From: Noviherbaspirillum sp.
Lineage (GTDB): Bacteria > Pseudomonadota > Gammaproteobacteria > Burkholderiales > Burkholderiaceae_D
Assembly (NCBI GenBank): GCA_035626875.1
Contig: DASPMV010000007.1
Span: forward strand, 19,848 to 83,847
Direction of reading: 5' to 3'
Length of the DNA stretch: 64,000 bases
Part shown: piece after piece, positions 1-64,000 of the stretch
Numbering within the stretch: the stretch's first letter is position 1
How the letters are laid out: every line of letters begins with the position of its first letter
Notes under the pieces: generated by a model
Databases searched by the model: none
What the model saw: the letters and a program-made list of their open reading frames with translations, nothing else
Told to the model about the DNA's origin: nothing
Made by a program: the position numbers and the translations under genes

Positions 1-18
1 CGCCGGTGCGCATTGCAT

Positions 19-657
19 ATGGACATCCTTGGAATTTCCGATTTCGGCCTCTTTCTCGTTGCAGTATTGCTGCTCAACGCCACCCCCGGTCCTGATACGG
101 CCTACATTGTCGGGCGCAGCATCGCGCAGGGCCGATCCGCCGGCCTGATGTCGGCCCTGGGCATTTCCGCCGGCTGCTGCGTGCATGCGCTCGCGTCCGC
201 CATCGGACTGAGCGCCATCCTCGCCGCATCCGCCACCGCCTTTACCTTCATCAAGCTTGCCGGCGGCGCTTACCTGGTTTATCTTGGCCTTCGCATGATG
301 CTCTCCAAGCCGGGCGATCCGTCGACTGCGGATGCTGTCCGCGACGTACGCCCGCACCGGACGATCTTCGTGCAAGCCATGGTCACCAACGTACTCAACC
401 CGAAGGTGATCCTGTTCTTCCTCGCCTTCATCCCGCAATTCGTGCGCGCCGATGCGTCGCAGAAGACGGCGGCCTTCCTGTTGCTCGGCGTCGCATTCGC
501 TGTCATCAGCATGTTCTGGAACAGCGGCACGGCCTTCCTTGCCGGGACGCTGGCGCGGCGCGCAGGACGCAATCCTCGCGTGAAACTGTGGCTGGAGCGC
601 GTGGTCGGCGCAACCTTCGTGGCGCTGGGCGCCAAGCTCGCCTTCACCAAAACCTGA
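19..657 (+). CDS. LysE/RhtB family amino-acid efflux translocator
   Basis: N-terminal TPGPD motif, NPK motif, multiple hydrophobic helices; ATG at 19. Confidence 0.9.
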   Translation: MDILGISDFGLFLVAVLLLNATPGPDTAYIVGRSIAQGRSAGLMSALGISAGCCVHALASAIGLSAILAASATAFTFIKLAGGAYLVYLGLRMMLSKPGDPSTADAVRDVRPHRTIFVQAMVTNVLNPKVILFFLAFIPQFVRADASQKTAAFLLLGVAFAVISMFWNSGTAFLAGTLARRAGRNPRVKLWLERVVGATFVALGAKLAFTKT

Positions 658-695
658 TTTACCTTACTACGGGAGACTGCGCAGCACTGCCGCGC

Positions 696-2018
696 ATGCC
701 GATGTCGAACATTTACCTGAAACCAGACTCGCTCGCCTTCAGCCTGCTCGGCGCCGCGCGCGCCGTTGCCATGGTCAAGGCGGGCACCGCCCTGCCGCAA
801 GCGCTCGCCACGGTCTTCACGCAGACCGCTGCAACGCCACAGGCACGCGGCGCCATGCAGGACATTGCCTATCGCACGATGCGTCAGCTCGGACGTGCTG
901 ACCTGCTGCTCGGACTGCTTGCCACCAAGCCGCCCTCGCCGGCTGACCTGCGTGCCCTGCTCTGCTGCGCGCTCGTCCTGCTCTGCGACGAAAGCACCGC
1001 CACACCGGACGCGCCTTACGAAAGCTTTACCGTCGTGGATCAGGCCGTCACCGCGGCCTCCGCGGACGCGGGCATTGCGCATGCGAAGGGGATGGTGAAC
1101 GCAGTACTGCGCCGCTTCCTGCGCGAGCGCGAGGCGCTCATGCCGCAGGTGCTGAAACACGGCCCCGGACGCTGGAACTATCCGCAGTGGTGGATCGACT
1201 CGGTCCGCGCGGCCTATCCGCTGCAATGGGAAAACATCCTCGCTGCCGGCAACCGCACGCCACCGCTCACGCTGCGCGTCAACAGGCGCAAGTCCTCGGT
1301 CGCGGAATACTTGCGTACATTGGCGGAAACGCAGATCGGCGCAACGGCAGTCGGCCCATCCGCAGTGCGTCTGCAGAAACCCGTTCCGGTGATGCAGATC
1401 CCGGGATTTGCCGAAGGCGTCGTGTCGGTGCAGGACGCCGCGGCCCAACTGGCGGCGCCGCTGCTGGACCTGCACGACGGCATGCGCGTGCTCGACGCCT
1501 GCGCAGCCCCGGGAGGCAAGACCGGCCACATGCTGGAGTGCGCGGACATCGACCTGCTGGCGATCGACAGCGACCCGACACGCCTGGCCCGCATTACCGA
1601 GAACCTGGACCGGTTGCAGCTGAAGGCGCGCCTGAAGACGGGCGACGCCAGCAGCACCGACTGGTGGGACGGCGTTCCGTTCGACCGCATCCTCGCGGAT
1701 GTGCCCTGCACCGCCTCCGGCATCGTGCGGCGCCATCCGGACATCCGCTGGCTGCGCCGCAAGGAAGATGCAGCACGGCTTGCAACACTTTCAAGTCGAA
1801 TCCTCGACAACCTGTGGCAGATGCTCAAACCCGATGGTAAATTGGCATTGGTCACCTGTTCGCTTTGGCCGAAGGAATCGGAGCTGCAAGCCGCCGCGTT
1901 TGCCGAGCGTCACAACGCCCTCCGCCTCCCTGCGCCCAGCCAGCTTCTTCCGGCAGCAGGCGCGGAGGAAGATCACGACGGCTTGTTCTATGCGCTATTC
2001 CAAAAAGGCGGGGTCTGA
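696..2018 (+). CDS. rsmB: 16S rRNA m5C967 methyltransferase RsmB (Sun/Fmu)
   Basis: NusB-like N-terminus, VLDACAAPGGKT SAM motif, DVPCTASG and TCS catalytic motifs; start at ATG 696 or 702. Confidence 0.95.
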   Translation: MPMSNIYLKPDSLAFSLLGAARAVAMVKAGTALPQALATVFTQTAATPQARGAMQDIAYRTMRQLGRADLLLGLLATKPPSPADLRALLCCALVLLCDESTATPDAPYESFTVVDQAVTAASADAGIAHAKGMVNAVLRRFLREREALMPQVLKHGPGRWNYPQWWIDSVRAAYPLQWENILAAGNRTPPLTLRVNRRKSSVAEYLRTLAETQIGATAVGPSAVRLQKPVPVMQIPGFAEGVVSVQDAAAQLAAPLLDLHDGMRVLDACAAPGGKTGHMLECADIDLLAIDSDPTRLARITENLDRLQLKARLKTGDASSTDWWDGVPFDRILADVPCTASGIVRRHPDIRWLRRKEDAARLATLSSRILDNLWQMLKPDGKLALVTCSLWPKESELQAAAFAERHNALRLPAPSQLLPAAGAEEDHDGLFYALFQKGGV

Positions 2019-2113
2019 TAGTATCGTCGCCGGCTTATGCATGAATACAACGAACGGCATGCTTGGGCATCTGATGCACGACGGCACCGCAGGCCGGGGC
2101 AAGAGGCCGCCGG

Positions 2114-2770
2114 ATGCCGTTGCGGCAGGCCTGCAAGAAGCGTTTCCCTGACCAACGATCCATCCCCTGTGACCGACCTGCGCCTGTACGAGTGATTCGT
2201 CCTGTTCTTCACCTGCTGACGAGCTGGCTGCTGGCTGCGATGCTGCTGGCTGCTGCGCTTGCGCCCTCGGCGGCGCGGGCGGAGGGCGTCGAGATCACGC
2301 AGGCGGCGCTGGAATATTCCGACGAGGGCTACAAGCTCGCCCTCGGCTTTTCCTTCGAACTGACGCGCAGCCTTGAAGACGCTGTCACGCGCGGCATTCC
2401 GCTCTATTTCACCACCGAGGTTCAGCTGACCCGCCCGCGCTGGTACTGGTTTGACGAAAAGGCAGTCACTGCGTCCCAAACCATCCGCATTTCCTACAAC
2501 GTGCTGACGCACCAATACCACGCCTCGATCAGCGGCCGGCTGCAGCAAAGCTTCACCTCACTCGACGATGCGCTGTCGCTGGTGCGCCGTCCCAGTCGCT
2601 GGGTGGTTGCCGAAAAAGGCGCGCTCAAATCCGGCGAGGTGTACAACGTCGCGGTCCGCATGGGGCTGGATGTAGCCCGGCTTCCCAAGCCGTTCCAGGT
2701 CCATGCGATGAACAGCTCGGACTGGCGCTTCTCTTCCGACTGGAAGCAATTCACATTCAGGGCGGAATAA
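2114..2770 (+). CDS. DUF4390 domain exported protein
   Basis: Signal-peptide-like segment, RPRWYWFDE and LPKPFQ motifs, typical position between rsmB and the kinase; true start probably downstream. Confidence 0.8.
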   Translation: MPLRQACKKRFPDQRSIPCDRPAPVRVIRPVLHLLTSWLLAAMLLAAALAPSAARAEGVEITQAALEYSDEGYKLALGFSFELTRSLEDAVTRGIPLYFTTEVQLTRPRWYWFDEKAVTASQTIRISYNVLTHQYHASISGRLQQSFTSLDDALSLVRRPSRWVVAEKGALKSGEVYNVAVRMGLDVARLPKPFQVHAMNSSDWRFSSDWKQFTFRAE

Positions 2771-2771
2771 G

Positions 2772-5090
2772 GTGCAACGGTTCCTGCGTTATTTTCTCGT
2801 CGTCGGTGGCGCAATCGTCAGCATCCTGCTGTTCCTGCTCGCGTCCGCCTCCGAAAACTCCGCCTTCTTCGACCGCCACTACCCCGAACTGTTGGTCCTG
2901 AATGCACTGATTGCCGTTGCCCTTCTGGCCCTGGTAGCGCTGCTGCTGGCGCGACTCTACCGCGGACGAAAACGCCGCGAGTTCGGCTCGCGCCTGATGA
3001 CGCGGCTTGTGCTGCTGTTCGCCGTGGTGGGCATTTTGCCCGGGACGGTGATCTACATGGTGTCGGTGCAGTTCGTGTCGCGCTCGATCGAATCGTGGTT
3101 TGACGTGCGGGTGGAATCGGCCCTGGAATCCGGCCTCACCCTTGGGCGCACGGCGCTGGACGCATCGCTCGCCGACCTCAGTGCGAAGGCGCGCGGCATT
3201 GCGAACGAACTCTCGGAGATGTCCGAATCGGCGCAAGTCACGCAACTTTCCCGGCTGCGTGATCAAAGTCAAACGCAGGAAGCAACTATTGTCACTTCCA
3301 GCGGTCATATTGTCGCGACTGTTGGCGGCCGCATCGGTACGCTGGTTCCGGATCTCCCCACCGCGGCCATGCTCCGCCAGGCGCGCATGTCGCGGGGATT
3401 TTCGGCCATTGAGGGCGGCTTTGATTTCAGCGACAGCCCGGCAAAGGAAAACCAGGCGCCGGCAGCCCAGGACCAGCGCGCACAATCCAATGCGGCGGCG
3501 GACCTGCGCCTGCGGGTGGTGGTGGAAATCCCGGCGTCCAACGCCGACCTGTCGCTGCAGAGCGATAGTCGCTTCCTGCAATTGCTGCAGCCCGTCCCTG
3601 CCCACCTCGCAGCCAATGCGGAGGCACTGCGTGCGGCCTACAGCGAGTACCAGGAACGTTCGCTTGCACGGACTGGCCTGCGCAAGATTTACCTCGTGAC
3701 ACTGACGCTGACCCTGCTGCTCGCCATTTTCGGCGCGATCGCTGCAGCGTTCCTGATCGCGGGCGACCTCGCGCAGCCGCTGCTGGTTCTGGCGGAAGGC
3801 ACCAAGGCAGTGGCGGAAGGCAACCTGTCGCCTCGACCGATCGTGGCGACGTCGGATGAACTGGGTACGCTGACGCAATCGTTCAACACGATGACACGGC
3901 AGCTGTCGGAAGCGCGGGCTTCGGCCGAACGTAACCGCGCCGCGCTGTCCAATGCAAAGGCGTACCTCGAATCGGTGCTGGCCAACATGTCGGCCGGCGT
4001 GATGGTACTGGACAGCCAGTTCAGGCTGGTGACATGCAATGAATCGGTGGAGCGTATCCTGCTGAACGATTTCGACGCCCATATCGGCAAGCCCCTCGCA
4101 GCCATCGATGGCCTGGAACCGATGGCCAATGCGATCACGAAGGCATTCTCCGAGCAGCGCGCGCAATCTGCGGGCGATGTGCCGGCGGAACTCCACTGGC
4201 AGAAGCAGATCGAGGTCCCGCGCCGGGGCACCGAACCGGACGGGGACAACGACATCACGCTGCTGGCGCGCGGTTCCTACCTGCCGGTGGCCGGAGGAAC
4301 GGGCTACATCGTGGTGTTCGACGACATCACCGACGTGATCTCCGCGCAGCGTTCGATTGCCTGGGGTGAAGTGGCGCGCCGCCTCGCGCATGAGATCAAG
4401 AATCCTCTGACCCCGATCCAGCTATCGGCCGAGCGCCTGCAGATGAAGCTCGAAGACAAGCTCGAAGGCCAGGATGCGGCAGTGCTGAGCAAGAGCACCG
4501 CCACCATCGTTAACCAGGTCTCGGCGATGAAACGCATGGTCGATGACTTCCGCGACTACGCGAAGACGCCACCCGCCGTCCTGACTCCGCTCGACCTCAA
4601 TGCCCTGGTGGAGGAAATCCTTCACCTGTATGTCGGCGGCGACGAGCGGGATATCATTTGCGCCTCGCTCAGCCCGGACCTGCCGCAGGTGATGGGCGAT
4701 GCGACCCAATTGAGGCAAGTGATTCATAATCTCCTGCAGAATGCGCAGGATGCTGTCGCCGACCGTACATTGCCAAATGACAAACCGCGTATCGACGTGA
4801 CGACGGAAGCAGTGCATTACGACGATCCGGACGGCGGCCGAAGGACTGCGGTGCGCCTGACCGTCGGCGACAACGGCCCGGGCTTCTCGCCCAAAATTCT
4901 TGCACGCGCTTTCGAACCTTACGTCACGTCCAAGTCGCGCGGAACCGGGCTTGGCCTGGCGATGGTGAAGAAAATCGTGGATGAGCACGGCGGCCGTATC
5001 GACATCAAGAACCGGTCGAAGGGCAGCGGTGCAAAAGTAGCAATTTTGCTGTTAAAGTTAGCGCCGGACGAGAATCGAGCGGCGGCCTGA
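2772..5090 (+). CDS. ntrY: NtrY-like sensor histidine kinase (TM-HAMP-PAS-HisKA-HATPase)
   Basis: AWGEVARRLAHEIKNPLTPIQL H-box, HAMP DELGTL, GTGLGLA G-box. Confidence 0.85.
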   Translation: MQRFLRYFLVVGGAIVSILLFLLASASENSAFFDRHYPELLVLNALIAVALLALVALLLARLYRGRKRREFGSRLMTRLVLLFAVVGILPGTVIYMVSVQFVSRSIESWFDVRVESALESGLTLGRTALDASLADLSAKARGIANELSEMSESAQVTQLSRLRDQSQTQEATIVTSSGHIVATVGGRIGTLVPDLPTAAMLRQARMSRGFSAIEGGFDFSDSPAKENQAPAAQDQRAQSNAAADLRLRVVVEIPASNADLSLQSDSRFLQLLQPVPAHLAANAEALRAAYSEYQERSLARTGLRKIYLVTLTLTLLLAIFGAIAAAFLIAGDLAQPLLVLAEGTKAVAEGNLSPRPIVATSDELGTLTQSFNTMTRQLSEARASAERNRAALSNAKAYLESVLANMSAGVMVLDSQFRLVTCNESVERILLNDFDAHIGKPLAAIDGLEPMANAITKAFSEQRAQSAGDVPAELHWQKQIEVPRRGTEPDGDNDITLLARGSYLPVAGGTGYIVVFDDITDVISAQRSIAWGEVARRLAHEIKNPLTPIQLSAERLQMKLEDKLEGQDAAVLSKSTATIVNQVSAMKRMVDDFRDYAKTPPAVLTPLDLNALVEEILHLYVGGDERDIICASLSPDLPQVMGDATQLRQVIHNLLQNAQDAVADRTLPNDKPRIDVTTEAVHYDDPDGGRRTAVRLTVGDNGPGFSPKILARAFEPYVTSKSRGTGLGLAMVKKIVDEHGGRIDIKNRSKGSGAKVAILLLKLAPDENRAAA

Positions 5091-5172
5091 AACAAATCGT
5101 GACAACTCTACTGCTCCTGTACGACGCGCATCAACAATAATCAGCGACAGTGGAAGCACACAAGGTAAGCAT

Positions 5173-5895
5173 ATGGCAAACATTCTGGTGGTCGATGATG
5201 AAATGGGTATCCGGGAACTGCTCTCGGAAATTCTGGGCGACGAAGGCCACGTCGTCCTCACTGCAGAAAACGCACAGCAGGCACGCGACGCTCGCGCACA
5301 GGGCGCACCTGATCTTGTTCTCCTCGACATCTGGATGCCGGATACGGACGGTGTGACGCTGCTCAAGGAGTGGCAACGCGACGGCCTGCTCACGATGCCT
5401 GTCATCATGATGTCCGGCCACGCGACGATTGACACGGCAGTGGAGGCAACGCGCATCGGTGCACTCAATTTCCTGGAGAAACCGATCGCGCTGCAAAAGT
5501 TGCTGAAGGCGGTCCAGCAGGGCCTGACGCGAACGACCGAGGTGCTGCGCCCTGCTCCGGTGTACCATGCCCGGCCCGTTACGACACCGGCGGAAGAAAC
5601 CATCTTGCCGTCCGTCAGTGCGTACGCCCCCATGCCCGGCGGAAGCATGCCGAACGTTAATGTCCCTGCACCGGCTGTCGGCGCGTCCGACTCCCATCTG
5701 TTTGGCCTGTCATTTGACCTGCCACTTCGCGAGGCACGCGATGCCTTCGAGCGAGCTTATTTCGAGCACCACCTCATGCGGGAAGGCGGCAGCATGACGC
5801 GCGTCGCGGAAAAAACCGGGCTCGAGCGCACTCACCTGTACCGCAAGCTCAAGCAACTAGGCGTCGAACCAAGCAAAGTGTCACGCAAAGGGTGA
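5173..5895 (+). CDS. ntrX: NtrX-like response regulator (REC plus Fis-type HTH, no AAA+ domain)
   Basis: ILVVDDE/LLDIWMP receiver, Pro-rich linker, C-terminal GLERTHLYRKLK HTH. Confidence 0.85.
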   Translation: MANILVVDDEMGIRELLSEILGDEGHVVLTAENAQQARDARAQGAPDLVLLDIWMPDTDGVTLLKEWQRDGLLTMPVIMMSGHATIDTAVEATRIGALNFLEKPIALQKLLKAVQQGLTRTTEVLRPAPVYHARPVTTPAEETILPSVSAYAPMPGGSMPNVNVPAPAVGASDSHLFGLSFDLPLREARDAFERAYFEHHLMREGGSMTRVAEKTGLERTHLYRKLKQLGVEPSKVSRKG

Positions 5896-6245
5896 TCCCG
5901 ACCACCCTTGTGATCGGTGCCAACCCCGCGGTGCGCGAGGCAGCAATCCGATCGACAATGGCACGCAATGCCAAAGTCGCCATCATTCTTGAGGGCATTC
6001 CCGACGCCGTGTCGAGTCTCGCGGACAACACCCCCGAGCTCCAGATTGCGCGCATTGCACCCGGCTGCCTCTGCTGCACCGGGAACCTCACCATGCGCGT
6101 CACACTCAACCGACTGCTGCGCAGCAAGCCCGAGCAGTTGTATATCGGCATGGCAACTGCTTCCCATATCCAGCAGCTGCGTGCATTTCTTTCCGCACCG
6201 CCGTACGACAATTTACTCACCCTCACTAAAGATTTGCACGCCTAG
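5892..6245 (+). CDS. Small CobW/COG0523-like protein with GCLCC motif
   Basis: GCLCC metal-binding motif; GTG start overlaps the ntrX stop (GTGA). Confidence 0.65.
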   Translation: MIPTTLVIGANPAVREAAIRSTMARNAKVAIILEGIPDAVSSLADNTPELQIARIAPGCLCCTGNLTMRVTLNRLLRSKPEQLYIGMATASHIQQLRAFLSAPPYDNLLTLTKDLHA

Positions 6246-6307
6246 TGCCGATCTTTCCTGCAGGAGCACAGCGTTTTCGCGGCAGGCGCGCGAGAATCCT
6301 GCGACGG

Positions 6308-6335
6308 CTTGAAATCGATGGAGGTGGCCCCATTT
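6308..6335 (+). promoter_or_regulatory. Sigma32 (RpoH)-type promoter
   Basis: CTTGAAA-N13-CCCCATTT, about 55 nt upstream of the 6392 gene. Confidence 0.75.
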
Positions 6336-6391
6336 TTGCATCATAGGTAATGGGTTACCTTCAATTAATGCCGTAGCAGAAGGAGCGCAAC

Positions 6392-6649
6392 ATGAACTTG
6401 ATCTACAACAGCGAGCAGTACAGCGTCGTAGAGTTCGGGGCCGATGACGGACGCGAGGCCTTGCGCTTTGGCGGATACGAAATCATGGACAAATCCGGCA
6501 AGCGCGAGATCTTCATTGGCGGTACGCTCGCCAAGTATTTCCGCGAAGAGGTAGAAAACCTGATCGCAACCGAACCGACTGTGGAAGAGATCGATGACTT
6601 CCTCGGCAAGTATGACGCGCTGATGCGTCAACCGGTCACCCTGCACTAA
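6392..6649 (+). CDS. BTH_I0359/DUF3567 family small protein
   Basis: AAGGAG RBS; MNLIYNSEQYSVVEF and GGYEIMDK...REIFI signature. Confidence 0.8.
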   Translation: MNLIYNSEQYSVVEFGADDGREALRFGGYEIMDKSGKREIFIGGTLAKYFREEVENLIATEPTVEEIDDFLGKYDALMRQPVTLH

Positions 6650-6845
6650 TTACAAACCTCCGCCACAGAATACACGGCGTTCTGTGGACTTACGGGACTT
6701 CGCTGCGACTGTGCCTGAATGCTGCCCTGTGGCATGATGGCAGGCAAAATCAGTCTGCTCCCTTTCCAACGCAATGTGCTTGACACGGGCCATGCCCGTG
6801 GCGGGGATCGTCTTTGCGTGGCGGGATCAACCAGCGAGGTTTCGG

Positions 6846-7748
6846 ATGGACCAGTTAAGTGCATTGAGGGCGTTCTGCCGCGTGGTGGAGGCGGGTAGTT
6901 TCTCGGCGGCGGCGGCCGGGATCAATGTATCGCACACGGTCATGTCGAAGCAGGTCCGTCAGCTCGAGATGCTGCTCGGCGTGCAACTGCTCAACCGTAC
7001 GACGCGCCGTCTCGCCCTGACCGAAGCCGGACAGACCTACTACGAGCGCGCGCGGCGCATTCTCGACGAGCTGCATGATGCCGATCTTGCAGTCAGCCGC
7101 CATCATGCCGTGCCAAGGGGAACACTGCGCATCAGCGCGCCGATGGCCTTCGGTACGCTCGACATGGGCACATGGCTTCCGGACTTCATGGCACGCTATC
7201 CCGAACTGAAGATCGACCTCGTCTGCAACGACCGGTACGTTGACCTCATCGAAGAAGGATTCGACGTTGCGATCCGGCTCGCGCGCGAAATGCCCGATTC
7301 ATCCCTGTCGGCGCGCAAGCTCGCCACCACCGCGACCATCCTCGTGGCCTCGCCGGACTATCTCAGGCGCTGCGGCGCCCCCACGCGTCCGGAAGATCTC
7401 GCCGGCCACAACTGCATGGCGTATGCGCTGTCGCCCAGGCCAAATGAATGGACGTTGACGTCGACCTCAGGCGAGCGCACGACGGTCACCATCGGCGGCA
7501 GCTTCCAGTCGAACACCGGAATCGCCCTGCGATCGGCCGCGCTTGGCGGCATGGGGATCGCGGCCTTGGCCTCGTTTATCGTGCACGACGACCTCGCGCG
7601 GGGCGGCCTCGTCCCGGTCCTGCCCGGTTATCGCCTGCATCCGCGGGATATCTTTGCGGTGTACCCGCATAATCGTCATCTCTCACCCAAGGTGCGTGCC
7701 TTCATCGATTACGCGAGCGAGATCTACCGCTCAACGGAATGGGCCTGA
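6846..7748 (+). CDS. LysR family regulator (CrgA/DmlR-like)
   Basis: HTH with LLNRTTRRLALTEAG; DLIEEGFDVAIR; SPKVRAFID. Confidence 0.92.
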   Translation: MDQLSALRAFCRVVEAGSFSAAAAGINVSHTVMSKQVRQLEMLLGVQLLNRTTRRLALTEAGQTYYERARRILDELHDADLAVSRHHAVPRGTLRISAPMAFGTLDMGTWLPDFMARYPELKIDLVCNDRYVDLIEEGFDVAIRLAREMPDSSLSARKLATTATILVASPDYLRRCGAPTRPEDLAGHNCMAYALSPRPNEWTLTSTSGERTTVTIGGSFQSNTGIALRSAALGGMGIAALASFIVHDDLARGGLVPVLPGYRLHPRDIFAVYPHNRHLSPKVRAFIDYASEIYRSTEWA

Positions 7749-7749
7749 C

Positions 7750-8421
7750 ATGTACGCGAACTCGAGTCCGATCACGAGCGCCCAGACGGGCATCCACGAA
7801 CAGTTGCCGGCGCTGGTCGCACGTCATGCGCAGTCCGAGTTTCGCAAGCCGGTCATGCCCTACAATCGGGATGCATTCGAGGCGAGCATCGCAGCGTGGC
7901 GAGCGGCCGGAAGTGCGCCGTTGATCCTGGACGCCGGTTGCGGCGTGGGCCTGTCGACCCGCCACCTGGCGCGCCTGCATCCCGGCCACTTCATCATCGG
8001 TGTCGACCAGTCGGCAGACCGTCTCAGTCGCAACACCGCATGGGAGGGCGACCTCCCGTCAAATTTCATCTGCGTGCGTGCTGATCTCGTCGACTACTGG
8101 CGACTGATGCTCGCGGCCGGTATCAGCCCGGAAAAGCACTTTGTCCTCTACCCCAATCCGTGGCCGAAGATCGGGCATCTTGCGCGCCGCTGGCATGGCC
8201 ATCCGGTCTTCCCCGTCGTCGTCGCGCTGGGCGGCGAAATCGAGTGCAGGAGCAACTGGCGCATCTATATCCAGGAATTTGCCGCGGCGCTCAGCCAACT
8301 CTCCGGCCTCCCCGTGCAGAGCGAATTGTTCCTGCCCGCCACGCCCATCACACCCTTCGAAAAAAAGTACGCCGACTCCGGCCATGCGCTATGGCGTTGC
8401 GTCGCATCTCTTCTGTACTGA
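7750..8421 (+). CDS. TrmB-like SAM-dependent methyltransferase
   Basis: ILDAGCGVG SAM motif, LYPNPWPK..H..RR, TPFEKKY; starts 1 nt after the LysR stop. Confidence 0.8.
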   Translation: MYANSSPITSAQTGIHEQLPALVARHAQSEFRKPVMPYNRDAFEASIAAWRAAGSAPLILDAGCGVGLSTRHLARLHPGHFIIGVDQSADRLSRNTAWEGDLPSNFICVRADLVDYWRLMLAAGISPEKHFVLYPNPWPKIGHLARRWHGHPVFPVVVALGGEIECRSNWRIYIQEFAAALSQLSGLPVQSELFLPATPITPFEKKYADSGHALWRCVASLLY

Positions 8422-8796
8422 ATGTCCGCGCACAAATTTTTTCCGCGTGGAAATTTATTTTTTTACGTAACGAATTAGGACATCCAATATCCATGCGGTT
8501 TTCCAAGGCAAATGCTCTGGAAAGCCCCTATTTTTCAGCATTTCATTTAAGAAACCTATATTTGACGGAGCACAAACGGCGATTCTGTTCTTGTCAACTC
8601 CCGCATTTATGGCATTGTTCCTGTGACTAAAAGACGGTAATCTCGGCCCTTGATCACGTTCTGACCGGTCCTCCAGAAGGCCGCCGCCGAGCCCAGTTTC
8701 CCGGCGCGAGGGAGGGTATCTCAGACCCTGTCCAAGCCAAGCGGAGAACATGCGCCGCGCCCCCGGTCCATACAATACGAACAAGGGTAATGCGAC

Positions 8797-10239
8797 ATGC
8801 TTAACGTCTCCAATTCTGCATCGACGACCCAGCCCGTGCTGGTATTGCGCCTGACCGGGCGCAGCGGACAGCCGTGTCCCTATACCGAAACGCTCCGGGA
8901 GCACGGCCTCAATTTGATCGACTGCTTCAGTCTTGAATCCGCCTTCCAGGCTGTCGATAGCGGCTGCCGGGTCGGCCTGCTGGTCATCACCCAGGAATCC
9001 GAGCTCGCGCACATCGACAAGTGCGAGCCCTTCGTCAGCAACAACCGCGTGTCCTGGGTCGGCCTCGTCGCGCAGGAGCTGATCTCGATGCCGCGCATGC
9101 GTGAATTCATCGGTGAGCACCTGTTCAACTTCATCACCCTGCCTGCAGACCTCGATCACATCGTCCTCACACTGCGCCATGCCTGGGGCATGGCCTTCAT
9201 GCGCGATCTCAAGCGCGATGCCTCGCCGGCGCCGGCGCCGGACAACGCCGAGTTCGTCATGGTCGGCAGGACGCCGCAGATGCAGCAACTGTTCAGCCAG
9301 CTCCACAAGGTAGCGCGTACCGACGCTTCGGTGCTCATTACCGGCCCCTCGGGCACCGGCAAGGAACTCGCCGCACTGTCTATCCACCGGCAGTCCGGGC
9401 GGCGCGACGCGCCCTTTGTCGCAGTGAATTGCGGAGCGATCGCTCCGCAGCTGTTCCAGTCCGAACTCTTCGGTTACGAGAAGGGCGCATTCACCGGCGC
9501 CAGCCAGCGCAAGATCGGCCGCATCGAAGCAGCGCAAGGCGGCACGCTGTTCCTCGACGAGATCGGGGACATGCCCTTCGACATGCAAGTCAACCTGCTG
9601 CGCTTCCTGCAGGAGAAGACCATCGAGCGCGTGGGCGGCAACGACCCGATCGAGATCGATGTGCGTGTGATTGCCGCCACACATATCGACCTTGCCGAGG
9701 CGGTACGCCAGGGACGCTTTCGCGAGGATCTGTACTACCGCATCAATGTCGTCTGCATCAGTATGCCGCCGCTGGCCGACCGCGGCCAGGATATCGAAGA
9801 CATCGCCAAGCACTACTTCAACCAGTTCGCCAGCATGCACAATCGCAGCCTGCGCGGATTTTCCAAGGCAGCAATGAACGCGATGCTGAGTCACTCATGG
9901 CCCGGCAATGTGCGCGAGCTGGTTAACCGCGTGCAGCGTGCCACGGTGATGGCAGAAGGCCGCTTCATTCAGCCCGAAGACCTCGGCCTGGATCGGAGCA
10001 ACGATCAGTCGCAACTGATGTCGCTGGAGGACGCGCGCGCCGCGGCCGAGCGAACCATGATCCGCAGGGCGCTTTCCCAGTCACGCAACCAGATCTCGCG
10101 CGCCGCAACGCTGCTCGGCGTATCGCGCGTCACGCTGTACCGTCTGATTGAAAAGTACAACATCAGGCCGGAGACGGGAACGCCGGGCCACGCGCCTTTC
10201 TTGAGCAGCGCCAAGCCGGACCTCGAAGTTCATAAGTAG
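8797..10239 (+). CDS. Sigma54-dependent activator (bEBP) with VpsR-like atypical receiver
   Basis: Walker A GPSGTGKE, intact GAFTGA, Walker B LFLDEIG, WPGNVREL, C-terminal Fis HTH; N-terminus lacks canonical REC DD/K pattern. Confidence 0.92.
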   Translation: MLNVSNSASTTQPVLVLRLTGRSGQPCPYTETLREHGLNLIDCFSLESAFQAVDSGCRVGLLVITQESELAHIDKCEPFVSNNRVSWVGLVAQELISMPRMREFIGEHLFNFITLPADLDHIVLTLRHAWGMAFMRDLKRDASPAPAPDNAEFVMVGRTPQMQQLFSQLHKVARTDASVLITGPSGTGKELAALSIHRQSGRRDAPFVAVNCGAIAPQLFQSELFGYEKGAFTGASQRKIGRIEAAQGGTLFLDEIGDMPFDMQVNLLRFLQEKTIERVGGNDPIEIDVRVIAATHIDLAEAVRQGRFREDLYYRINVVCISMPPLADRGQDIEDIAKHYFNQFASMHNRSLRGFSKAAMNAMLSHSWPGNVRELVNRVQRATVMAEGRFIQPEDLGLDRSNDQSQLMSLEDARAAAERTMIRRALSQSRNQISRAATLLGVSRVTLYRLIEKYNIRPETGTPGHAPFLSSAKPDLEVHK

Positions 10240-10391
10240 TCATTGCAGCGACGTCTTCCGGGTCGAAATAAGCATCCCTCCCGGCGCAACAAGATGATGT
10301 GAAGAGCATGACGTCGTTGCCGCGGGAGCGGGGCCGGATGCCTTTCTACCCCTCTCCGCCACGCCCCCGTTCACCATACCGCACGCGCAAG

Positions 10392-11381
10392 CTACTCGCG
10401 CCGCTCACCATCCTTTGCCGCGTAGCTGCGCAGCACTTCCGCCAGTCGGCTCGCTGCTGGCGTGGTGAACCATGGCCGGCCGTATATCAGGTAGAGCATC
10501 GACCGGTACACTTGCTTGTCACCCAAGGGAAGACAAGCAAGCTGGCCCTGGTCCAGCCACTTCTGCACGCGATGCTTCGGCAGCCATGCATAGCCCAATC
10601 CTTCGCACACCGCAGCGACGACTGTGTCAAAACTGTTCATCGTCCATCGCCGTATCTGCTTTGATCCGCATGCGGCCGGCTTGCCGGTGCCACTCCCCGG
10701 CCCCATCTCGATCTGAATGTGCTGCGCGAGATCCATCGAACTCGGCTCGCGCTCGAGCAGCATGAGCGGATGCGCGGGATGCGCAACGGCGACGTACTCG
10801 ACCTCGGTCAGCGGCTCACCAAGGTAGCCAAGCGGAACGCGCTCGCCGATCGCCAGGTCGACGTTTGGATCGCGCACGATGTCTTCCGCCTGCAGAACAG
10901 GCACCTCGCGCAGGCGTACGTGTGCCGCCCCTTTGCCGATCTCGGTGAACTTGCTCAGGGCCTGCGTAAGCACATGCACGGGGAAGTTGTGGTCGACGAC
11001 GAGCCGCACTTCATCGCCCCATCCCTGGCCAAGGTTCTTGGCGAAGGTTTCCAGTTCAACTGCGTCCTTGAGGACATTGCGGGAGCGCTCGAGGAGCGCA
11101 CGTCCCTCCGGTGTGAGGATGGCCTTGCGCCCCTCGATGCGGAGCAACGGTGTGCCCAGCTGTTCCTGGAGTTTTGACACGGTGTAGCTGATGGTGGACT
11201 GGCTGAGGTGCAGCGATTTGGCCGCTTCCGCAAAGCCGCCGCAGTCGATGACCGCGTGGAAAATCCGCCATTGCTTGAGACTGACGTAGAGGTTGTGGAT
11301 GTCATGCGGCCGTGAGCGGTAGGTTGCACGCCCGCTGTCATGCCTTGCTTGCTTTAATTCTTGCGATCTCGATTGCGTCAT
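10392..11381 (-). CDS. LysR family regulator
   Basis: GGFAEAAKSLHLSQSTISY HTH and substrate-binding domain; convergent with the bEBP. Confidence 0.9.
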   Translation of the reverse strand: MTQSRSQELKQARHDSGRATYRSRPHDIHNLYVSLKQWRIFHAVIDCGGFAEAAKSLHLSQSTISYTVSKLQEQLGTPLLRIEGRKAILTPEGRALLERSRNVLKDAVELETFAKNLGQGWGDEVRLVVDHNFPVHVLTQALSKFTEIGKGAAHVRLREVPVLQAEDIVRDPNVDLAIGERVPLGYLGEPLTEVEYVAVAHPAHPLMLLEREPSSMDLAQHIQIEMGPGSGTGKPAACGSKQIRRWTMNSFDTVVAAVCEGLGYAWLPKHRVQKWLDQGQLACLPLGDKQVYRSMLYLIYGRPWFTTPAASRLAEVLRSYAAKDGERRE

Positions 11382-11557
11382 AGTGCTTCCCTCGTATTCA
11401 GAACGGACGACCGCGACATGGATGAGGCGTCCCGCATTGACTCCCCATTCATCGCACTGCTCGCCGGTGTTGCCGGATGTGACTGCGTGGTTGGCATTGC
11501 ATGGCGTAGACGTGTTATCCCTCCTGCACTCCGTGCCGTGGTCGGACGCGAGCTTCT

Positions 11558-11573
11558 AGCAAAACATACGCCC
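11558..11573 (-). promoter_or_regulatory. Putative sigma54 -24/-12 promoter for the LysR gene
   Basis: Minus strand GGGCGTATGTTTTGCT: GG-N10-GC with TTGC, pointing at the 11381 start. Confidence 0.5.
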
Positions 11574-11980
11574 GTGCTGGCAAAGCACTGATTTACCTCG
11601 CTTTTCGGCTTGCGTCCCGCCCGCGGCTGTCCTGAGGTGTATCAGCGACGTTGTGACCAACATTGGTGCACAGCAGGACACGGCCGTTGCCCGCATGAAT
11701 TGGCTCCTGCATGCTTGAGAACGTTCGCGCGTCGGCGACGGCATTCGCGTACCGAATCAGAGGAATACTTCATGAAAATCGATCATTCCAGTCTCTCCGA
11801 CCGCGCTGCACGTGCCTCGTTTTTCCATCGATAAAGCACAAAGATTGCGAATGACTATCGAAATTTCCTCAAGATGTGATGTCGAGAGATGTAAAGCGCC
11901 GTGCTCAGAGACGGCGCGTACGGCGCTGCAAGAGGACAGCGGCGAAGTCGGGGTGGCGGCGCATGCATTTCCGTACCAAC

Positions 11981-12021
11981 AAAAAAAACCCGCCACGCCT
12001 GCTTGCACAGACAATGGCGGG
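11981..12021 (-). terminator. Rho-independent terminator of the candidate sRNA
   Basis: CCCGCCA-U-UGUCUGU-GCAA-GCAGGCG-UGGCGGG followed by U8; GNRA loop and G-U pairs work only on the minus strand. Confidence 0.85.
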
Positions 12022-12086
12022 AACCGGAGAGGGTAATACGTCTTGGTCAGCGTGGCCACAGGGCACGCCGCTTCGACGTCGATCTA
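11981..12086 (-). ncRNA. Candidate sigma54-dependent base-pairing sRNA (~105 nt)
   Basis: Bounded by a consensus sigma54 promoter and an intrinsic terminator; 5' hairpin, unpaired AUUACCCUCUCC seed; no convincing ORF. The 5' end is estimated from promoter spacing. Confidence 0.7.
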
Positions 12087-12097
12087 CCCGGGATATC

Positions 12098-12112
12098 GCA
12101 AGTGGCGTGCCA
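12098..12112 (-). promoter_or_regulatory. Sigma54 -24/-12 promoter
   Basis: Minus strand TGGCACGCCACTTGC, a perfect TGGCACG-N4-TTGC match. Confidence 0.85.
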
Positions 12113-12250
12113 CTTCTGCAAACGCTTGATTCGTTTACGCTTGTCCTGCATCCCTCAGAAAATCCGAGTGGGCATCGTCCAAAAGTGTCACCCTGGCGTT
12201 CATTTGCTGCGCGGACTTCACGTGGGGCATGCGTCCGCTCAATCGGCAAT

Positions 12251-12280
12251 AAAAAAAAGGCGTACCTTTCGGCACGCCCT
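12251..12280 (-). terminator. Rho-independent terminator of the DUF4148 gene
   Basis: GGGCGTGCC-GAAA-GGTACGCCT followed by a T-run on the minus strand. Confidence 0.85.
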
Positions 12281-12304
12281 TCATTGCTCTTGATGACCCA
12301 GAGA

Positions 12305-12595
12305 TTAGCCGCCGAAATACAGCGGACGGCCCGATTGGTTGCGCACTGCCTGGACGACCTCGGCACGCACTTCCTCGCGGCTCCTCGTCGATGCGACTTG
12401 CGCATGCTCGATGAACTCGCTGTTGCCGGCGAGGCGCTCTTCAGCGCGTGCCTGCTCGAGCTCAGCACGCACTTCCGCACGGGTCGTGGTCGAACCCTGG
12501 TTGACGTGCTCGACAAAGATACCGTTGTCGGCCGCGGAGGCGCTGCCCGTTGCTGTAAATACCGCGATGGCTGCGACGACTTGTTTTGCGTTCAT
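12305..12595 (-). CDS. DUF4148 family small exported protein
   Basis: GGGGAG RBS, signal peptide, twice-repeated TRAEVRAEL/SREEVRAEV motif. Confidence 0.8.
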   Translation of the reverse strand: MNAKQVVAAIAVFTATGSASAADNGIFVEHVNQGSTTTRAEVRAELEQARAEERLAGNSEFIEHAQVASTRSREEVRAEVVQAVRNQSGRPLYFGG

Positions 12596-12775
12596 GTTGA
12601 GGCTCCCCATAGATAAATTCGATAAATGTGCTAAGCCGGGCTCGGTGCAAGCTTTCCCCGTCTCTGTGGCGATATATGTCGCCCATCGATAAGTCGCAGT
12701 GTAGAGATTGCGCGGATCACAAAAAAGACGAATAATCGCAAGATACTATTTCTAAATCAGAAACAATAGACAACG

Positions 12776-13690
12776 ATGGACAGACTGCAATCCATGCGCG
12801 TCTTCGCGAAGGTGGTCGAACAAGGAAGCTTCGCCGCGGCAGGCAAGGCGCTGGACATATCCAACGCCGTAGTGACGCGTCACGTGGCGGACCTGGAAGA
12901 GCATCTCGGTACGCGCCTCCTCAACCGGACCACGCGTCGTTTGTCCCTCACGGAAACCGGGCATGCCTATCTCGAGCGCGTGCTGCAGATCCTGCAGGAA
13001 ATCGAGGACGCCGAAGCGATCGCCTCATCCCAGTCCAAGAAGCCGAGCGGCACGCTGCGCCTCTATTCCCACCTCGGTTTCGGACAGGCGCACCTGGCAC
13101 ACCTGCTGCCCGCCTTTGCCGCAAAATTTCCCGATGTCACGCTGGACGTCACGCTATCTGACAGGTCCGTCGACCTGGTCGAGGACAGCTACGACGCCGG
13201 CATCTTCATTGACTTCCAGAAGTTCGACAGCGGCATGATTGCCCGCCAGCTTGCCGTGTCGGAAGCGATCCTGTGCGCTTCACCCAAGTACATCAAGGAA
13301 CGCGGCGCGCTGCGCAGCGTGGACGATATTTCGCGGCACGCGTGCCTCAATTTTTCCTATGAGCAGTTGCGACATTACTGGCCCACGAAAGGCCGTGATG
13401 GCGAGACGGTCAATGTGCCGATCAGCAGCAAGGTGATCTCGAACAACGGGGAACTGCTGCGGCAATGCGCCTTGGCGGGAATGGGCATCATGATCCGCCC
13501 CTCCTTCGCACTGGGCGACGACCTTGCCGCCGGCCGGCTGGTCCGCCTGCTGCCGCAGCATGAACTTGGCCAGCTGACCGTGATGCTGGTGTACCCCAGC
13601 CGCCGGCTGCTGTCTGCGAAGGTCCGCAGCTTCGTCGATTTCATGGCGCAGCAATTCCCCCGGCCGGAGAGCGACCCGTGGCTCTGGTGA
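12776..13690 (+). CDS. LysR family regulator (CrgA-like), divergent from the DUF4148 gene
   Basis: MDRLQSMRVF, LLNRTTRRLSLTE, SAKVRSFVDF. Confidence 0.93.
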   Translation: MDRLQSMRVFAKVVEQGSFAAAGKALDISNAVVTRHVADLEEHLGTRLLNRTTRRLSLTETGHAYLERVLQILQEIEDAEAIASSQSKKPSGTLRLYSHLGFGQAHLAHLLPAFAAKFPDVTLDVTLSDRSVDLVEDSYDAGIFIDFQKFDSGMIARQLAVSEAILCASPKYIKERGALRSVDDISRHACLNFSYEQLRHYWPTKGRDGETVNVPISSKVISNNGELLRQCALAGMGIMIRPSFALGDDLAAGRLVRLLPQHELGQLTVMLVYPSRRLLSAKVRSFVDFMAQQFPRPESDPWLW

Positions 13691-13756
13691 TGCGGCACGC
13701 GCCTGTTTGTCCCGGACGTGCTATGTTGTAGCTTCAGCCGAAATTTTCCCCCTACC

Positions 13757-14527
13757 ATGTGTCAGCTACTTGGCATGAACTGCAATGTCCCCACGGACAT
13801 CGTGTTCAGTTTCACCGGATTCGCCACGCGCGGCGGTCGTACGGACGAGCACAAGGATGGCTGGGGCATCGCCTTTTTCGAGGGCGCTGGCGTGCGCCAC
13901 TTCGTCGACTACGAGTCCGCGGTGGCTTCACCCATCGCGGACCTGATCAAGCGCTGCCCGATCAAGTCCAAGAACGTCATTGCCCATATCCGCAAGGCCA
14001 CCCAGGGACGTGTCTCGCTCGAAAACTGCCACCCCTTCGTGCGCGAACTCTGGGGCAGGTACTGGGTCTTCGCACACAACGGCGACCTGAAGGACTTCTC
14101 GCCCCGTCTCGACGGCGCCTTCCGCCCGGTCGGCACCACTGACAGCGAACAGGCTTTCTGCTACCTGCTGCAGCAATTGCGCAGGCGTTTCGGCGACGCG
14201 CGCCCCGAACTGGACGCCATCAGCGCTGCCTTGCGCGAACTGACGGCGGAAATCGCCCGTCACGGCACCTTCAACATGATGCTGTCCGATGGCACCGCAC
14301 TCTTCGCGCACTGCTCAACCCACCTGCACTACATCGTGCGCCAGCATCCCTTTGCCACAGCCAAGCTGTCCGACGAAGACCTCAGCGTCGACTTCTCGCA
14401 GGTCACAACGCCGCGCGACCGTGTGGCGATCATCGTTACCGCGCCGCTGACGACGAACGAGACCTGGACGCAATTCGCGCCCGGCGAACTGAAGGTCTTT
14501 GTCGAAGGTGAGCCCACCGCACTTTGA
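13757..14527 (+). CDS. Class II glutamine amidotransferase (YafJ-like)
   Basis: N-terminal MCQLLGM nucleophile Cys; HKDGWG, HIRKAT, NCHPF, HNG, TDSE motifs. Confidence 0.92.
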   Translation: MCQLLGMNCNVPTDIVFSFTGFATRGGRTDEHKDGWGIAFFEGAGVRHFVDYESAVASPIADLIKRCPIKSKNVIAHIRKATQGRVSLENCHPFVRELWGRYWVFAHNGDLKDFSPRLDGAFRPVGTTDSEQAFCYLLQQLRRRFGDARPELDAISAALRELTAEIARHGTFNMMLSDGTALFAHCSTHLHYIVRQHPFATAKLSDEDLSVDFSQVTTPRDRVAIIVTAPLTTNETWTQFAPGELKVFVEGEPTAL

Positions 14528-14809
14528 CGAGGTGCAGCATTGCCCGGCGCAGGTGCGGCCCAACAGACTGTCAATCTTGAAACCAATGTAAGTGCCCGCT
14601 AATGAACGTTCGGGGCTGTTTGCCTGTGCACTGCACAATAAGAAGTTGCACGAAGGCAATAAGAATAGGCTAGAGTGCAGCTAGAAATTCGGCATCCGGC
14701 TTTGTCCTGCGAAGGTGTAAACAGGTCGTGTGCGTTGCCCCAAACCCGCAACCCATACGACCTGTGCGCGCTTGCTCCTGGCGCGTGCAACGCTTGGCCC
14801 CCGCCCTGA

Positions 14810-16135
14810 TTGCGGGGCACATGGCATCTCAACGACGAGAACAACAAGAACGTGATCATCGCCGACTCATCAACGGGCGTGTCAACCGCCATACCGCTGA
14901 AAGTGCGGGAATTCTTCCTCGCCCGCCAACCCATCCTCGACCGCACCCAGGCGCTGGTTGCCTATGAGCTGCTGTTCCGCAACGCCGCGGTCGGACCGGC
15001 CAGGGTGACAAGCGACTTGTCCGCCACCGCATCCGTCATCGCGCACACGTCGCAGCTTGGCATGGAAAAGGTCATCGGCGATTCGGTCGGCTACCTCAAT
15101 GTCGACGCAGCCGTACTGATGAGCGACATCTTCAAGTTCCTGCCGCGCGAGAGGGTCGTGCTCGAGATCGTCGAGACGATGAAGGTCACGCCGGAAATCC
15201 TCGCGCGTATCGAACACCTCGTCGCGGACGGATTCCGCTTTGCGCTGGATGACGTCATCACCGATTCCGACGATGTGCAGCAACTGTTGCCGCTGGTGGA
15301 AGTCATCAAGTTCGACCTGCGTGACATGCCGCTGTCTGCGCTGCTGAAGCTGACGCCCCGCTTCAAGCTCTCGAACAAGAAACTCCTGGCCGAGAAGGTG
15401 GAGACCCAGGAACAATTCCAGACCTGCCTCGACCTCGGCTTCGATTATTTCCAGGGCTATTACTTCGCCAAGCCAGTCATCCTGAGCGGCAAGAAGCTCT
15501 CCCCTTCCCAGCTTGCGGTGATGCACCTGATGTCGCTCATCAATTCCGATGCCGACAACGACGACATCGAACGCGCCATCAAGAAGGATGTGTCGCTGTG
15601 CTTCAACCTGCTGCGGCTCGTCAACACTCCCGCTGTCGGTTCGCCGCGCCGTATCGACTCGGTGACGCAGGCCCTGATGGTCCTCGGTCGCAACCAGTTG
15701 CGGCGCTGGCTGCAGATCATGCTGTACGCGGAACCGTGCAAGAAAGGACAGGCGATGACGCCGCTGCTCCGGCTTGCCACCACCCGAGGAAAATTACTGG
15801 AACTGATCGCGCAACAGGTCGAACCGCGCAATCGCGGCATGGCCGATACCGCATTCACGGTCGGCATCATGTCACTGATGGACACGCTGTTTTCCATCCC
15901 GATGGAAGAGATCCTGGAGCAGGTGTCCGTCGTCGATGCCGTCAGCGACGCCCTGATGCATCGCAAGGGCCTCTACGGCGACATGCTGAGCCTGGTCGAG
16001 CAGATGGAGCGCATCGAGGAGGCCGGGTCCATGCTCGACGACCTGGTCGATCATTTTCACCTGTCGTCGGAAGACCTGGTGAACCTGCAGCTGTCGGCGT
16101 TCGAATGGAGTGACAGCGTCGCGCGGTACGCATGA
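14810..16135 (+). CDS. EAL-HDOD domain protein (YuxH-like)
   Basis: FLARQPILD..YELLFR, LAEKVET, YFQGYYF, C-terminal HDOD; start uncertain. Confidence 0.88.
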   Translation: MRGTWHLNDENNKNVIIADSSTGVSTAIPLKVREFFLARQPILDRTQALVAYELLFRNAAVGPARVTSDLSATASVIAHTSQLGMEKVIGDSVGYLNVDAAVLMSDIFKFLPRERVVLEIVETMKVTPEILARIEHLVADGFRFALDDVITDSDDVQQLLPLVEVIKFDLRDMPLSALLKLTPRFKLSNKKLLAEKVETQEQFQTCLDLGFDYFQGYYFAKPVILSGKKLSPSQLAVMHLMSLINSDADNDDIERAIKKDVSLCFNLLRLVNTPAVGSPRRIDSVTQALMVLGRNQLRRWLQIMLYAEPCKKGQAMTPLLRLATTRGKLLELIAQQVEPRNRGMADTAFTVGIMSLMDTLFSIPMEEILEQVSVVDAVSDALMHRKGLYGDMLSLVEQMERIEEAGSMLDDLVDHFHLSSEDLVNLQLSAFEWSDSVARYA

Positions 16136-16153
16136 CCGCATCTGCGCCAGACG

Positions 16154-16185
16154 AAAAAAAACGCCGCCTCGCAGGCGGCGTTTTT
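16154..16185. terminator. Bidirectional intrinsic terminator
   Basis: A-run, CGCCGCCT/AGGCGGCG hairpin, T-run between the convergent EAL-HDOD gene and metH. Confidence 0.85.
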
Positions 16186-16198
16186 CATTCAAGGCCTG

Positions 16199-19942
<3,744 letters not shown>

Positions 19943-19960
19943 GTTGGACTCTCAAAAAGC

Positions 19961-19992
19961 AAAAAACCCGGTCAGCAAAAGCAGGACCGGGT
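19961..19992 (-). terminator. Attenuator terminator in the metH leader
   Basis: Minus strand ACCCGGTC-N11-GACCGGGT-TTTTT between the aptamer and the start codon. Confidence 0.75.
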
Positions 19993-19999
19993 CTGATCT

Positions 20000-20092
20000 C
20001 CGCTTTAGCTGCATTTGGTAGTGGGACTATCCCCTGGAGGACTGCACCCTGGCGCCCGCAAGCTGGTTTGACTTGTTCAATCAAATCGGCGC
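20000..20092 (-). ncRNA. SAM-II riboswitch, long-loop variant
   Basis: GCGCC-GAUUUG...AGCUUGC-GGGCGC...AAAUGCAGCUAAAG follows the SAM-II pseudoknot pattern with enlarged loops; lies upstream of metH. Confidence 0.85.
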
Positions 20093-20278
20093 AAGAAAAA
20101 TTATACGGGAATTCCCCTGGGCGGTTAAGAAATGCACATGATTGAAATTCTTGCACTTTGGAAAACACCTGTGCCGTTTCGGCACAGATCCTGTGCGCTA
20201 CGGCCCGTATTTCCCGGCCGTGTCCGCACTTATGCTTTCGTCGTGCCCTGAACCGATCCATCCTTAAGGAGACGCACC

Positions 20279-20662
20279 ATGCCCCTCGTCACCCTCACTG
20301 TTCGCAAAGGCAAGACTGCTGCATTCAAGAGCAGCGTATTCGAAGCCGTACATCGCGCACTGGTTGCTTCTGGCGTACCGGAAACCGACCGCTTTCATCG
20401 TGTACTGGAACTGGAGGCGGAAGATTTCCGCTACGACGCCGGTTACCCCGACCTGTCGTCGCCACGCACCAACGATTTCGTGCTGATCGAAATCCTGCTG
20501 TCCGTCGGCCGCAGCGTGAAGGTGAAGAAGAAGATCCTGGCCAATATCGTGGAAGGGATCGCGCACGCTCCGGGCCTCGACCCGGAGCAGGTGATGGTTG
20601 TCTTCAAGGAAACAGTGTGGGAGAACTGGTCGTTCGCAGGCGGACGCCAGATCCACGTTTAG
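20279..20662 (+). CDS. Tautomerase family protein
   Basis: AAGGAG RBS; N-terminal Pro (MPLV), [15 protein letters not shown]. Confidence 0.88.
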
Positions 20663-21612
20663 GCGAAACGTCCGCCTTCGAGAGGGAAACCTTTGAGGAA
20701 CTCGGCGGCGGGCAGGCGCTTGCCGCCGGGTTTTTGCAGCTCGAGCACGCGCAGCGCTCCCTGGCCGCAAGCAATCAGCACACCGTCCTGCGCGGATGCG
20801 GCAAGTACCGTGCCCGGCTCGCTCGAGGCCACTCCGGATACCGGCTCGGCACGCCAGAACTTGACGGCCACATCGTTGAATATCGCGGTCGCGCCGGGGA
20901 AGGGATTGAATGCGCGGACCTTGCGATCAAGGATGTCCGCCGGCTGCGTCAGATCGAGGGCGGCTTCTTCCTTCGCAATCTTGGCCGCGTAGGTGACACC
21001 TTCTTCCGGCTGCGGCGTGGCGTTCAAGCCGCCCTGCCCTAGCTTGCGCAGGGCATCGACGATCATGCGGCCGCCGAGCTCGGCGAGCTTGTCATGCAGG
21101 CTTGCCGTCGTATCGGTCGCCGAGATTGCGATACGCTCCGTCAGCAGCATCGGTCCGGTGTCGAGCCCCTCTTCCATCTGCATGATCGTCACACCCGTTT
21201 CCGTATCGCCGGCTTCGATCGCGCGATGGATGGGCGCCGCGCCGCGCCAGCGCGGCAGCAGCGATGCGTGGATGTTGATGCAACCCTTCTTGGGAATGTC
21301 GAGCACGCTGCGCGGCAGAATCAGGCCGTAGGCAGCGACGACCATGACGTCGTGCGGCGTGGCGCGAAGGAGCGCATGCGCCTCCTCGGCGACCTCGGGG
21401 TATTTGCCGTTCAGGCGCAGCGACACCGGCTGCGCCACCTGCATACCGTGCCCCACAGCGAACTGTTTGACGGGCGATGCCTGCAACTGCATGCCGCGGC
21501 CCGCCGGACGATCGGGCTGCGTCAGCACCAGCGGAATCTCGAAGCCTGCCTCATGCAGGGATTGGAGGGCGACGGCGGCAAATTCCGGAGTGCCGGCAAA
21601 AACGATTCTCAT
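20659..21612 (-). CDS. fmt: Methionyl-tRNA formyltransferase
   Basis: [38 protein letters not shown]. Confidence 0.98.
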
Positions 21613-21679
21613 GCTTATTGGTCTTGTTGCAGGCGCGCTGGCCCGGAAAGAAAAGAAAGGCGCCGGAGCGGCGCCTGGA

Positions 21680-22213
21680 TCATCGTGCGCCGACAGTCTT
21701 GCGCTGCTTCGCCAGTTCTCGCTCTTCCTTCTGGAGCTTGGTCTTGATGCGATTGCGCTTGAGCGGCGACAGGTATTCGACGAAGACCTTGCCCTTCAAG
21801 TGATCCATCTCGTGCTGGATGCAGACCGCCAGGAGGCCGTCCGCATCGACTTCGAACTGCTTGCCTTCGAGGTCGTAGGCGCGCACCTTGACCCGGGACG
21901 GGCGTTCGACGCCGTCGTAGACACCGGGTACCGACAGGCAGCCTTCGTCATAGACCTGCCGCTCCTCGCTCGCCCAGACCACTTCGGGGTTGATGAACAC
22001 CTGGAGCTGGTCATGGGTTTCCGACACGTCGATCACGATCAACTGCTCGTGGACATCGACCTGGGTCGCGGCAAGCCCGACGCCAGGCGCGTCGTACATG
22101 GTTTCAGCCATGTCGGCGGCGAGCTTTTTCAGGCGCTCGTCAAATACGGCGACCGGCTTGGCGACCTTGTGCAGGCGCGGATCGGGATAGCGAAGAATAT
22201 TCAATATGGACAT
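21680..22213 (-). CDS. def: Peptide deformylase
   Basis: [19 protein letters not shown] motifs. Confidence 0.98.
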
Positions 22214-22392
22214 ACGGCTTTTGCGCAACAACTGCTGGAACTAGGATTGTCGTTTCTCTTGCTAGTTCAAGGATTTATGTGCAGAATTTGATTCAGTTTG
22301 ACAAGTTACGTCAGGAAACAATTTGTTACACTGACAACATGCAGTGGCGATAAGAATAGTCGTTGTTTTGAGCCACATTTACCGGACTGACT

Positions 22393-23517
22393 ATGAAAAA
22401 GTTTAGCACAGCCGCCCTCGTTCTCGCGCTCGCCTCCGTTAACGGCAGCGCGCTCGCAGCAGGCGAAGAAGCGATGAACAACCCGCGCTGTGCCTTCCTG
22501 CAGAACGCGCCGGACCAGCACACCGTGGTACGCGGAGATACCCTATGGGATATTTCCGGCCGTTTCCTCCAGAACGCCTGGTGCTGGCCGCAGGTCTGGG
22601 GCATGAACAAGGAAGAGATCCGCAATCCGCACCTGATCTACCCGGGCCAGATCGTTTACTTCGACCGTGCAGCGGGTCGTTTGCGTCTTGGCAAACCAGT
22701 CGGTGGCAATGGCGGACAGGATGGACGGGGCAACCAGACCGTCAAACTGACGCCACAATTGCGCACGGAAGGTCTGGGCCAGGAGGCCGTTCCCGCCATT
22801 CCGTCGAACATCATCGAACCCTTCCTGTCCCAGCCGCTGGTTGTCGCCGAGGGCGAGCTGAATGACGCGCCGCGGATTATCGCCACCCAGGAATCGCGCG
22901 TGATGCTGGGCAAGGATGACAAGGCGTATGTGCGCGGCGCGATCAATTCGGGCACTTCGTTCCAGGTCTTCCGTCCCGGCACGCCCCTGCGCGACCCCGA
23001 CACGAATGCGGTGATCGCCTATGAAGCCGCCTATCTCGGCACGATCAAGCTCGAACGCCTTGCGCGCACCCCGGACGAGGCGCATGTATTCAACGTCGTC
23101 AGCGTGAAGCAGGAGATGGCTGTCGGCGACCGCCTGTTGCCTGTTCCGCCCACGCCGATACTTAATTACGTGCCGCACCCGCCAGAAAAGGAAGTGGGCG
23201 GCCGCATCGTGTCGGTGTACGGTGGCGTGAGCCAGGCCGGCCAGAACCAGATCGTCACCATCAACCGTGGCAGGAAGGACGGCCTCGACATGGGGACGGT
23301 GCTGGAGCTGTTCCGCTACGGCCCGATCATCACCGACCGCACCGACAAAGGCTCCATGTGGACCTTCGGCCCCTGGGGCCGCACGCAGGTCAAGCTGCCC
23401 GACCACCGCTACGGCAGCCTGTTCGTCTTCCGTGTGTTCGATTCCATCTCCTACGGCCTCGTGATGCAGGTGACCGATACGGTGCAGGTCGGCGACGTCG
23501 CGAAATCGCCTGAATAA
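22393..23517 (+). CDS. LysM peptidoglycan-binding protein (TsaP-like)
   Basis: Signal peptide, HTVVRGDTLWDIS...NPHLIYPGQ; conserved position between def and dprA. Confidence 0.9.
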   Translation: MKKFSTAALVLALASVNGSALAAGEEAMNNPRCAFLQNAPDQHTVVRGDTLWDISGRFLQNAWCWPQVWGMNKEEIRNPHLIYPGQIVYFDRAAGRLRLGKPVGGNGGQDGRGNQTVKLTPQLRTEGLGQEAVPAIPSNIIEPFLSQPLVVAEGELNDAPRIIATQESRVMLGKDDKAYVRGAINSGTSFQVFRPGTPLRDPDTNAVIAYEAAYLGTIKLERLARTPDEAHVFNVVSVKQEMAVGDRLLPVPPTPILNYVPHPPEKEVGGRIVSVYGGVSQAGQNQIVTINRGRKDGLDMGTVLELFRYGPIITDRTDKGSMWTFGPWGRTQVKLPDHRYGSLFVFRVFDSISYGLVMQVTDTVQVGDVAKSPE

Positions 23518-23528
23518 ATCCAGGACGC

Positions 23529-24644
23529 ATGGAGCAAACGGGACGGGCGCACGAGCTGGCGCAGTGGATTCGGCTGGAACGCACGCCCGGCGTCGGCCCT
23601 GAAACCGCGCGCAAGCTGCTGACCGCATTCGGTCTGCCCGAGAACATCTTCGCGGCGGACCTTTCCTCGCTTCTTCAGGTGGTTCCCGACCGCATTGCGC
23701 GCGCACTGTGCGCGCCCATGCCCGACACAACGCGTGCACAAGTCGACAAGACGCTGGAATGGGCGTCACAGCCCGGCAACCACGTCCTCTCGCTCGCCGA
23801 CGAGCACTATCCGAAGTCCCTCCTGGACATCGCCGATCCGCCGATGGTCCTGTACGTCAAGGGCCGCGTCGATCTACTGTCGCACCGATCGATTGCCGTC
23901 GTCGGTAGCCGCAATGCGACGACGCAGGGCATGGTAAACGCCGAACAGTTTTCCGCCGTACTCAGCGATGCGGATCTCACGATCATTTCAGGACTCGCCC
24001 TCGGGATCGACACCGCGGCGCATACAGGCGGGCTGCGAGGCTGTGGCTCCACCGTCGCCGTCATCGGCACCGGCGCGGATATTGTTTACCCTGCACGCAA
24101 CCGCGCACTTGCACATCGCATCGCCGAGAGCGGCTGCATCGTCAGCGAATATCCACTCGGCACGGGTGCCCTCGCGGCCAACTTCCCTCGTCGTAATCGG
24201 ATCATCTCCGGACTGTCGCAAGGCGTTCTGGTCGTGGAAGCCGCCGCGCAGTCGGGATCATTGATCACCGCGCGTATGGCAGGCGAGCAAGGTCGCGATG
24301 TCTTCGCAATCCCTGGCTCCATTCATTCGCCGCTCTCAAAGGGATGCCACCTTCTCATCAAGCAGGGCGCCAAACTCGTCGAATGTGCGCAGGACGTGCT
24401 CGAAGAACTGCGGCTCACTCCCACGCCCGCACGTCAAACCACTCCGGTTAACGACGACAGGAAACCGGTTGTCGAACACGGCATCCTTGCCGCGCTAGGC
24501 TTCGATCCGGTCGCGCCGGACGTCCTCGCGCTGCGTTGTGAAATGGATATCGCCGCCCTGAATGCCGAATTGCTCACACTCGAATTGGACGGCCAGATCG
24601 AGATGCTCCCCGGCGGCATGGTGCGACGGCTCGCAACAACCTGA
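23529..24644 (+). CDS. dprA: DNA processing protein DprA
   Basis: AVVGSR, ISGLALGID, NFPRRNRIISGLS, SGSLITA motifs. Confidence 0.96.
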   Translation: MEQTGRAHELAQWIRLERTPGVGPETARKLLTAFGLPENIFAADLSSLLQVVPDRIARALCAPMPDTTRAQVDKTLEWASQPGNHVLSLADEHYPKSLLDIADPPMVLYVKGRVDLLSHRSIAVVGSRNATTQGMVNAEQFSAVLSDADLTIISGLALGIDTAAHTGGLRGCGSTVAVIGTGADIVYPARNRALAHRIAESGCIVSEYPLGTGALAANFPRRNRIISGLSQGVLVVEAAAQSGSLITARMAGEQGRDVFAIPGSIHSPLSKGCHLLIKQGAKLVECAQDVLEELRLTPTPARQTTPVNDDRKPVVEHGILAALGFDPVAPDVLALRCEMDIAALNAELLTLELDGQIEMLPGGMVRRLATT

Positions 24645-24853
24645 AACCAAATCTGCTGTCGGAGTTCCCGTTTTTGGGATATCCTGTAATCGTAAGGCCC
24701 GATAAACCTTGTACTGTCGCTGGCATGACACAGCTTTTTCCTGTGCGCGGCAACATCGCGTTTCAACAGGGATCGCACGACGAGCGTGTCATTTTTTGCA
24801 ACCTGGTCGCGGCGCCGCCTTCTGGCACAACGGCCTTAACGCTACAGTAAATC

Positions 24854-25330
24854 ATGTTTGACGTTCTCGTTTATCTCTACGAAACCTACTACCGCCCCGA
24901 CGCCTGCCCGGACTCGGAAGCGCTGGTCAAGAAGCTTTCGGCAGTCGGTTTCGAGGAAGAAGAGATTTCCAAGGCACTGGGCTGGCTGACCGACCTCGCA
25001 GAGGCCACCAACGAGTTTGCCGAAAGCTATCCGCAGCAAACCGCCTTTTCCTTTGGCATCCGCATTTACGCTCCACAGGAAATGGATGTGCTTGGCACGG
25101 AAGCGGTTGGCTTCCTGCAATTCCTGGAATCCGCCAAGGTCATCGACCCGATCCAGCGCGAAATCATCATCGAGCGCGCGCTCGCCGTCAGCGAATCGCA
25201 AGTGTCGCTGGACAAGATCAAGGTGATCGTCCTGATGGTCCTGTGGAGTCAGGGCAAGGAACCGGACGCGCTGATTTTCGACGAACTGTTCTCGACCGAC
25301 GAAGATTCCGAACCGCGCCTGATGCATTGA
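24854..25330 (+). CDS. smg: Smg (DUF494) protein
   Basis: [10 protein letters not shown] start; follows dprA. Confidence 0.92.
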
Positions 25331-25565
25331 TGGCAACGTAACAAGAGCGCCTCCCCACTTGCTGCCGGTCAGCAAACCGGCGCGCGGTGGCGCTTCCCCC
25401 CTTCTCCTCGCTTGCGGTTTTCGCCGCATCACGCTTATCATTGGCCGCTAAAACTCCGGATCGTTGATATATTGGTAGGGTTTGCAGCCAGGCAAGCCTT
25501 GAGTCTGCCACGATTGCTGTCTATATATATAGGCGCTTGTCCGCGCCACTCTCGAGACCAACTTT

Positions 25566-28199
25566 ATGACTAAGACCCTCATCATCGCAGAGAAGCCCTC
25601 CGTCGCGAACGACATCGCGAAGGCGCTGGGCGGCTTTGCCAAGCACGATGAGTACTTTGAATCCGACGAGTACGTGCTGTCCTCCGCCGTCGGCCACCTG
25701 GTCGAGATCGGCGTTCCGGAAGAATATGACGTCAAACGCGGCAAGTGGACGTTCACGCACTTGCCGATGATCCCGCCGCACTTCGCCGTCACGCCGATCG
25801 CCAAGACGGAATCGCGGCTGAAGGTGCTGAACAAGCTGCTCAAGCGCAAGGATGTGTCCGCCGTCGTCAACGCATGCGACGCGGGCCGCGAGGGCGAGCT
25901 GATTTTCCGCCTGATCATGCAGTATGCGAAAGCCAAGCAGCCGATCAAGCGCCTGTGGCTGCAGTCCATGACCCCGGCTGCGATCCGCGACGGTTTTGCA
26001 CGGCTGCGTGAAGACAAGGAAATGTTGCCGCTTGCAGATGCCGCGCGTTGCCGCAGCGAAGCAGACTGGCTGATCGGGATCAACGGCACGCGTGCAATGA
26101 CCGCCTTCAACTCGAAGGATGGCGGCTTCTACCTGACGACCGTGGGTCGCGTGCAGACGCCGACGCTGTCGATCGTGGTGGAGCGTGAAGAGAAGATCAA
26201 GAATTTCGTGCCGCGCGATTACTGGGAAGTACGGGCCGAGTTCGTGTGCGCTGCCGGCATCTATGAAGGCCGCTGGCTCGACACGAAATTCAAGAAGGAC
26301 GAAACCGATCCCGAGAAGAAAGCCGAGCGTCTGTGGAGCAAGGCCGCGGCCGAGTCCATCGTTGCCGCCTGCCGCGGCAAGCAGGGCACGGTCACCGAGG
26401 AAGCGAAGCCGGCCACGCAACTGTCGCCCGCCCTCTTCGACCTGACCAGCCTGCAGCGCGAAGCCAACTCGCGTTTCGGTTTTTCCGCCAAGAACACTCT
26501 TGCACTCGCGCAGGCGCTGTACGAAAAGCACAAGGTGCTGACCTACCCGCGTACCGATTCGCGCCACCTGCCGGAAGACTACCTCGACACCGTCAAGCAG
26601 ACGCTGGATGTGGTCGCCGAGAACAACAACTATCACCAGTTTGCCAAGCAGATCCTGAACAAGAACTGGGTGAAGCCGAACAAGCGCATCTTCGACAACG
26701 CGAAGATCAGCGACCACTTCGCAATCATCCCGACGCTTCAGGCGCCAAAGAACCTTTCCGAGCCGGAACAGAAGCTCTACGACCTGGTGGTGCGCCGCTT
26801 CATGGCGGTGTTCTTCCCCGCCGCCGAATACCTCGTGACGACCCGCTTCACTGAAGTGTCAGGCCACACCTTCAAGACCGAAGGCAAGGTCATGACCAAC
26901 GCGGGCTGGCTGGCAATCTACGGCAAGGAAGCAGCCAACGACGAGGACAAGGACAAGGAAAACGCCGGCACGCTGGTACCCGTGGCGAAGGACGAGAAGG
27001 TCAAGACCGACAAGGTCGCCGCCAATGGGCTCGTCACCAAGCCGCCTGCACGCTATACGGAAGCGACGCTGCTCTCCGCAATGGAAGGCGCCGGCAAGCT
27101 GGTCGAGGATGAAGACCTGCGCGAAGCGATGGCCGGCAAGGGCCTCGGCACGCCGGCGACGCGCGCGGCGATCATTGAAGGCTTGCTGAACGAAAAATAC
27201 CTGCTGCGCGAAGGCCGCGAACTCATTCCTACCGCCAAGGCCTTCCAGCTGATGACACTGCTGCGCGGCCTCGGCGTGGATGAACTTACTGCGCCCGAAC
27301 TGACCGGCGAATGGGAGTACAAGCTGTCGCAGATGGAGCGCGGCAAGATCTCCCGCGAAGAATTCATGCGCGAGATCGCGCAGATGACGCAGATCATCGT
27401 CAAGCGTGCGAAGGAATACAACAACGACACCATTCCCGGCGACTATGCGACGCTGAAGACGCCCTGCCCGAATTGCGGCGGCGTGGTGAAGGAAAACTAT
27501 CGCCGCTTCGCCTGCACCAAGTGCGAATTCTCGATGACCAAGATCCCCGGCAGCCGGCAGTTCGAAATCGCCGAAGTCGAGGAGTTGCTGCAGAAGCGCG
27601 AGATCGGTCCGTTGCAGGGCTTCCGCTCGAAGATGGGCCGTCCGTTCGCGGCCATCCTGAAGATCGTGCGCGACGAAGAGAATAACAACTTCAAGCTGGA
27701 GTTCGATTTCGGCCAGGCGCAGGATGAAGGCGAGGACGGCGAAGGCGTCGACTTCAGCAACCAGACGCCGCTCGGCGCCTGCCCGAAATGCGGCAGCGGC
27801 GTGTACGAAATGGGTCTCGCCTACGTGTGCGAGAAGACCGTCGCCAAGCCGAAGGCCTGCGACTTCCGAAGCGGACGCATCATCCTGCAGCAGGAGATCG
27901 TGCCGGAACAGATGGCCAAGCTGCTCAACGACGGCAAGACTGACCTGCTGCCCGGCTTCATCTCGCAGCGCACGCGCCGTCCTTTCAAGGCTTACCTCGT
28001 GAAGGACAAGAACGGCAAGGTGAGCTTCGAGTTCGAAGAGCGCAAGGCCAAGGTGCCTGCGAAGGGCAAGGCCGCCGAGGAAACGCAGGAAGAAGAAGCG
28101 CCGAAGAAGCCCGCAACAAAGACTGCGGCCAAGACGGCGGCGAAGACTGCCGTGAAGAAACCGGCAGCGAAGAAGGCGACGGCCAAGAAAGCGGCCTAA
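25566..28199 (+). CDS. topB: DNA topoisomerase III (type IA)
   Basis: IIAEKPSVA, DAGREGE, GRVQTPTL, TYPRTDS catalytic Tyr, Zn ribbons, Lys/Ala-rich tail. Confidence 0.93.
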   Translation: MTKTLIIAEKPSVANDIAKALGGFAKHDEYFESDEYVLSSAVGHLVEIGVPEEYDVKRGKWTFTHLPMIPPHFAVTPIAKTESRLKVLNKLLKRKDVSAVVNACDAGREGELIFRLIMQYAKAKQPIKRLWLQSMTPAAIRDGFARLREDKEMLPLADAARCRSEADWLIGINGTRAMTAFNSKDGGFYLTTVGRVQTPTLSIVVEREEKIKNFVPRDYWEVRAEFVCAAGIYEGRWLDTKFKKDETDPEKKAERLWSKAAAESIVAACRGKQGTVTEEAKPATQLSPALFDLTSLQREANSRFGFSAKNTLALAQALYEKHKVLTYPRTDSRHLPEDYLDTVKQTLDVVAENNNYHQFAKQILNKNWVKPNKRIFDNAKISDHFAIIPTLQAPKNLSEPEQKLYDLVVRRFMAVFFPAAEYLVTTRFTEVSGHTFKTEGKVMTNAGWLAIYGKEAANDEDKDKENAGTLVPVAKDEKVKTDKVAANGLVTKPPARYTEATLLSAMEGAGKLVEDEDLREAMAGKGLGTPATRAAIIEGLLNEKYLLREGRELIPTAKAFQLMTLLRGLGVDELTAPELTGEWEYKLSQMERGKISREEFMREIAQMTQIIVKRAKEYNNDTIPGDYATLKTPCPNCGGVVKENYRRFACTKCEFSMTKIPGSRQFEIAEVEELLQKREIGPLQGFRSKMGRPFAAILKIVRDEENNNFKLEFDFGQAQDEGEDGEGVDFSNQTPLGACPKCGSGVYEMGLAYVCEKTVAKPKACDFRSGRIILQQEIVPEQMAKLLNDGKTDLLPGFISQRTRRPFKAYLVKDKNGKVSFEFEERKAKVPAKGKAAEETQEEEAPKKPATKTAAKTAAKTAVKKPAAKKATAKKAA

Positions 28200-28223
28200 T
28201 TTCTTCCGAGCGAGGAGCAGTCC

Positions 28224-28568
28224 GTGAACGAAATCATCGAGACCAGTCCGTCCAAGGACGAATGCAACCTCGCGATGCTGGCCCACCTGCTCGGCATCTT
28301 CAGCGGCTTTGTCGGCGCCCTCGTGCTGTGGCTGGTCAAGCGTGAAGACAACGGCTTCGCCGCCCAGGAAGCACGCGAGGCGCTCAACTTCCAGATCACG
28401 GTCGCCATCGCGCTGATGGCGGCCTTCATCCTGAAGTTCGTGCTGATCGGCTTCCTGCTGGTTCCGCTGGTCTTCCTTGCCAACTTCATCTTCTGCCTGC
28501 TCGCCGCGGTTTCGACGGCGAAGGGCAAGCCATACCGGTATCCGCTGGCAGTGCGGCTCGTCAACTAA
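28224..28568 (+). CDS. DUF4870 membrane protein
   Basis: GAGGAG RBS; AMLAHL, EALNFQIT, YRYPL. Confidence 0.88.
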   Translation: MNEIIETSPSKDECNLAMLAHLLGIFSGFVGALVLWLVKREDNGFAAQEAREALNFQITVAIALMAAFILKFVLIGFLLVPLVFLANFIFCLLAAVSTAKGKPYRYPLAVRLVN

Positions 28569-28969
28569 CGCGTCGGCTCGAGCCCTTCGTAGCGCGGCAA
28601 GTCGTCGTCCATTGCCGCCCATGGTGGCAGGTTCGTGGCAAAGATGTGCGCCACCGGCTTCGCATCGGTCGGCGTATCGATCGTTCCCATCCGCAGCCTC
28701 AGCATGCCGGGCAACTCGTCCTTGCGGGAATACAGCGGCGAACCGCATTGCCGGCAGAACGCGCGTTTCTTGCCGGGCGAGGATTCGTATTCCGCGATCA
28801 GGTCCGGCCCAGACAGCCATCGGAACGACACGGTATCGATCGGCGCGGCGATGACGGTGCTGCTGCCCTGCGCCTTGCGGCAATCGCTGCAGTGGCAGAC
28901 GGTGATGGTGCCGAACTCTCCCGCGTACTCGTACTGCACGCCGCGGCACATACAGCTTCCACGAATCAT
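28565..28969 (-). CDS. GFA (Mss4-like) family Zn protein
   Basis: GSCMC, CHCSDCRK, FCRQCGS. Confidence 0.9.
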   Translation of the reverse strand: MIRGSCMCRGVQYEYAGEFGTITVCHCSDCRKAQGSSTVIAAPIDTVSFRWLSGPDLIAEYESSPGKKRAFCRQCGSPLYSRKDELPGMLRLRMGTIDTPTDAKPVAHIFATNLPPWAAMDDDLPRYEGLEPTR

Positions 28970-29850
28970 GTTGTTCCTTTCAGGTAGGTTTTGATGACGG
29001 CCGCGTCGTCGAGCTCGGCCCAACCGTTATCGACGGTCTTGCGGAAGATATCGAGTGCCGCGTCGCCGAGCGGCGTGTGATACTGCGCCTTGTCTGCCAT
29101 GGCAGTGGCAAGGGTCATGTCCTTGGTCAGGATGTGCGCGAAGGCACGTGCTTCGAAGTCTTCCCTGAGCGCACGCGCCATGCGATCCTGGAAGATCCAT
29201 GAGTTGCCGCTCGATGCGCAGATGACGTCGAACAGCTTGTGCGGATCGAGACCGATCTTCATGCCGAGCGCGAGCGCCTCGGCGCCGGCGACGAGATTGA
29301 TTCCCGCGAGGAGATTGTTGACGAGCTTGGCCCTGGCGCCATCGCCGATGGTCTCGCTGATGCGGTACTGCTTGTCGCTGAGCGCATCCAGCACATGCGC
29401 ATGACACCGCAGCACTGCATCCTCGCCCGCGATCATCATGCTCATCGTGCCCGCCTCCGCGCGTGCGGGACCGCCGGAGATCGGCGCGTCGATGGTGGCG
29501 ACGCCGTGATCCGCGAGTCGCTGCGCAATGCGGATCGAATCTTCCGGCGCAATCGTCGAACACAGCATCACGCATTTACCCTGCAGCGAAACACGCGTGA
29601 GCCCGTCGGCACCAAAGAGCACATCGTCGATCTGCGGCGCGTTGACGACCACGACGATGACGAGATCCGCCTGCGCTGCTAAAGACGCGGGCGAGGGCCA
29701 CGCGGCCATGCCGATTTCGCGCGCCGCTGCTTCTGCTTCCGGGCGGATGTCACGCACATGCACGCTGAATCCGTTCCGGTGAAGGTTCTTTGCCATTGCC
29801 ATTCCCATGGCGCCGATTCCGATGAGGCCGAGCTTCGTGTCTGGCTGCAT
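28966..29850 (-). CDS. Beta-hydroxyacid dehydrogenase family (LtnD/HIBADH-like)
   Basis: GIGAMG Rossmann motif, DAPISGG, KLVNNLL catalytic Lys. Confidence 0.88.
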   Translation of the reverse strand: MQPDTKLGLIGIGAMGMAMAKNLHRNGFSVHVRDIRPEAEAAAREIGMAAWPSPASLAAQADLVIVVVVNAPQIDDVLFGADGLTRVSLQGKCVMLCSTIAPEDSIRIAQRLADHGVATIDAPISGGPARAEAGTMSMMIAGEDAVLRCHAHVLDALSDKQYRISETIGDGARAKLVNNLLAGINLVAGAEALALGMKIGLDPHKLFDVICASSGNSWIFQDRMARALREDFEARAFAHILTKDMTLATAMADKAQYHTPLGDAALDIFRKTVDNGWAELDDAAVIKTYLKGTT

Positions 29851-29883
29851 GATTATCCTGATTCATCTGGGAAAATTCCGGGC

Positions 29884-29912
29884 GGAACTCCCACCGTAAC
29901 GTCATGGTCGAA
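29884..29912 (+). promoter_or_regulatory. SigmaE/AlgU-type ECF promoter
   Basis: GGAACTC-N16-GTCGAA upstream of the OsmB-like gene. Confidence 0.55.
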
Positions 29913-29970
29913 CTGTGACAAGCAACGTGCATCGCGCCCGCGGTGCGTCCAATTCTCCCGGAGGAAAAAA

Positions 29971-30192
29971 ATGAACACACGCAGACTGATCTCCATCACC
30001 GGTGCGCTCTCGCTCGCATTCACCCTTACCGCCTGCGGCACGACGACGCGCCAGCAGGTCGGCATCGGCACCGGCGCCGTCCTCGGCGGCATGGCCGGCA
30101 GTGCCGTGACCAATGGCAGCACCATCGGCACGGTCGGTGGCGCAGCCGTCGGCGGCGTCATCGGCAACGAGGTCGCGAAAAAGAAAAGGTAA
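29971..30192 (+). CDS. OsmB-like glycine-zipper lipoprotein
   Basis: GGAGG RBS; LTAC lipobox; GTGAVLGG...GAAVGGVIG. Confidence 0.88.
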   Translation: MNTRRLISITGALSLAFTLTACGTTTRQQVGIGTGAVLGGMAGSAVTNGSTIGTVGGAAVGGVIGNEVAKKKR

Positions 30193-30395
30193 GAAGTTGT
30201 AACGCGATGGTGCGCGACGGCAGTCTTGCTTTGCGCGCCATCACCCCCGCCCCTCACCTCATCCCTGCGCAAGCCCTTGATTCATGGGGCACTCCCACGC
30301 GGCGGCGTCTCGCCCCAATTGCCCCTTCCCGCTGCACGACCAGTTTGCACGCTATTCGCCCTCGGAAGACCTCGCTGCCCGAGAGAAACCAGGCC

Positions 30396-30422
30396 GGAAC
30401 TTTCGTTAGTTGAAAGATTCTA
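30396..30422 (+). promoter_or_regulatory. SigmaE/AlgU-type ECF promoter
   Basis: GGAACTT-N16-TCTA upstream of the Ser/Gly-rich lipoprotein. Confidence 0.55.
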
Positions 30423-30492
30423 CACACTCGCATACATGCCATTCTGGCATGAATGGCTTACGTGCTTTGCGATCTTTTCAAGGAGAATACTT

Positions 30493-30837
30493 ATGTTGAA
30501 ATGGACTATCCCACTGGCATGCGCACTCGTCCTCGCAGCTTGCGGTACCGGCAGAATGTCTGGCATGGGCGGCTCGTCGTCCGGTTCGTCGGCAACATCA
30601 CCGAGCTCGTCGTCCGGCGCATCGGGTAGCTACGGCACATCCGGTTCCGGCAGCTCGTCGACCAGCAGCCCGAGCAGCTCCTCCGGCTCCGGTATGTCCT
30701 CCGGCTCCGGCACGTCCTCCGGCTCGGCTGACACTTCGAGCGGCAGCTCGGGTTCCGGCACCACGACCGGTACCGGCGTCAACTCCGGAGCAGCGACCGG
30801 CAGCGGCGGAGCAGGCAGCGGCTCCACTTCGAAATAA
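30493..30837 (+). CDS. Ser/Gly/Thr-rich low-complexity lipoprotein
   Basis: AAGGAG RBS; LAAC lipobox; mature part almost entirely S, G, T, A. Confidence 0.8.
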   Translation: MLKWTIPLACALVLAACGTGRMSGMGGSSSGSSATSPSSSSGASGSYGTSGSGSSSTSSPSSSSGSGMSSGSGTSSGSADTSSGSSGSGTTTGTGVNSGAATGSGGAGSGSTSK

Positions 30838-30870
30838 TCTGTGCCTCTAGTGTGCAGCGCGCCAACTGCG

Positions 30871-31356
30871 TCAGGCGCCGCACACTATGCCTTCATGCGC
30901 AAGCAGGTAGCGCTTGCGTTCCAGCCCCCCAGCATATCCCGATAACCGTCCGGACGTGCCGAGCACACGGTGGCAGGGCACGATGATCGACACCGGATTG
31001 CGACCGATGGCGGTGCCCACAGCGCGTATCGCTTTGGGGTTGCACACACGATGGGCGATGGTCTGGTAGCTTGTCGTGCCACCGAATGGCAAGTCCTGCA
31101 GCGCTTCCCACACTGCGCGCTGAAACGGCGTTCCCTCGATGTCGAGTGCAATATCGAAGCAGTTGCGGGCCTTCATGAAATACTCGTCAAGTTGGCGCAT
31201 CGCCTCCCGCAGGTGCGTATTTTCCGGATTGCGCCTCCATCCCTCTGGCCCATTGAAATATCTGTGCTCCTCGAAGTAAAGGCCGCACAAGCCTTGTCCC
31301 GTTGCCGCAAGCAGCAGCTTGCCGATAGGGGTCGGGTGTTCGGTATAGTCGATCAT
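30871..31356 (-). CDS. ogt: Methylated-DNA--protein-cysteine methyltransferase
   Basis: GTPFQRAVW, RAVGTAIGRNP, PCHRV active site. Confidence 0.93.
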   Translation of the reverse strand: MIDYTEHPTPIGKLLLAATGQGLCGLYFEEHRYFNGPEGWRRNPENTHLREAMRQLDEYFMKARNCFDIALDIEGTPFQRAVWEALQDLPFGGTTSYQTIAHRVCNPKAIRAVGTAIGRNPVSIIVPCHRVLGTSGRLSGYAGGLERKRYLLAHEGIVCGA

Positions 31357-31357
31357 G

Positions 31358-32827
31358 TCATGCCATCCATAAAGCGAGCGCTGCATAGCCGCGCCAGGGA
31401 GACCAGGCCGCTGCGCGTGCGGCGAGTTGTTTTTCGGTGAGCCGCGCGCCGTCGGCAGCGGCTGCCTTTTGCAAGCCAAGATCGCCCGCAGGAAAGGCAT
31501 CGGGATAGCGCAGTGCGCGCAGGGCAATATAGTGTGCGGTCCAGTCGCCAATTCCTCGCACGGACTTCAGACGCTCCACGGTGTCGGACAAGGCGAGACC
31601 TGGCTGAACCGGCATGCCGTGCTCGGCGGTGAACCGTGCGAGGTTCCGTATTGTCTCGGCGCGTGTCGCTGGCAATCCGATGGCAGCGATCTCCTGCATC
31701 TCGACCGCGGCAAGTCTCTCCGGAGCCGGGAAGTGATGCGTGACGCAGGCGAAAGGGGTCTCCGCCGCCGTGCCGAAACGCTGGACAAGCCGACCGGACA
31801 GTGTCGTCGCCCCTGCTACGCTGACCTGCTGCCCGAGCACCGCCCGCACAGCAAGCTCGAATGCATCAAATGCACCCGGCACACGTAAACCGGGCATGGC
31901 AAGAATGCGTGCTTCGAGGAGCGGGTCATGCATCAGATGAGCCTCGATCACGGCGGGATTGGCATCGAGGTCGAACTGGCTGCGTATGCGCGCGATCAAT
32001 GGCATCAAGTGCACCGCAAGCGATGCGGACACTTCCAGCTCAAGCTGCTGCCGTGCAGGCACATGCGTGACGCGCAGCCAGCCGTCGGTCTCTGCGATCC
32101 GCACGCTGCGCACGTAGGCACCATCCTGCACCGATTCCACGCCGGCGATCGCCCTTCCACCCAAGTACCGCAGGAGGTTCTCCCATTGATACGGTGGACG
32201 GTAAGCGAGGCGCAAGACCAGTGCATCGCGCTCGATATCCTCTTCTCGTGCCTGCGCGCGCCGGATGGCAGTGGGCGCGATACCGTAACGTTGCGCAAAC
32301 AACGCATTGAACCGACGCACGCTGCCGAACCCGGCCGCATAGGCGATGTCGGTCATCGGCATGTGCGTCTCCTGCAGCAGTTTTTTTGCGAACAGGAGGC
32401 GCTGGGTCTGCGCCAGTTCGACAGGCGTCACGCCAAAGTGCTGGAGCAGCACGCGGCGCAACTGGCGGGACGAAAGGCCGACCTCGCCGGCGAGGCGTTC
32501 GACATTGCCGTCGTTCAGCGCACCCGCGGCGATGCGTTGCCAGACGGCGTGCGCCAGGTTTTCCTGCAAGGCGTAAGGCGCCAGTTCCGGCCGGCAGCGC
32601 AGGCAGGGCCGGAACCCTGCCGCTTCGGCCGCCGCTGCCGTCCCAAAAAAGAGGCAGGACGATTCGCGCGGCGTCTTGACGCTGCACACCGGGCGGCAGT
32701 AGATCCCGGTCGTCTTGACGCCCGTGAAGAACACGCCGTCGAAGCGGGCGTCGCGCGCCGCAAGGGCGCGGTAGCAGCTTTCACGGTCGAGGGCCGGGAC
32801 GACAGGCGCGTGCGTGGCGGAGTTCAT
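31358..32827 (-). CDS. alkA: Ada(N)-AraC-AlkA fusion: adaptive-response regulator / 3-methyladenine DNA glycosylase
   Basis: ARDARFDG, YCRPVC, RPCLRCRP Zn site, AraC HTH, LGQQVSV, HhH GIGDWTA, WSPWRGYA. Confidence 0.92.
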   Translation of the reverse strand: MNSATHAPVVPALDRESCYRALAARDARFDGVFFTGVKTTGIYCRPVCSVKTPRESSCLFFGTAAAAEAAGFRPCLRCRPELAPYALQENLAHAVWQRIAAGALNDGNVERLAGEVGLSSRQLRRVLLQHFGVTPVELAQTQRLLFAKKLLQETHMPMTDIAYAAGFGSVRRFNALFAQRYGIAPTAIRRAQAREEDIERDALVLRLAYRPPYQWENLLRYLGGRAIAGVESVQDGAYVRSVRIAETDGWLRVTHVPARQQLELEVSASLAVHLMPLIARIRSQFDLDANPAVIEAHLMHDPLLEARILAMPGLRVPGAFDAFELAVRAVLGQQVSVAGATTLSGRLVQRFGTAAETPFACVTHHFPAPERLAAVEMQEIAAIGLPATRAETIRNLARFTAEHGMPVQPGLALSDTVERLKSVRGIGDWTAHYIALRALRYPDAFPAGDLGLQKAAAADGARLTEKQLAARAAAWSPWRGYAALALWMA

Positions 32828-32893
32828 GCACTCTTTATACGCGCCGCGGCAGGGAGCGTCTAGCCGTTTTCGGACATCAGACGGATGGTTCGC

Positions 32894-33109
32894 TCACTGC
32901 GTGGAAGCATCCTTTTCCACCTTCCGGCACAGTGCGCGAGCGCGAAAGCTGGCGCATTCTTCCCACGATCCGATCCGATGATGGCGTGACATCGCGGCCC
33001 TGCCGACGCGGTGGAAAATGCTTGTCATCCAGTCGCCAAAGGTTTCGGCAGCCTTCGTCGACGAGAGAATGGGACGATGACTGGTGCGGTAGGTAGTGCG
33101 GGTGCCCAT
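32894..33109 (-). CDS. Small hypothetical protein divergent from LysR
   Basis: AAGGAGA RBS before ATG; fills the intergenic gap; no recognisable family. Confidence 0.5.
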   Translation of the reverse strand: MGTRTTYRTSHRPILSSTKAAETFGDWMTSIFHRVGRAAMSRHHRIGSWEECASFRARALCRKVEKDASTQ

Positions 33110-33203
33110 GGAATTCTCCTTCTTTTAGTTGCTGGCATGCAGGGAGTGTAGGTGCTAATCTACGCACATTAAATCTCCGATTTTGCTTTTCATTTATGCA
33201 AAA

Positions 33204-34133
33204 ATGCACAAGCAAGTGACACAGCTTCCCGCGGCTTCCCGCCTCGATTGGGACGACCTGCGCTATGTGCTGGCCGTCGCACGCGCCGGCTCCCTCTCCG
33301 GTGCGGCGCGCGCGCTCTCCGTGATGCACTCGACGATGCTGCGCCGCATCGACGCGGTCGAGGACAAGCTGCAGGTGCGTCTGTTTGAACGCCTGCGCAA
33401 TGGCTACGTCGTGACCGAAGCCGGGGAGGCCCTGTGCCGCGTGGCCGAGCAGTGCGAACCGCTGATCGCAGAGGCGGAACTACGTATCGCCGGCGGCGAC
33501 ACCCGCCTGACGGGCAACCTGCACGTCACGACTGGCGTCGTCGTCGCGCAGTACCTGCTGCCGCGTCCGCTGGCGAGGTTTTGTGCAATGCACCCCGACA
33601 TCGAAGTGGAAGTCCAGGGTGCGCGCGAAAGGCTCGACCTGTCCCGTCGCGAAGCGGATATCGCCATCCGCATGTCGGCCGAGGTGCCCGACTACCTTGT
33701 CGGCCGCAGGCTGGGAGAGATCGATTTTCGCGTCTATGCGTGGCATGACGCACCATGGCTGCCGCGTGCCCGGAAGAAGCGCAACCTGCTCCCGATTGAC
33801 GCACTGGTGAATGAATTGCCGTGGATATGCTTCCAGCGTGGCGAACGCGACCGCGTGTACGACCGCTGGATGCATGCGATGGTGCCTGACTCTTCCGTCG
33901 CGGCGCGCGCCGATCACTTCCCTACCGCGCTCGCAATGATGCGCGCGGGGATCGGCGTCGCACTGATGCCCGGATTCATTGCGCACGAGGTGAACGGCCT
34001 CGTGCCGCTCTCGGAACCCATCGGGGAATTGCGCACGCCGCTCTGGATCCTCACGCATCCCGACCTGCGCAATTCCGCCCGTGTGCGCGCTTTCATGCAG
34101 GTGGTCGGCGACGCAATGCAGCAATTGCTGTAA
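33204..34133 (+). CDS. LysR family regulator
   Basis: LDWDDLRYVLAVARAGSLSGAAR, DLSRREADIAIR, HPDLRNSARVRAF. Confidence 0.92.
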   Translation: MHKQVTQLPAASRLDWDDLRYVLAVARAGSLSGAARALSVMHSTMLRRIDAVEDKLQVRLFERLRNGYVVTEAGEALCRVAEQCEPLIAEAELRIAGGDTRLTGNLHVTTGVVVAQYLLPRPLARFCAMHPDIEVEVQGARERLDLSRREADIAIRMSAEVPDYLVGRRLGEIDFRVYAWHDAPWLPRARKKRNLLPIDALVNELPWICFQRGERDRVYDRWMHAMVPDSSVAARADHFPTALAMMRAGIGVALMPGFIAHEVNGLVPLSEPIGELRTPLWILTHPDLRNSARVRAFMQVVGDAMQQLL

Positions 34134-34344
34134 CGCTCGCTTTACAACTTTCACCTCGGCCGGCCCATCGTAGTTTTACTACTTTCCCCCCGACACGGCA
34201 TGGGGTAATCTGGCCGGAGCCTGATTTCATCTGTGTCGTGGCAGGAGTGCATTTGTGCTCCTGGCGTCCTTGTTCCAGCTTGTTGGGCGTTGTTCACGAT
34301 GCACATGCAATGAGGATCCAGAACAACCTACAAGAGGAAGAGAC

Positions 34345-35520
34345 ATGACACGACACCACCTGATGGCGGCGCTCGCCGCGCTTTGCTGCACCACCGCACT
34401 CCACGCCAAGGACATCAAGATCGCCCACGTCTACGACAAGACCGGGGCGCTCGAAGCCTACGCCAAACAAACGCACATCGGCCTGATGATGGGCCTGGAG
34501 TACGCCACCAAAGGCACCATGACGGTGAACGGTAACAAGCTGGTGGTGATCGAGAAGGACAGCCAGGGCAAGCCAGACGTGGGCAAGGCGCAGCTTGCGT
34601 CCGCCTATGCGGACGACCGCGTCGACATCGCCGTCGGCCCCACCAGCTCGGGCGTCGCGCTGGCGATGCTGCCGGTGGCAGAGGAATACAAGAAGATCCT
34701 GCTGGTCGAGCCCGCCGTGGCCGATGCCATCACCGGCGAGAAGTGGAACCGCTACATCTTCCGCACCGGACGCAATTCCTCGCAGGACGCGATCTCCAAT
34801 GCAGTTGCGCTGGACAAGGCCGGCGTGTCGATTGCAACCATGGCGCAGGATACGGCCTTCGGCCGTGACGGCGTGAAAGCATTCAAGGAAGCGCTGAAGA
34901 ATGCCAAGCTGGTGCATGAAGAATACCTGCCGGGCAATACCACCGACTTCACCGCTGGCGCGCAACGCATGTTCGATTCGCTCAAAGGCCAGTCGGGACG
35001 CAAGGTGATCTTCGTGATCTGGGCCGGCCCGTCGCCGATCGGCAAGCTGGCTGACCTCGACCCGAAGCGCTACGGCGTGGAAGTGGCCAGCGGCGGCAAC
35101 ATCCTTCCCGCGATGGCATCCTACAAGAGCTTCCCCGGCATGGAAGGCGCGGCCTATTACTACTACGGCATCCCGAAGAACCCGGCCAACGACTGGCTGG
35201 TCGCCGAGCACCAGAAGCGCCACAACTCGCCGCCCGACTTCTTCACCGCGGGCGGCATGTCCGCTGCGATGGCGCTGGTCGAGGCGCTGAAGAAGACCAA
35301 CGGCGAGACCAAGACCGACACCCTGATCTCGGCCATGGAAGGCATGAGCTTCGACACGCCGAAGGGCAAGATGACCTTCCGCAAGGAAGACCACCAGGCG
35401 ATGCAGTCGATGTACCACTTCAAGATCAAGGTCGATCCGAAGGTCGAGTGGGGCATCCCGGAACTGGTCCGCGAGATCAAGCCGGAAGAGATGAACGTGC
35501 CGATTACGAACAAGCGCTGA
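34345..35520 (+). CDS. ABC transporter substrate-binding protein (Liv/HAAT type)
   Basis: GAGGA RBS, signal peptide, type I periplasmic binding protein pattern; heads the operon. Confidence 0.9.
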   Translation: MTRHHLMAALAALCCTTALHAKDIKIAHVYDKTGALEAYAKQTHIGLMMGLEYATKGTMTVNGNKLVVIEKDSQGKPDVGKAQLASAYADDRVDIAVGPTSSGVALAMLPVAEEYKKILLVEPAVADAITGEKWNRYIFRTGRNSSQDAISNAVALDKAGVSIATMAQDTAFGRDGVKAFKEALKNAKLVHEEYLPGNTTDFTAGAQRMFDSLKGQSGRKVIFVIWAGPSPIGKLADLDPKRYGVEVASGGNILPAMASYKSFPGMEGAAYYYYGIPKNPANDWLVAEHQKRHNSPPDFFTAGGMSAAMALVEALKKTNGETKTDTLISAMEGMSFDTPKGKMTFRKEDHQAMQSMYHFKIKVDPKVEWGIPELVREIKPEEMNVPITNKR

Positions 35521-35575
35521 TCGGTCGAATACACCACTTTCAGGCTCACCTAACGCTGAGCTGCACGCAGACTTG

Positions 35576-35691
35576 CTCCTTCCCCCTCACAGGGGGAAGG
35601 TTGGGATGGGGGTAGTGCGGTTGCACAACCGCAGGCTTCTGCTCAACCTCACTACCCCCTCCCTAACCCTCCCCTTGGCAGGGGGAGGGAA
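35576..35691. repeat. REP/REPIN-like inverted doublet of palindromic units
   Basis: CCTTCCCCCTCACAGGGGGAAGG-TTGGGATGGGGGTAGTG and an inverted copy CACTACCCCCTCCCTAA-CCCTCCCCTTGGCAGGGGGAGGG. Confidence 0.75.
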
Positions 35692-35726
35692 CCGCGATGC
35701 AGTGTGCAGTCTGCCGAGGACGACTC

Positions 35727-36515
35727 ATGTCTCTGCAATCCACGAAAAAAACCTCGCTTGAAACGCGCGACCTCACCATCCGCTTCGGCGGCCATGTCGC
35801 GGTCAACGCGGTTTCCTGCTCCTTCCAGTCCGGCACGCTCACCGCCATCGTCGGGCCCAACGGGGCCGGCAAGACGACCTACTTCAACCTCATCTCGGGC
35901 CAGCTCAAGCCAAGCGCGGGACAGGTCTTCCTGAACGGGAACGACATCACTGCAGCCTCCACGTCTGCGCGCACACACGCGGGCCTGGGACGCGCCTTCC
36001 AGCTCACCAGCCTGTTCCCCAACCTGACCGTGATGGAAAACGTGCGCCTCGCCCTGCAGTCGCGCGCGCATCTCGGGCTGGACCTGTGGAATGTGTGGAA
36101 CCATCACAAGGAACTGATCGAGCGCGCCGAGCAGGTGCTGGAAGACGTCGCACTTTCCAGCAAGCGCGACACCCCGGCGGCCGCCTTGCCGCACGGCGAC
36201 CAGCGCAAGCTGGAAGTCGGCCTGCTGATCGCCCTCGATCCCGATATTTTCATGTTCGACGAGCCGACTGCCGGCATGAGCGTGGATGAAGTCCCTGTCA
36301 TCCTCGACCTGATCCGCGGACTCAAGAAACTGACGCACAAGACCATCCTGCTGGTCGAGCACAAGATGGACGTGGTGCGCGAACTGGCGGACCGTATCAT
36401 CGTCCTGCACAACGGCACACTCATGGCGGACGGCGAGCCGGAAACGGTGATTGCATCCCCCGTGGTGCAGCAGGCATACCTGGGCATGGCGCCCGTCGAG
36501 GAGGCAGCGGCATGA
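35727..36515 (+). CDS. ABC ATP-binding protein (LivG-like)
   Basis: GPNGAGKTT, LPHGDQRKLE, DEPTAG. Confidence 0.93.
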   Translation: MSLQSTKKTSLETRDLTIRFGGHVAVNAVSCSFQSGTLTAIVGPNGAGKTTYFNLISGQLKPSAGQVFLNGNDITAASTSARTHAGLGRAFQLTSLFPNLTVMENVRLALQSRAHLGLDLWNVWNHHKELIERAEQVLEDVALSSKRDTPAAALPHGDQRKLEVGLLIALDPDIFMFDEPTAGMSVDEVPVILDLIRGLKKLTHKTILLVEHKMDVVRELADRIIVLHNGTLMADGEPETVIASPVVQQAYLGMAPVEEAAA

Positions 36516-37249
36516 CGCAGACATTGTTGAAACTCGACGGTGTGCATACCCATATCGGCGCCTATCACATCCTGCACGGCGTCGACCTCGACGTGCCGCG
36601 CGGCCAGCTCACCATGCTGCTCGGCCGCAATGGGGCGGGAAAGACGACGACGCTGCGCACCATCATGGGCCTGTGGCAAGCGTCGCAGGGCCGCATCACC
36701 TTCGATGGCCAGGACATTACGAAACGCAGCACGCCGGACATCGCCCAATCGGGCATCGCCTATGTGCCGGAAAACATGGGCATCTTCGGCGACCTGACAG
36801 TGAAGGAAAACATGCTGCTCGCTGCGCGCAGCGCCGGACGCATCGAACAGGTGGACGAGAAGCGGCTGGACTGGATCTTCGGCCTGTTCCCGGCGATGAA
36901 GAAGTTCTGGCTGCATCCGGCGGGCAAGCTATCCGGTGGGCAGAAGCAGATGCTGGCGGTGTCACGCGCGATTGTCGAGCCGCGCAAGCTGCTGCTGATC
37001 GACGAGCCCAGCAAGGGCCTTGCCCCGGCGATCATCGCCAACATGATTTCGGCGTTTCGCGAACTGAAGCAGACTGACACCACGATTTTGCTGGTGGAAC
37101 AAAACTTTAATTTCGCGAAGCAGCTCGGGGACACCGTGGCCGTCATGGATGATGGCCGCATCGTGCACCGGGGCTCCATGCAGGAACTCGCAGAAGACGA
37201 GGCGCTGCAGACGAAGCTGCTCGGCCTGTCGCTGGCCGCGCATCACTGA
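36512..37249 (+). CDS. ABC ATP-binding protein (LivF-like)
   Basis: GRNGAGKTT, LSGGQKQML, DEPSKGLAP. Confidence 0.93.
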   Translation: MTQTLLKLDGVHTHIGAYHILHGVDLDVPRGQLTMLLGRNGAGKTTTLRTIMGLWQASQGRITFDGQDITKRSTPDIAQSGIAYVPENMGIFGDLTVKENMLLAARSAGRIEQVDEKRLDWIFGLFPAMKKFWLHPAGKLSGGQKQMLAVSRAIVEPRKLLLIDEPSKGLAPAIIANMISAFRELKQTDTTILLVEQNFNFAKQLGDTVAVMDDGRIVHRGSMQELAEDEALQTKLLGLSLAAHH

Positions 37250-37275
37250 CGCGCGCATCAAGGAGGAAGCAGGAA

Positions 37276-38304
37276 ATGGAACGGACAAGCACACTGCCGG
37301 CGGCACAAGCCGGCGGCCCACGTCTCTATACGCAAATAGACTGGGCACCTCTGGCGTTGGTACCCGCACTGGCACTGGCCGCATTGCCGCTCATCGGCTC
37401 ATCGTCGACGTGGATCACACTCACGGCTGCAGGACTGGCAATGGGAATGATCATCTTCATCATCGCCTCCGGCCTGACGCTGATCTTCGGGTTGATGGAC
37501 GTGCTCAACTTCGGCCACGGCGTCTTCATTGCGCTCGGCGCCTTCATGGCGGTAACCGTGCTCGGCATGATGCCAGGATGGATGGGCTCCGAGAACATCG
37601 GCCTCAACCTCGCCGCAATTGCCGTGGCGATGGTCGGGGCGATGGTCGTGGCGGGCGCCATCGGCCTGTTCTTTGAGCGTGTGATCGTGCGACGCGTGTA
37701 CGGCCAGCATTTGAAGCAGATCCTGATCACCATGGGCGGCATGGTGGTCGGTGAAGAATTGATCAAGGTGTTCTGGGGACCGCAGCAGATCGCATTGAAC
37801 CTGCCTGCCTCGCTGCGCGGCGCGATCCTGTTCGGCGACTCGGCCATCGAAAAATACCGTCTCCTCGCCGTAGTGGTCGGGCTTGCCGTCTTCGTGGCGA
37901 TGATGATCGTGCTCAACCGCACCAAGCTCGGGCTGCTGATCCGTGCCGGCGTGCAGGACCGCGAGATGGTCGAGAGCCTGGGCTACCGCATCAAGCGTTT
38001 GTTCGTCGGCGTGTTCGTCGCCGGCTCCGCACTGGCCGGCCTCGGCGGCGTGATGTGGGGGCTGTACCAGCAGAGCGTGATCCCGCAGATGGGCGCGCAC
38101 GTGAACGTGCTGATCTTCATTGTCATCATCATCGGCGGTCTCGGCTCCACCGGCGGCTGCTTCCTCGGCGCATTGCTGGTCGGCCTGCTGGCGAACTACA
38201 CCGGCTTCCTGGCACCGAAGGTGGCCCTGTTCTCCAACATCCTCCTGATGGTCGCCATCCTGCTGTGGCGCCCGCAAGGCCTTTACCAGGTGACGAACAG
38301 GTAA
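37276..38304 (+). CDS. ABC permease (LivH-like)
   Basis: GLTLIFGLMDVLNFGHG, IIGGLGS, RPQGL. Confidence 0.92.
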   Translation: MERTSTLPAAQAGGPRLYTQIDWAPLALVPALALAALPLIGSSSTWITLTAAGLAMGMIIFIIASGLTLIFGLMDVLNFGHGVFIALGAFMAVTVLGMMPGWMGSENIGLNLAAIAVAMVGAMVVAGAIGLFFERVIVRRVYGQHLKQILITMGGMVVGEELIKVFWGPQQIALNLPASLRGAILFGDSAIEKYRLLAVVVGLAVFVAMMIVLNRTKLGLLIRAGVQDREMVESLGYRIKRLFVGVFVAGSALAGLGGVMWGLYQQSVIPQMGAHVNVLIFIVIIIGGLGSTGGCFLGALLVGLLANYTGFLAPKVALFSNILLMVAILLWRPQGLYQVTNR

Positions 38305-38309
38305 TCGCG

Positions 38310-39374
38310 ATGCTCAAACAACTCCTTTCCCACGACCTGCCGCGCAACAAGCTGTTGACTGCGGTGCTGCTCGTCATCCTGTTCGGCCTGGCGTTTGCCC
38401 CTTTCCTCTTTCCCGGCGCGAAGGCGCTGAACGTGGCGGCGAAGATCCTGATCTTCATCGTGCTGGTCGCCAGCTACGACCTGCTGCTTGGCTATACCGG
38501 CATTGTGTCCTTTGCGCACACGATGTTCTTCGGCATCGGCGCGTACGGCATCGCCATTGCGAGCACGCGCATGGGGCCGGGCTGGGGCAGCCTGCTGGTC
38601 GGTGCGCTGTGCGCCGTCGTGCTGTCGCTGGTGCTGTCGCTGATCATCGGCCTGTTCTCGCTGCGGGTGCGCGCGATCTTCTACGCGATGATCACGCTGG
38701 CGGTGGCGTCCGCCTTCCAGACGCTGGCGTCCCAGCTGTCACAGTTCACCGGTGGTGAAGACGGCCTGAACTTCAAGCTGCCCGAACTGCTCTCGCCTGC
38801 CTTCCAGCTCGCCGAGGAGCAGGTGCTGGGCGCCTGGCTGGACGGCAAGTTCATCACGTATTACATCCTGTTCTTCACGACCGTGCTGCTGTTCCTGGCC
38901 ATGCTGCGGATCGTGAATTCGCCCTTCGGCCGCGTGCTGCAGGCTATCCGGGAGAACGACTTCCGTGCCGAGGCGATCGGATACAAGATCGTCGTCTTCC
39001 GCACCTTATCGAACGTGCTGGCCGCGATTTTCGCGACACTGGCCGGATGCATGCTCGCAATCTGGCTGCGCTACAACGGGCCCGACACCTCGCTGTCCTT
39101 CGAGATCATGGTGGATATCCTCCTGATCGTGGTCATCGGCGGCATGGGTACGATGTACGGCGCGATCTGCGGTTCGGCCATCTTCCTGCTGGCGCAGAAT
39201 TACCTGCAGGACCTGATGCGGATTGCGGCAGGAGCGGCACAAAACCTGCCGCTGCTGCCCGCCCTGCTGTCGCCGGACCGCTGGCTGTTGTGGCTGGGCA
39301 TCCTGTTCATCCTGTCGGTGTATTTCTTCCCGACGGGCATCGTCGGCAAACTGCGTACCTGGGGGGCAAAATGA
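38310..39374 (+). CDS. ABC permease (LivM-like)
   Basis: LLLGYTGIVSFAH, TGGEDG, SPFGRVLQAIREN. Confidence 0.92.
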   Translation: MLKQLLSHDLPRNKLLTAVLLVILFGLAFAPFLFPGAKALNVAAKILIFIVLVASYDLLLGYTGIVSFAHTMFFGIGAYGIAIASTRMGPGWGSLLVGALCAVVLSLVLSLIIGLFSLRVRAIFYAMITLAVASAFQTLASQLSQFTGGEDGLNFKLPELLSPAFQLAEEQVLGAWLDGKFITYYILFFTTVLLFLAMLRIVNSPFGRVLQAIRENDFRAEAIGYKIVVFRTLSNVLAAIFATLAGCMLAIWLRYNGPDTSLSFEIMVDILLIVVIGGMGTMYGAICGSAIFLLAQNYLQDLMRIAAGAAQNLPLLPALLSPDRWLLWLGILFILSVYFFPTGIVGKLRTWGAK

Positions 39375-40207
39375 CACCTGCTTCGCATTACATCCGCTGC
39401 TGCGAGCGCGAGATCCATTACGTCGAATGGGGCAGCAAGGCCGCGCCGCCGCTCATCATGTGGCATGGGCTGGCACGCACGGGTCGGGATTTCGACGATC
39501 TTGCCGAAGCGCTCTCCGGCACCTACCGCATCATCTGTCCCGACACGCTGGGGCGCGGGCTGTCGCAGTGGAGTCCGGATCCGGACAAGGAATACTGCCT
39601 CGCCTTCTATGCGCGCCTGGCGGCGTCGCTGGTGGACCAGCTGGGATTCGACAAGGTGCGGTGGGTGGGCACCTCGATGGGCGGCGCCATCGGCACCGTG
39701 GCGGGCGCGACGACGTTGAAAGACCGTATCAGCCATCTTGTCCTGAACGATAACGGTCCTTCGCTAGCCAGCGCGGCGATCGAGCGCATCAAGGCCTATG
39801 CGGGCAACCCGCCGCAATTCGATACCGTCAGCGAGCTGGAGAATTTCTTCCGCATCGTCTACAAGCCGTATGGATGGCAGAGCGATGCGCAGTGGCGGCG
39901 CATGACGGAGACGTCGACCCGGCGCTTGCCGAACGGTAAAGTCACGCCGCATTACGATCCCGCAATGGTGCGTCAGTTCATTGTCCATCCGGACGACTAC
40001 GACCTGTGGGACGAATACGACGCGCTCGACATGCCGACGCTGGTGCTGCGCGGGGTCGATTCGGACCTGCTGCTGCAGGAGACGGCGGACGAAATGACGC
40101 GCCGCGGCCCGCGCGCCCGGCTTGCCGTCATTCCCGGCTGCGGCCATGCACCGGCACTGAACGTGCCGGATCAGATCGAACTGGTGCGCGGCTTCCTGGC
40201 CGGCTGA
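39371..40207 (+). CDS. Alpha/beta hydrolase
   Basis: HGLAR, GTSMGG nucleophile elbow, GCGHAP; ATGA overlap with the permease. Confidence 0.9.
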   Translation: MTPASHYIRCCEREIHYVEWGSKAAPPLIMWHGLARTGRDFDDLAEALSGTYRIICPDTLGRGLSQWSPDPDKEYCLAFYARLAASLVDQLGFDKVRWVGTSMGGAIGTVAGATTLKDRISHLVLNDNGPSLASAAIERIKAYAGNPPQFDTVSELENFFRIVYKPYGWQSDAQWRRMTETSTRRLPNGKVTPHYDPAMVRQFIVHPDDYDLWDEYDALDMPTLVLRGVDSDLLLQETADEMTRRGPRARLAVIPGCGHAPALNVPDQIELVRGFLAG

Positions 40208-40208
40208 T

Positions 40209-40571
40209 TCATTTCGCCATGAAATGCGCAGCCAGTGCCAGTGCGGCGGGCACGGTTTGCACATACAGGATGCGCTTCTGGACCGTCACCGCGCCCCAGA
40301 TCCCGGCGACGGCCACGCAAAGCAGTCCGAACACCGCGAACGCACTGGCGATGGCTGGATCAGGGTGCAGCAAGGCCACGGCCAGGGCGGCGGCGAGGAA
40401 GCCGTTGTAACATCCCTGGTTGGACATGGCCGGGGCCATCATCTCGACCTGTTCCCTGCTCAATCCGAATACCTTGCGCCCGCGCGTGCGGAACATGATC
40501 GTTTCGAGCAGGACAATGTAGACGTGAATGAGCATGACAAGGACGGTCAGTATCTCGGCGGTCAGCAGCAT
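40209..40571 (-). CDS. DUF1304 membrane protein
   Basis: HVYIVLLE, NQGCYNGFLA, YVQTVPA. Confidence 0.85.
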   Translation of the reverse strand: MLLTAEILTVLVMLIHVYIVLLETIMFRTRGRKVFGLSREQVEMMAPAMSNQGCYNGFLAAALAVALLHPDPAIASAFAVFGLLCVAVAGIWGAVTVQKRILYVQTVPAALALAAHFMAK

Positions 40572-40607
40572 GGATTCCCCCTTGAAGTCTGTTTCCACAT
40601 GTATACC

Positions 40608-41315
40608 ATGGGACGAATAGAGACATCCGTCTACTCCACACGCGACCTGTGCCGCTTCGTGCAGGACGCGTTGCGCAAACGCGCGGACCCGGCCAAGGCG
40701 GTGCAGATGGCTGCCTACATGAAGACGGACATGCCATTCTACGGGGTGCAGAAGCCGGATCGCGACCCGATATACAGAACACTGCAGTCAACCTTCGTTC
40801 CCGGCTCGCTGAAGGCGTATGCGGACAGCGTCGCCGCGCTCTGGGAATTGCCGCACCGTGAGGAAAAGTACGCAGCCATCGAGTTCGCTATTCGGCACAG
40901 GAAGTTCATCACGCTTGAAGCGATGCCGCTCTATGAACGGCTGATCCGCGAAGGCGCATGGTGGGACCTGGTCGATCCCGTCGCCACCGTCCTGGTCGGG
41001 CGCGTGCTGATCGATCACCGCGTCGAAGCCGGCGGCATCTTGGAGCAATGGGTCGGCGACGGCGACATGTGGATCCGCCGCGCCGCCATCCTCGCCCATC
41101 TCAAGCACAAGGACAAGACCGACGTGCGGCAATTGTTCGCGCACTGTCTCAGGCTGTCCGGCGAGAAGGAATTCTTCATCCGCAAGGCGATCGGCTGGGC
41201 GCTGCGCGAGTACGCGAAGACGGCACCCGTCGCCGTGTCCGCATTCCTGCGCACGCACCGTGATGCCCTGTCACCGCTCAGCCTGCGCGAGGCGTCGAAA
41301 CACCTGCCCGCCTGA
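40608..41315 (+). CDS. DNA alkylation repair protein (AlkD-like)
   Basis: MAAYMK..FYGV, WWDLVD, EFFIRKAIGWALREYAK; start uncertain. Confidence 0.88.
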   Translation: MGRIETSVYSTRDLCRFVQDALRKRADPAKAVQMAAYMKTDMPFYGVQKPDRDPIYRTLQSTFVPGSLKAYADSVAALWELPHREEKYAAIEFAIRHRKFITLEAMPLYERLIREGAWWDLVDPVATVLVGRVLIDHRVEAGGILEQWVGDGDMWIRRAAILAHLKHKDKTDVRQLFAHCLRLSGEKEFFIRKAIGWALREYAKTAPVAVSAFLRTHRDALSPLSLREASKHLPA

Positions 41316-41319
41316 CCGC

Positions 41320-42918
41320 TCAGGCACCCTGCAAGCCTTGTCGTCCTCGCGGCTCCCTGGCGAACTTCACGTTCGCGCGTCCGCTATTCTTCGCCTCGTA
41401 CATCGCCAGGTCCGCACTCCGGGTCAGCGATTTCGCATCGTTGCCATCCTGGGGATAGAGAGCCGCGCCGATACTGGCAGAGATGTCGAAGGTATGGCCG
41501 GCGATGTGGTAGGGCATGGTCAGGCGTTGCAAGACCTTGTTCGCAACCACCTCGACGTCTCGCTCCCCTTCCACTTCGGGCAGCAGGGCAACGAACTCAT
41601 CGCCGCCCAGGCGCGAGGCGGTATCGGACTCGCGTACGCAGCCGCGCAGGCGCAGCGCCACTTCCTTCAGGAGCAAATCGCCGTAGCCATGTCCGTAGTT
41701 GTCATTGACCGGCTTGAACTTGTCGAGGTCGATGAAAAGGAGTGCCACGTGGCCGCCATGCCGCTTCGCGGTGACCAGCGCCTGTTGCAGGCGTTCGTCG
41801 AGGAGCTTGCGATTGGGCAAGCCGGTCAGCGGGTCGTACAAGGCAAGTTGCATCGCTTGGTTGGCTGCATGCAGGGCACGTGCCCTGTCGTCCAGGAAGA
41901 TCCACAGCAACAGGGCGAGCAACATGCTGATGCTGATTCCCGCCTGCAATACGAGCTGTGTCCTTCCTGACTCGATCCGGTGCTCAAAGACGGGAAGGGC
42001 AGCGATTGCGACATTCCATTCGTGGTTGGCCGCTTCGACACGCGTTACCGCCCGGTAGCGGAAATCGGGCGACAATGCCTGCGCGTCGGGCCGGGCGTCA
42101 AACATCCGCGCCGCCTCATCCAACTTTCCGTTGTCGTAAATTTCGATATCGACGTCGATGCCGAGATTGTCGAACAGGCCTCGCATGAAGTCGCCCGTGC
42201 GAAAAGGCGCATATACCCACCCGACCAGGTTCGTGCGCCGCTGCTCCGGCAGTTCATAGGGCGAATCGTCTTCGTAGACCGGCACGTACATGAGAAAGCC
42301 GGCCTGCACTTCGCGGCTGCCCTCCTGCACCAGCGTCACCTTGCCCGACAGCGCGGCCGCTCCGGTATCGCGCGCCTTGTCCATCGCCGCCCGCCGCACC
42401 GGGTCGGAATACATGTCGAAGCCGAAGGCGCGCAGGTTGCGTCCGGCGAATGGCTCGAGATAGACGATGGCCGAATAGATGTCACGTTCGCCTTCCGGGC
42501 GGATCGTGTAATCCGAGAAGCCCTCGCTGCGCACCGCCGCAATGTGTCGCGCCTTCTCCGCGGCGGGAATGTAGGAAGCGAAGCCGATACCCTGGATCCC
42601 CGGATAGTTTTCCGTCAGGTTCAGCGTATCCACGTAGGTACGGAACATGCCACGGGTCACCTCGCCCCTGACGACGAACAGGCCTCTGGTGGCACGCAAG
42701 ACCTGCTCGTAGATCATGAGCCGCTGGCGAATCACTTCCCTTACGTCGCGGACGCGGTAGTCAAATTCGTTCTGCACGATTTGTCCCACGTTGTTGCGCG
42801 CGTTCTCCCACAGCTTGTACGTCACGAGCAGCGAAGCAATGAACACCAGGGCGGTCAGAACGTCGCGCGCGCGGATGAGCTCGGGAATGCGCTCCCCGCG
42901 CTCTTCCACTTGCATCAT
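41320..42918 (-). CDS. CHASE-domain diguanylate cyclase
   Basis: Periplasmic CHASE (YLEP..RNLRAFGFDM), YDPLTGLPNR, RESD I-site, RLGGDEF. Confidence 0.93.
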   Translation of the reverse strand: MMQVEERGERIPELIRARDVLTALVFIASLLVTYKLWENARNNVGQIVQNEFDYRVRDVREVIRQRLMIYEQVLRATRGLFVVRGEVTRGMFRTYVDTLNLTENYPGIQGIGFASYIPAAEKARHIAAVRSEGFSDYTIRPEGERDIYSAIVYLEPFAGRNLRAFGFDMYSDPVRRAAMDKARDTGAAALSGKVTLVQEGSREVQAGFLMYVPVYEDDSPYELPEQRRTNLVGWVYAPFRTGDFMRGLFDNLGIDVDIEIYDNGKLDEAARMFDARPDAQALSPDFRYRAVTRVEAANHEWNVAIAALPVFEHRIESGRTQLVLQAGISISMLLALLLWIFLDDRARALHAANQAMQLALYDPLTGLPNRKLLDERLQQALVTAKRHGGHVALLFIDLDKFKPVNDNYGHGYGDLLLKEVALRLRGCVRESDTASRLGGDEFVALLPEVEGERDVEVVANKVLQRLTMPYHIAGHTFDISASIGAALYPQDGNDAKSLTRSADLAMYEAKNSGRANVKFAREPRGRQGLQGA

Positions 42919-43246
42919 GTCGCCCTCCCTGACGGGCCGTGTCGCCTGGACAGTTTCCCCCCCATCATCACCCGCCGGAGAAGCCCGCCTGATGCCAAGA
43001 CCGCCATTCCCTGTGCACGATACACTCGCGTTTCCTTGTCATTGATTTGTTACGCTATTCAAAAGATTTAAGACAAGAAAGCGCGCCAAGGGTTTTTGAC
43101 CCTTCACAAAACTTGTTCCGCGATGTATGGCCGCACGGCAATTGAAAGACCGGTGCGCCTGCCTGGCCCGGTAAAACCGGCGGTCCACATGCTTTTTCGC
43201 TTTGCGCTACACTCGTTTGTTCCCTCCAGTCATCCGTGAGCACGCC

Positions 43247-44467
43247 ATGCTGACCGCCACCCGCGCCCCGCAACTCAAGAACGTCCTGATCGCCAGTGGC
43301 CTGGTGCTGACCCTCGCAATGGGCGTGCGGCACGGTTTCGGCTTCTGGCTGCAGCCCATCTCGCAGGCCCATGGCTGGACGCGGGAAACCTATTCGCTGG
43401 CAATGGCATTGCAGAACCTGCTGTGGGGCGCGTTCGGCCCCTTTGCCGGCATGGCAGCCGACCGTTTCGGCACTGCGCGCGTGGTGATCGTGGGCGCCCT
43501 GTTCTACGTCGCCGGCCTGCTGTGGATGGCGACGGTGGCGGAGCCGACGGCGTTCATCGTCGGCTCCGGCGTCCTCATCGGCGCGGCCCTTGCCTGTACC
43601 GCCTTCGGCGCCGTCAGCGGCATCATCGGCCGCACGGCGCCAGAAGCGAAGCGCTCCTGGGCCTTCGGCATTTCCGGCGCGGCAAGCTCCTTCGGGCAGT
43701 TCATGATGATGCCGGTGGAGCAGCATCTGATTTCGGCTACCGGCTGGCAGACCGCCTTCTACATCCTTGCCGGCCTGGTGGCGCTAGTGATGCTGCCGAT
43801 GGCCTTCGGCCTGCGCGAGCTGCCACACCAGAAGGCATCCGGGCCGCAGCAGAGCATGGGCGAAGCGATCCGCGAGGCATTTGCCTACCGTCCCTTCCAG
43901 CTCCTGGTGGCCGGTTATTTTGTGTGCGGTTTCCAGCTCGTGTTCGTCGGCGTGCACATGCCGGCCTACCTGAAGGACAAGGGCATCGCCGATCCGAACG
44001 TGGCGGTGATGGCACTGGCACTGATCGGCCTGTTCAACATTTTCGGCTCTTACTACGCCGGCAAGCTCGGCAGCTTCCTGCCCAAGCGCTACCTGTTGTC
44101 GTCTATCTATCTCGCCCGTGCTGTGGTCATCGGCCTGTTCCTGCTGGCGCCGCTGACGCCGTGGTCGATCTACCTGTTTGCCGCCGCCATCGGCCTGCTG
44201 TGGCTGTCGACCGTGCCGCTCACCAATGGCGTGATCGCCGGTATCTTCGGCGTGAAATACATGTCCATGCTGTCGGGCTTCGTGTTCTTCTCGCACCAGG
44301 TGGGCAGCTTCATCGGCGTGTGGCTGGGCGGCTACCTGTTCACGCGCGACGGCAACTACAACACGGTATGGGGCATCGTCATCGCACTCGGCGTGTTTGC
44401 CGCACTGGTGAACCTGCCGATCAACGAGAAAGCCATTGCGCGCGGCCCGCAACCGGCAACTGCATGA
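43247..44467 (+). CDS. MFS transporter
   Basis: Multi-helix hydrophobic pattern, GMAADRFG motif A, YFVCGFQ. Confidence 0.9.
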   Translation: MLTATRAPQLKNVLIASGLVLTLAMGVRHGFGFWLQPISQAHGWTRETYSLAMALQNLLWGAFGPFAGMAADRFGTARVVIVGALFYVAGLLWMATVAEPTAFIVGSGVLIGAALACTAFGAVSGIIGRTAPEAKRSWAFGISGAASSFGQFMMMPVEQHLISATGWQTAFYILAGLVALVMLPMAFGLRELPHQKASGPQQSMGEAIREAFAYRPFQLLVAGYFVCGFQLVFVGVHMPAYLKDKGIADPNVAVMALALIGLFNIFGSYYAGKLGSFLPKRYLLSSIYLARAVVIGLFLLAPLTPWSIYLFAAAIGLLWLSTVPLTNGVIAGIFGVKYMSMLSGFVFFSHQVGSFIGVWLGGYLFTRDGNYNTVWGIVIALGVFAALVNLPINEKAIARGPQPATA

Positions 44468-44472
44468 ATGTC

Positions 44473-44601
44473 ATGAACGACGGACTGAAACGCTTCCTGC
44501 TCGGCATTGCCATTGCGGCGGTGCTGGCGATCGTGTTCGTCGGCTACCTGCGTCCGTCCTTTATCTTCGACCTCGCCAACCGCATCATCTTATGCTTCTG
44601 A
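44473..44601 (+). CDS. Small single-TM hypothetical protein
   Basis: 42 aa with one hydrophobic helix filling the gap between MFS and aminotransferase; alternative ATG at 44464 overlaps the MFS stop. Confidence 0.6.
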   Translation: MNDGLKRFLLGIAIAAVLAIVFVGYLRPSFIFDLANRIILCF

Positions 44602-45782
44602 ACTCCGCTTCCCTCCCGGCCGCGCGTGCGGCCGTGCAAAACCTCGGCGCATCGCGCATCCGCGAAGTCGCCAACGCCGGTATCGGCCTGCAGGACGTGC
44701 TGCCGTTCTGGTTCGGCGAGCCCGACCAGGAAACGCCGGCCTTCATTCGCGAAGTGGCAAAGCAATCGCTGGACGCGGGCGACACCTTCTACACGCACAA
44801 TTTCGGCATTCCGCCGCTGCGCGAAGCGATTGCGACTTACCTGACCACCCTGCACCGCCCGGTCGACCCCGGCCGCGTGGCGGTCACGTCGTCCGGCGTG
44901 TCGGCGCTGATGCTGCTGTCGCAGCTCATCATCAATCCCGGCGACCGTGTCGTCGCGGTGACGCCGCTATGGCCCAATCTGGTCGAGATCCCGAAGATCC
45001 TCGGCGCCGAAGTCGTGAAAGTACCGCTCCGCTTTGGCAAGACCTGGGAACTCGACGTGCAGCAATTGCTGGAGGCGCTTACACCCGGCACGAAGGCGGT
45101 GCTGATCAATTCGCCGAACAATCCGACCGGCTGGGTGATTGCCAAGGAGCAGCAGGAAATCATTCTGGCGCATTGCCGCAAGCACGGCATCTGGATCCTG
45201 GCGGACGACGTGTACGAGCGCCTGGTGTACGACGGCGCGCCGGGGCAGCGCGCCTGCGCGCCCTCCTTCCTCGACATCGCCGCACCGGAAGACCGCCTCG
45301 TGTCGGCCAACAGCTTTTCGAAGTCCTGGCTGATGACCGGCTGGCGCCTCGGCTGGGTCGTGGCGCCGGAACCGCTGATGGCAGACCTCGGCAAGCTGAT
45401 TGAATACAACACCTCATGCGCGCCCGGCTTCGTGCAGCGCGCAGGCGTTGTCGCCATCGAGCGCGGCGAGGAAATCATCGCGCACACCGTGTCGCGCTAC
45501 CAGGCGGCACGCGACTTCCTGTACGAGCGGCTGAATGCACTGCCCGGCATCACCACGCCGAAACCAAAGGGCGCGATGTACCTGTTCTTCCGCGTCGACG
45601 GCGCGCAGGACACGCTGGCGCTGTGCAAGCGGCTGGTGGTGGAAGCGAAGGTCGGCCTCGCACCTGGCAGTGCATTCGGGCCGGAAGGTGAAGGCTGCGT
45701 CCGCTGGTGCTTTGCGAGTTCGCTGGAGCGGCTGGATGAAGGCGTGAAGCGCTTGTCGGACTTCCTGTCGGCACAACGCTAA
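44592..45782 (+). CDS. Class I PLP-dependent aminotransferase
   Basis: NSPNNPTG, DDVY, SFSKSWLMTGWRLG PLP-lysine motif. Confidence 0.93.
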   Translation: MLLNSASLPAARAAVQNLGASRIREVANAGIGLQDVLPFWFGEPDQETPAFIREVAKQSLDAGDTFYTHNFGIPPLREAIATYLTTLHRPVDPGRVAVTSSGVSALMLLSQLIINPGDRVVAVTPLWPNLVEIPKILGAEVVKVPLRFGKTWELDVQQLLEALTPGTKAVLINSPNNPTGWVIAKEQQEIILAHCRKHGIWILADDVYERLVYDGAPGQRACAPSFLDIAAPEDRLVSANSFSKSWLMTGWRLGWVVAPEPLMADLGKLIEYNTSCAPGFVQRAGVVAIERGEEIIAHTVSRYQAARDFLYERLNALPGITTPKPKGAMYLFFRVDGAQDTLALCKRLVVEAKVGLAPGSAFGPEGEGCVRWCFASSLERLDEGVKRLSDFLSAQR

Positions 45783-46492
45783 CGGCTCTGCTGCGATGGC
45801 AGGGGGCGGCAGGCGCCTGGTGGAAACGCCGCCGACTGCACAGCCAGATAAGTCCACACTACCCACGCTGACCACAGGTTGTGCGACATGAAGTGCGCAC
45901 CGCGCATCATCTGCGACCATCCCATTGCCAAGCCGGCGATGACCGCTGCAGCCAGGCTCAGGCCGGCCGCACGTCCATGCATGTCCCGCCAGGCGAAGTA
46001 GATCGCCATCAAGGCGAACCCACCCGATGCATGCCCGCCGGGGAAGCAGTGTCCCGCCGCGATCCCTTCCGCCAGGAAGCCGAAGAGGCTGTGGAACGGT
46101 GCATAGCCGCCGTATTCCGCAAGATCCCAGGGGCAATGCTGCGTGCTGCCGCGCTTGAGCAGCGATACCAGCAGCGAACTGCCCGCCATCCCCGCGACGA
46201 CCCAGAGCAGGCGGCGCCGGTGGAGTCCCCAATGAGGCAGCAGATAGGTAAGGATGAAAGCGCCGAGCACTGCGAAAGCGATGCCGATGACAAGCAGCTT
46301 CATTCCACTATGCATGACGGTTTGCAGGAGCAGGTCGTCGCGCAAGGGGAAGACATGCCGGGACGCGTCGTAGTAGAGCGCAATCAGCGTACGATCGAGC
46401 GGCGTCGCCTCGAACAGCAAGGCCAGGAACGGAGCCAGCGCCAGCGGCCAGAGCAGGTGCGGGTCGCGGCAGCGCTGGAAGAATGCTGTCAA
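45779..46492 (-). CDS. PAP2-family membrane phosphatase
   Basis: K......CPW, CFPGGHAS, RGAHFMSH motifs. Confidence 0.88.
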   Translation of the reverse strand: MTAFFQRCRDPHLLWPLALAPFLALLFEATPLDRTLIALYYDASRHVFPLRDDLLLQTVMHSGMKLLVIGIAFAVLGAFILTYLLPHWGLHRRRLLWVVAGMAGSSLLVSLLKRGSTQHCPWDLAEYGGYAPFHSLFGFLAEGIAAGHCFPGGHASGGFALMAIYFAWRDMHGRAAGLSLAAAVIAGLAMGWSQMMRGAHFMSHNLWSAWVVWTYLAVQSAAFPPGACRPLPSQQSR

Positions 46493-48399
46493 GGCAGGTT
46501 GCGGTACAGACCGCCCTTGTACAGCTCGGCCGCACCCTGGTAATAAGCGATCGCCTCGCGCAACAGGGACTGGTCCACGGGAATACTCGTCAGGCGGGAC
46601 TCGCCATCCACGCGATACGCCGCCACCTGCCGCTTCGGCCGCAGCACGGTGAGAACGTTTTTCTTCAGGTAGCCAAGCGCCTGGTAATTGCTGATGAATG
46701 CGCGGTCATCCTCCTCGGGCGTGTTCAGGATGTCCCGCCCAAGGAAGCGTGTCGGGTAGCTGAAATCGAGCAGCCCGAGCAGCGTCGGCCCGGCATCGAT
46801 CTGGCTGGCCAGTCGGTCCACCTTGCCTGGCCGGATATGTGCAGGTGCGTAGACGATCATCGGGATGTGGTAGCGCTCGACGGGCAGTTCGGTCTTGCCT
46901 GCACTGGATGCGCAGTGGTCCGCCACGATGACGAACACGGTGTCGTGGAACCATGCCTTGCTTCGGGCGCGTTCGAAAAAGCGGCCGATGGCATAGTCAG
47001 TGTACTTCACCCCACCTTCGCGGCCGGTATGCGAGGGGATGTCGATGCGTCCGTCGGGATAAGTGAAGGGCCGGTGGTTGGAGGTGGTCATCACATGCGT
47101 GAAGGACGGCTTGCCCGCGCGGAAGGATTCGTCGATCTCATCCAGCACCTGGTCGAACAGCGCCTCGTCTGCAACACCCCATATATTTTCGAAAGGGATG
47201 CGTTCGGACGGAATCGACACGCGGTCGACCACACGATAACCATTGTTGCCAAAGAATGCGTTCATGTTGTCGAAATAGCCGTAGCCGCCATACGCATAAC
47301 GCACGTCATAACCCTTGCCCTGGAAGACGCTGCCGAGCGAGAACATGTGCGCGTTGTCGGGTCGCTTCACGATCGATTGTCCCGGCGTCGGCGGCAGCGA
47401 CAGCGTCAACGCCTCCAGCCCCCGAACCGTTCGCGTTCCCGTCGCATACAGGCGGGTGAACAGCAAACCTTCATTGGCGAGACGGTCGAGGTTCGGCGTC
47501 AGGTTCCGGCGATTGCCGAAGGCGGCAAGGAAGTCCGCCGACAGGCTTTCGACGGAAATCAGTACGACATTGAGACGCTTCTCCGGAGCCGGCGACTTCA
47601 CGGCGCGCGGCTGCTCGATGCGGGTGGTATCGGGGGCAACCAGATGCCCGAGCGTGCGAAATACTTCGCCCGTCGGCAGCGTTTTGTAAAAGCGTGCGTA
47701 GTCGAGTTCATTGTTGCGGAAAGCAGCGGCGAAGCTGTACAGGCCGTTCACGGCCAGCTCGCCGTTGTACTGGTTCCTGAATGCTTCGGTGGAGAGCAGG
47801 CCACTGCAGAGCCAGCCGGCGAATATAGCGACACTCCAGGAGAGGACCTGGCGCACGCGACGCGCAAAGGGGTCGGTGACGGCAAGCACTGCCACCAGCG
47901 TCTTCCTCGCAAAGAACAGGAGTGCGGCCGTGAGCACCAGCAGCGCACCAAGGATTTTCCCGACCGGATAGGATTCCCGGATATTGCCAATCACTTCATG
48001 GGTATAGACGAGGTAGTCGACGGCGATGAAGTTGTAGCGCACGCCAAACTCCTGCCAGAACAGGACTTCGGCGACCAGATTGAACAGAAGCAGGTATATG
48101 GCGATTGCAAGCACTGCCGCCTTCAACGCACCAGAGAACGGGCGCAAGAACCTTGCCTGCGGCAGGACAAGATGCAGGAACAGCACAGGAATGATTGCCC
48201 ACAAGCCAGCGGCAATATCGTATGCGAATCCAAGCGCAAGACTTCCCGGAACAGCCGCCCAGTCCACATCTCCCGCCGCCCCCGCCAACAGCGCGAGACG
48301 GGTGGCACATGACGCGACCAGGAAGACAAAAAACAAGAGCAAGGGCATGCTGCCGAAACGGCGTTGCAGTCCTGCCCGCGCATGGGAAATGAATGACAT
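46489..48399 (-). CDS. LTA synthase-like / sulfatase-family membrane transferase
   Basis: N-terminal TM helices; VESLS, GTRTVRG catalytic Thr, TTSNHRP, ADH. Confidence 0.9.
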   Translation of the reverse strand: MSFISHARAGLQRRFGSMPLLLFFVFLVASCATRLALLAGAAGDVDWAAVPGSLALGFAYDIAAGLWAIIPVLFLHLVLPQARFLRPFSGALKAAVLAIAIYLLLFNLVAEVLFWQEFGVRYNFIAVDYLVYTHEVIGNIRESYPVGKILGALLVLTAALLFFARKTLVAVLAVTDPFARRVRQVLSWSVAIFAGWLCSGLLSTEAFRNQYNGELAVNGLYSFAAAFRNNELDYARFYKTLPTGEVFRTLGHLVAPDTTRIEQPRAVKSPAPEKRLNVVLISVESLSADFLAAFGNRRNLTPNLDRLANEGLLFTRLYATGTRTVRGLEALTLSLPPTPGQSIVKRPDNAHMFSLGSVFQGKGYDVRYAYGGYGYFDNMNAFFGNNGYRVVDRVSIPSERIPFENIWGVADEALFDQVLDEIDESFRAGKPSFTHVMTTSNHRPFTYPDGRIDIPSHTGREGGVKYTDYAIGRFFERARSKAWFHDTVFVIVADHCASSAGKTELPVERYHIPMIVYAPAHIRPGKVDRLASQIDAGPTLLGLLDFSYPTRFLGRDILNTPEEDDRAFISNYQALGYLKKNVLTVLRPKRQVAAYRVDGESRLTSIPVDQSLLREAIAYYQGAAELYKGGLYRNLP

Positions 48400-48463
48400 C
48401 CGCAAGTCCTCCAAAAGTGACGTGCGGAGTATAGGAAGGCGGATGTGTAGGCCGGATCGGTTT

Positions 48464-48481
48464 TTTGTGAAGGATTTGTGA
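48464..48481 (-). promoter_or_regulatory. OmpR-family (ColR-like) direct-repeat box
   Basis: Minus strand TCACAAA-TCCT-TCACAAA (11-bp period) upstream of a TATACT -10 (48428-48433). Confidence 0.6.
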
Positions 48482-48507
48482 TGACCGGTGCAGCCGCTTG
48501 ACCGAGG

Positions 48508-49776
48508 TCAATTATGGAAGCAAACGGTCACGCGCGTACCCGGCTGCGCATCACCTCCGGCTGCGCGGCTGTCAATGCTGCATGTCCAGCCGTGGGCGTC
48601 GCAGACGCGCTTCACAATGGACAGGCCAAGACCCATTCCGCCCGGCGTGTCGCTGGCGCGGTAATGCCGTTCAAACACACGGGCAGCATGTTCCGGCGGT
48701 ATCCCGGGTCCTGTGTCCGATACCGTCAGTTCGCCGTTCACACAATCCACGACGATCTTTCCCTGCGTGGTATAGCGCGCCGCATTGCCGATCAGGTTGT
48801 CGAGCAGCAGTTGCAGGAGCGAGGCGTCGGCATCCACCGTCTCGTGCTCCGCAATGTCGTTATCGATGCGCACGCCACGCTCGGCGCAGGCATGACGCAC
48901 GGGCGCGATCGCGGCTTCCACGTGCTTTTTCAGCTCGAGCGGCTTGCGTTCATCAAGCGTCAGTTCGCGCGCCAGGAAAAGCAAGCCGCGCAGACGGGAT
49001 TCCATCGCATCCACGGAAGATATGATGCGATCCGCCCGCTCCTTGCCACGCCCGGACAATGCGGCGTCTTCTGCCAGCAGCTCGGCGCTCGTGCGGATGC
49101 GGGTGAGCGGCGTGCGCAATTCGTGGCTGACGTTGGCCGTAAACTCGCGCTCGCGCTCCAGCAGCTCTCGATTCCGCTGCCGGTAGTGGTCGAGCGCTTC
49201 CGCGAGCAGCGCCACTTCGCGGTCCAGTCCCGGCGCATTCAGGGCCGTCTCGTCGTTGCGCTTCAGGCGCTGCGTGATGCTCTCCAGCTGGTGAAGCACA
49301 CGCCCGGCAAGCCAGTAACCGAGCCAGAGCGATGCGAGGCTCAGTACCGCGAGCCCGATGATCAGCTTCCATTCCAGCTGTTCGAGCCTGGCCTCGTGCT
49401 CGCTGGCGTCGTACATCAGGAACAGGCGCTCGCCGCCGCTGTCACGGATGCCGACGTGGTACTCGGTCTCGCCCGCGTACCACTCATGGATACCGGCCGG
49501 AAGCGTCGCGTACTGTTCGGGCAGCTCGGACGGCTGCTGGCCGCGCGCAAGGCGGAAGAACTTCATGCGCTGCGGCGCGGCGGGCAGCTCCTCCAGGCCG
49601 AGGGGTGTGCCGGGTTGGCGCAACTGGCTCTCGAGCGCGGCGTTGACCACCTCGTTGATCATGTCCTCTTCCTGCTCCTCGGTGCTGACAAACAATGCCA
49701 CGGCCTGGATCAGGACGGCGAAGGTCGAAAGCAGCGTAAAGGTCCAGGCGAGGCGCCAGCGCAGGCTATTGATCAT
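48508..49776 (-). CDS. Sensor histidine kinase (ColS-like)
   Basis: Two TM helices, EQEE acidic patch, FTANVSHELRTPL, GMGLGLSIV. Confidence 0.92.
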   Translation of the reverse strand: MINSLRWRLAWTFTLLSTFAVLIQAVALFVSTEEQEEDMINEVVNAALESQLRQPGTPLGLEELPAAPQRMKFFRLARGQQPSELPEQYATLPAGIHEWYAGETEYHVGIRDSGGERLFLMYDASEHEARLEQLEWKLIIGLAVLSLASLWLGYWLAGRVLHQLESITQRLKRNDETALNAPGLDREVALLAEALDHYRQRNRELLEREREFTANVSHELRTPLTRIRTSAELLAEDAALSGRGKERADRIISSVDAMESRLRGLLFLARELTLDERKPLELKKHVEAAIAPVRHACAERGVRIDNDIAEHETVDADASLLQLLLDNLIGNAARYTTQGKIVVDCVNGELTVSDTGPGIPPEHAARVFERHYRASDTPGGMGLGLSIVKRVCDAHGWTCSIDSRAAGGDAQPGTRVTVCFHN

Positions 49777-50449
49777 CGGGATTCACCAGGCGATAGCCTC
49801 GGCCGTGTACAGTCTCGATCATGTTTTTCCCGTCGGGGAGCGCCAGTTCGCGCCGCAGCTGGGACAGGTGGCTGCGCAGGGTGTCGCTGCTGGCCTGTTG
49901 CTGTCCCCACACCGCCTGCTCCAGCTCCTCCCGTGTAAAGAGTCGGCCTGGCTGTCGCAGCAGGGTGACGAGGAGGTTCAGGCTTTTTGGTGACAGCTTC
50001 AGCGGCTTTCCCTGCCAGGTTGCGTTACCTGAAAACGGATCGTAGGAAAGTGCCCCCAGCCGCATGGCGGCATCGACCACCCTGCCCTGCGCACGCTTTA
50101 CCAGTGCCTGTATGCGCGCATCCACTTCCTTGAGTGAAAACGGTTTCACCAGATAGTCATCGGCGCCGGCATCGAAACCGGCAAGCTTGTCGTCAAGCGC
50201 GTCGCGCGCGGTGAGCATGAGAATGGGAATGCTCATCCTTGCATCGCCGCGGATTCGCCTTGCCAGGGTCAATCCGTCCATCCCCGGCAGGCCCAGGTCC
50301 AGCACGACGGCGTCGAAACGCTCCGTCGTCAGCAGGTGCAGCGCGGCCAATCCATTGGGCGCCGCGTCCACCTCGTAACCCCTGGCGGACAGATAGTCGT
50401 ACAGGTTGCCGGCGATGTCGGCATCGTCCTCGGCGATCAGGATCCGCAT
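49766..50449 (-). CDS. OmpR-family response regulator (ColR-like)
   Basis: ILIAEDD, LDLGLP, GADDYLVKPF, ETVHGRGY. Confidence 0.94.
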   Translation of the reverse strand: MRILIAEDDADIAGNLYDYLSARGYEVDAAPNGLAALHLLTTERFDAVVLDLGLPGMDGLTLARRIRGDARMSIPILMLTARDALDDKLAGFDAGADDYLVKPFSLKEVDARIQALVKRAQGRVVDAAMRLGALSYDPFSGNATWQGKPLKLSPKSLNLLVTLLRQPGRLFTREELEQAVWGQQQASSDTLRSHLSQLRRELALPDGKNMIETVHGRGYRLVNPDDQ

Positions 50450-50455
50450 GACAAG

Positions 50456-51154
50456 TTACACCGAGCGCGTAATGCCGCCGTCTACCCGCAGGTTCTGGCC
50501 GGTGATATATCCGGCGTCCGCCGACAACAGGAAGGCGACTGTCTTCGCGATTTCCTCTTTCGTCCCCTGCCGCCCCATGGGAATCTGCGAAACCGTGGCC
50601 TCGTTCTGCGCGATCGAGTCCACGTAGCCCGGAAGCACGTTGTTGATGCGGATGTTCGACTTCGCCACCTCGTCCGCATAGATCTTCGTGAAGCTGCCGA
50701 GCGCCGCGCGCAGGGTTGCCGAGATCGGGAAGCGGGCCGAAGGCTCGTAGGCAGCAAAGGTGGAGATGTTGACGATCGCCCCGCCGCCCTGCGCCTGCAT
50801 TACTGGCGTCACCAGTCGTGCCATGCGCACCACGTTCAGGAGCAGCAGATCGAGGCCGGCGTGCCAGTCAGCGTCGGTGAGCTCCAGCAGCGGTCCTTTC
50901 TTCGGATGGCCGGTGTTGTTGACCACCGCATCGATGCGGCCGTGCGCATCCATGGCGAGCTGGACCAGCTTCTGCAGGTCGTCCGCATTGTCGCTCGATC
51001 CTTGCAATGCTTTCCCGCCGAGTTCCTGCGCCAGTTCGTGGATGTCCTCCGAGCGGGACATCAGCACCAGTTTGTACCCGCGTGCGGCCAGTTCACGTGC
51101 GCACGCAGCGCCCATGCCGCGCGAGGCGGCGGTAATCAGTGCAACCTTGTCCAT
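50456..51154 (-). CDS. SDR family oxidoreductase
   Basis: TAASRGMG, VVNNTG, ITGQNLRVDGG; catalytic YxxxK atypical. Confidence 0.9.
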   Translation of the reverse strand: MDKVALITAASRGMGAACARELAARGYKLVLMSRSEDIHELAQELGGKALQGSSDNADDLQKLVQLAMDAHGRIDAVVNNTGHPKKGPLLELTDADWHAGLDLLLLNVVRMARLVTPVMQAQGGGAIVNISTFAAYEPSARFPISATLRAALGSFTKIYADEVAKSNIRINNVLPGYVDSIAQNEATVSQIPMGRQGTKEEIAKTVAFLLSADAGYITGQNLRVDGGITRSV

Positions 51155-51222
51155 GGATCCAATCCCTCCTTGAAACGACGGCACATCATATCAAGCACTA
51201 TCCCCTGCCGTACAATAACCGC

Positions 51223-51438
51223 ATGGAGATCCCCCTTCCCGAACTCGAACAGGCCATCAATTACTGGCGTTCGCTGCGTCCGTCGACCGGCGAGGAGTGT
51301 GCACTCTCGCCTGAAGTCAACGCACTGGCCGATGTCTACGCAATGATGATTTACACCAGGAGCCATTCGGTGCCATTTGCGCAGCTTGGGCAGGCGGCCC
51401 AGCAACTGGTCGACGTTTGGCGCAGCCAGAAAAGCTAG
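51223..51438 (+). CDS. DUF3717 family protein
   Basis: ELEQAINYWR..RPS..E..ALADVYAMMI signature. Confidence 0.8.
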   Translation: MEIPLPELEQAINYWRSLRPSTGEECALSPEVNALADVYAMMIYTRSHSVPFAQLGQAAQQLVDVWRSQKS

Positions 51439-51475
51439 CTCCACAGCAACACGTACCGGATTTTTTCCGGAACCG

Positions 51476-51502
51476 TGTCACGTTTCCCCCGCCTGACTCG
51501 TC
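51476..51502 (+). promoter_or_regulatory. ECF41 (SigJ)-type promoter
   Basis: TGTCACG-N16-CGTC, versus the ECF41 consensus TGTCACA-N16-CGTC. Confidence 0.7.
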
Positions 51503-51536
51503 TTGTCAGCAAGACCCACTCAACGACGAGGAAAAC

Positions 51537-51974
51537 ATGCGCATCCTCCAAGGCGCCCGGCTGCTGCTGGCGCTCATCCTGGCGGCCAACGGCCTGGCCA
51601 TGCTTGCCGCTCCGCATTTCTGGTACCAGACCACGCCCGGCGTGACCGGCGCCGGACCGCTCAACGTCCATTTCGTGCGCGACATCGGCGCCTACCTGGT
51701 TGCCGCCGGCGGATTCCCGTGGATGTGGAAAGATTGGCAGGCATGGCGCGCCGCGCTTGCCGGGACCGCCTTCCTGGCAATTCATGCACTGATCCATCTC
51801 GGCGAGATGCTCACGGGCGGCTTCGACCTGCACCACCTGGTGCGTGACCTGCCGGGCGTCTTCCTTCTTCCGGTTTTCGCCCTCTGGCTTTCCCTTCCCT
51901 CTACCAAGGAGAACACCCATGCTGAAATGGTTCGCCCGACGCCAATGCTCGGCTCGATGGTGGTGGACGGGTGA
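51537..51974 (+). CDS. Membrane protein of an ECF41 locus
   Basis: GAGGA RBS; about four TM helices; GPLNVHFVRDIG motif. Confidence 0.65.
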   Translation: MRILQGARLLLALILAANGLAMLAAPHFWYQTTPGVTGAGPLNVHFVRDIGAYLVAAGGFPWMWKDWQAWRAALAGTAFLAIHALIHLGEMLTGGFDLHHLVRDLPGVFLLPVFALWLSLPSTKENTHAEMVRPTPMLGSMVVDG

Positions 51975-52222
51975 CGGCATTGCCTAAACCGCTTGCCGGC
52001 AACGAGATCATTGCCAAAGTGCTGGTTGGTTTCGCGCGTTTCTACAATCTCGTGGAGCACCGGACGCGGCCGGCGCGTGTCAACGGCCTGCCGGGATTCG
52101 TCCTCTCGACGGTGCAGGGCGAGCTGATTCAGACCATCGCGCTTGAACCGGATTCGCATGGCCTGATCAGGGCGATTTACGTCGTGCGCAATCCGGAGAA
52201 ACTGCAGCGCGTCTCGCCGTAA
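51919..52222 (+). pseudogene. Deletion remnant: short gene start joined out of frame to the 3' end of an ECF41/SigJ sigma factor
   Basis: AAGGAG-ATG MLKWFARR stops after 22 codons; another frame from 51956 reads DGGGRV...VNGLPG...IYVVRNPEKL. Confidence 0.75.
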
Positions 52223-53722
52223 CTACGCAGTCATGTGGCGTGCCTGGCGGGGGTTTGCGACGTCGGCCCGCTCCTTTTCCGCCTTCGGCTTCAGGTGCCG
52301 CAAATGCACCTGCCCTGCGTAGTCGCTCTCGAGGATCGCCGTGACCTTCGCGCCATCGTGTCCACGCTCGCGCAGCCATTGCGCCACCAGCGCCGCCAGC
52401 CGCTCCAACGCGATGCGGTGCGTCGCATCCGTCTTCGCGTAGATCCAGTCTGACAAGGCCATGAAATTGGCAAAGGGCGCATCGGCAAGGACCAGCGGCA
52501 AGGTGTTCGCGAAGCGGCCCGAGTTGGCGATCATGTCCCAGTAGCGCGCAAAGCGCACCAGCCGTTGCATGCTGGCGAAGTCGATGCGGTCGGTGGAGAG
52601 GATGGTGTACGGCGCATGCGGATCGAACACCAGCTTGTACGCCTCGGTATGCCGGATCACCGGCGTGCCGCGCAGGCGCTTGAGGATGCCGAACTGGATC
52701 TCGTGCGGGTTGATGGCGACAAGGCGGTCGAAGCCGCGCGCAAAGCTCTCGATGTCTTCGCCGGGCAGCCCGGCGATCAGGTCCACGTGCAGGTGCGCAT
52801 GGGACTCTTCGCAGAGCCAGCGGATGTTGGCGGCGGATTTCTCGTCGTTCTGCTTGCGGCTGATGATGGCTTGGACTTCCGGGTTGAAGGTCTGGATGCC
52901 GATTTCGAGCTGCAGCGTGCCGGGCGGGAATTTCTTGATGGCTTCCTTCAGCGCATCGGGCAGGTGGTCAGGCACGACCTCGAAGTGCGCGAACACCGGG
53001 TCTTCCGGATGTGTGGCCAGCTTGTCGAGGAAGAATTGCATGATGCGCAGGCTGGACTTGATGTTCAGGTTGAAAGTGCGGTCGACAAACTTGAACAGCC
53101 GCGCGCCGCGTGCATGCAGCGACTCCAGCTCGGCGAGGAACAGGTCGAGGTCGAACGGCCACGAGGTCTTGTCGAGTGAGGACAGGCAGAACTCGCACTT
53201 GAACGGACAGCCGCGCGAAGCCTCGACATAGAGGTTGCGGTGAGCAATATCCTTGTCGTCGTAGAGCGCATACGGCAGCTTGATTTCCGACATTGGCAAC
53301 TGTACACCGGCATGGATTTTCATCAGGGGCTTCGGACCGTGCAGGATCTGCTTGCACAGTTGCGGGAAGGTCGCCTCGCCCCAGCCCGTCACCACATAAT
53401 CGGCAAGCTGCGCGATTTGCTGCTCCTGCGTTTCGTAGGACACTTCGGGTCCGCCGAGCACGACGACGATCTCTGGCGCGACGCGCTTGAGCATCGCGAC
53501 GACCTTGGTGGTTTCCTCCACGTTCCAGATGTACACGCCTAGGCCGACGATGCGCGGGTGATGCGAAAGAATGCGTTCGACGACTTCCGTGGTCTTGGAA
53601 CCGATCACGAATTCCTGCAGGCGCGTCTCCGGCTGCAGGTCGCCCATGTTGGCAATCAAATAACGCAGCCCGAGCGAGGCATGCGCAAAGCGGGCATTCA
53701 GGGTGGAAAGCAGGATGGTCAT
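52223..53722 (-). CDS. B12-binding radical SAM protein (DUF4080-type)
   Basis: N-terminal cobalamin-binding domain (GGPEVS), SRGCPFKCEFC, DLIAGLPGE. Confidence 0.9.
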   Translation of the reverse strand: MTILLSTLNARFAHASLGLRYLIANMGDLQPETRLQEFVIGSKTTEVVERILSHHPRIVGLGVYIWNVEETTKVVAMLKRVAPEIVVVLGGPEVSYETQEQQIAQLADYVVTGWGEATFPQLCKQILHGPKPLMKIHAGVQLPMSEIKLPYALYDDKDIAHRNLYVEASRGCPFKCEFCLSSLDKTSWPFDLDLFLAELESLHARGARLFKFVDRTFNLNIKSSLRIMQFFLDKLATHPEDPVFAHFEVVPDHLPDALKEAIKKFPPGTLQLEIGIQTFNPEVQAIISRKQNDEKSAANIRWLCEESHAHLHVDLIAGLPGEDIESFARGFDRLVAINPHEIQFGILKRLRGTPVIRHTEAYKLVFDPHAPYTILSTDRIDFASMQRLVRFARYWDMIANSGRFANTLPLVLADAPFANFMALSDWIYAKTDATHRIALERLAALVAQWLRERGHDGAKVTAILESDYAGQVHLRHLKPKAEKERADVANPRQARHMTA

Positions 53723-53777
53723 GGAGGCAACAGGCGGGATCGGCAGCCCTGTATTTTACGCCTGTCCGCCCGGTCGC

Positions 53778-54812
53778 TCAGCGCTTCTCTCCCGACGGCC
53801 GCAACTTCCGGAACACGCTCGGCGGGACGCCGAACCAGCGCCGGAAACTGCGGCTGAAGTTCGACGTATCGTGATATCCGAGCGCTTCCGCGATGCTTTC
53901 GACGGAACGCCCGGTATGCTGCAAATACCATTGCGCCTGCTCCTTGCGCACCTCGTCAAGCAGTTCCTGGTAGCTCGTGCCGTGCTGCTTCAGGCGCCGC
54001 ATCAGGGTGCGCGAGGACATGTGCAGTTCCGCCGCCATCGCTTCGCAGGTCGGCAGACTGTCGCTGCGCCCCTGCAGCCTTGCGCGCACCTGCTGCAGCA
54101 CATCACCCTCGCCCAGCAGTTGCGCGAGCGTCTTCTCGCACTCGCGCAACGCCGACGCACAGGCCGGCGCATCCGCGGTCAGGCATGGGAGGTCGAGCAG
54201 GGCGTGCGGCAGGCGCAGTTCCATGCAGGCAGCGCCGAACTGCAAGCGGCCGGCCAGTCGCCTTCGATAAGCGTCCGCCCACAGCGGCCTGGGATACGGA
54301 AGCGCGCATTCCATCTCCTCCAGCGGAGTCCCGACCAGCGAGTCGAGCAGCTTGACCAGCACGACCAGCACCGCTTCCAGCACCGGCACGCGAACGGCGC
54401 CGAGGTCGATCCGCTCGCGCACCTGGAGGATGCTGTGCGTCGCATTGGTAGCCAGGCGGAACTCGAGCGCGCTGCCGCGCAGCCGGCCATATCGCACGAT
54501 CACGTCCAGCGCCTGCCGCACGTCCCGGCTTGCAACCGCAGCGTAGCCGACTGCGCCGTGGCCGGACACCGGGATCGCCGCGCCGAATTCCAGTCCGAGG
54601 GCCGGATCGCCGGACAGCGCAAGCGCGGCACGGACCAGCGGGCGTATCTGCTGCAGGCCGATGCCATCGGCCGATTCGACGAGGCGAGCCCAATCCAGGC
54701 CCGTTCCTGCCAGCAAGGTGGGCGTTTCGATGCCGCGCTTGCGCATCAGCACGCAGAGCAGCCGCACGTAGGAAGGATGGAAGGCCGGTGTCAGCCAGTG
54801 GGCACGGATCAC
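53778..54812 (-). CDS. AraC family regulator divergent from alkB
   Basis: C-terminal MSSRTLMRRL and LGYHDTSNFSRSFRRWFGVPP HTH motifs. Confidence 0.9.
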   Translation of the reverse strand: MIRAHWLTPAFHPSYVRLLCVLMRKRGIETPTLLAGTGLDWARLVESADGIGLQQIRPLVRAALALSGDPALGLEFGAAIPVSGHGAVGYAAVASRDVRQALDVIVRYGRLRGSALEFRLATNATHSILQVRERIDLGAVRVPVLEAVLVVLVKLLDSLVGTPLEEMECALPYPRPLWADAYRRRLAGRLQFGAACMELRLPHALLDLPCLTADAPACASALRECEKTLAQLLGEGDVLQQVRARLQGRSDSLPTCEAMAAELHMSSRTLMRRLKQHGTSYQELLDEVRKEQAQWYLQHTGRSVESIAEALGYHDTSNFSRSFRRWFGVPPSVFRKLRPSGEKR

Positions 54813-54954
54813 GTTATTCTGTCAGGGAAACCTCGACTGGGATTACCGACGATCCTGTCACATAATGACTAGAGATTGCCACTTACTTCGGTGTGCGTGG
54901 CAAGCCATCCGCGCGATCCTTTGATTTCACTTAAATCAGAACAAGGACAACACG

Positions 54955-56136
54955 ATGGAGACACTTGCTTGCCCGCCCGGCACGGGCTACCGGGATCGAA
55001 AGCGTTACGCATGGATGCTTTCGCTCCTGGTCCCTTCCACGATCGCCGCAGGCCCGCTGCTGTATTACGCCATACCCGATCCGCGCATCCTCTGGCTGCC
55101 GGTCGTAAGCAGCTATATCGCCTTTCCCCTCCTCGACCTCGCACTCGGCAAGGATTCGAGCAACCCGCCCGAGGAAGTCGTGCCGGCGCTGGAAGCCGAC
55201 GACTATTACCGCCACGTCACCTACGCGCTGGTGCCGCTGCTGTGGATCGGCTTCATCTTCGGTATCTGGTTCTTCACCAGCCATGACCTGCCGCTGCATG
55301 CCCAGCTGGCCGGTATCGTCTCGACCGGCATGATCGGCGGCTATGGCATCAACCTCGGACACGAGTTGGGACACAAGCGGACGGAACTGGAGCGGCGGCT
55401 GGCGAAGTTCATCCTCGCATTGACGGGCTACGGACATTTCTACATCGAGCACAACCGAGGCCACCACCGGGACGTGGCGACGCCTGTTGATCCCGCGTCC
55501 TCGCGCATGGGCGAAAACCTCTACCGTTTCCTGCTGCGGGAAATGCCGGGCGCCTTCGTGCGCGCATGGCGTCTGGAAAGGGAACGGCTGGCACGCGAAG
55601 GAAGTTCGCCATGGACGCTGCGCAACGAGGTCATCCAGCCGATGCTGCTGACGGCCGTCTTCTTCACTGCGATGACGGCATGGCTTGGGCTGCACGCGCT
55701 ACCCTTCATCCTGCTCACTTCGTTCTTCAGCAACTTCCAACTGACGCTGGCGAACTACGTGGAGCACTATGGCCTGCTGCGCGACCGCCTGCCGTCCGGC
55801 CGGTACGAAACCTGCAAGCCGCACCATTCATGGAACAGCAACCAGCTGTTTTCCAATTGGGCACTGTTTCATTTGCAGCGCCACTCCGACCATCATGCGC
55901 ACCCGTTGCGACGTTACCAGTCGCTGCGCCACTTCGAGCATGTGCCGCAACTGCCGACCGGGTATTTCGGGATGTTCCTGATTGCCCATGTCCCGCCGCT
56001 TTGGTATCGGATCATGGACAGGCGGCTGCTGGAGGCGGTGGGACGCGATCCCCGGAAGATCAATTTCGATCCGGGGAAGCGCGCATCGTTGATGAGGAAA
56101 TACGGCCTCCGGGAGGCGGACGCCGGAGGGGCTTAG
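54955..56136 (+). CDS. alkB: Integral-membrane alkane 1-monooxygenase
   Basis: His boxes HELGHK, EHNRGHH, NYVEHYG, LQRHSDHHA. Confidence 0.95.
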   Translation: METLACPPGTGYRDRKRYAWMLSLLVPSTIAAGPLLYYAIPDPRILWLPVVSSYIAFPLLDLALGKDSSNPPEEVVPALEADDYYRHVTYALVPLLWIGFIFGIWFFTSHDLPLHAQLAGIVSTGMIGGYGINLGHELGHKRTELERRLAKFILALTGYGHFYIEHNRGHHRDVATPVDPASSRMGENLYRFLLREMPGAFVRAWRLERERLAREGSSPWTLRNEVIQPMLLTAVFFTAMTAWLGLHALPFILLTSFFSNFQLTLANYVEHYGLLRDRLPSGRYETCKPHHSWNSNQLFSNWALFHLQRHSDHHAHPLRRYQSLRHFEHVPQLPTGYFGMFLIAHVPPLWYRIMDRRLLEAVGRDPRKINFDPGKRASLMRKYGLREADAGGA

Positions 56137-56885
56137 TAGCTGTAGGCGATGTTCAGGCCCGCGCCCCAGTCCGGGCTGCCGTCGGCGAAGCCCTTGGTCG
56201 CGTAGGCCTGCATCTTGTAGCCGCCCCCCAGCTTGCGCATATAGAAGCCCGTGACCTCGCGCTGCGCAAAGCCGGTGTCGGTGGAGCGGCTGCGGTAGTC
56301 CAGCAACGCTCCCACGCTCGCCTGCTGGTCCAGCTTGTACGACAGGCCGGCGTTGGCGCTAACCACATCCTTGAGCTTCAGCGTCTCGGAATCGCCGAGC
56401 ATGCCGTAGCCGATGCCGCCGAAGTACGTCACGTTGCCAAACTTCGCATAGGGATCGACCAGGATCCAGATGTCGTTCTCACCGGTACCGAGGCCGCGGT
56501 CGCTGTTGGCGGTGCCCCACTTGACCTTGCCGGTGACATCGACGCCGAACTGCGACTTTGGATCGATCATGAACGAATAGGTAGCCGCCGTGGTGAGGTC
56601 GCCTAATCCCGAGTCGGTCCGCACCCGCGTCGCCGTCTGGCTGACTGTGCCGACCCCTACGATCACATTGTCCGAACCAGTAATGCGCACGTAGGGAATC
56701 GATGCCTTGAAGGTCCAGTTTCCGGTTTCGTAGGTGCCGATGAGCGGAATCGCCGTGATCTCGGTGGTGGTGTTCGTGCCGTACTTGCCTGTGGTGTAAT
56801 CAAATCCGGTTTTCACGGTGAAGTTACCTTCGGCGACCGCGGCCTGCGATACGAGTGTGGCGGCGAGGAGGATCTGTCTTTTCAT
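56133..56885 (-). CDS. Outer-membrane beta-barrel (probable COG4313/MetA-pathway-like channel)
   Basis: Signal peptide, alternating beta-strand pattern, SGLGD and GLGTG motifs, C-terminal aromatic beta-signal (LNIAYSY). Confidence 0.7.
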   Translation of the reverse strand: MKRQILLAATLVSQAAVAEGNFTVKTGFDYTTGKYGTNTTTEITAIPLIGTYETGNWTFKASIPYVRITGSDNVIVGVGTVSQTATRVRTDSGLGDLTTAATYSFMIDPKSQFGVDVTGKVKWGTANSDRGLGTGENDIWILVDPYAKFGNVTYFGGIGYGMLGDSETLKLKDVVSANAGLSYKLDQQASVGALLDYRSRSTDTGFAQREVTGFYMRKLGGGYKMQAYATKGFADGSPDWGAGLNIAYSY

Positions 56886-56909
56886 TGCAATAACAGTCGT
56901 TGGTCCAAC

Positions 56910-56938
56910 AAAAAACCGGGCAACGCATGTTGCCCGGT
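56910..56938 (-). terminator. Intrinsic terminator between the KVE-repeat gene and the beta-barrel gene
   Basis: Minus strand ACCGGGCAAC-ATGC-GTTGCCCGGT-TTTTT. Confidence 0.8.
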
Positions 56939-56961
56939 CGGATGGGTGTGGATTCAATGGT

Positions 56962-57552
56962 TTAGTTGCGACGGGTCTTTTCGATTTTCTCAGGACGCTC
57001 GATCTTTTCAACCTTGGCGACCTTTTCCACTTTCTCGACCTTCTCTACCTTCTCGACTTTTTCAACCTTGTCGATCTTCTCGACTTTCTCCACCTTGTCG
57101 ACCTTTGCCGGCTTCTCCGTCTTGAAAGCGGCGATCGCTTCGCGCTTCTCCGCAGCGGCTTCCCGGTTCAGGGCAGCGCGCGCCTGGCCTGCCTGCGCCG
57201 CTTCGGGATGCACGACAGTTGCGCCATGCGCCTTCGCGGTCACGCCGGAAGGAAGGGTCGAACCCGGTTTGTAGACGGTGGCACCCTGGCGGACCGCCGT
57301 GGTCGTTGTGGTGGTGGTCGGCGTGGTGGCAGCAGTTGTGGTCGTCGTCGGCGTCGTGGTGGTCGTGGTCGTTGTGGCCATAGTCGTCGGCGTTGTCGTC
57401 GCGGTCGTGGTCGGCGCCACCGGCGTCGAGCTGGCCGTGGTCGTCGTGGTATCGGTCGTGGCCGTTTGTGCGAATGCCGCGCTGGTGGTCAGCAGGACAG
57501 TAGCGAGCGCGTTCAGGACGATGGCGGGGGCAGTGATCTTGGTGCGTTTCAT
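56962..57552 (-). CDS. Secreted Thr-rich protein with C-terminal KVE tripeptide repeat
   Basis: GGGAGA RBS; signal peptide ending AFA; long poly-Thr tract; 14 tripeptide units. Confidence 0.8.
   Translation of the reverse strand: MKRTKITAPAIVLNALATVLLTTSAAFAQTATTDTTTTTASSTPVAPTTTATTTPTTMATTTTTTTTPTTTTTAATTPTTTTTTTAVRQGATVYKPGSTLPSGVTAKAHGATVVHPEAAQAGQARAALNREAAAEKREAIAAFKTEKPAKVDKVEKVEKIDKVEKVEKVEKVEKVEKVAKVEKIERPEKIEKTRRN
56980..57105 (-). repeat. Coding 9-bp degenerate tandem repeat, 14 units
   Basis: KVD KVE KVE KID KVE KVE KVE KVE KVE KVA KVE KIE RPE KIE with varied synonymous codons. Confidence 0.9.
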
Positions 57553-57817
57553 GGTGGTCTCCCAAAGGCAGGTGTCAAATATTCAAATGCCGGAGCCATG
57601 GTAAGCGCGCACCATGGAAAGGAGAGCCACGGAAATGTTTCACCTGTAAGGAAATGCTACCATCAGGAAATATCACCGATGTGCCGTCGCCCAATACCCC
57701 CGCTGCCTGTACGTCATCTTGACCTCAATCAATGGATTCGGGATTGCAGCTTTTCCCCTTGGAATCGCGGTGATTAAATGGATTAATCACGGACACTGAC
57801 GATTGTCGAGGTTCCCC

Positions 57818-58261
57818 ATGCTTGAAACCACTGAAAAAAAAGAGCTTGATACGGTCCAGCTTGCCTGGTCGCAGGATCTGGCCATCGGCCACGAGCTGAT
57901 CGATGCGGACCACCAGGACATTTTTGACGCCGCGCAGCGGCTGCACGCGGAAATCACCTCCGAAGAGCCGGAGTATTCCATCGTCGGCGAAGTGCTCGTT
58001 GAACTGATCGATCACACCGGCGGACATTTCGCGCGCGAAGAAGCGCTGATGCGGGAGATCGGTTTTCCCGCGTATGAGGCGCACAAGCGGGAGCACACGC
58101 TGCTGATGCAGAAGGTCAATGACCTGCACCGTCAGTACATGGATAGCCGCAGCAGCCGCAACCTGCCGATCGAAGTCGCGAAGTTCATCCAGTACGGCCT
58201 CGTCCGTCACATCATGCGATCGGACATGGAGCTCGCCAGCTTCATGCGGGCGGACAAGTAA
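57818..58261 (+). CDS. Bacteriohemerythrin
   Basis: IDADH, HFAREE, HKREH, HIMRSD di-iron ligands. Confidence 0.9.
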   Translation: MLETTEKKELDTVQLAWSQDLAIGHELIDADHQDIFDAAQRLHAEITSEEPEYSIVGEVLVELIDHTGGHFAREEALMREIGFPAYEAHKREHTLLMQKVNDLHRQYMDSRSSRNLPIEVAKFIQYGLVRHIMRSDMELASFMRADK

Positions 58262-58318
58262 AGCGTTCCGCAAGCAGATCCGCCCCGGGGCGCGCCCCGG
58301 GGTTTCCCCGTTGTTTCC

Positions 58319-59104
58319 TTATTTCGCCGCCGTGACTGCTTTCTTCGTCACGTAGGTCCGCAACACGTATTCCGACACATCGGCGATATCCTGGTTGCTC
58401 AGGCTCTTTTCCCAGGACGGCATGTGGCCGCGCCCGTTCGATACGGTGGCGAACAGCGAGAACCCGGTCGCATAGTCGCGGAACTCCTGGTCATTGAAAT
58501 TGCGCGGCTTGATCTGGGCCACGCGCGGGTCGGAGCCCTTTCCGTCGCCGTTCGCACCGTGGCAGGACTGGCAGCTCGCCGCATAGACGGTCTTCCCGCG
58601 CGCCGCATCCGGCTTGAGTCCGTACGGGTAGTCCACTTTCTTCGCATTGGAATGGTCGTGGTGCTTGTGCCGCGCATCGCCGTGGTCATGGTAATTGTCC
58701 GCCGGCCTGCCGCCCATGAAGCGAACAATGATGTAGTCCACCATGGTTTCCATCTGCTCGGGGCTCAGGTGCTCCTTCCACGAGATCATGGCAGTGCGCT
58801 TGCCTTCCCTGGTCAAGGTACCCTTTTGCAGCGTTTGGATCATGTGGTCGCGCGACAGCTCCTCGCGCGCCTTGGCGTCGGTGAAGTTGCGCGGCGGGGG
58901 ATCCAGCGCAAGACGCGCCTGCGTCTGTCCATCGCCGTTCGGGCCGTGACATACCGCGCAATAGTGGCGATAGAGCTTGTCCGGCTCGTCGGTGCTCATG
59001 TGGCTCTTCCACTTCTTGTCCTGGGCCGCTGCAGGACCGGCGGCCAGGGCGGCCGCCAGCAGCGCGAAGACAGCCGCCGTACGTGCAGCTTTGCGTTGGT
59101 ACAT
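58319..59104 (-). CDS. Periplasmic di-haem c-type cytochrome
   Basis: Signal peptide; CAVCH and CQSCH, each followed by PRNF and a distal Met; His-rich linker. Confidence 0.88.
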   Translation of the reverse strand: MYQRKAARTAAVFALLAAALAAGPAAAQDKKWKSHMSTDEPDKLYRHYCAVCHGPNGDGQTQARLALDPPPRNFTDAKAREELSRDHMIQTLQKGTLTREGKRTAMISWKEHLSPEQMETMVDYIIVRFMGGRPADNYHDHGDARHKHHDHSNAKKVDYPYGLKPDAARGKTVYAASCQSCHGANGDGKGSDPRVAQIKPRNFNDQEFRDYATGFSLFATVSNGRGHMPSWEKSLSNQDIADVSEYVLRTYVTKKAVTAAK

Positions 59105-59266
59105 CACGAACCTTTCAACAATATCAATGCGGGACGCACGCCCCGCTTCCGGAATTTCAGGCCATTGTATAGCCCCGCAGAAACGCCGCAACCGAATCTA
59201 CATCAAGTTTTTACGTCGATTCGATGCCGGTTTGATACTGTCTTGCCAGTTCGTGATGCCATTCCT

Positions 59267-60934
59267 TCACGTCGGGTTCTTTTCCATTTCCTTTTCCTGT
59301 AGCGCCCGCCACATGACCTTCCCCGTCGCCGACTTGGGCAGGGCCTGCACGAACTCCACCAGCTTGGGCACCTTGTAGGCGGCCATCTTCTGCTGTGCCC
59401 AGGAGACAATCTCCTCCTCCGTTGCCGCCGCGCCCGGCCGCTTGACGATGACGGCCTTGACGGTCTCACCGCGGTAGGGGTCGCGTGCCGCGATGATGCA
59501 GCACTCCTGCACGGCCGGATGCTGGTACATCATCGATTCCACTTCCGCTGGCCAGACCTTGAAGCCGCTGGCGTTGATCATGCGCTTGAGGCGGTCGGTG
59601 AAGTAGAAAAAGCCTTCTTCATCCATGTAACCGAGGTCGCCGGAGCGGAAGAAGCGCTTGCCGTCCAGTTCGGCGAAGGATTCCTCGGTTTTGCGCGGGT
59701 CGTTCCAGTATCCCTTGAACACCTGCGGACCGTGGATCCAGATCTCGCCGTTCTCGCCCTGCGGCACTTCCTTCATCGTGATCGGATCGACGATGCGCGA
59801 ATCCACGTTCAGGTAGGGCATGCCGAGGCACTGCTGCTTCATCCGGTTGGGCGGGTTGACGTGCGATGCGGCCATGGTCTCCGAGAGGCCATAACCTTCC
59901 ATGTACTGCTGGCCGGTCAGGTCGAGCAGCTTCTGTGCGATCGCCGCGGGCATTGCCGCGCCGCCGCCGGAGACGCGCTTGAGGCCGGAGATGTCGTATT
60001 CCGGCAGGCGCGGATTGGACAGGAAGTCGATCATCATGGTCGGGATCAGCGTCCACGTCGTAACCTTGTAACGCGTGATGAGCTGGCCAGCCGCATCGCG
60101 GTCCCAGCGCGGCAGGACGACGATGGCGCCGCCGGTGTAGATCATCGCGTTCATCACCGATTGCATGCCGGTGACGTGGAAGAACGGCAGCACGGCCAGC
60201 GTGACGTGGTCCGGCGCCATCGGCCCCGACCAGGTCGGACTGGCCACCGCGTTGAACATCACCGAGCGGTGCGTATGGATGCAGCCCTTCGGCTTGCCCG
60301 TGGTGCCCGAGGTATAGGGCATGCAGGCCAGGTCGTCCGGTCCGGCCTCGTGCGAGCGCGGCGTCAGTGCCGCGTCCATGGCGTCCTTCCAGGTCACGAC
60401 GCCCGGCAATGCGGGCACGTCGCGCGGCGCGCGCACGAAGTCGGGCACGTTGAGCTCTGTCGGCTGGATCAGGTAATCGGAATAGCTCGCGACGATCGCC
60501 TTCTCGAGCGTACCCTTGCCCAGTAGCGGCGCCGTGCGCGAAAAGATTTCCTGCGACACGATCGCCACCTTCGCACCGCTGTCCTCGATGGTGTGCTGCA
60601 GTTCGTCGGTCATCAGCATCGGGTTGACCGGCACCACCATCGCATCGGCGCGCATGATCGCGTAGAAGGCAATGATGAACTGCGGGCTGTTCTGCATGTT
60701 CAGCAGCACGCGGTCGCCGCGTTGCACGCCGCACGACTGCTGCAGGTAGCCGGCGAGCGCGAGCACCTGCTCGTGCACCTGCGCGTAGGACAGCACCGTG
60801 TCGTAGAAGATGATGGCGGGCTTGTTGGGATAGCGGCGCGCGGACACTTCCATGTTCACGTACACGCTCGTTTCCGGAGTGGTGATGGCGTACGGGAGTC
60901 CCGTCGGCCAGTGGGCGTAATGGGTGGTGTTCAT
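59267..60934 (-). CDS. Long-chain acyl-CoA ligase (AMP-binding family)
   Basis: YTSGTTGKPKG, EGYGLSE, RSGDLG, LPKSATGK. Confidence 0.93.
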   Translation of the reverse strand: MNTTHYAHWPTGLPYAITTPETSVYVNMEVSARRYPNKPAIIFYDTVLSYAQVHEQVLALAGYLQQSCGVQRGDRVLLNMQNSPQFIIAFYAIMRADAMVVPVNPMLMTDELQHTIEDSGAKVAIVSQEIFSRTAPLLGKGTLEKAIVASYSDYLIQPTELNVPDFVRAPRDVPALPGVVTWKDAMDAALTPRSHEAGPDDLACMPYTSGTTGKPKGCIHTHRSVMFNAVASPTWSGPMAPDHVTLAVLPFFHVTGMQSVMNAMIYTGGAIVVLPRWDRDAAGQLITRYKVTTWTLIPTMMIDFLSNPRLPEYDISGLKRVSGGGAAMPAAIAQKLLDLTGQQYMEGYGLSETMAASHVNPPNRMKQQCLGMPYLNVDSRIVDPITMKEVPQGENGEIWIHGPQVFKGYWNDPRKTEESFAELDGKRFFRSGDLGYMDEEGFFYFTDRLKRMINASGFKVWPAEVESMMYQHPAVQECCIIAARDPYRGETVKAVIVKRPGAAATEEEIVSWAQQKMAAYKVPKLVEFVQALPKSATGKVMWRALQEKEMEKNPT

Positions 60935-61074
60935 TTGTCTCCGTCTCGGTTTTATAGTTTGGAAAATTGATTATAGGTGGGCATGGAAAATGCTGCTGAC
61001 ACCCCCTCCGGCAGGATTCCCGCTGCTGCGCTACCATCCAGTTTCTTCCCGTTAGATCAAGAAAGAGGCATGCC

Positions 61075-61686
61075 ATGAAACTCTATTACTCGACCGGAGC
61101 CTGCTCCCTCTCTCCCCACATTGTCCTGCGCGAAGCAGGCCTTCCCTTTGACCTTGAGCGCGTGAACCTTGCCAGCAAGAAGACTGCCGGCGGCGCGGAT
61201 TACCTCGAGGTCAATCCGAAGGGCTACGTGCCGGCATTGGTACTTGAGAACGGCGACGTGTTGACGGAAGGACCCGCCATCGTCCAGTACCTCGCGGACA
61301 AGGTCCCGGAAAAACAGCTTGCACCGGCGGCTGGCTCGATGGAGCGCTATCACCTGATCGAATGGCTGAATTTCATCTCGACGGAACTGCACAAGACATT
61401 CTCGCCGCTGTTCAAGCCGAACACACCGGAAGAAACCAAGCAGGCAGCGCGCGACACCATTTCCACACGGCTCAACATAGTCGAGAAGCAACTGCAGGGC
61501 CGCGACTACCTGACCGGGAACCAATTCAGCGTCGCGGATGCCTACCTCTTCACCGTGCTGAACTGGGCACGTCCGATGAAATTCGACCTGGGCCAATGGC
61601 CTGCGGTACAGGGATTCATGCAGCGGGTGGCCGCACGGCCGGCAGTCCACGACGCCATGAAGGCGGAGGGCCTGATCAAGGAATGA
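61075..61686 (+). CDS. gstA: Beta-class glutathione S-transferase
   Basis: MKLYYSTGACSLSPHI, NPKGYVP, TELHK. Confidence 0.93.
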   Translation: MKLYYSTGACSLSPHIVLREAGLPFDLERVNLASKKTAGGADYLEVNPKGYVPALVLENGDVLTEGPAIVQYLADKVPEKQLAPAAGSMERYHLIEWLNFISTELHKTFSPLFKPNTPEETKQAARDTISTRLNIVEKQLQGRDYLTGNQFSVADAYLFTVLNWARPMKFDLGQWPAVQGFMQRVAARPAVHDAMKAEGLIKE

Positions 61687-61732
61687 TTCGGTCCACGCGC
61701 TGCAACTCGTCGCATTGGGAGGTTGCAGGGAT

Positions 61733-62884
61733 ATGGGCTCGAAAATCAAGTCAATCGGCGCCAGGCCGCGCGTCGCACTCGTTCTCCAGGGGGGCGGCGC
61801 GCTCGGCGCCTACCAGGCAGGCGTCTACCAGGCACTGCACGAACATGGCCTGACACCCGACTGGGTGGTGGGCACATCCATCGGCGCGATCAACGGCGCC
61901 ATCATCGCAGGCAACGAACGGGCCAATCGTCTCGACAGGCTCAAGGCCTTCTGGGATGAGGTCGCACACTCGGACCTGCTCGATATGCGTAAAGTGCCGG
62001 ACCCGGCACGAAAGCTCAACACGATGTTGAGCACCATCGACACGGTCACGCAGGGCGTGCCCGGCATGTATGCGCTGCGCTGGTTCAATCCCTTCTTCGC
62101 AGGATGGCCGGTCGCTGCGGAATCGGCGAGCTTCTACGACACCACGCCGCTGGAAGAGACGCTGACCCGCCTGGTCGACCTGCGTGCGCTGAACTACTCA
62201 AGCGGCATCCGTCTCACCGTCAGCGCGATCAAGGTGACCTGCGGCCAGCTCAACAATTTCGACACCGCGCACCACCCGGTGAGCATCAAGCATGTGATGG
62301 CCAGCGGCGCCCTGCCGCCCGGTTTTCCGCCGGTCCGCATCGACGGTGAACTGTACTGGGATGGAGGACTGTATTCCAACACGCCCCTGGAAACCGTGCT
62401 GGCCGACGAGCCGCGCGTCGACACCATCTGTTTCATGGTCGACCTGTGGAGTCCGGACGGACCGGAGCCGAATACGCTGGAGCAGGTGTACACGCGTCAG
62501 AAGGATGTGCTGTATGCGTCACGCTCGCGCCGCCACATCGATGCCTACCTGCGCGGCTACCGTCTCCGCCGATTGATACGCACGCTGCGCGCAAAAGTGC
62601 CTGACCACCTGCTGGGCGAGGACGAGTTGCGCGAACTGGAGAAAGTGGGCACCGACACGACGATGCATATCGTGCGACTCGCCTATGCCGGACGCGACTG
62701 GCAGATGGCGTCCAAGGACATCAACTTCTCGAAGGGTTCGATCGAGTGGCGCTGGGAACAGGGCTACCTGGATGCCATGCGGGCGATCGACCATGGCGCC
62801 TGGCGTGCCGAAGCCCCGGAAGGGGCCGGCGTGCTGGTGCACGAGATCGGTCCGAACGGTCGGGAAGAAAGGCTATCGGGCTGA
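61733..62884 (+). CDS. Patatin-like phospholipase (DUF3734 C-terminus)
   Basis: QGGGALG, GTSIG, DGG motifs. Confidence 0.92.
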   Translation: MGSKIKSIGARPRVALVLQGGGALGAYQAGVYQALHEHGLTPDWVVGTSIGAINGAIIAGNERANRLDRLKAFWDEVAHSDLLDMRKVPDPARKLNTMLSTIDTVTQGVPGMYALRWFNPFFAGWPVAAESASFYDTTPLEETLTRLVDLRALNYSSGIRLTVSAIKVTCGQLNNFDTAHHPVSIKHVMASGALPPGFPPVRIDGELYWDGGLYSNTPLETVLADEPRVDTICFMVDLWSPDGPEPNTLEQVYTRQKDVLYASRSRRHIDAYLRGYRLRRLIRTLRAKVPDHLLGEDELRELEKVGTDTTMHIVRLAYAGRDWQMASKDINFSKGSIEWRWEQGYLDAMRAIDHGAWRAEAPEGAGVLVHEIGPNGREERLSG

Positions 62885-63739
62885 TGCGGACAGCACGCCC
62901 GGCTGTGCTGGCGTCTGCATGCGGCACGGGAGGCCGCGTTCCGTCATGCCCTCGAGTCCTTCTCCGGCCCCTGCCGTTTCGCGCACGAGGCGCGACATGA
63001 CGAACACGTTGCCGGCGTTGCGGTCGACGCGGATCGGACGGATGTCGGCCAGCTCCGACCAGGAGCTGACCGATTTCCAGGTATTGGTCGTCTTGTTCAG
63101 AACCTGCAGGAAGTACTGGCCATCCTGACGGCGCACGCGCGCGCCCACACTGCCGTCGACGTCCATGATCCAGCGAGTCACGTCACCGTTGTTCTTCCAC
63201 ACCATCTCCACGCTGCCGGTTGTAGGGTCAGCGGTATAGACGTCGAAGACGCCAGCGTCGCGCCGGTTGCTGATGAGTACAAGCTTGCCGGACTGCGGAT
63301 CGCCGGCATGAATAACATGCGACGTGCTGCCTTTCCATGGTGTGAGGTTGATGGGCGTGGCTCCCGGCCTGTCGGTATCGATCAGCATGACCTGGGTGTT
63401 GGTGCCGCCGGTCGGGTCGGCTTCATGGATGAGGTGGCGGCTGTCGCAGGCCCAGTAGGGCAGATTGCGCCCGAGCCGAAAAACTGCGGCGTCTCCGCCA
63501 TCGGCAGCCCGCACGAAGGTGGTGACCTCCTTACCGTACGCCGCGTGCCAGAGCAGCTTCCTGCCGTCGGGAGACGCCTTGCTGCCGCTCGGGGCATCGA
63601 TGCTGACGACGAACTTGCGCAGCGGATCGGCCGCCGGCAACTGGGTCGCTGCCGGGGTCGGAAGAGCCGGCCAGCCCGCGCACCCCGCAAGAAGACCCGC
63701 TCCCGCTATTAACGCGATGCGCAATGCAATCGATGCCAT
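62873..63739 (-). pseudogene. Lipoprotein resembling the N-terminal beta-propeller of an S9 peptidase, catalytic domain absent
   Basis: LAGC lipobox; SPDGRKL, NLTP, SNRRD..FDVY propeller motifs; about 288 aa with no GxSxG. Confidence 0.55.
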
Positions 63740-63788
63740 GATGTCATTCCTTGTCGAACCGGGATAGCGGCAGAGTATAAAGCATCCT

Positions 63789-64000
63789 CTACCTCTTTCG
63801 AGCCAAGGTGAGGCCATCTCCCAAGGGAAGCATCGACAAATCGATGCGCGCGTCGTCGCGCAGCTTGCGGTTGAAGGCCTGCAGCGCGGCGGTATCGGCG
63901 TCGGATGCCGCCAGCGCCACCTTGCCGCTCCAGAGCACATTGTCCACCGCCACCAGTCCGCCTTGCCGCAGCAGGACCAGGCATCGTTCGTAGTAGGCGT
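63789..64000 (-). CDS. Class I SAM-dependent O-methyltransferase, 3' part (5' end outside window)
   Basis: [24 protein letters not shown]...[13 protein letters not shown]-stop read on the minus strand. Confidence 0.88.

Follow-up and report, generated by a model that had tools for sequence, protein, structure and literature searches.

The window analysed here, a stretch of 64,000 nucleotides from Noviherbaspirillum sp., holds a small RNA (sRNA) gene which, judged from sequence comparisons, is assigned to a new family of σ54-dependent sRNAs in a BrfA-like regulon and not to a Qrr loop. On balance, the following explanation is favoured: the genus-conserved sRNA gene and a lysR gene share the same σ54 promoter design, both are likely under the control of an adjacent VpsR-domain, BrfA-like activator (bEBP) of amyloid genes of the fap type, and the predicted role of the RNA is repression of other mRNAs via an invariant core, without feedback on the activator. 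The RNA and its upstream neighbour are located as follows:

11981..12086, minus strand: predicted sRNA of ~106 nt, start placed from the -12 element
11981..12021, minus strand: rho-independent terminator (hairpin 11989-12021, U-tract of 8 U at 11981-11988)
12022..12030, minus strand: invariant core UCUCCGGUU, single-stranded and probably the functional seed
12255..12610, minus strand: upstream DUF4148 gene, which has a terminator of its own and no conserved position; a possible source of read-through

Matches to a model of the RNA turned up in 31 of 43 Noviherbaspirillum genomes, each with a single strong copy. A second, weak match (E 0.048) occurred in one of the 43, and the query genome contains no paralogous copies. 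The core is invariant in 28 of 28 aligned copies, which were chosen by the core motif itself; a blastn-derived set of 22 agrees. For the terminator, 93.8% of the cells are paired, 4 of 14 pairs show a two-sided change and the covariation score was reached by none of 500 shuffles. The first-pass annotation had described an RNA bounded by promoter and terminator, and this description holds; the hairpin covaries and the U-tract is present. Judged by conservation, the RNA gene is real. No conserved small ORF was detected within the RNA among 24 sequences. The predicted fold has an MFE z of -3.1 with the core open in the query; in the folds predicted for several relatives most of the core is base-paired, with 2-9 of its 9 bases free. 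The distance from promoter to core ranges from 36 to 255 nt across loci. Features typical of an Hfq-dependent trans-acting sRNA are present (intrinsic terminator, U-tract, conserved unpaired seed); Hfq itself was not found in the query genome, which is 71% complete. The RNA data consist of contigs from one study, in which nt 12025-12293 are covered by a 100% identical RNA-library contig without strand or ends. This contig spans the promoter, so DUF4148 read-through or DNA may be its source.

Gene order in the genus is conserved, with the bEBP gene facing lysR and the RNA gene lying upstream of lysR in the same orientation as lysR. The elements of the two promoters are:

10392..11381, minus strand: LysR regulator, convergent on the bEBP gene, with a conserved N-terminal extension
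11559..11573, minus strand: -24/-12 promoter of lysR, GGGCGTATGTTTTGC
11582..11593, minus strand: IHF-like site of the lysR promoter, 20 bp ahead of -24
11628..11641, minus strand: candidate upstream activating sequence (UAS) for lysR, TACA-N5-GGACA
11880..11893, minus strand: distal second copy of the activating box just past the RNA terminator, seen by eye in many relatives
12098..12112, minus strand: -24/-12 promoter of the RNA, TGGCACGCCACTTGC
12120..12131, minus strand: IHF-like site, 19 bp upstream of the RNA -24 element
12177..12189, minus strand: candidate UAS for the RNA, GACA-N5-GGAC

The perfect -24/-12 promoter noted earlier ahead of the RNA (12098-12112) recurs at all 26 loci having enough flank, and the one suggested as possible for the convergent lysR (11558-11573) has a counterpart at 27 of 29 lysR loci. 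Comparison of these loci supports a conserved σ54 promoter for lysR. IHF-like sites, called against the IHF consensus, accompany 26 of 27 lysR promoters and 22 of 26 RNA promoters, where promoter picking favoured candidates with such a site if several existed. Common to both promoter sets is a phased ACA-N5-GGAC box together with the IHF-like site; the box, which was derived from the same promoters in which it is counted, lies 76-78 bp upstream at 26 of 26 RNA loci and 66-68 bp upstream in 25 of 27 lysR promoters (77 bp in one, missing in one). The offsets of the two sets differ by one helical turn. Of the 25 σ54-like sites in the query genome, only the RNA promoter combines box and IHF site. 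A loose scan of the same genome gave five sites, and the two with an IHF site are the RNA and lysR promoters. With a strict box pattern, five matches were obtained in five near-complete genomes, every one at the bEBP/lysR/RNA locus, and two of the five genomes were missed. The box was not seen at distant fap promoters. From these promoter comparisons, the adjacent VpsR-domain bEBP likely activates both the RNA and lysR.

The bEBP gene was delimited as follows:

8562..8619, plus strand: conserved elements TTGAC..ACAAA and ATTTATGGCATTGTT upstream of the bEBP gene (alignment of 37 upstream regions)
8784..8794, plus strand: ribosome-binding region AGGGTAATGCG of the bEBP gene, ending 2 nt short of the ATG at 8797
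8797..10239, plus strand: σ54 bEBP with VpsR domain in BrfA-like context, GAFTGA and Walker motifs intact, receiver Asp absent

The upstream elements probably form a σ70-type promoter region. The earlier assignment of 8797-10239 to a VpsR-like bEBP with intact GAFTGA was confirmed by the motif and by domain matches (VpsR, PF20161, E 1e-6; Sigma54_activat; HTH_8), the N-terminal domain being the part that resembles VpsR. Orthologues occur in 39 of 42 genus genomes; GAFTGA, Walker A, Walker B and R-finger are kept in 38, 40, 38 and 41 of 41 orthologues, respectively. rpoN is present in the query genome, which also encodes other bEBPs. LuxO is a phosphorylated receiver-domain bEBP (D47). Here, the phospho-acceptor Asp is absent: the Asp of VpsR aligns with Val, and none of the 41 orthologues has Asp at that position. 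The NCBIfam LuxO model scores the protein at 270 bits against a cut-off of 800. The bEBP of relatives faces fap-type amyloid genes like BrfA does, which argues against a LuxO-like protein. Given the missing Asp, the low LuxO score, the fap-type neighbours and the lack of a quorum relay, the LuxO/Qrr-like circuit of the first-pass annotation was abandoned.

The same annotation had proposed that the RNA represses translation of the bEBP through the following element:

12030..12040, minus strand: seed proposed for the feedback pairing, in the variable part of the RNA

The 11 contiguous pairs (one G-U) of this seed with 8784-8794 do exist in the query. Such a match is rare, since a helix of at least 11 pairs with at most one G-U between RNA nt 1-70 and the start region (-25..+5) occurs over the Shine-Dalgarno sequence in just 4 of 2368 crudely called genes, but it was picked post hoc. 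The genome-wide ranking of the bEBP ribosome-binding region depended on the query: rank 1 of 2368 with the 11-mer is circular, because the 11-mer itself was searched with; queried with the 26-nt linker the region ranked 38, and with the conserved core or the whole RNA it came 629th and 807th, respectively. Region 8784..8794 is conserved as ribosome-binding site, whereas its pairing with the RNA is not. Column conservation is 0.38-0.62 over the first nine seed bases (24 genomes), and the helix in the same register has 11 bp in one of 24 genomes, 7 bp in two, 6 bp in one and at most 5 bp in 20, with no compensatory changes across the 24. In four close relatives whose bEBP site is identical, the helix has 7, 7, 5 and 5 bp, the two closest relatives retaining the 7 contiguous pairs. 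Compared with background start regions, taken for every species from crude-script gene calls in the query genome, cognate duplex energies lie at the median 59th percentile and fall below 0.05 in 2 of 24 genomes, the query among the two; G018 forms a different duplex that is equally strong (percentile 0.02). The seed lies outside the invariant core, 7 of its 11 bases are paired in the predicted fold, and no conserved site for the core was found in the bEBP or lysR transcripts. Bordetella S17, a betaproteobacterial sRNA repressing a σ54 activator according to the accessible part of PMC11722255, provides a precedent for such feedback, whereas all Qrrs share a conserved luxO-pairing region according to the accessible part of PMC3262071. 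As a conserved feature the pairing fails and is rejected, and the proposed negative feedback is not supported; duplex energies elsewhere are at chance level. That the RNA represses its activator via CGUAUUACCCU is considered quite improbable; at most, such repression would be a recent acquisition of the query's small clade.

The search for mRNA targets of the RNA brought up no conserved one. Start codons preceded by a perfect AACCGGAGA site were listed for 5, 43 and 3 genomes, and among the matches listed no gene was common to all; two of these lists lose about a quarter of the sites through the last letter of the pattern. Five candidate genes failed or were equivocal. The site in an EAL/GGDEF gene lies within the coding frame and is not conserved, that of a PRC-barrel gene is private to the query, and a WspA-like gene and ccmE were found in only one and two of five relatives, respectively. 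A chalcone-isomerase-like gene has a CGGAG-type ribosome-binding site in three of five distant matches and not in the closest one, which makes it a weak lead only. The missing conserved mRNA site would fit an RNA which binds a protein or sponges another RNA via the core and stem base (UCUCCGGUUCCCGYCA) instead of pairing with mRNA, as would the invariance, which continues into the terminator stem (no variation in 6 of 14 pairs), and the LysR-adjacent sponges known in Vibrio (QrrX/QrrT). On the other hand, no complementary non-coding partner stood out among the best-listed matches of a noisy scan of the 71% complete genome, and UCUCC also occurs in this genome's RF02278 RNAs, where it is thought to act against ribosome-binding sites; a protein or sponge function is therefore rated unlikely. 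Much the same standing is given to a vestige or cis element, in which a leftover fap promoter fires a short transcript, the terminator insulates lysR and no regulatory product is made. In favour of this, the RNA is unconserved in its 5' part and absent from 12 of 42 genus genomes, two genomes (G014 and G012) have kept lysR and its promoter with the RNA absent, and the expression contig may be read-through. Against this, the complete promoter with phased box is retained at 26 of 26 RNA loci and the nine unpaired bases show no change between lineages with bEBP identities of 76-94%, which is more than a bare terminator would need.

In the favoured explanation of an sRNA and LysR pair under a BrfA-like activator, the bEBP would respond to c-di-GMP, by analogy with BrfA and BerB, bind the ACA-N5-GGAC box and loop via IHF. 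The RNA, probably aided by Hfq, would pair with several mRNAs at ribosome-binding sites of the GGAGA type. It may have arisen as the fap operon lost its coding genes, the promoter being joined to the fapC terminator before the seed was gained.

Fap-type genes are neighbours of the bEBP gene at 10 of 39 loci within the genus, in 10 of 14 other-genus orthologues (tree from a quick search) and in 10 of 20 distant VpsR-domain loci. The fap cluster is absent from the query window, and convergence on a σ54-driven fap operon is seen in orthologues and not there. The accessible parts of PMC9207406 and PMC13101488 describe BrfA of P. fluorescens as a c-di-GMP-sensing σ54 bEBP (PMC13101488), encoded in reverse downstream of the σ54-driven fapA-F and required with RpoN for fap expression (PMC9207406), and report no sRNA for it. 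This layout was found exactly in G125, G143 and G099; the query locus, likened to BrfA by gene context, differs in having lost the fap genes and in a regulon of sRNA and LysR. The outgroup G125 carries a true fap operon (FapC E 9e-18, FapF E 3e-90, three Fap repeats per subunit), whose promoter has a 77/19-bp geometry (box 77 bp upstream) like the RNA promoter. The only sequence of G125 that the RNA model matches at E<=0.1 (E 9e-4) is a hairpin homologous to the RNA terminator, 36 nt after the fapC stop and lacking the seed. Four weak matches to the model, and five matches from other phyla, were treated as chance. This hairpin type occurs once in the query genome. Promoter geometry and hairpin in this one outgroup genome suggest that the RNA may be a fap promoter joined to a fapC terminator. 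A wider scenario is offered tentatively and is rather doubtful: a fapA-B-C deletion would have fused the fap σ54 promoter and the fapC 3' terminator, and the remnant, having gained a seed, would now provide post-transcriptional control within a c-di-GMP/σ54 biofilm switch, together with a LysR and, in Noviherbaspirillum, a small-subunit cluster for amyloid export of a non-canonical kind.

σ54-dependent sRNAs encoded beside their activator are familiar from Vibrio and enterobacteria. Like Vibrio LuxO-Qrr (accessible part of PMC3262071), the present locus has a σ54 sRNA adjoining the bEBP that likely activates it; unlike that system, the receiver Asp is absent, pairing with the activator mRNA is not conserved and there is a single RNA copy. 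The RNA has no Rfam match at gathering; a further search of the region gave just an lncRNA match (E 8.5), away from the RNA, and five loci gave no match at E<=1, so Qrr membership was rejected. RF02278 is characterised by a covariance-model match and by two CU-rich stretches with two hairpins; the model finds other loci of the genome but misses the RNA even with a cut-off of E<=10, and the RNA has one CU stretch, one hairpin and a σ54 promoter, so membership was rejected here too. It resembles RF02278 and Bordetella S17 in carrying UCUCC in an unpaired stretch before the terminator and in their 50-110 nt length range (accessible parts of PMC5688073, PMC4603805, PMC7011215 and PMC11722255), and CU-rich Burkholderia sRNAs are predicted there to cover ribosome-binding sites (PMC5688073). 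Burkholderia BerB and Vibrio VpsR activate biofilm-matrix genes; BerB has GAFTGA and drives the σ54 promoter of a second regulator gene, berA, comparable to bEBP and lysR. By contrast, VpsR works with σ70 and has no GAFTGA, BerB is described without an N-terminal sensory domain, and an adjacent sRNA under their control is not reported in the accessible parts of PMC5552954 and PMC6158489. In the literature searchable without subscription journals, which leaves the 2024 BrfA paper outside, no σ54 sRNA is described in Noviherbaspirillum or in a fap/BrfA regulon.

The locus is an example of a striking 11-bp complementarity in a single genome that can be accidental. It offers a precisely defined box as the candidate site bound by a BrfA-type activator, together with a small testable regulon, and it is a candidate for the birth of an sRNA from an operon, with the ancestral state still visible in G125.

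The first-pass annotation had read this locus as a LuxO/Qrr-like circuit, in which a σ54-dependent small RNA feeds back on its own activator by pairing at 12030-12040 with the ribosome-binding site (RBS) of the activator gene (bEBP). All features that it described were found in the sequence:

8797-10239, plus strand: bEBP, 480 aa, with VpsR, Sigma54_activat and HTH_8 domains
11381-10392, minus strand: LysR regulator gene, convergent on bEBP
12112-12098, minus strand: -24/-12 promoter of the RNA
12021-11981, minus strand: terminator of the RNA

The 11 contiguous pairs between 12030-12040 and the bEBP RBS were confirmed by a sequence check. Of the interpretation, the σ54 sRNA gene was retained and the feedback loop was not.

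Judged by its conservation, the RNA gene is real. The exact pattern was found at 30 loci (20 titled Noviherbaspirillum, five from other or unassigned Burkholderiales/Proteobacteria, five from other phyla). A blastn search detected the RNA in 21 of the 36 genus genomes searched and in none of 24 genomes of other families; with a covariance model, 31 of 43 genus genomes had a match, and five weak matches came from 145 genomes beyond the genus (best E 9e-4). Conserved pieces are the promoter, the nine bases UCUCCGGUU (the core) and the terminator; the stretch from promoter to core is 36 to 255 nt long and unalignable between genomes. In the terminator, 93.8% of cells are paired, with two-sided changes at 4/14 pairs, although such counts are inflated by kinship. 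One soil metatranscriptome contained a 100% identical contig over 12025-12293, which cannot show a discrete RNA because it spans the promoter and its strand is not given. At 12287-12670, the neighboring DUF4148 gene lies under an RNA-library contig, whose adapter ends are close to the terminator and the upstream region of that gene.

The RNA had no match in Rfam. Membership in RF02278 was rejected, since this family matches other loci of the query's own genome (G000) and not the RNA; these toxic/double-hairpin sRNAs comprise two loci above the cut-off and three weaker ones (C22:118755-118817, C77:3996-4058, C15:25328-25390, C19:20590-20654, C66:18925-18982). Among genus genomes that have lost the RNA, G012 (L101:8700-9560) keeps an orphan upstream box, G014 (L071) the lysR promoter, and G002 (L100) the lysR -24/-12 element without the box.

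By sequence, the RNA and lysR σ54 promoters are of one common design. Relative to the -24 element, the box ACA-N5-GGAC is located 76-78 bp upstream in 26/26 RNA promoters, and for lysR the distance is 66-68 bp in 25/27 promoters; an IHF-like site is found at 19-20 bp in 22/26 and 26/27, respectively. In the own genome, box, IHF site and promoter occur together only at the bEBP/lysR/RNA locus; a strict pattern gave five matches in five near-complete genomes, all at this locus, with two genomes having none. In the simplest reading, the adjacent bEBP would bind the box of both promoters. An end primer of the BerB footprint probe carries CAT-N4-GGACA in reverse complement (methods of PMC5552954), which resembles the box.

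The 11-bp match had caught the eye because such helices are rare (4/2368 start regions of the own genome). However, the proposed seed falls on the 5' side of the invariant core, with conservation of 38-62% over the first nine seed columns versus 54-100% over the target columns. The same-register helix has 11 bp in one of 24 genomes, 7 bp in two, 6 bp in one and ≤ 5 bp in 20, and in relatives with an identical bEBP target the seed has drifted without compensation. When any register was allowed, the median cognate duplex ranked at the 59th percentile against 1200 background start regions, and values under 0.05 were reached in 2/24 genomes (query and G018); the query duplex using the whole 5' part of the RNA had a percentile of 0.12. 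Neither the bEBP nor the lysR transcript has a conserved site for the core. All Qrrs of Vibrio are described as keeping the luxO-pairing region (PMC3262071). The LuxO/Qrr loop was thus rejected as the identity of the locus, the pairing being unconserved; a feedback loop that is young and limited to the query's clade may exist. The unpaired invariant UCUCC-containing stretch at the terminator foot is most likely an anti-RBS seed, like the anti-RBS pairing predicted for CU-rich Burkholderia sRNAs (PMC5688073) and the RBS-pairing site shown for Bordetella S17 (PMC11722255). A search for a conserved target found none, so the RNA may also act by protein binding or by sponging, or its role may be vestigial. 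At a chalcone-isomerase-like exported protein gene (G000:C22:67669-68270), the RBS is a perfect AACCGGAGA, as it is in two close relatives; 3/5 distant hits match it partially, and the gene is a weak lead as a target. The own genome, which is 71% complete, contains rpoN; Hfq was looked for in it and not found.

GAFTGA is kept in 38/41 bEBP orthologues and the VpsR receiver position has no Asp; hence, the bEBP is neither LuxO nor a VpsR, which uses σ70 (PMC6158489). Upstream of bEBP, a non-coding block (8562-8650: TTGAC..ACAAA, ATTTATGGCATTGT, AAAAG..GTAA.CTC) is strongly conserved across the genus, and LysR has a conserved N-terminal extension of ~30 aa (..YRSRPHDIHNLY..; 11290-11381, minus strand) ahead of the HTH. 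In G075, the bEBP locus occurs in two near-identical copies (C9 and C21), possibly an assembly duplication.

The genes beside bEBP point to amyloid export. Fap-like cluster genes lie between bEBP and lysR in 10/39 genus loci, many of them cut by contig ends, and code for a C39 peptidase, for a barrel protein resembling FapF (E 1e-4) and for several small secreted proteins; fap-type genes flank 10/14 bEBP orthologues in other genera and 10/20 distant VpsR-domain loci examined. In relatives, this layout is that of Pseudomonas fluorescens BrfA: its gene lies downstream of fapA-F in reverse orientation and is required with RpoN for fap expression (PMC9207406), and BrfA is reported to sense c-di-GMP (PMC13101488). 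The cluster is scattered over a quick genus tree and is therefore likely ancestral and repeatedly lost, including in the query lineage. Its non-canonical form (L076:3400-8010, L078:2736-6699, L086:4356-7777 and seven more genus loci) combines the C39 peptidase and a FapF-like barrel gene in opposite orientation with genes for 3-5 small secreted proteins of 80-180 aa, which have a common signal peptide, an MDxVTAG motif and Asn/Gln/Val-rich tails. These proteins have neither Fap repeats nor Pfam matches and are possibly a new amyloid subunit family; look-alikes in Atlas are clusters without names. In other genera, σ54 operons beside the bEBP orthologue encode Gly/Ala-rich secreted proteins of 520-610 aa (L146:3893-5719, L147:5596-7380, L148:5576-7270, L150:5884-7455), with C39 and FapF-like genes present; canonical Fap repeats were absent in both proteins tested. 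C39 peptidase and FapF-like barrel genes lie at a contig edge of the own genome (C16:1-1410, contig start), so that a fap-type cluster may be present there, away from the bEBP locus.

A lead to the origin of the RNA comes from one genome of another genus (G125). Its bEBP is 70% identical, and the operon that it faces is a true fap operon by its matches to FapC (E 9e-18) and FapF (E 3e-90), with three repeats in each subunit. The fap promoter there has the geometry of the RNA promoter (box at 77 bp, IHF-like site at 19 bp), and the sole RNA-model match in that genome at E ≤ 0.1 is a hairpin directly behind the stop codon of fapC. Hairpin and RNA have GUUCCCGCCA...UGGCGGG in common; UCUCCG is missing from the hairpin. 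The query genome has a single hairpin of this type, which is therefore not a generic terminator there; the other fap operons examined had none. A deletion may have joined the fap promoter to the fapC terminator, yielding the RNA gene, which would explain its variable-length, unalignable 5' part. The literature searched contained no description of this σ54 sRNA family; the family is a new one, probably in a BrfA-like amyloid regulon.
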